Shown: positions 1 to 34,741 of the stretch, one piece after another
Layout: each line of letters starts with the position of its first letter
Position numbering within the stretch: the stretch's first letter is position 1
Assembly: GCF_004010195.1 (NCBI RefSeq)
Contig: NC_057758.1
Location: 8,052,120 to 8,086,860 of the forward strand
Direction: 5' to 3'
DNA: 34,741 nucleotides
Source of the DNA: Chiloscyllium plagiosum
Lineage: Eukaryota
Position numbers and translations under genes: made by a program
The notes under the pieces: generated by a model
Database searches by the model: none
The model's input: the letters and a program-made list of their open reading frames with translations, nothing else
What the model was told of the DNA's origin: nothing

Positions 1-400
1 CTCAGTCTCTCACTGTCACAGACTCACACTCAGTCTAGGACAGTCGCAGACTCACACTCAGTCTCTCACTGTCACAGACTCACACTCAGTCTAGGACAGT
101 CGCAGACTCACACTCAGTCTCTCACTGTCACAGACTCACACTCAGTCTAGGACAGTCGCAGACTCACACTCAGTCTCTCTCTGACACAGACTCACACTCA
201 GTCTAGGACAGTTGCAGACTCACACTCAGTCTCTCTCTGACACAGACTCACACTCAGTCTAGGACAGTCGCAGACTCACACTCAGTCTCTCTCTGACACA
301 GACTCACACTCAGTCTCTCACTGTCACAGACTCACACTCAGTCTAGGACAGTCGCAGACTCACACTCAGTGTCTCTCTGACACAGACTCACACTCAGTCT
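1..400. repeat. 28-bp minisatellite with two mostly alternating variants (56-bp higher-order unit)
   Basis: Units CTCAGTCTCTCACTGTCACAGACTCACA and CTCAGTCTAGGACAGTCGCAGACTCACA repeated ~14 times; array runs off the window start. Confidence 0.95.
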
Positions 401-619
401 ACCTCCCTTCCAGGCAGTGACTTACAGATTCCTCTGCTCCCTCTGAAAGCTCAAGTGATGCTCCTTGCCTTCGGTGACAGACTATGACATCACTACAATG
501 GGTGGAGCCAAAGCAATGTGAAACTTAATGCTTTCAGAATTATTACCTGATACTGCCAATGGCTGGTTGCACAGATGTGTGTTGGAATATTCAAGGTGAG
601 AGTGTGTGAAACACAGGAA

Positions 620-1600
620 TATGATCATTTGGAGCAGAATTAGCTCCACCATTCAATATTATCATGGCTGATCACCCACTTGAGCACCCTGTTCCCACTT
701 TCTCCCCATATCCTTTTGATCTTTTTATTTCTTAAAAAAAACCTAACTCATTCTTGAAAAGATTAATTGTTTCAACCTCGATTACTCTCTGTTTCACAAA
801 TTTCCATAGGCTTACTACTCTTTCAATGAAGAAATTTCTCTTCTCTGTCTCGCATCCTTCCTCTGTGATCCCTGGTTCTCAACTCCCCGGTGATTGGAAC
901 CTCCCTCCTGCATTTACTCTGTCCGGTCCTGTTAGGATTTAATAGGTTTCTATGAAATTCTCCTCCTCCTAAACTACAGTGATATAATCCTAATTGAACC
1001 AGTCTTTCTTCATAAGTCTGTCCTGCCATCCCAGGAATCAGTCTGATAGATCTTTGTTGCAAACGTTCCATCACCAGAACATGCTTACCTCAGATGAGGA
1101 GGCCAAAACTGAACACAATCCTCCAGGTGTGTTCTCACCAAGGCCCTGTATAATTGCAGCAACATATCCCTGCTCCTGTACTTGGATCCTCTCAGTATAA
1201 CGGCCAGCATACCACTTCCCTCTTGTCCCCTTGCTGCATCTACATGCTAATATGGTGGATAAGGACAGCCGGGTCTTGTTGTGCCTCCCTCTTTCACAAT
1301 CTATCATCATTCAGACAATAATCTGCTTAACTGTTTTTGCTATCAAGGTGAATAACTTCATATTTATCTCCATTGTACTTCATATGCTATGCATTTTCCC
1401 ACTCACTCAACTTGTCCAAATCACACTGAATCACAAATCACGCTGCATCCTCTCAGTTCACCCACCCACCTGCCCAGCTTTGTGCTGTCTGCACAATATT
1501 TGAAATATTACATTTAGATCCCTTATCTAAATCATTAACATATATATTGCAAATTGCTGGAGTGATCCCTGTATACCCCACTATTGGTTGCCACTCAGAA
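620..1600 (-). mobile_element. Degraded CR1-type LINE, 3' part of ORF2 and 3' UTR
   Basis: Minus translation ERLQQRSIRLIPGMAGQTYEERLVQLGLY resembles the CR1 post-RT segment; many frameshifts. Confidence 0.75.
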
Positions 1601-1618
1601 AATGTATTCATGATCTTT

Positions 1619-1931
1619 GATTAGATTAGATTCCCTACATTGTGGAAACAAGGTCTTCGGCCCAACAAGTCCACACTGACCCTCCGAAGAGTGACCCACC
1701 CAGACCCATTCTCTTCTGACTAATGCACATAACACTATGGACACTTTAGCAAGGCCAATTCACCCATCCTGACCATCTTTGGATTGTGGGAGGAAACCGG
1801 AGCACCCGGAGGAAACCCACGCAGACGCGGGGAGAATGTGCAAACTCCACACAGACAGTCGCCTGAGGCTGGAATTGAACCTGGGTCCCTGGTGCTGTGA
1901 GGCAGCAGTGCTAACCACTGAGCCACCGTGT
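1619..1931 (-). mobile_element. HE1-like tRNA-derived SINE
   Basis: Minus strand begins CACGGTGGCTCAGTGGTTAGCACTGCTGCCTCACAG (A box) ... GGTTCAATTCC (B box), has the GGGTTTCCTCCGGGTGCTCCGGTTTCCTCCCAC core and a (AATCT)n tail. Confidence 0.9.
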
Positions 1932-1950
1932 CACTCCAGAATCACAATCT

Positions 1951-2023
1951 TGCCTTCTCTGAGGATTGAACTCAGGGCCTTCAGATTATGAGACTGACGC
2001 GCTGCCTATTGTGTTGGATGAAG
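1951..2023 (-). pseudogene. tRNA-Met(CAT) pseudogene (elongator type)
   Basis: Minus strand AATAGGCAGCGCGTCAGTCTCATAATCTGAAGGCCCTGAGTTCAATCCTCAGAGAAGGCA matches the anticodon arm, T arm and 3' acceptor of vertebrate tRNA-Met; the 5' acceptor strand and D stem (GCGC>ACAC) are decayed. Confidence 0.85.
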
Positions 2024-2039
2024 AAGATTTACACCTAAT

Positions 2040-2640
2040 CTTTGTTTCTTGTTGGCCAACCAGATGTCTATCGATGCCAGTACACTAACCCCAACCCCAT
2101 GCACTTTAATCTTAAATCATCACTTATAAAGGACCTTCTCAAAAGCCTTCATTGAATTATGAAGTACAATTGTCCCACTTTCCCTCACTAGCCCCATAGT
2201 CTTAACTGTTATGAAACTTCAAATGCCCATCCAAGTACTTTTTAATGGTTGTGAGGTTTCGCATCTCATACCCTCCCAGCAATGCATTCCAGACCCTCAG
2301 GTGAAAATATTGTTCCGCAAATATCCTCTAAACTTCCTGCCTTTCACTTTAAAATAATGGTCCCTTCTTATTGACCTTTAAAGTAAGGGGAGCAGCTGCT
2401 TTTTATTCACTCTGTCCATGCCCCTCAGAACCCGCTGTCAGGTTCCCCTCCTCGGCCTTCCCTGCAATAAAGAAAACACCTGAGTCTGGCCAGCCTTTCT
2501 TCAAAGCTTCAGGAAATCCAAGTAAACTACATCCACTGGCTCTCCCTTATCAACTCTACTAGTCACATCCTCAAAACATTACAGCAGATTTGTCAAGGGT
2601 GATTTCTCTTTTGCAAATCCATGCTGATTTGTCCAATCCT
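2040..2640 (-). mobile_element. Degraded CR1 LINE fragments including an RT segment
   Basis: 2505-2630 minus translates [38 protein letters not shown] (CR1 RT QHGF / YLDF motifs). Confidence 0.8.
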
Positions 2641-3189
2641 GTGATTGCAAAGACATGGATAAGGGTTTCAGCAGCTGATGAGCTGAGCTAAGGACCAAGC
2701 ATCTTCAGTGAAATCCCACTTTGTACTGACAGGCACAAAGTTGAAACTCAGTCTTGTTGCAAACAAATTGAAAAATTGAGCCATCAACAAATGGAAACAT
2801 TGCCAACAAGTCCATATTATTATGGATGACATAATCAGGTCATGAAGGGATAGTTCCAATAGTATCCTGTCATGAGTGATATTCAGGAGGAAGTAGAATT
2901 ACTGAAGCTTCAAACACAACACTGTTCCACGAGGAAGATTCAATTCCCAGAATCACTTCGTAAAATATCAAATGATTCAGCAAATCAGACAGCTCTTCAA
3001 CAATCTCATTTGGGCAAGATTGGAGGTGAATGTCTCAAATGCATTTGCTCACAGAGATGAATATATGAAGTAAAATTAATTGTCTCCACACACTGTCAAT
3101 TACAATCTTTCTTTACAATGAGATCCATTAGCCCTGAGTACAGTCCTCAATGCACATGAGCCCCTTTAACCCCATCCTAAGATACTGAG

Positions 3190-3340
3190 GCTCATTTACC
3201 CCTCTGTCTGATGCACTCTGACACTGGAGCACATTAACCACCTCTGGTATCCTCCAATACAAATTAACCCCTCTGTCTGATACCTCTGATACGAGGGTAC
3301 ATTAACCTCTCTATTTGATACTCTCCGATGTTGCATATTA
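3190..3340. repeat. Degenerate short tandem repeat (~30-38 bp unit)
   Basis: About four copies of a (C)ATTAACCCCTCTGTCTGATAC-like unit. Confidence 0.6.
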
Positions 3341-3484
3341 GCCAGTAAATCAGACAGCATTTGTTGACAGAAACAGAGTTAATCCAGTGGGAAGGGCAAA
3401 GGAGACAATCTGTGATAGGATGGAAGACAGGGTGATTGAATAAAATCATGATACCAGCAGTCAAAAAGCGCGGGTAATGGATAT

Positions 3485-3709
3485 AGTCGAGAGTGTGGTG
3501 CTGGAAAGGCCTAGCAGGTCAGGCAGCATCCGGGGAGCAGGAGAATCGACGTTTCAGGCATAAGACTTTCATCAACCCCATTCCTGATGAAGGGCTTATG
3601 CCCGAAATGTCAATTTTCCTGCTCCTCAGATGCTGCCTGACCTGCTGTGCTTTTCCAGCACCACATTCTCGACTCTGATCTCCAGCATCTGCAGTCCTCA
3701 CATTCTCCT
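3485..3709. mobile_element. Penelope-like element remnant reduced to two inverted terminal (pLTR) arms
   Basis: 3485-3573 is an imperfect inverted repeat of 3585-3674; same family as the termini of 15837-17391; slightly decayed hammerhead core CTGATGA-A-GGGC-TTAT-GCCC-GAAA at 3584-3607. Confidence 0.85.
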
Positions 3710-4047
3710 GGTAATATGTATATCAAAGATAAAAGATTGTTTCCAGATCAAGTGTGAATTGCTACACACAAACCACCTGATGATGTAGGGCAATCCTGCA
3801 AAAAAAAGGGGAAAACCACATGCTGAATAGAATAGAGGCAGAAGTTATGATCTAAACTCATTGAACTTAATGTTGAGACCAGAGGCCATCCACCTCAAAG
3901 AGGAAGAATGCCATTCTGATCTTACAATAGGGTTTTCTGAAACATTGGAGCAGGCTGAGGTCAGAGTGCAGCCAAGGTGGAGAATAAAAATGGGAACATT
4001 AGGTCATGCCTGTGGATGGATTAGAGGTGTTCCAAACATGGTCACTG

Positions 4048-4240
4048 AGGAAGCAATGGTGTACTGGCAATGTCATCCAAAACCCCAGGCTCATGTTCCA
4101 GGGACATGGGCTCAAATTCCACTATAAAAGATGGTGAAATTGCGTTCAATTAGAAAACCTGATGTAACCTAACTATCGTCACTTATTATAAAAACCCATC
4201 TGGTTCCCTAATGTCATTTAGAGAAGAAAATCTGCCATTT
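4048..4240 (+). mobile_element. Degraded tRNA-derived SINE (second family)
   Basis: A-box-like ATGGTGTACTGG and B-box-like GGCTCAAATTCC, followed by a AAAACCCATCTGGTTC..AAATCTGCC body recalled from shark SINEs. Confidence 0.5.
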
Positions 4241-4417
4241 TTCCACAGGCAGATTCACAGAAATGAGGTTGACACTTTACTGCCCTCAGAACAATCTGAG
4301 CCAGCTGCTCATTTAATGGATGACAAACATTGGCCACCTGCCATTCGAGGATTTGAAAAAGTCTGTGTTTGGTTGCCCGAGTGCAGAGGAATTGAAAGGG
4401 TAAGTGTTGCACAGGAT

Positions 4418-4697
4418 CATAGAATTCCTATAGTGAGGATGCAGGCTATTTGGCCCATCAAGTCCACACTGATCCTCCGAAGAGCATCCCACCCAAACCC
4501 ACTTCGTCCCTATAATCCCGCATTTCCTGCACATCCCTGGACACAATGAGAAATTTAGCATGACCAATCCACCTAACATGCACAGCTTTGGACCATGGGA
4601 GGAAACCGGAGCACCCGTGCAGACGTGTATGTGCAAACTGTCACCTGAGAATAGAATCGAACCTGGGTCCCTGAGGCTGTAAGGCAACAGTGCTAAC
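4418..4697 (-). mobile_element. HE1-like SINE, 5' end interrupted
   Basis: Collinear similarity to 1619-1931 (AAGTCCACACTGA.CCTCCGAAGAG, GGGAGGAAACCGGAGCACCCG, GAACCTGGGTCCCT). Confidence 0.85.
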
Positions 4698-5100
4698 ATA
4701 GAACATAGAACACAGAAGAATACAGCGCAGTACAGGCCCTTCGGCCCTCGATGTTGCGCCGATCCAAGCCCACCTAACCTACACTAGCCCACTATCCTCC
4801 ATATGCCTATCCAATGCCTGCTTAAATGCCCATAATGAGGGAGAGTCCACCACTGCTACTGGCAGGGCATTCCATGAACTCACGACTCGCTGAGTAAAGA
4901 ACCTACCCCTAACATCTGTCCTATACCTACCCCCCCTTAATTTAAAGCTATGCCCCCTTGTAATAGCTGACTCCATACGTGGAAAAAGATTCTCACTGTC
5001 GACCCTATCTAAACCCCTAATCATCTTATACACCTCTATCAAGTCACCCCTAAACCTTCTTTTCTCCAATGAAAACAACCCCAAGTGCCTCAGCCTTTCC
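4697..5100 (-). mobile_element. Young 5'-truncated CR1 LINE 3' end
   Basis: Open frame GLFSLEKRRFRGDLIEVYKMIRG...TRGHSFKL...RFFTQRVVSSWNALP; (TTCTATG)n tail; possible 7-bp TSD CTAACAT at 4693-4699 and 5100-5106. Confidence 0.92.
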
Positions 5101-5159
5101 TAACATGTTCTGTGTTCATGTGAAATGTCATTGTTGGATTGAATGAGCAGTGGGTTTGT

Positions 5160-5510
5160 TGTCACAGTGGGAGCAGTCCCTCCAGAATGCTGAAAAGGTG
5201 ATGTCGGGAGATTGGGTTTGCAGACTGGAGCTGGTAGATATGGCAGAGGATGGTCCGTGAATACAAATAATGTTTTGTGGAACCTGAAGACCCAGGAACT
5301 TGGTTCTGGTGGAGAGGGGAAGAGGGACAGCAGAGGTGTAAGAGGTAACTGGACACATTGGCAGGCCTAGTCAAGTGGGAATCCTTCACTGAAGTAAGAG
5401 GAGGACATGTTGTGGAGCAGTGTTGCGCAAGGAGGCATTATCGGACCAGATGCAATGGAGACAGAGACACTGGGGAAATGGAGTCCTTTTGGGAAGGAGG
5501 ATGTGAGAAA
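5160..5510 (-). mobile_element. Old Penelope-like element fragment
   Basis: Minus FSAFWRDCSHCD resembles the linker region seen in the PLE copies at ~12200, ~16600 and ~31150. Confidence 0.5.
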
Positions 5511-5843
5511 GTGTATGTTAAAAACATCCTAAACTGTCTTCTGTAACTGTCTTTTTCTTCTTTTGTATTGTAAACCTAATCCTACGTTCACAGAATCACA
5601 GTAGGAGGCCATTTGACCCAAATGTCTGCACCAGTTCTTCTTAATGAGCATCATTACCTCGTGCCAATCTCCTGCCTTTTCCTCATACCCTTGCACACTA
5701 TTTTTATCACTTTCAATCTATGCCATCCCATCCTTGTTCCTTTTATGAGTGGGAAGGACTTCTTCCTATCTCCTCTGTCCAGTCTGCTCATGATTGAAGC
5801 TTCTCTTGTTGTGGTTCTGTTTGCCGAGCTGGAAGTTTTTGTT

Positions 5844-5883
5844 GCAAACGTTTCGTCCCCTGGCTAGGCGACATCATCAGTGC
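5844..5883 (-). ncRNA. Minimal hammerhead ribozyme motif in PLE left arm
   Basis: Reverse complement of 7199-7238. Confidence 0.75.
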
Positions 5884-6206
5884 TTGGGAGCCTCCTGCGA
5901 AGCGCTTCTTTGATGTTTCCTCCGGTGTTTATAGTGGTCTGTCCCTGCCGCTTCCGGTTGTCAGTTTCAGCTGTCCGCTGTAGTGGTTGGTATATTGGGT
6001 CCAGGTCGATGTGTTTGTTGATGGAGTTTGTGGATGAATGCCATGCCTCTAGGAATTCCCTGGCTGTTCTCTGTCTGGCTTGCCCTATGATAGTAGTGTT
6101 GTCCCAGTCGAATTCATGAATTCCGAGAGGCATGGCATTCATCCACAAACTCCATCAACAAACACATCGACCTGGACCCAATATACCAACCACTACAGCG
6201 GACAAC

Positions 6207-6964
6207 NNNNNNNNNNNNNNNNNNNNNNNNNNNNNNNNNNNNNNNNNNNNNNNNNNNNNNNNNNNNNNNNNNNNNNNNNNNNNNNNNNNNNNNNNNNNNN
6301 NNNNNNNNNNNNNNNNNNNNNNNNNNNNNNNNNNNNNNNNNNNNNNNNNNNNNNNNNNNNNNNNNNNNNNNNNNNNNNNNNNNNNNNNNNNNNNNNNNNN
6401 NNNNNNNNNNNNNNNNNNNNNNNNNNNNNNNNNNNNNNNNNNNNNNNNNNNNNNNNNNNNNNNNNNNNNNNNNNNNNNNNNNNNNNNNNNNNNNNNNNNN
6501 NNNNNNNNNNNNNNNNNNNNNNNNNNNNNNNNNNNNNNNNNNNNNNNNNNNNNNNNNNNNNNNNNNNNNNNNNNNNNNNNNNNNNNNNNNNNNNNNNNNN
6601 NNNNNNNNNNNNNNNNNNNNNNNNNNNNNNNNNNNNNNNNNNNNNNNNNNNNNNNNNNNNNNNNNNNNNNNNNNNNNNNNNNNNNNNNNNNNNNNNNNNN
6701 NNNNNNNNNNNNNNNNNNNNNNNNNNNNNNNNNNNNNNNNNNNNNNNNNNNNNNNNNNNNNNNNNNNNNNNNNNNNNNNNNNNNNNNNNNNNNNNNNNNN
6801 NNNNNNNNNNNNNNNNNNNNNNNNNNNNNNNNNNNNNNNNNNNNNNNNNNNNNNNNNNNNNNNNNNNNNNNNNNNNNNNNNNNNNNNNNNNNNNNNNNNN
6901 NNNNNNNNNNNNNNNNNNNNNNNNNNNNNNNNNNNNNNNNNNNNNNNNNNNNNNNNNNNNNNNN
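6207..6964. other. Assembly gap
   Basis: N-run. Confidence 1.
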
Positions 6965-7198
6965 ATGAATTCGCCTGGGACAACACTACTATCATAGGGC
7001 AAGCCAGACAGAGAACAGCCAGGGAATTCCTAGAGGCATGGCATTCATCCACAAACTCCATCAACAAACACATCGACCTGGACCCAATATACCAACCACT
7101 ACAGCGGACAGCTGAAACTGACAACCGGAAGCGGCAGGGACAGACCACTATAAACACCGGAGGAAACATCAAAGAAGCGCTTCGCAGGAGGCTCCCAA

Positions 7199-7238
7199 GC
7201 ACTGATGATGTCGCCTAGCCAGGGGACGAAACGTTTGC
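7199..7238 (+). ncRNA. Minimal hammerhead ribozyme motif in PLE right arm
   Basis: GCA-CTGATGA-T-[GTC g CCT agcc AGG g GAC]-GAAA-CG-TT-TGC: intact CUGANGA and GAAA core, helix II, 3-bp helix I and palindromic AACGTT helix III. Confidence 0.78.
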
Positions 7239-7519
7239 AACAAAAACTTCCAGCTCGGCGAACAGAACCACAACAACGAGCACCCGAGCTACAAATCTTT
7301 GCACAAACTTTGAAGCTTCTCTTTCCTGGGACCATTCTTGTAAATCGCTTCTACGTTCTCTGTAATGCATTCACATTGTTCATATAATGGAACGCCCACA
7401 ACTTGTACACATTACTCCACTGAGGTCTGACATGCGTCTTGGACAAGTTCAACATCACTTCACTGCTCTGGTATGTCTGGTCCTACTAATAAGGGAAAAA
7501 TGAGTTAATGAATGGCAAA

Positions 7520-8190
7520 ACCTAGAAGCTCAGATGAACGGAGGGATCTTGGGGTGTTTGTCCACAAATTCCTGAAGGCAGCAGATCAGGGTAAAGAAGA
7601 CATTTGGCATAGTTGCCTTTATCAGTCATGGCATGGATAATGAGAGCAGGGAGGTCATGTTGAAGCTGTAGAGGAGTTTTTTTGGTCACAACTGGAATAC
7701 TTTGTGCAGTTCTTATCACCACACTGCAGGAAAGATGTGATTGCAGTGGAGTGGGTACAGAGGAGATTCACCAAGATGTTACCCAGGATAGAACACTTCA
7801 GCCATGAAGGGAGGCTGGAGGCATGTTGTTTTCATTGGATTGGAGAAGATTGAGATAGGAAACTGATCGAGGTGTATGGGGCATGGACAGGGTGAATGGG
7901 TAGCAGCTGTTAGTTGAAGGGTCAATTTTAAAGGAGAAAAACAGGAGGTTTAAAGGGGATTTGAGGAAAGGTTTTTCACATAGAGAGTGGTGAGGATCTG
8001 GAGTGGACTGCCGGTGAGGGTCATTGACATAGACCTTGGGAACCTCACAAGCTTTAAAACGTGTGTGGATGAGCACTTGAAATGTCAATATCATCCAAGG
8101 CAATGGGCTAAGGGCAGGGAAGTGAGACTGATGTAGAGTTAGTGCAGCATTGGTGGTCCAGCCTCGATGGGGTGCACTGTCTGATTCTCT
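7520..8190 (+). mobile_element. Degraded CR1 LINE 3' part
   Basis: GAGGGATCTTGGGGTG..., CTGGAATACTTTGTGCAGTTCT, AGAGGAGATTCACCAAGATGTTACC and TTTTTCACATAGAGAGTGGTG are recognisable CR1 ORF2 C-terminal segments. Confidence 0.8.
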
Positions 8191-8633
8191 GAATACCGTA
8201 TGCTTTATTAACAGCTCTCCCCACCTGTGCTACGCACACACACCAGGTCCCTGGACTCCTGTACACCTTTCAGAATTGCACCCCCTATTGTGGATTGTCT
8301 TTCAATGTTCTTCCAAGCAAAGTGAATCACCTCACACTTCTCTGCAATGAACCTCAACTTCCACCCATCTGTCCACTCCACCACCGTGTCTATCCTTTAG
8401 GAGTTCGACACTGTCATCCTCACAGTTTACAATTCTTCCAAGTTAAAGTGGAAGTGTTACAATCTTAAAGAACATTGGTAGCCTCATGTGAATATGTTAA
8501 CAGACTCCAAAGATTAAACATATGATCTATCAAGTCAGGTTTTACTGTGGCATCTTGCCCTGCAATATCGCCATCAGCCGGGACCAAACCCCGAGGAGTG
8601 TCTGTTTCTTTCCTAATTGACTATTTCCATGAT

Positions 8634-8688
8634 TCAGAGATGCCGGTGTTGGACTGGGGTGTACAAAGTTAAAAATCACACAACACCA
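8634..8688 (-). mobile_element. Terminus of a third Penelope-like family, cut by the gap
   Basis: GAGATGCCGGTGTTGGACTGGGGTGTACAAAGTTAAAAATCACACAACACCA is the reverse complement of the terminus at ~28742-28793. Confidence 0.7.
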
Positions 8689-9188
8689 NNNNNNNNNNNN
8701 NNNNNNNNNNNNNNNNNNNNNNNNNNNNNNNNNNNNNNNNNNNNNNNNNNNNNNNNNNNNNNNNNNNNNNNNNNNNNNNNNNNNNNNNNNNNNNNNNNNN
8801 NNNNNNNNNNNNNNNNNNNNNNNNNNNNNNNNNNNNNNNNNNNNNNNNNNNNNNNNNNNNNNNNNNNNNNNNNNNNNNNNNNNNNNNNNNNNNNNNNNNN
8901 NNNNNNNNNNNNNNNNNNNNNNNNNNNNNNNNNNNNNNNNNNNNNNNNNNNNNNNNNNNNNNNNNNNNNNNNNNNNNNNNNNNNNNNNNNNNNNNNNNNN
9001 NNNNNNNNNNNNNNNNNNNNNNNNNNNNNNNNNNNNNNNNNNNNNNNNNNNNNNNNNNNNNNNNNNNNNNNNNNNNNNNNNNNNNNNNNNNNNNNNNNNN
9101 NNNNNNNNNNNNNNNNNNNNNNNNNNNNNNNNNNNNNNNNNNNNNNNNNNNNNNNNNNNNNNNNNNNNNNNNNNNNNNNNNNNNNNNN
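8689..9188. other. Assembly gap
   Basis: 500-N run. Confidence 1.
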
Positions 9189-9724
9189 TGCCGCGCATAT
9201 TGATTTGCATTTTTTTATAATCACTGCCTCCCAATCTCAGTTATCACTTTGCCTATTCATTGCTGCTTTCCAAACAAAATGAATAGAATGATCAGTTGGT
9301 CCAGCTGACTTCACAATACACGATAAAGCTCAGATTTTTCTATGATACTTCTCTTTTCCGAATCTGAATCATCCTCCGTGTAAGGCAATCTATTCCACAG
9401 AGAAAGTTCACGGAAGAAGGAAGTGAATTCTTTGCAAGATCTCTCCCAACAAAAGTTGATGTCAGGTCACAACCTGGCTGGTCGGACAAGATTCTAGGGA
9501 GAATCAAGTCGATCGTCATGTGATTTCACTCACAGTAATAGACTACTGAGGAAGTTTTCAGTTGCTGTCGTCATCGCTATAGGGTGTATATTATCTCGCA
9601 CATCAAGCACCACCCACATCATTTGTGACGAAATTCGTTGATTGCACAATTTGTTCCCCATCCGTAAGCAATATTTTCACTCACACATGCCTTTCATTGC
9701 ACATGATTACATCTTATGAAAGTA

Positions 9725-9862
9725 TGGTAATATTTGAAGGTGTGTGATTAGTTCACAAACATTTTGATCTTACATTTGATGGACATCTTATGACAATAAA
9801 ACGTCCATCAAATGAAAGAACGAAATGTTTGTGAACTAAACACACACCTTCAAATATCACCA
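9725..9862. repeat. 138-nt long hairpin (60-bp inverted arms)
   Basis: 9725-9784 vs reverse complement of 9803-9862: 55/60 identical, 18-nt spacer with further TTAT/ATAA pairing. Confidence 0.95.
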
Positions 9863-10095
9863 AACAACTTACTACTTCCACTAATGTAAAACGATAACAA
9901 ACAGCATTGTGATTCTATTTGTTTACCAGCCTTATTCGCCCAGCAGCTTATTCTAATCCATTCTTCCAGTGCTGCTGTGTTTGTTGTGTTCTCCATCTTC
10001 CTGGATGTCTCATCTCCATTATTCGTTAGACTACGGTTACTTTTGGCGAAAGATGTCATGCAATTTGAATACGTTCACCGTTTTCCTGATCCATG

Positions 10096-10714
10096 CATTA
10101 TGCACTAGGCGAGAAACCCCTAAAACAGTTTGCAGCCTGGACCCTATATGTTCCAGTTCGTTCAAGGAGAAGAGTGTGTATATTCTAGGAGTAATGCAGC
10201 TGGACCAACTGCTTAATTTTGAACAAAAAATAATGCATTTGCAAGATTATCAAAAGATAGACAAACAATTTAGAACTGAATGCCTGATCGGATCTGAAAA
10301 CCCAACAGATTATCCAAACTTAATGAAGCTGGTCCAAATACCTACAACAATCGCTGAAAACGCACCCTTAGCCAAAAAAACGGAGGTAGTGTTTTTCAGG
10401 GGAAGTGTCACATAGGAGGAGGATCAGCATGGGCATGCTTCTTTGGGACCAGCAGCTTCATAATTGTCTGCTTGCCCCCAAAAAAGAAAGCAAACGAGAG
10501 TGCAGCTTAGTTGATAGAACTGAACACTCCCATTTCATTGGGCACGTGAATTTTTTCAACCTGAATGCCTTTTGTCTGAGGCAGTATGGGTTAGCTATAA
10601 ACACTTCAGCCCTAAAGTACGTGAAACGTAGACTCCCGGGAACCTGTGTATTTATCAGCTCTCTGAGAAATTAAAAGGAAACCGTAACCTTGTTAAAGGA
10701 GCAGCATCATCACA
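10096..10714 (-). mobile_element. Solo-LTR-like relic A
   Basis: ~600 bp, similar to 14102-14540 and in reverse to 12241-12828 and 13416-14033; ends GCAGCATCATCACA. Confidence 0.5.
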
Positions 10715-11079
10715 CATGTCTTAGCTCAATTAATTATCATATACCGGCTCACCTGCATGGCAATTCTTTTAGGCAGGAATCCGCTCCCTGTCCCACAAAC
10801 TACTGCAACCAATTCCAACTGTCTACATGCACCTGGATCGCTCCCTCTGACCTTTCATCATTAGTCGACATGTTCATTGTAATCTATTAACGTCACATTA
10901 ATCGCTTCAAGTTTCCTGTTCCTCTTCCGCATTCTATGCTATCTCCCTCTGAACTGACAGCATTCCTTGATCTCAGATCCAACCTTGGCTGTTTTATTAA
11001 GATTGTCAATAAGTGTTGTGCTGCTGTTGTCTGGCCTACTCAACAAACATTACAGCTGTTCTACGTTAGCTTCTGGAAA

Positions 11080-13250
11080 CTTTCTTCTATCTCCACCTGG
11101 ACGGTGACTCCACCATGGAATATCAGGCCATAGTGTCTACAACGGTCACTAAAATTAGTTCATCCTGTTACCTCCTGTTCACTGTCTCCGTGCTCTTAGT
11201 TTCCCAAACCCGCACAAACCCGCTTCTGCCTCCTTCCTAAAATTCACAAACTGTTCAGCACATCTGTGGTTTCTGTCCACTCTTGCTCTGCAAACACATC
11301 TGTTCCAAAATCGACTCAAGGTTATTTCTCTTCTTCTTCGGTTAATTCTGACGTACATCCGCCAGCCCTCTGATGCTTTTCTCCAATTTCACAATTTCCA
11401 GTTCTCGAGCTCCAAACAGCTTCTCTTTACAATGGGACATGCAATGTCTTTTCACCTCCTCCCACACTACAGTGGTCTGACGGCGTACCACACCTTATTG
11501 AACAAAAGGGCCCATCCCCCAAGGCTATACTCTGCCTGGCCCACCTTGGCCTCACACTGAACAACTGCTATTTAATATCCTCATATCTTCTTCACGTCGG
11601 GTAGGGGAGGTAGCCACGTGTCCGTGTATCGTCCCACGTGTAGCTTTTCTCTTTGTGAGGTACATGGAGCACTCCTTATTGTCGTCCACCTGCAGTCCCC
11701 ACCCTCAAATCGTCCCCAAGGATATCGATGACATTATCATTACTGCTTCACTCTCTCATTCGGAATTGTAAATGTTAATCTATTTTGCTTCCAATTCCTA
11801 CCCTCTCTCAACTCCACCTGGTCCACCTCTGCTCTTGTCCCTTCCCATACTCGACAAATCTATTTAAATTTCTGGGGATAGACTGTCCACCAATATCCAC
11901 GAAAAGCACACTGACACATCCAGTTACCTTTCCTATATATTATCACTCTCTCCCTTCTACAAGTACTCCTTTCCATTCTCCAAGTTCCACCATCTCTATC
12001 TCATCTTGTCTGATGATGCCCCCTACCCGTTTCTCTTACCTCAACCCTACCACCTCTCTACTTGCCCTACAGGGTCGATAGGGCTTGCCTTGTTGTCACT
12101 CACCAGCAACAACATTCAGAGGAGCATTCACCGCCGTTTGTGTTACGCCGGCGGGTTGTCACCATGAGACAGATGTATCCCTCCCGTCTCTTATCAGCTT
12201 TCTGCAAGGACCATTCCAGCCGAGACGCCCTGGTCTACTCTACGATGGTGCTGCAATTTTATCAAGGTCATTTTTGACGGTTTGTTTAATAATGGAGAGT
12301 GCGTGAAAGTAGATGCGCCTTGGGGACGAGAAAGACCCGAATTTAACAAAGGCAGGGGAGAACCCGGTCCTCCCTGTTCAGGTTTCTTCTCGTTTGATTC
12401 AGCTGTGTCAGACACAAGATGCTGAAGTCCTGGATTGGTTGTAGACTTTAGCAGATGGTACCTAAATGACTTTCCATGAAATCTGTTTGGAAGTTGCTCC
12501 TTCCTACCTGTACGAATCTGTGTTTGAATTTACATATTTGCCAAGTGTATATTTATGTGGTGCTATTGGATCGCTACATTTCCTCAGTTAAGTTACTGTT
12601 TCGGCTCTGAAAATTTTAAAACAGATAAGTTATTCAAAATTCAATTTTCTAATCTTTGTGTTTCAATTGTAGCCATTGAATGCGTTTTGTTTTGCTTAAA
12701 ACTGATTGGATTGCCTAGCTGCATCATACCTGGAATATCCATTTCAAATCCGCTCTTCAAATGAGAGAAGTTAGGATCTAACGTAACTTCTTAAATATTT
12801 TTGAGAGTGTCTGGACTCATCCAAAATAATTCATGTCACACTCCTTAGCAGTTACAGAATGCGTAACTCATGCCGGCTTTCACTCTCACTCCTGACCATC
12901 CAAGACCCCAGACAGGGTATTACCTGCACTTCACTCAATCTGTCCGATTGCATTCACTGCTAGCCAAGTCCTGCCTCTGCGCTGGGGGAATTGAAACACA
13001 GACCACGTGAATGCTTCATTGAAAAAATACTTTGACAAAAAAATGCCCCAGTTGCAAGTCACTTCAACAGTCCACCATCTCAGGTTTGCTGCAGAGAAGC
13101 TTAGCACACGCTGGATACTTCGCACCTCATTTTCCACTTCGGAATCCTGCAATTTAATATCGAGTTCAACAATTTTAGCTGTCGAGCACCTTCCCCCATG
13201 CGTTTCCCCAAACCAACTCACCAGGCATATTCATCATATTGATTGTCACC
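11080..13250 (+). mobile_element. Degraded Penelope-like element (RT then GIY-YIG), interrupted by LTR-like relic B
   Basis: Frameshifted motifs RFCLLPKIHK (11221-11250), TYIR, LFTM, LTLNN, IDDII (~11724), SAFCKDHSSRDALV (~12200); CIHC..GELKHR-like GIY-YIG remnant at ~12940-13020. Confidence 0.75.
12241..12828 (+). mobile_element. Solo-LTR-like relic B inserted in the PLE
   Basis: Starts TACGATGGTGCTGC (cf. reverse complement of relic A end) exactly where PLE homology breaks; possible decayed 4-bp TSD ACTC/ATTC. Confidence 0.5.
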
Positions 13251-13260
13251 ACACACTGGG

Positions 13261-13385
13261 ACAAAATGAGGACTCCAAATGCTCAAGATCAGAGTCGACA
13301 CTGTGGTGCTGGAAAAGCACAGTCAGTCAGGCAGAATCTGAAGAGCAGGACAATTGACCTTTCGAGCACAACCCTTTTATCAGGA
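13261..13385 (-). mobile_element. PLE terminal repeat fragment
   Basis: AGATCAGAGTCGACACTGTGGTGCTGGAAAAGCACAG...CTTTTATCAGG; same family as 3485-3709. Confidence 0.8.
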
Positions 13386-13415
13386 ATACCACAAACTCTC
13401 CATCGTCAGCCACAT

Positions 13416-14033
13416 TGTGACCACGATGTGGCTTAAATAGAAACGTTTTGTAATGGTTTATTTCCAGAGATAGATTGAAATGGGTGTTCAGACCTGGCCA
13501 CTGAAGACCACTGGAGGAAATAGCTTGTGAAGCTTTGAGTATGTCTTTAAAGTTGAAACAATGTAACAGCTCAGTAACAGCTCAGCCCGAGATTTCTAGT
13601 TTGTTACTGATTTTTATGTCTACATTTAGGCGGAAGATATCGCGGACTCAAAACAGTTGGAAGATGCAGTGAATGGATGTTAGTTGCTTCTCTCTCTAAA
13701 TGTTCACATGGTTTTCGTCTGTTATATTATGTGTCCTAAATTTCGGGTTTATTTGTCAAGGGTATGTTTTGCAGAATGTTTGTCTCTTGGAAGACTTAAT
13801 TATTAATAGTTTCGGTATCTATAATTCTGTTAAGTTTTCCAAACAAGTTCAGTTACTCTAATTTCCTCTCTCTTTTATTGTATTGTAATAACAATGTTCA
13901 AGTAAATTCCGTTTTACTTAACATCCAGTGGCTTGAGAAGTCGTGTTGCATCTGGAACAGCCGTTTTGAAATGAGAAAATGTCTGTGCTAACTTCCTAAA
14001 GAAAATTATGAGTTTCTGGTCTGATCCATGACA
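13416..14033 (+). mobile_element. Solo-LTR-like relic C
   Basis: TGTGA...TGACA termini, ~620 bp, 3' end similar to relic B and to the reverse complement of the relic D start. Confidence 0.55.
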
Positions 14034-14101
14034 TCAATCATAGTTATTCATTCTCCAAGCTAACCTGCAAGCGCCCAATGCTTTTTTCTGTCTTCATTTA
14101 T

Positions 14102-14540
14102 TGTGATGGCCCAGACCAGACCACCTGAAAATAATTCAAGATTGTTGCCCAGACACTAACTTCTCCACTCGTTCAAAAGAAATGTTGTGTGGCTTTTCCA
14201 AGTGTGGTGCAACTGGCCGAACCACTCACGTTTAAACAAAACAGAACATGTTTTCAGATTACCGATCGAAACACGAACAAAACAGAACAGAATATAAAAA
14301 AACAAGCTCTCTGAAAACCCAATCAACTCCATCGAAACTTCATGATGCAGTTCTAAAAAAAAACTTGCACCATCCTCATAGACACTTCATTTACAGAACA
14401 AAAATGGTAAAATCAAAAACAGATTATTACAGGAGAAATGTTAGAGGCCAGAGAGAGGATCAGCATGGAACTGTTTTTTGGGTGCCTGCTAAAAATTGAG
14501 CAGGATCTTCAAACAGACTGATTGCTCCAAATCTGAGCTG
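14102..14540 (-). mobile_element. Truncated solo-LTR-like relic D
   Basis: TGTGATGGCCCAGACCAGACC is the reverse complement of the relic C end; shares TCTGAAAACCCAA and GAGGATCAGCATGG with relic A. Confidence 0.55.
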
Positions 14541-15895
14541 CCATCAGTGCTGTAGAAGGGACTTTGGGCCAAGAACTTTAAGTTTGATTACACAGCAACG
14601 GTCCTGATAGGTCTGCTGAGATTTTCCAGTGATTCCTGCTTTTGTTGCAAATTTCCAATATCAACAGTTCTTTTGGACTTTTGCTGAATGTACCTTGTAA
14701 ATTCCATCAGAAATTCGAAGCATCGTTTCTACTCAGGGGAGGTCCATACATTCTCATTGTTGCCCAAGTTTCCCCCTTAAAAATACTCCGATCAGAAATG
14801 CACTTCGATTTTGTATTAGTTTCAACGATGATGTCCAACCATAAAGCACTGACTTGCGCTTCTTCCGATTCAATAGACCAGAGTTACTCCTTTGCTTTAC
14901 TTGAATTTCCTAAACTCTCTTCACTTCTGCGTTCTGGACGATTAAGGATGAACGACACATATCGGTGGAACCAGCGATACCCATCCCATGAATGAATAAA
15001 TAATCACTTTATTTACATTCTGCTAAAAGTAACTTTAGGTTGATGAAGCAACTGACGTGTTCTTTCTTTTCATTATCATCGTTAAGTGTTTAGCCCAATC
15101 GCATTCTCCCACCAAACAGTTTTGGTCTACTGATCTTAACACACATGTCTCTCATTTGGTTTTCTGGCCTGCAGCCACACCGACATATTCTCGACATTCC
15201 AGCCACAAAGTCTACTGTTATCAAAACAGATGTGAGTAAGTCACAGCTAATGTCAGTGGCGCAGAGTGTTCATAATAGGCTTCATTAATGTAAACTTGTC
15301 TCGTGAACACCAAGAAGACTATCACATGTTGAGACAATATTTCTGGACAGGTGAACATAAATTTCATATCCTATGGTCTCCTAGATATTTTCATTTGAAG
15401 GAAAAAATCCAGTCATAAACCATCCTGCAAGCATTGATCCAGAGTTACGTTTATGAGTCTCCACGAATCTGAAAAAACCCTGCGACATGAAATATCTCAA
15501 TGTTTTGAAGTGACGTTCCAACTGTTTCATTTATTCTTTTTCCGTTGCGTTTTTGAAAATTTCCATCCGTTCATTACTCGTCTCAAAACATGTTTTCCTG
15601 AATTGTATGCAATTGGGTTATTTTTATTTCCAGAACAGATTTCGACAGCTTTGGACGAACAAAGCTGATACAATCAGCTGTCAGATTCAAACATGAACTA
15701 TCATCTCACTCTGTCTCACTAATAAGCCGTTATCTTTCTTACTGTGCCTGTTAGAGCATAGAACGTAGTACATAGAACACAGAAAATTATAGCATGGGAC
15801 AGGTCCTTCAGCCTACGAAGTTGTGCCGAGGATTAAGTGTTGAAAATGTTTTGCTGGAAAAACGCAGCAGGTCAGGCAGCATCCAAGGAGCAGGA

Positions 15896-15933
15896 GAGTC
15901 GACGTTTCGGGCATGAGCCCTTCTTCAGGAATG
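15896..15933 (-). ncRNA. Minimal hammerhead ribozyme motif (left arm)
   Basis: Reverse complement of 17262-17299. Confidence 0.72.
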
Positions 15934-17261
15934 AGGAAAGTGTGCGATGCAAGCTAAAATAAAAGGTAGGGAGGAGGGACTTGGGGGAGGGGCGTTGGAA
16001 ATGCGATAGGTGGAAGGAGGTTAAGGTGAAGGTGATAAGGTGAGGGTGATTGGCCGGAGTTGGGGAGGGAGCGGAGATGTCAGGAAGAAGATTGTAGGTT
16101 AGGAAGGTGGTGCTGAGTTCGAGGGTTGGTCTGAGACAAGGTGGGGGGAGGTGAAATGAGGAAGCTGGAAAAATCTGAGTTCATCCCTTGTGGTTGGAGG
16201 GTTCCTCCTCCAGCCGTCGTGTTGCTATGGTCTGGCAGTGGAGGAGTCCAATGACCTGCATGTCCTTGGTGGAGTGGGAGGAGTAGTTGAAGTGTTGAGC
16301 CACGGGGTGGTTGGGTTGATTGGTCCGCGTGTCCCAGAGGTGTTCTCTGAAAACTCACCAATATAGAGGAAGCCACATCAGGTGCAGCGGATGTAGTAAA
16401 AGATGCGTGTGGAGGTGCAGGTGAATTTGTGGCGGATATGGAAGGATCCCTTGGGGCCTTGGAAGGAAGTAAGGGGGAAGGTGTGGGTGCAAGTTTTGCA
16501 TTTCTTGCGTTTGTAGGGGAAGGTGCCGGGAGTGGTGATTGGGTTGGTGGGGTGTGTGGACCTGACAAGGGAGTCACGGAGGGAGTGGTCTTTTCGGAAC
16601 GCTGATAGGGGAGGGGGGGGAAATATATCCTTGGTGGTGGGGTCTGTTTGGAAGTGGCGAAATGACGATGCATGATACGGTCTATATGCAGGTTGGTGGG
16701 GTGGTAGGTGAGGACCAGTGGGGTCCTGTCCTGGTGGCGATTGGAGGGGCGGGGCTCACGTGCGGAGGAGCAGGAAGTGGTGGAGATGCGATAGAGAGCA
16801 TCGTCGACCACGTCTGTGGGGAAATTGCGGTCTTTGAAGAAGTAGGCCGTCTGGGTTGTTCGGGATTGGAACTGGTCCTCTTCAACTCCCCCTCCCACTC
16901 CACCAAGGACATGCAGGTCCTTGGACTCCTCCACCGCCAGACGATAGCAACACGACGGCTGGAGGAAGAACGCCTCATCTTCCGCCTAGGAACCCTCCAA
17001 CCACAAGGGATGAACTCAGATTTTTCCAGCTTCCTCATTTCCCCTCCGGCTACCTTGTCTGAGTCCCAACCCTCGAACTCAGCACCACCTTCCTAACCTG
17101 CAATCTTCTTCCTGAACTCTCCGCCCCCTCCCCCATTCTAGCCTATCATCCTCACCTTATCACCGTCACCTTAACCTCCTTCCACGTATCGCATTTCCAA
17201 CGCCCCTCCCCCAAGTCCCTCCTCCCTTCCTTTTAGCTTAGCTTGCTTGGCACACTTTCCT

Positions 17262-17299
17262 CATTCCTGAAGAAGGGCTCATGCCCGAAACGTCGACTC
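17262..17299 (+). ncRNA. Minimal hammerhead ribozyme motif (right arm)
   Basis: TC-CTGAAGA-A-GGGC-TCAT-GCCC-GAAA-C-GTC-GA: CUGANGA/GAAA core, 4-bp helix II, GUC cleavage triplet, very short helix I. Confidence 0.75.
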
Positions 17300-20200
17300 T
17301 CCTGCTCCTTGGATGCTGCCTGACCTGCTGTGCCTTTCCAGAAACACATTTTCAACTCTGATCTCCAGCATCTGCAGTCCTCACTTTCTCCGTGCCGAGG
17401 ATTAATCCTAATGTAAAATAAAATAATCTTACTTCTGCACCCCGCAATTCACTGTTGTCCATGTGCATGTCCAGCAGGCGTTTAAATGTCCCAAATGTCC
17501 CTGCTTCCACCAACAGGCAACGCATTCCATGCATTCACAACTCTCTGCATAGAAAGTCTACTTCTTACGTCTCCTCTATACCGTCCTTCTAATAACTTCA
17601 AACTATGACCCTGCGTCCCCGACAATCCTGTCCTGGAGAAAAGTCTCCGGTAATAGACTCGATGTGTGCCTTTCATTATCTTGTCTACATCGATCTGGTC
17701 ACCTCGCTTCCTCCTTCTATCCAGAGAGAAAACGTTCAATCTTAGTCAACCACTCTTCATATGACAATCCTACCAGTTCAGGCTGCATCCTGGTAAATCT
17801 TCTTTGCGCCGTGTCCAAAGCCTCTGAATCTTTCCTATGGTTGGGGCATCAGAACTGGACACAATATTTCAAGTGTGGTCTCACCAGGGACTTGTACTAC
17901 TGTAATAATACCTCATAGCTCTTAATCTCGATTCTCCATTAATGAAAGCTAAATCACCATATGCTTTCTTAACCACCCTCTCAACTTGGGTGGTAATTTT
18001 GAGGGATCTACGTACTTGAACACCCAGATCCCGCTGTTGCTCCACGCTGCTAAGAATCCTGTCTTTAATCCTCCATTCAACATTCAAGTTCGACCTTCCA
18101 AAATGTATCACTTTGCATATATCGAGCTTGAACTCCATCTGCCATTTCTCAGCCCAGCTCTGCATCCTGCCTATGTCATGCTGCAGCCTGCAATAGCCCT
18201 CAATGCTATCAACCTTTGTGTCGTCTGCACATTTACTAACCTCCCCCTCAATTCCCTCATCCAAGTCATTTATAAAAACTGCAAAGAGCCGAGGCCCAAG
18301 AACAGACACTACCCAACACCGACCTCCAGGCAGAATAAATTACATCTACAAATACTCTCAGCTTTCTGTCAACCAAACAATCTGAAGCCAGATTGCCAAA
18401 TCTCCCTGCATCCCATACCTCCTGACATTCTAAATGGGCCTACCATGGGGAACCCATCAAATGCCTTGCTGAAGCCCATGCACACGACATCTACTGCTCG
18501 AGTTCGTCAACCTGTCTTGTATCCTCCTCGAAGACCTCAATGAGACCTTTTACGCACGGCCTACCCCTCATAAAGCCATGCTGATTGCCTTTAATCACGC
18601 TATTATTTTCAAATAGTCAGACATCCTATTTCTCAGAATTCTTTCCAAAACCTTGTTGACCACAGAAGTACGACTGACTGGTCTGTAATTGCCAGGGATT
18701 ACTCTATCACCTTTCTTGAAAAGAGCAACAGCATTCTCTACCTGCCAATCCACCCGTTGACTCCTGTGGAGAGGGAAGTATGAACGATCTTCACTCGTGG
18801 CTTAGCAATCTCCTTTCTCGCTACGTGGATTAAGCTCGGATAAATCTGGTCTGACCCTGGGGACGTATCAATCTTAATGTTCGCCAAAGGTTCCAATGCA
18901 GCAACTTCAACAATCTTGTTCTGTTCAAGCCCATATCCCAGATCCTTAAAGTTCACATTCACAAGGTCCCTTTCTTTAATGGAAGGGCACAAAACTCATT
19001 TAGGACTTCCTCTATCTGATCAGACTTCACGCACAAGTTTCCTCTACTCTCCCGGATCGGCACGACCTTCTCCATGATCATTTTCTTATTCCTCACGTAT
19101 AAATAAACTGCCTTTGGATTCTCCCTAATCCCTCCTACCAAGACTTTCTAGTGCCTCCTCCTGGCTCTCCTCAGTGCATTTCTGAGCTTCTTTATCGCAA
19201 GGCTGTACTCGACCAAAGCTGTTCAAGATCCTTTCTTCCTCCACCTTACATCAGCTTCTGTCTTCATTTTGACGAGAAGCACTTTTGTTCTCGGCATCCA
19301 ACGCTACTTCATCATACCCCTTCTTACCTGTCTCAGAGAAAAAAGTTCCTGCATCACACGCAACAACTTCTCCTTATACAGTCTCCACATGTCTGCTGTG
19401 CCATTTCTCCCAGTCTGTACTTTCCAACTCCTGTCCAATAGCGTCATAATTTCCTTTTACCCAATTAAATGTTTTCCCTTGGTAGCTGCCATTTTCTCTC
19501 TTCACGTCTATGATAATGTGAGGCAGTTGTGGTCACTGTCATCAAAGCGTTCGCCCACCACGGAATCTGACACCTGTCCTGGCTCATTGTCAAGCACCAA
19601 ATCCAAAATGGCAGCTCCCCTCGTGTGCCTGTCTACATACTGAGTAAGGAAACCCTCCTGAACACAGCTAGCAAAAACAGCTTCATCCAAAATATTTCCA
19701 CCAAGGAGGGTCCAGTTCATATTGGGAAAGTTTAAGTCATCCGTAATAACAACCCTGCTACATCTTCATTTTTCCAAAATGTGCCGTCTTATCAGTTCGT
19801 CAATCTCTCTACTGCTATTAGCACTACTGCAGTAAACCCCCAGAGTGGTGGCTGCTCCCTTGCTGTTCCTAACTTACCCCTGTAATGATTCAGTAGGCAA
19901 AGCTTCCTCAACAACCTTCATTTCTGTATCTGCGATGAACTCTCTGATTAGTAATGCTATTCCCCATTCTCTTTTTTTCCACCCTCCCTGTTAATTTTTA
20001 ACCATTCTAAAACATGTAATATCTAGCAAGCATTCCTGCTCCTGTGAAACCCACGTCTCTGTTATGGCCATAACCTCATCGCCCCAAGTACTGATCCATG
20101 CTCTAAGTTCATCACTCTTATTTTTGACAATGCTTTCATTAAAGCAGATACACATTAGCCGATCCCTTTGTTTCATCACGTGAGAAACCTTCACAACAGA

Positions 20201-21869
20201 TTCACTACATCCTGTCACTGCTCCATCTACAACTACACCCCTCTCAGGTGTATGGCTCTGATTCCCACCCGTTTCCGAAACTAGTTTAAGGCCTGACGAA
20301 CCACACTATCAAATATCCCACCCAGGACATTTGCGCCCCTCCAGTTCAAGTGCAACCCGTCCTTAATGTCCAAGTCTCACCTTCCCCAGAAGACGCCCCA
20401 ATTGTCGAGGTATCTGAAGCCCTCCCTCCTGCACCAGCCTTGCAAACATATGTTAAGATCCATTCGCTGACTCTTCCTTACCTCACTATCTCGTGGCAAC
20501 GGGAGCAAAACTCAGATCACGACTCTAGTTGTCCTGCTCCTCAGCTTCCAACCAATCTCTCTGTAGTCACTTTTCAGATCCTTAATCCCTTTCCTGCCTA
20601 TAAAGTTGGTTCCAGTAAATATCACGATTTCTGGCTGCTCGACGTCCCCCTTCAGATCGGCGACATCCCGGACCCTGGCACCTGCCAGGCAACATAACTT
20701 CCGGGAGTCTCATTCACGACCACAAAATCTCCTTTAAGTCTATCTAACTAGTCGATCCCCTTAAACTAGCGCTTTTCTATTCTCTCCCTTTCCCTTCTGA
20801 GCCACAGTGTCAGGCTCAGTGCCAGAGACCGGTTTGGAAATTTTCCTGATTGTTGCCATCTGTAAGTGCTTGACTATTAGGGATATCGCGATTTTTCTTT
20901 ATTTTCCTTGGGTGTTCTACATATCATTCCTCCTCACATTGGTGTAAGCCATTTTATGAAGTAATCGTGCTGCACTTTATGGAAATTTGTGAATTTATGT
21001 CCCAAAGCTGATAATTTCCAGTTATTGTTGCTTGTCTTTTATTTCCAGATTTTAGTACAATTCTTCCATGCACTGAGATGTTTTGAACAGGAACGTACTT
21101 CGGTCCTTGTGATCTAAATGTACTTATTTTAGAAATAGCATCTTTGAAAGTAGACTTGTTCACTTCCTTAAAGTAACTTTAAAGTAACTTTGCTTTCCTC
21201 TCAGATGGCCTTCCTGATTTTGTTTTCTTATGTCACATCACTTTTTAACTCTTTTCTCATTTTCGCCCTGCAAATCACTTCTTTTATATTTCCTGACAAT
21301 CCCGCAGTCCACGATAGTATGCGTTCGTTTTTATTCATGTTTATGAGTGTTTATCCACTATTTTGTCCAGTTTTTCTGTGGTCTGCAGATTCCTTCCTCT
21401 TTCAATGTCCACCTGCAACACCACTCAGTCAAATCAAAACCCCCACCACAAATCCGCCAACATCACTTACACCTACATCATATACACTTACGTATTTGCA
21501 AGTTTAAACTTTCATTCAATTCGTTCTGCCATTGCAGACGACTTTTTATGGCCAATCCCTGCCTTAGAAAACCTTTCAGGCTGCATTTACGTCTGTGTCC
21601 TCTACTGCTAATGTTGTCTGTTGCAAGATGATTTTCTTGTTTTTTCTTAACGCGCTCCTTGGCATTGTGAACAAAATAATGGATCTCCATTCACTGCTTC
21701 ACACAGTGCCCCTGGCTTGTATCAATCACAAGTATCTTTGTTTAGCACTTTTGAAGAGTACATCTTTCATCTGTTCTGAGCACTCAACTTGCACGTCAGT
21801 GTGAGCCACTCTTGTAAAGATACAAGATTATAACGAGTGTCGTGGAACAGAAGAACCCGAGAGTTCAAG

Positions 21870-23419
21870 CTATTATTGGAAGAGTTGAGAAATGACTTAC
21901 AATAATGTTGCCAGTGTCTGAGTAATAGGGAGAGGTTGGACAACCTCAGATATTTTAATTTAGAGTTTATAAGATTGAGGTGGGATCTTATGAAGTATAT
22001 AGGATCATGAGAGGCATGAATATGCTAAATGCAAGTGGTGTCTTTCTCAGCGTCGTGTAATCGAGGGCTAGCAGTTAGGTTAATGTTAGACGAGAAACAA
22101 TACATGAAGACTGAAATGCAAACTTTTTGCTTATGGAATGAGCTGCCAGCGGAAGTGGTGGAGGCAGATACAGTGACAACGTTTAAGAGGCAATGGACAA
22201 ATACATGAATCGGAAACACTTAGAGAGATATGCATTAAGTGCAGGGAAATGGGATTGAAGTTGATGAACATTTTGTTCTGCATGGACGAGTTTGGGCTGA
22301 AGGGCCGGTCTGCATGTTTTAGGACTCTATGACTCGATGACTCGATGAATTGCAGTACCGTGAACTAATACTAAATCTGAAACATGATTTATTCAGAGGT
22401 AAGCACAGTACTTACGCGACATTCAGAGTATTAGTTACAGTCCTGGTAAATTAGTAACAGTGGATCAGGAATAAACTGCTTGATATTTCGCATCCCATTC
22501 GTCCTTCACCGATATCAGAACTGACCTCTCAGCTCCACAACGCTGTCTGCAGCTGATCATTATTGAGGCCTTTACTGAACAGAACCGGATCAGCTCAACA
22601 TTGAATATCCTGAAAGACTCTGAGGATCTAATCAATCTTGGACACTTTGCTGTAGGAAGATGTTACTATTATTGGAAGAGTTGAGAAATGACTTACAATA
22701 ATGTTGCCAGTGTCTGAGTAATAGGGAGAGGTTGGACAACCTCAGATATTTTAATTTAGAGTTTATAAGATTGAGGTGGGATCTTATGAAGTATATAGGA
22801 TCATGAGAGGCATGAATATGATAAATGCAAGTGGTGTCTTTCTCAGCGTCGTGTAATCGAGGGCTAGCAGTTAGGTTACTGTTAGACGAGAAACAATACA
22901 TGAAGACTGAAATGCAAACTTTTTGCATATGGAATGAACTGCCAGCGGAAGTGGTGGAGGCAGATACAGTGACAACGTTTAAGAGGCAATGGACAAATAC
23001 ATGAATCGGAAACACTTAGAGAGATATGCATTAAGTGCAGGGAAATGGGATTGAGGTTGATGGACATTTTGTTCTGCATGGGCGAGTTTGGGCTGAAGGG
23101 CCGGTCTGCATGTTTTCGGACTCTATGACTCGATGAATTGCAGTACCGTGAACTAATACTAAATCTGAAACATGATTTATTCAGAGGTAAGCACAGTACT
23201 TACGCGACATTCAGAGTATCAGTTACAGTCCTGGTAAATTAGTAACAGTGAATCAGGAATAAACTGCTTGATATTTCGCATCCCATTCGTCCTTCACCGA
23301 TATCAGAACTGACCTCTCAGCTCCACAACGCCGTCTGCAGCTGATCATTATTGAGGCCTTTACTGAACAGAACCGGATCAGCTCAACATTGAATATCCTG
23401 AAAGACTCTGAGAATCTAA
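21870..23419 (+). repeat. Local tandem duplication (~760 bp x2: 21870-22631 and 22666-23419) made of a plus-strand CR1 3' end and an older minus-strand CR1 3' relic
   Basis: Near-identical direct copies with a 34-bp spacer; unit 1 has an extra GACTCGAT; TATGGAATGA.CTGCCAGCGGAAGTGGTGGAGGCAG is the CR1 WNELP.EVVEA segment. Confidence 0.93.
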
Positions 23420-24265
23420 CGTCCACTGGCAAAACAATTCCCAAACTCGAACAATTCTTTGGGGCAAATGAATTCTCCTGAACGTATTCTTAATAAAATG
23501 ACGACATGGAGATAGCCAGTAGAACTAAATTAGACTGCCAATACCTATTTTCGCAGTATAGTCAAAATGAAAAATTCCATGACCCTCCAAAACTGAATTG
23601 AGCTCTCACATCCAGTAAATTAAGTTGCACTCATTCCTGTTCCATCAGTGTTTGCCTATCTCACCGTGTCTCTAAGGGACTCTACAGAGGAATATGAAAG
23701 TGTTGCTTTTGCTGCTGATCGATCTTGTGCTTGTTGAGTCCATCAAGACCGATAGAGAATCGGGACCAAGATTTTTATTTCCTGTTTTGTGCATCTCTGT
23801 GAAAACTAACTGCAAGTGCAGGATACACTGCTTTGAAATTGAAATTTGATCGATTTTATTAAACTTAATTCAATTAGATTTGTGCTGAATGCAGTCAATT
23901 CCGTTCGAAATTAAAATTTGTCACTAATCTTTTTAGCTAATCAAAGAACTGCTCAATGTAATATTCTAAGGTATCCATTGCTCATTAGTATTCGCCAAGG
24001 AGCTGCCCTTAGCTGCCTCATTCAAACGTTGGATAGGGAAAGGTTTTCAAATCGTACTGTGACTCGCCTCTTCAGATCTCTGCAATCACCTCCAGTCCCC
24101 AACAAATCACTTCCAGGTACCCATACCCCTGTATTTTAGATGAATTACAAGAGATTAACAGTGCGCCCATTATTGCGAGTTTCGTCTGTTGCCTGAATTA
24201 AAAGATAGGGAATACCAACTGGGAAAATGATCACCTCTCTCGTTCCTTTCGACGGAACTTAACAT

Positions 24266-24349
24266 AATTTTTTGTGGAATTGTCTTTTAACCACTCTCCG
24301 AGTTTCTCCTGTTTTTCCACATTAAGTTAACCCTGTGGTTCCTGTGTTG
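24266..24349. repeat. 84-bp inverted repeat, left copy (pairs with 26406-26488)
   Basis: Reverse-complement match with 3 substitutions and one indel in a T-run. Confidence 0.95.
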
Positions 24350-24591
24350 CTTGATAGAATATAGACGTTCAAAAGCTGATTTCATTTGGGTCAATGTGAT
24401 GTTCACAATTTCTTGTTGCTAACAAAGCATAGATCAAACCCTGTTTTAAGAGTGTGATTGTGAATGAGGAGATTGAAATCGGTCTCCTGTGGTCAGGAGG
24501 GGAACCACTCTTCATTCCAAACGCTGGGCTGATATGGAACAGGACTCGGTGGATTGCGCTCCGATCCTCCCTCCAGCTAGAGGGGAGAGAG

Positions 24592-24598
24592 TATAAAG
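24592..24598 (+). promoter_or_regulatory. Candidate TATA box
   Basis: TATAAAG in G/C-rich flanks, 40-60 nt upstream of ATGs at 24640 and 24656; motif evidence only. Confidence 0.3.
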
Positions 24599-26249
24599 AG
24601 GCCGCGTGAGAGAAAAGTAATTGCTGCTTATCCTCAAGTATGCAGCTGGGGCCCAATGGCACAAGCAGCTGCAAACATCTCCCTTTACGTTTTTCGTTCA
24701 CCGTAATCTTGACGAGTCAAAGATGTGGGCACCCAACAACAGCCGTCATCACTTATTCAGCAGCACCGAGACTGCGAGCAGGGACTCCAGCCTGTGCTCT
24801 TCATCCGGATTGGCAAGTTCTGATCCATTCACATCCATTCGTTCAGTATGACTGCGCCCAGCTTTTGCGCATTCTGGCGAATGTCCCTGAATTTATGCCT
24901 TTAAAAATGAATACAAACTCTTACTGTGGTTTGTGCTGTTTATGGAGGAAGGATGTACAAAACGAATGCGCCAAATGATGCCGCTCGCAGAGTCTGGCTG
25001 TCAGAGGTTGCTAAAGATTCTCAGAGCAGACCAAAAGAGGGAGTCTTCACGATGCACACTCTAATTGCTTCAAGCGGAGTACATCCAGTACTTTTGCCAT
25101 TTTTTGGTGTTTAGCTTAGACACGGATAATATTTACACACCGCAGGACATCAGTGCAAAAAATTGCTCCACCATGACCATGTTGTTAATTGTTGTATTTT
25201 GCATTGAATCCACGTTTTCTACCGTTTCCACAGTATCACAGTTCACCAGTAATTCGTTGTTATCCCAAGACGCAGGAGGAAAGTTTCCCTTTCAATTTTC
25301 ATTCCCTTGGTCTCAGTTTACTGCTTTCTCCTGATCGACCCCATTCGTAGCTTCATCATTTGTTTTTCTTTCTCTCTCTCTCTCCCTGCCTATCTGCATC
25401 TCTATCTCGATCTATGATCACATCACTTTCTCTATATCCCTCTTCCTGTCTTCTTTTCCCACCTTCCCCACTTTTCCTCTCTTAATTTTGATTATATCTT
25501 GCATTCTGTATTTTGCTGCCTTCCGTAGTTTCACAAGTTCAATCATCAGTTCATTCCCCCCTCATTCTTACAGTGTCCCGCAATTCTTCTTTATCTGTCT
25601 GATGTGTCCAGCTGCCTCAGATGTTTAAATGTTTCTTTAATTTTATTTACTCGTTGGTCCAGCACTTATGGTCGATATATAATTGACCCTTGTGAAGGTG
25701 GCTGTGAGCGGTCTTGTTGAATCGCTGAATCAATGTGCAGTCAGTAGTTCTATAGTGCCAACAGAGAGGGAATTCCGGGATTTGGGCCAAGTGATACTGA
25801 GGGGATGGTAAAATATTTCCAAGAAAGGACAGTAAGAAAGCTTGGAAAGGAACTGGCAGAGGTAGTGTTTCCATGTATCTGCTGTCGTTGCCCTTGCAAA
25901 TAGTCGTGGGGAGATACTTTCGAAGAAACTTCATAGAATTTCTGCACGGCACCTTTCATGATAGCACACAGAAAGCGGTGGATATTTGTGGATACTAACC
26001 GAAGCATTCAGTCTATTTTGTCAACATAGCTGGTGCCAAATCTGAATAGATTGCTTTTCAGTATCATGATCTCTTTTAGTTTATCTTTGACAAAGAGGAC
26101 CGGTTTCAATTGGATGCATTGTTGTCGTGTCCATCAGGCGGGTTTCTTCATCCTGAATGGTGTCGAGGATCTCGAGTTTTATTGGAGCTTCACCCATCCA
26201 GGCAACTAAAGCGTATTCTGTCGCACCTCTGACTTGTGCATATTCGATG

Positions 26250-26378
26250 ATGGCTCACGAAGAGCTGACGCTCGAAACGTCAATTGTCCGGCTCCTTGGA
26301 TGCTTTGTGACCGGCTGTGCTTTTCCAATACCACATTCTTTACTTTGATCTACAATATCTGCAGTCCTGACTTACTCC
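26250..26378 (+). mobile_element. PLE terminal repeat fragment with decayed hammerhead
   Basis: GAAGAGCTGACGCTCGAAACGTCAA...GCTGTGCTTTTCCAATACCACATTC...ATCTGCAGTCCT; same family as 3485-3709. Confidence 0.75.
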
Positions 26379-26405
26379 CAGGATTTGGAGGATGTCAGGT
26401 AAGTT

Positions 26406-26488
26406 CAACACAGGAACCACAGGGTCAACTTAATGTGGAGAAACAGGAGAAACTCGAAGAGTGGTTAAAAGACAATTCCACAAAAATT
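26406..26488. repeat. Inverted repeat, right copy
   Basis: Reverse complement of 24266-24349, embedded inside LINE sequence. Confidence 0.95.
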
Positions 26489-27439
26489 CTCTGATGTGTC
26501 CTTGTAAGAAATTAATGAATTTGGTGGATCCTGTTCAGTTTTTGGTCATTGGTAACTCCTTCGACGTTAGTATCCAGGGCTCTCAATGATATCAATGCGA
26601 TTGACCATCAAGGTGGGTATGGTTTGATTCCTCACAATAGCAATTTCCAGAATATTAATGGTTAAGAAATTCGATGTTGTTAACACCAAGGACCGATGGT
26701 TAAATTCTTTCTCAAAGGTAACCCCGAGGGCGTTGGTTCAGTGATGAGGATGCTATTGAACGCCAAGGAGCGAGAATTAGATTTCCTCTTCATAGTATTT
26801 TCCAGCATATTGATTGCGGGGGACATTTAGTAATGGCAACGCCATATTACTTCAATGGCCGGTAGTGGGAGTGTCTCTAATTGGAAATGACCATTTCTTG
26901 GCCTTTCTGTGGCACAAATGTTACTTGCCAGTTTGCAACTTAAGTCTCTCATGTAAAACCATTGTTGGTTTGTTAAATATCGCCTCTGAAGTGAAAGTGT
27001 CCTGTTGCCAGTCACCATCCTGTCTGCCACCCTTCAGTGAGTTTGCAAAGGATGATCTGATGTTGATTATGAGCCAAGAGTTCACTCTCTGTTTATGGAA
27101 CAACTGCATAAGTTCTCGAGTACTAAGTGTTCAATGTCATGAGTCTAATCCATCACAGATTGTGAAACATTATGAGTCCTTCTGTGGAACGAAAGCAGAC
27201 ATGCACGCACGCACTCTTTCATAGACGCATGTATATTCAAACACGCAGGTACTCGCACAGCAAAAACATGACAGGAAAATGGAGAAGCAGAGGGAGGATG
27301 GAGGAGATGCAATTGATTTAGCCAACTTTCTCAGTGGAAAGAGAAACAGAGATATTGAGGATTTGACAAAGGAGAGTGAGGGGATTCCGAAACAGGGGGA
27401 GAATAGGAATATGCAGAGAAATAGAAAAAAAATTGGAAT

Positions 27440-28793
27440 AATCACATGCCTCCATGTTATAGTCCAACAGGTATATTTGGAAACACTAATTTATGGAGCG
27501 CCGCTCATTCTTCAGCTGATTGTGGGATAAAAGATCGTAAGACACAGAAGTTACAGTAAACTTTTACAATGTGATGTTACTGGAACTATACATTGAACAA
27601 TAAATCATGCGACTCAGCCAACGTTGTCTATCGCATACACTGCAGGTAGAATGCTGTGAGGCATAGCACATTCGCGAGACCGAGCACAGTTTATAGCAAT
27701 GGATAAATGGACACTGCAAAACTATCAACAGACAGGAGTGTCCCCTCCCAATCGGAGAACATTTCAGTGGTCTGGGACATTAGACCTCGAATCTTCGGTT
27801 GACCAACGTCCAAGGCAGGTAACAACGCAAAGTGGCCGAGCAGTGGCTGATTGCCAAGTTCGCTACACATGCAGTCAATCGGGATTCTGGTTTCATGTCA
27901 CACTACAGGTGACCCACTGCACTACATACACACAGACACAAAGACACACGCAAAGACACACACACAGACATAAACACCCACACACACAGACACACACAGA
28001 CGAGCATAGAAAGACAGATATTGCTCACAGAGAGACGAACACACGAAGGCACGGATGCTCCTGCACACACACATTCTGACAGACACACCCACACTCTTGC
28101 AATCCCATACACTATTGGAGACTCTCTCTCTCATACACAAGCTCTCTTTCAAACGCTCACACATGCACTCCCACACTCACACCAAAACACGCACCCTCTC
28201 ACAGACTTATGCACTAACACTCACACACATATGCACACTCTTCCAATAACACACGTAAACTCTCCCCTCATCACCACACTACACGCACAAACACACACAT
28301 TCACCATTATAAGTTTGTGGGGTAAGTTGCATTTGACGAATTACTTTCTATTTTGCTCAAAAACTGTATGAATCCATGCAAGATTCTGTACGTCAGCTTT
28401 TCAGATTAGAATCTGTCTGAACATTGTAGCACAGGGTTCCTGAGGCCTTAAAAGCATTATTTGGGCCGACATGATACCAATTATAAAAGTTCACTTGAGA
28501 ATGTAACTTTAAAGCAGTGTTGCGACTTACATAAGAAAGAACTGAAACCAGCATTTTCATTCTAAAGGATGAGGGACTTAACAAACAGCCAAGTCTTTTT
28601 CAAAGTATAATTTCAATTACATCACGCTGTAAACGTTTGCTATAAGTTCCTCCATTTTGCTTTTATACTCCGGAAACAACTGATAAAGGAACAGCAGTCC
28701 AAATGCTAGTGCTTCCAAGAAAGAGCTGTTGGACTATATCCTGGTGTTATGTGACTTTTAACTTTGTACAACCAAGTCCAACATCAGCATCTC
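27440..28793. mobile_element. Decayed Penelope-like element (third family): short inverted left arm, GIY-YIG remnant, CA-rich internal tract (27920-28300), terminal repeat
   Basis: 27605-27715 reads SCDSANVVYRIHCR...ETEHSL*QWINGH; 27452-27600 is an imperfect inverted repeat of ~28590-28745; terminus matches 8634-8688. Confidence 0.8.
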
Positions 28794-29404
28794 TAATTCA
28801 GAACACAAGATCAGTATTGACAATGAGAGTGTGCAGAGAGAGAGGAAGATTAGGAAAGAAGGAAAGAGGGAGCAAGTGTGAAAACTGTCAGAAAGATGGA
28901 GAATGGAAGGTAGACTTTGATCCGGTAGCCTACACATTCCCAGGACATCCTGGAAAACTATACCGAAAGCAAATTACTGACGAAAGGCAGCCATTGTGCA
29001 TGGCAAACGAGTCGAGTTCATGTCAGCCTGGGAGAACTGGGTTAGGACCGTTCACGATTCGAAAAAAAACAACTCTGCATCAAGCACCCATTAAAGTGTG
29101 GAAAGGTTTTTGTTCTGAATCTGATTTCTTGATGAGGACAGAGTGAGAATGAAATGAGTTAAATGACCGGTCGGCACACGTAACAAAGAAAAACAACCTC
29201 GAAACTGCTCCAGAGATCTTCCAACAAATTTCTGTTTGTCCCCAATTCTGTTCTGCAGCCTCCATCCAGATATCGAATTCAATGATTCTCATTTGTCTTC
29301 TGTGTGTCTCTGCTGATCTTTCCATAAATGAAATGATCAGCCCTGATCATGTCGAAGATGAAGAATGTGCATTGGACCACGTGACATATTTCTGCTGTTG
29401 GGGT

Positions 29405-29780
29405 TTTCTGTGTGCATGCCTTTGTGTGTGGGTGTGTGTGTGGGTGCATGCGTTTGTGTCCGCATGTGTCTGAATGTGTGGGTACGTGTATGTGCGTGTA
29501 TGTTTGTGTGTGGGTGTGTGAGTGAGTGAGGGTGTGGGTGTTTCTGTTCATGAGTGCGGGCGTGAGTCGTTGTGTGTGCATGTGTGGATGTGGGGTGTTT
29601 CTCTGTGTATATCGGTGTATTTGTTAGTGTGTATGTTTTCTGTGTGTGAAGGCGTGCGTGTGCATGATATGTGTTCATACGTCCCGGGCATGTGTTTGTC
29701 TGTGTCGATGTGTGAGAGGTTGTGTGTATGTATGTGTATGTGTATGTGTGTGTACGCGCGCGCACGCGTGTGTGTGTGTT
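29405..29780. repeat. Degenerate (TG)n microsatellite
   Basis: TG/CG/TA dinucleotide tract. Confidence 0.95.
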
Positions 29781-29815
29781 TGTTTCCCCCTCTCTCTGCC
29801 CCTTTCTTTCTCTAG

Positions 29816-30051
29816 CCATGATCAGGCGGAGCGATACTTCAGGTTCGATGCGTCAATTGGCCAACTTCAACTGCCAGTTCCGATGATTTCATGAGAATCT
29901 CCATATCAAAGAATTAGCAATGGACTAAAACAGGGCCAGGAGTCCAAGGATGAAGAAGAATATTTGCTTCCTGTTCTGGTCAGGTCTTTCGAGCCTGGAA
30001 ATGTCAATGGGCAAAATGAATCAGAGAAAAGTTACAAGCCTAAGTCCACAG
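29816..30051 (+). pseudogene. Exon-like segment of an unidentified gene, one in-frame stop
   Basis: Polypyrimidine tract + TAG acceptor and CAG|GTATGA donor; frame HDQAERYFRFDASIGQLQLPVPMIS*ESPYQRISNGLKQGQESKDEEEYLLPVLVRSFEPGNVNGQNESEKSYKPKST. Confidence 0.35.
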
Positions 30052-30350
30052 GTATGATCTCCAAAAGAGCCACAGCAATGTTCAAGTGAGAATTAGAGCC
30101 CCACATCCTGGTACCAGGAAGAGAACAGTGATAAAAAGGGCTGTTAGTATGAGCAAAGAATGCAACGTCTCTCACCCAGTCTCTCTCATTGTATTTTTTG
30201 TTCCATATGTTCACTCGAGCAATTTATGTGCCACCTACTCTCTCGTCTCTCACTGATCTTTCTCCCATCTTCTCTCTGCCTCTCTCATTCTGTCTCCCTC
30301 TTTTATTGGTCATTCACTCTGACTGTCTCTCTTTGTTACTATTTGTCTGT

Positions 30351-31601
30351 AGGAGACAGGTGAGGTCTGCAGATGCTGGACGTCAGAGTTCAGCGTACAT
30401 TTCTGGAAAAGCACAGCAGGTCAGGCAGCATCCGACGAACAGAGAAATCGACGTTTCTGCTTGGATCCCTCAGGATTGAGGTTGGGAGCCTCTGTGATGG
30501 AGAGATAAATGGGAAGAAGGTGGGGCTGGGAGAAAATAGCCGAGAGTGCAATCGTTGAATGGACGTGGGCGTAATGTTGATAGGTCGGAGACGAGGGTGG
30601 AGGGGATAGATGAAATGGAAGATTGATACGTGGGACAGATCACGAGGGCTGTGCTGAGCTGGCAGTTTGGAATTGGGGTAAGGTGGAGAGAGGGAAAATG
30701 AGGAAATTGGTGAAATCCACATTGATGCCCTAGTGTTGACTGAACCCGAGGCAGAAGATAAGGCTTTCTTGGTCCAGGCATCGGGTGGTGAGGGAGTGGA
30801 GACTGGGGAGACCCAGGATCCTCATGTCCTCAGCAGAGTGGGAGGGAGAGTTGAAATATTCAGCCACAGGGTGGTGGGGTTGATTGGTGCGGGTTTCCCA
30901 AAGAAGGCGTCCAGTAGGGCAGACTGCATCGGGAGCAACGGAGAAAATAAATGACGTGTGGAATTGCAGCTGAAACTTTGATGAATATGGAAGGCTCCTC
31001 TGGGGCCTTGAACAGAGGTAAGGGTGGAGCTGTGGGCGGAGGGATTGCAATTCATGTGGTGGCAGGGAAATGTGCCAGTAGTGGTCGATGGCTTATTAGG
31101 GGGCTAGACAAGATAGTCATGGAGGGAAGAAACCTTGTGGAAAGCAGATGGGGGTGGGGAGGGAAATATATCCTTGGTGATGGGGTCCATTTGAATGTGG
31201 CGGAAATGTAGGCAGATGATGCAATTTATGCGGATGTTGGTGAGGTGGAAGTTGAGGACGGGGAGGTTCTGTTCTTGTTGCGGTTTGAGGAGTGGGCGTC
31301 GATGGCGGAGGTGCGGGACGTGGATGATATGCTGTGGAGGGCAACTTCAAACACTTCGGATGGGAAATGTCAGTCTTGAAGGAAGGAAGCCATCTGTTGT
31401 GTTCTGTGGTGGAACTGGTACTGTTGGGAGCAGATGCGGTAGAGGCGGTGGAATTGGGAATACCGGATAGCATTTTCGCAGGAGATAGAGTGGGAGGAGG
31501 TGTAGTCCAAATAGCTGTGGGTGTCAGAGGTTTGTAAAAACTGTCAGTGTTGAGTCGGTCCTCGCGGATGGAGACAGAGAAGACTAGGAAGGGGAGGGAG
31601 A
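30351..31601 (-). mobile_element. Decayed Penelope-like element (RT thumb, GIY-YIG, terminal repeat), cut by the gap
   Basis: SLPFL..SVSIREDRLNTDSFYKP; PVAEYFNSPSHSAEDMRILGL; terminus homologous to 15837-16100. Confidence 0.88.
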
Positions 31602-32101
31602 NNNNNNNNNNNNNNNNNNNNNNNNNNNNNNNNNNNNNNNNNNNNNNNNNNNNNNNNNNNNNNNNNNNNNNNNNNNNNNNNNNNNNNNNNNNNNNNNNNN
31701 NNNNNNNNNNNNNNNNNNNNNNNNNNNNNNNNNNNNNNNNNNNNNNNNNNNNNNNNNNNNNNNNNNNNNNNNNNNNNNNNNNNNNNNNNNNNNNNNNNNN
31801 NNNNNNNNNNNNNNNNNNNNNNNNNNNNNNNNNNNNNNNNNNNNNNNNNNNNNNNNNNNNNNNNNNNNNNNNNNNNNNNNNNNNNNNNNNNNNNNNNNNN
31901 NNNNNNNNNNNNNNNNNNNNNNNNNNNNNNNNNNNNNNNNNNNNNNNNNNNNNNNNNNNNNNNNNNNNNNNNNNNNNNNNNNNNNNNNNNNNNNNNNNNN
32001 NNNNNNNNNNNNNNNNNNNNNNNNNNNNNNNNNNNNNNNNNNNNNNNNNNNNNNNNNNNNNNNNNNNNNNNNNNNNNNNNNNNNNNNNNNNNNNNNNNNN
32101 N
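31602..32101. other. Assembly gap
   Basis: 500-N run. Confidence 1.
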
Positions 32102-34560
32102 GATACTTCTCTTTTCCGAATCTGAATCATCCTCTGTGTAAGGCAATCTATTCCACAGAGAAAGTTCACGGAAGAAGGAAGTGAATTCTTTTCAAGATCT
32201 CTCCCAACAAAAGTTGATGTTAGGTCACAGCCTGGCTGGTCGGACAAGATTCTAGGGAGAATCAAGTCGATCGTCATGTGATTTCACTCACAGTAATATA
32301 CTACTGAGGAAGTTTTCAGTTGCTGTAGTCATCGCTATAGGGTGTATATTATCTCGCACATCAAGCACAACCCACCTCATTTCTGACTAAATTCGTTGAT
32401 TGCACAATTTGCTCCCCATCCGTAAGCAATATTTTCACTCACACATGCCTTTCATTGCACATGAATACATCTTATGAAAGTATGGTAATATTTGAAGGTG
32501 TGTGATTAGTTCACAAACATTTTGATCTTACATTTGATGGACATCTTATGACAATAAAACGTCCATCAAATGAAAAAACGAAATGTTTGTGAACTAAACA
32601 CACACCTTCAAATATTACCAAACAACATACTACTTCCACTAATGTAAAACGATAACAAACGGCATTGTGATTCTATTTGTTGACCAGCCTTATTCGCCCA
32701 GCAGCTTATTCTGTGTGCTGTGTGGCTTTTCCAAGTGTGATGCAACTGGCGGAACCACTCACGTTTAAACAAAACAGAACATGTTTTCAGATTACCGATC
32801 GAAACATGAACAAAACAGAACAGAATATAAAAAGCAAGCTGTCTGAAAACCCAATCAACTCCATCTAAACTTCATGATGCTATTCTAAAAAAAACTTGCA
32901 CCATCCTCATAGACACTTCATTTACAGAAAAAAAAATGGTAAAATCAAAAACAGATTATTACAGGAGAAATGTCAGAGATGAGAGAGAGGATCAGCATGG
33001 AACTGCTTTTTGGGTGCCTGCTAAAAATTGAGCAGGATCTTCAAACAGACTGATTGCTCCAAATCTGAGCTGCCATCAGTGCTGTAGAAGGGACTTTGGG
33101 CCACGAACATTAAGTTTGATTACACAGCAACGGTCCTGATAGGTCTGCTGAGATTTTCCAGTGATTCCTGCTTTTGTAGCAAATTTCCAATATCTGCAGT
33201 TCTTTTGGACTTTTGCTGAATGTACCTTGTAAATTCCATCAGAAATTCGAAGCATCGTTTCTACTCAGGGGAGGTCCATACATTCTCATTGTTGCCCAAG
33301 TTTCCCCCTTAAAAATACTCCGATAAGAAATGCACTTCGATTTTGTATTAGTTTCAACGATGATGTCCAACCATAAAGCACTGACTTGCGCTTCTTCCGA
33401 TTCAATAGATCAGAGTTACTCCTTTGCTTTACTTGAATTTCCTGAACTCTCGGCACTTCTGTCTTCTGGACGATTAAAGATGAACTACACATATCGGTGG
33501 AAACAGCGATACCCATCCCATGAATGAATAAATAATCACTTTATTTACATTCTGCTAAAAATAACTTTAGTTTGATGAAGCAACTGACGTGTTCTTTCTT
33601 TTCATTATCATCGTTAAGTGTTTAGCCCAATCGCATTCTCCCACCAAACAGTTTTGTCTACTGATCTTCACACACATGTCTCTCATTTGGTTTTCTGGCC
33701 TGCAGCCACACCGACATATTCTCGACACTCCATCCACAAAGTCGACTGTTATCAAAACAGATGTGAGTAAGTCACAGCTAATGTCAGTGGCGCAGAGTGT
33801 TCATAATAGGCTTCATTAATGTAAACTTGTCTCGTGAACACCAAGAAGACTATCACATGTTGAGACAATATTTCTGGACAGGTGAACATAAATTTCATAT
33901 CCTATGGTCTCCTAGATATTTTCATTTGAAGGAAAAAATCCAGTCATACGCCTTCCTGCAAGCATTGATCCAGAGTTACGTTTGTGAGTCTCCATGAGTC
34001 TGAAAAAACCCTGCGACATGAAATATCTCAATGTTTTGAAGTGACGTTCCAACTGTTTCATTTATTCTTTTTCCTAAGCGTTTTTGAAAATTTCCATCCG
34101 TTCATTACTCGTCTGACAACATTTTTTCCTGAATTGTATGCAATTGGGTTATTTTTATTTCCAGAACAGATTTCGACAGCTTTGGACGAACAAACCTGAT
34201 ACAATCAACTGTCAGATTCAAACATTAACTATCAGCTCACTCTGTCTCACTCATAATCCGTTATCTTTCTTACTGTGCCTGTTACAGCATAGAACGTAGT
34301 ACATAGAGCACAGATAATTATAGCATGGAACAGGTCCTTCGGCCGACGAAGTTGTGCCGAGGATAAAGTGTTGAAAATGTTTTGCTGGAAAAACGCAGCA
34401 GCTCAGGCAGCATCCAAGGAACAGGAGAGTCGACGTTTCGGGCATGAGCCCTTCTTCAGGAATGAGGAAAGTGTGCCAAGCAAGCTAAAATAAAATGTAG
34501 GGAGGAGGGACTTGGGGGAGGGGCGTTGGAAATGCGATAGGTGGAAGAAGGTTAAGGTGA
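32102..34560 (+). repeat. Segmental duplication copy 2
   Basis: 32102-32712 matches 9344-9954 and 32716-34560 matches 14183-~16030. Confidence 0.95.
32483..32620. repeat. Second copy of the 138-nt hairpin
   Basis: Arms 32483-32542 and 32561-32620; two substitutions versus 9725-9862. Confidence 0.95.
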
Positions 34561-34741
34561 GGAGCAGCTCAGGCAGCATCCAAGGAACAGGAGAGTCGAC
34601 GTTTCGGGCATGAGCCCTTCTTCAGGAATGAGGAAAGTGTGCCAAGCAAGCTAAAATAAAATGTAGGGAGGAGGGACTTGGGGGAGGGGCGTTGGAAATG
34701 CGATAGGTGGAAGAAGGTTAGGGTGAGGGTGATAAGGTGTG
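34368..34741 (-). mobile_element. Duplicated copy of the PLE left arm in the CR1 tail, with hammerhead motifs at 34428-34463 and 34594-34629
   Basis: Same insertion junction GTGCCGAGGAT.AA|GTGTTG as at 15836; ~165 bp internally repeated near the window end. Confidence 0.88.

Follow-up and report, generated by a model that had tools for sequence, protein, structure and literature searches.

A long hairpin in a multi-copy block of cartilaginous-fish-like DNA, probably formed by a one-off fold-back insertion

The window (the whole stretch of 34,741 nt that was analysed) is repeat-rich vertebrate DNA with three gaps. Penelope-type ends and palindromes are located at positions 3485-3674, 5806-7276, 13259-13387, 15836-17359, 26246-26388, 30352-30470 and 34367-34739, and some of these ends carry intact minimal-hammerhead motifs (3584-3614, 5844-5880, 7202-7238 and 30447-30473). 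The window also contains a 28/56-bp minisatellite (1-400), a local tandem duplication of ~760 bp with 97% identity (21870-22631 and 22666-23419) and a 166-bp two-copy tandem repeat of a Penelope-type end (34397-34728). Open reading frames (ORFs) of at least 75 aa were searched with Pfam (99 of 108, the 9 low-complexity frames being left out), and one weak match was obtained: a LINE fragment with likeness to reverse transcriptase (RVT_1, E 0.006) at 17884-18339 on the minus strand. No host gene was found in this set, or among the 11 local ORFs around the hairpin, where a single meaningless match (E 0.05) was returned.

The feature under study is a long hairpin, and the hairpin is real. Two 60-nt arms (9725-9784 and 9803-9862) form 55 Watson-Crick pairs out of 60, as had been reported in a sequence-only reading of this locus, and the five exceptions on the plus strand are exactly those listed there: three A.A (9747, 9767 and 9772), one U.G (9765) and one A.C (9729). 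That reading had also proposed that the spacer pairs further to leave a loop of about 4 nt, and this was borne out: the full stem runs from 9722/9865 to a 4-nt loop (9792-9795), giving 70-bp arms (9722-9791 and 9796-9865) with 62 of 70 Watson-Crick pairs. The minimum free energy (MFE) of copy 1 was -81.0 kcal/mol on the plus strand and -88.1 kcal/mol on the minus strand (z -18.8 and -17.0), with 0 of 200 shuffles as good; copy 2, described below, gave -79.4 and -85.4 kcal/mol, respectively. Over two copies and two orientations the values thus lay between -79 and -88 kcal/mol (z -16 to -19), and none of the 200 shuffles made for each reached them. The minus strand is more stable than the plus strand by 6-7 kcal/mol in both copies and pairs in uninterrupted runs of 22, 17 and 19 pairs. 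On the plus strand the geometry is that of a 60-bp stem with a partly paired 18-nt spacer, and on the minus strand that of a 70-bp stem with a 4-nt loop. In a 150-nt scan, the hairpin ranked third in the window by strength, behind two Penelope-type palindromes. The plus-strand spacer holds the only canonical poly(A) signal found on either strand in 9189-10300 (9795-9800), which is about the chance expectation.

An 11-mer had been noted just upstream of the hairpin and again in its loop. Both copies were located, at 9709-9719 and 9783-9793 (32467 and 32541 in copy 2), and the 11-mer occurs nowhere else in the window. The match is exact and non-extendable, and its second occurrence lies across the junction between the left arm's inner end and the loop, so that the direct 11-nt repeat brackets the left arm only and not the whole hairpin. 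The chance of such a match is 6e-7 per site. Repeats of 11 nt spaced by 60-90 nt were found at 8 of 31,510 unmasked positions, corresponding to four loci, two of which are the hairpin copies.

The hairpin lies within duplicated DNA. The unit had been described as tandem, and its duplication stands; it is more precisely made of a 611-bp and a 1.85-kb block with 96-97% identity, which are 4.2 kb apart in copy 1 only. The first block, with the hairpin inside (9344-9954), has 17 differences per 611 nt from 32102-32712, and the second (14183-16029) is 96.2% identical over 1848 nt to 32716-34560. In copy 2 (32102-34560) the two blocks are joined and begin directly after a 500-N gap (31602-32101), which the two copies flank; the 11-mer and hairpin of copy 2 span 32467-32623, with arms at 32480-32549 and 32554-32623. 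The left arm and loop of copy 2 are identical to those of copy 1, as had been stated, and the hairpins differ only at two right-arm positions, 9818 and 9858; each of these copy-specific changes leaves a G.U pair on the minus strand. The further claim that copy 2 had repaired the mismatch at 9858 did not hold: T makes up the full depth at this position in each of two DNA runs from public archives (216.3 of 216.3; 241.4 of 241.4), and the pair was therefore most likely lost in copy 1.

Between the copies, 2 of 144 positions differ in the hairpin (1.4%) and 76 of 2117 in the flanks (3.6%), with p=0.11 in a Fisher test of low power, and selection cannot be argued from the retention of the hairpin in both copies. 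Arm against arm, 5 of 61 positions are mismatched (8%; 4 of 58 under another parse). Since this exceeds the 3.6% found between the block copies, the hairpin is probably older than the amplification.

The depth of coverage was counted at 85% likeness in the two public DNA runs (X1 and X3). These runs belong to two studies, and the assembly itself may have been built from one of the two. In X3, one contig of 238 nt with 2 differences covers 9631-9868 at a depth of 115, and in X1 two overlapping contigs (9265-9817 and 9788-9954) lie over the hairpin at a depth of 174-193. Over the right arm, the main contig of X1 differs from copy 1 at 5 positions, as many as copy 2 does there, and like copy 2 it departs from the stretch at 9954. 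The main contigs of the first block had depths of 174-193 (X1) and 115-121 (X3), and variant contigs beside them had depths of 16-23. Depth is not a copy number; if the small contigs are taken as single copies, the block would be present in roughly ten copies. These contig depths support the earlier suggestion that the hairpin was amplified together with its array. In some copies of the block, 123 bp at 9279-9403 are replaced by 4 nt, in both DNA runs.

An assembly or library artefact (a chimera made by fold-back, or a pair of alleles placed next to each other in the assembly) is extremely unlikely. Both copies begin at or near scaffold gaps, and the differences between them (9344-9954 plus 14183-15835 compared with 32102-34366) are mostly transversions (47 of 76), which is unusual for vertebrate paralogues and may include assembly errors. 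Against such an artefact, the hairpin is spanned by the single X3 contig and covered by the overlapping X1 contigs, and its arms differ from each other at sites that are fixed in both copies.

Two opposite-strand joints were seen at the hairpin. The joint 9725/9904 (depth 65 in X1 and 51 in X3) probably reflects 41 bp deleted at the hairpin's right foot and misplaced on the left arm; the joint 9649/9816 (depth 87, in X3 only) could represent a variant with an inversion or a duplication. Either joint would be in keeping with a mutagenic palindrome.

The same data bear on whether the hairpin could be a tiny MITE or another non-autonomous DNA transposon consisting almost entirely of its terminal inverted repeats. 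The hairpin is short, AT-rich and almost wholly inverted repeat; its 70-bp arms are terminal inverted repeats by form and were matched to no transposon family. Rfam gave no match at the gathering score in the whole window and 14 sub-threshold matches in 9189-11100, of which 12 were miRNA models placed on the hairpin; these all score well short of their thresholds and reflect structure, the models being those of long AT-rich hairpins. Many dispersed copies with other flanks were however not seen at 85% likeness: the depth over the hairpin (three bins, 9701-9892) was 249-392 in X1 and 198-365 in X3, like that of the flanks, and among the entries listed no loose ends or new flanks were found at the hairpin borders. 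By comparison, two very short and very high-copy repeat fragments that lie 400-900 nt away (10277-10340 and 10661-10724) reached depths of 17,434-55,603. No target site duplication (TSD) of 3-12 nt is present at the symmetric ends, and the direct repeat frames a single arm and not an element. The MITE option of the sequence-only reading is therefore not supported, given the flat depth and the missing TSD, and a transposon of this kind is very unlikely.

The third option raised there, a fold-back replication scar, is the best supported, by the one-arm bracket of the 11-mer and by the local templates. The most probable reading is that the hairpin arose once, when non-coding DNA gained an insertion by fold-back (template switching), and then became a passenger of the multi-copy block; no function was found for it. 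Because the two 11-mer copies bracket the left arm alone, they are the signature of a '4-before-1' template switch. In a four-point reconstruction, the left arm (9720-9782, plus strand) would be an insert of 63 nt that is explained by local templates: it matches the reverse complement of 9805-9862 at 53 of 58 positions and, after a skip of 10 nt, that of 9873-9877 at 5 of 5. The right arm (9805-9865, plus strand) would be the original template sequence. Between the arms lies an inner quasi-palindrome (9783-9804, minus strand), with 9 bp, two G.T wobbles and a 4-nt loop, which is the candidate fold-back primer. When 9709-9782 is taken out, a simple allele remains, and the present allele is rebuilt on the minus strand from three pieces: normal copying to 9783, the 63-nt middle, and normal copying again from 9793. 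As DNA, the inner stem folds on the minus strand only, with marginal stability (-0.2 vs 0.0 kcal/mol); this is the strand demanded by the geometry of the repeat, and the stem has two terminal Watson-Crick pairs.

The proposed sequence of events is as follows. The ancestral allele would have held a single 11-mer and no left arm. Synthesis of a minus strand, at a fork that had stalled or a break that had been resected, may have halted at 9783; the strand would then have paired with itself through the 9-bp wobble hairpin (9783-9804) and used its own sequence as the template for about 60 nt. Folding back would free the last template bases, so that the strand could rejoin 11 nt behind its point of departure; rejoining there, at the putative return point 9709-9719, would have written the 11-mer twice, with a net gain of 74 nt. 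Under the published naming rule, the switch order would be 3-2-4-1. Drift between the arms, amounting to four or five shared substitutions, would have preceded the amplification of the block. The hairpin would since have moved with the block, as is in part shown, and would not have dispersed alone; it is probably now in neutral decay, and any transcript of it would be incidental double-stranded RNA.

Events of this kind are documented. Many cases in which switch point 4 lies before point 1 were reported by Walker et al. (2021), leaving a direct repeat and looking like one large insertion, with a copied length of median 12 and maximum 128 (PMC7954356). Loytynoja and Goldman (2017) found no such events (PMC5453318), which was later ascribed to their filter. 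As in the published events, the local reverse-complement copy would have created an inverted and a direct repeat with the look of a single insertion, and its length is within the maximum of 128; in contrast to them, about 60 nt would have been copied (median 12), the direction was assigned without an outgroup, and amplification of the block would have followed. Two terminal pairs are enough for Pol theta to extend a stem-loop (Carvajal-Maldonado et al., 2024, PMC11292364), which puts break repair on a par with a stalled fork as the setting. In that system, as far as the cited sections describe it, a weak 3' hairpin with two terminal pairs likewise primes itself, rejoins and leaves an inverted repeat; here, the polymerase or pathway is not readable from sequence. 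Snap-back templated insertions (SD-MMEJ) belong to the same comparison.

Several observations stand against the fold-back origin. The primer hairpin is of marginal stability, and its density of mismatches (2 of 9) is not significantly above that of the arms (5 of 61, p=0.22). The copied length is far above the median of such events, the outer end requires a second small skip or two untemplated bases, and the core mismatches are biased towards U.U and G.U on the minus strand, as described below. A possible extension of the stem outwards past a 10-nt bulge was borderline (P 0.03 and 0.05) and is at most homology that helped the return switch. No allele free of the left arm was found among 15 of the 25 contig joints in the public DNA runs. 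An error-prone polymerase as the source of the A.A mismatches was considered and dropped: the sites are too few, and one of four is at an ambiguous boundary.

Fold-back in unique DNA also leaves unexplained a hammerhead-like motif and a weak likeness to Penelope ends. In the alternative that these suggest, the hairpin is the decayed end of a Penelope-like element (PLE): the right arm and the 11-mer would be a worn, hammerhead-bearing pseudo-LTR (pLTR), and the inverted arm would have been made either when the inserting element primed its own synthesis or when DNA later folded back on the relic. A relaxed minimal-hammerhead pattern gave 6 matches in the window, namely four Penelope-type ends and the two hairpin copies (9787-9832 and 32545-32590), and was found in 2 of 3000 dinucleotide shuffles. 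The right arm aligned over ~50 nt to the Penelope-type end at 5806-5920 (score 28, shuffle P=0.0015 in a targeted test), and PLE palindromes are present in the window. According to the cited part of Arkhipova et al. (2013, PMC3846280), PLE insertions often show an inverted pLTR that overlaps the direct one at a palindrome.

However, both the hammerhead pattern and the alignment target were picked after the site had been seen; 0.3-4% of all stretches of the window score equally, and nhmmer gave no match at E up to 10. The motif at 9787-9832 (plus strand) is degenerate, with one mismatch in the core, a spacer of 28 nt and 1 of 3 helix II closing pairs, unlike the minimal hammerheads as far as described in the text cited from Cervera and De la Pena (2014, PMC4209133). 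A working ribozyme at this position was rejected on account of the core mismatch and the unpaired helix II. No family was detected at 85% likeness in the two DNA runs, although the arms differ by only ~8%, and no exact TSD of at least 6 nt was found even with a tail allowed (the longest had 5 nt); the best inexact candidate had P=0.81. In comparison with the pLTR palindromes presented in the cited portions of those two papers, the hairpin shares a head-to-head palindrome, which here too would be formed by self-priming, and a hammerhead-like motif, degenerate here, at its centre, and such elements are common in the window; it differs by the lack of an intact core or helix II, of a TSD and of family copies at 85%, and by a motif that spans the centre where one per arm is described. 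A PLE end is thus unlikely as the origin; an old PLE relic is a possible template for the fold-back.

A functional hairpin RNA can be compatible with either origin, fold-back or PLE. Here the hairpin would be a young RNA source, of which a minus-strand transcript would form the 70-bp duplex and be diced to endo-siRNAs or a non-canonical miRNA, or be edited by ADAR, its dose being raised by amplification of the block. The minus strand folds better, as given above, and four of the five mismatches in the core of each copy read as U.U or G.U there (simulated P 0.020-0.029, with the strand chosen afterwards and a small sample). The G.U pairs left by both copy-specific changes and the lower point estimate of divergence in the hairpin point the same way, and hairpins born by template switching became miRNAs in primates, according to the cited part of Monttinen et al. 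(2023, PMC10710096). Nevertheless, the difference in conservation between hairpin and flanks is not significant (p=0.11), and the MFE of the stem was no better than that reached by neutral decay (P 0.36-0.84 on the minus strand and 0.45-0.85 on the plus strand) when a perfect stem received five substitutions drawn from the spectrum of the flanks.

The geometry was compared with published descriptions. The stem is imperfect with at least the 16 paired bases given in the cited MirGeneDB text, which also lists reads from both arms, 5' homogeneity and 2-nt offsets (PMC12539619). Microprocessor is described as preferring a stem of about 35 bp with an open loop of at least 10 nt (PMC10710096). Neither strand offers this, and the 70 bp of the stem and 4 nt of the loop lie far from it. 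Long miRNA hairpins were reported to be absent from vertebrates (PMC12553114, as cited in part). The hairpin shares with the template-switch-born miRNAs of Monttinen et al. the inferred origin of the whole stem in one event, whereas the miRNA-like class, in the part of that study cited, has stems of 30-55 bp, mostly in introns of expressed genes; here the stem has 70 bp and a 4-nt loop, and the Pfam searches found no host gene. With the long-inverted-repeat hairpin RNA and endo-siRNA loci of LIRBase (PMC8728187), as presented in the cited passage, it shares a long, nearly perfect inverted repeat able to form double-stranded RNA, but its arms have 70 nt where the cut-off there is 400 nt, and the present hairpin is known from DNA alone.

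No Rfam family matched at the gathering score, and apart from copy 2 no second locus of the window matched the arm as a target. No reads were found over 9189-10276 among 12,955,460 records of one poly(A) single-cell run (about 2/100 of the run), a type of library that is blind to small RNAs. A 20-nt motif of the arm had no match in metagenome contigs, as expected for vertebrate DNA, and no such locus was found in literature on shark small-RNA hairpins and lineage-specific shark miRNAs. The hpRNAs of Drosophila belong to the same comparison as the LIRBase loci. Among the 24 runs listed in a search of sequencing runs, all of one organism, none identified as RNA contained the sequence, a blank that says nothing about expression. 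Contigs of a further run (X9, RNA or thin DNA) lie at 9337-9629 (depth 2-7) and 9932-10084, with none at 9637-9892; three sister runs had a similar word share (0.20-0.26), and 9337-9629 could be an exon if the run is RNA, or chance if it is thin DNA.

The proposal of an endo-siRNA or young miRNA source thus drew no positive support: conservation is not in excess, the energy is that expected of neutral decay, the geometry is not that of a pri-miRNA and poly(A) single-cell reads are absent. A functional hairpin RNA is accordingly unlikely. Its fullest form is quite improbable, in which a hairpin made in one event, possibly on a dead Penelope hammerhead end and now in some ten copies, would be transcribed from the minus strand into a 70-bp duplex and yield defined small RNAs in the shark germline or embryo.

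If the hairpin did yield small RNAs, this processing would raise its importance: it would be a newborn endo-siRNA-like locus with a long stem, in vertebrates, which reportedly lack long miRNA hairpins, and the bias towards U.U and G.U would be a mark of selection. Under the preferred reading, a one-off fold-back insertion carried along by its block, the kind of event is already known and the hairpin is a further example. It would be a clean and fairly long case of the less common '4-before-1' outcome, in which the primer hairpin, the copied arm and the rewritten 11-mer are all legible in a cartilaginous-fish-like genome. A hairpin that resembles an RNA gene can then arise in one step and multiply without selection, which calls for caution in the search for small-RNA genes.
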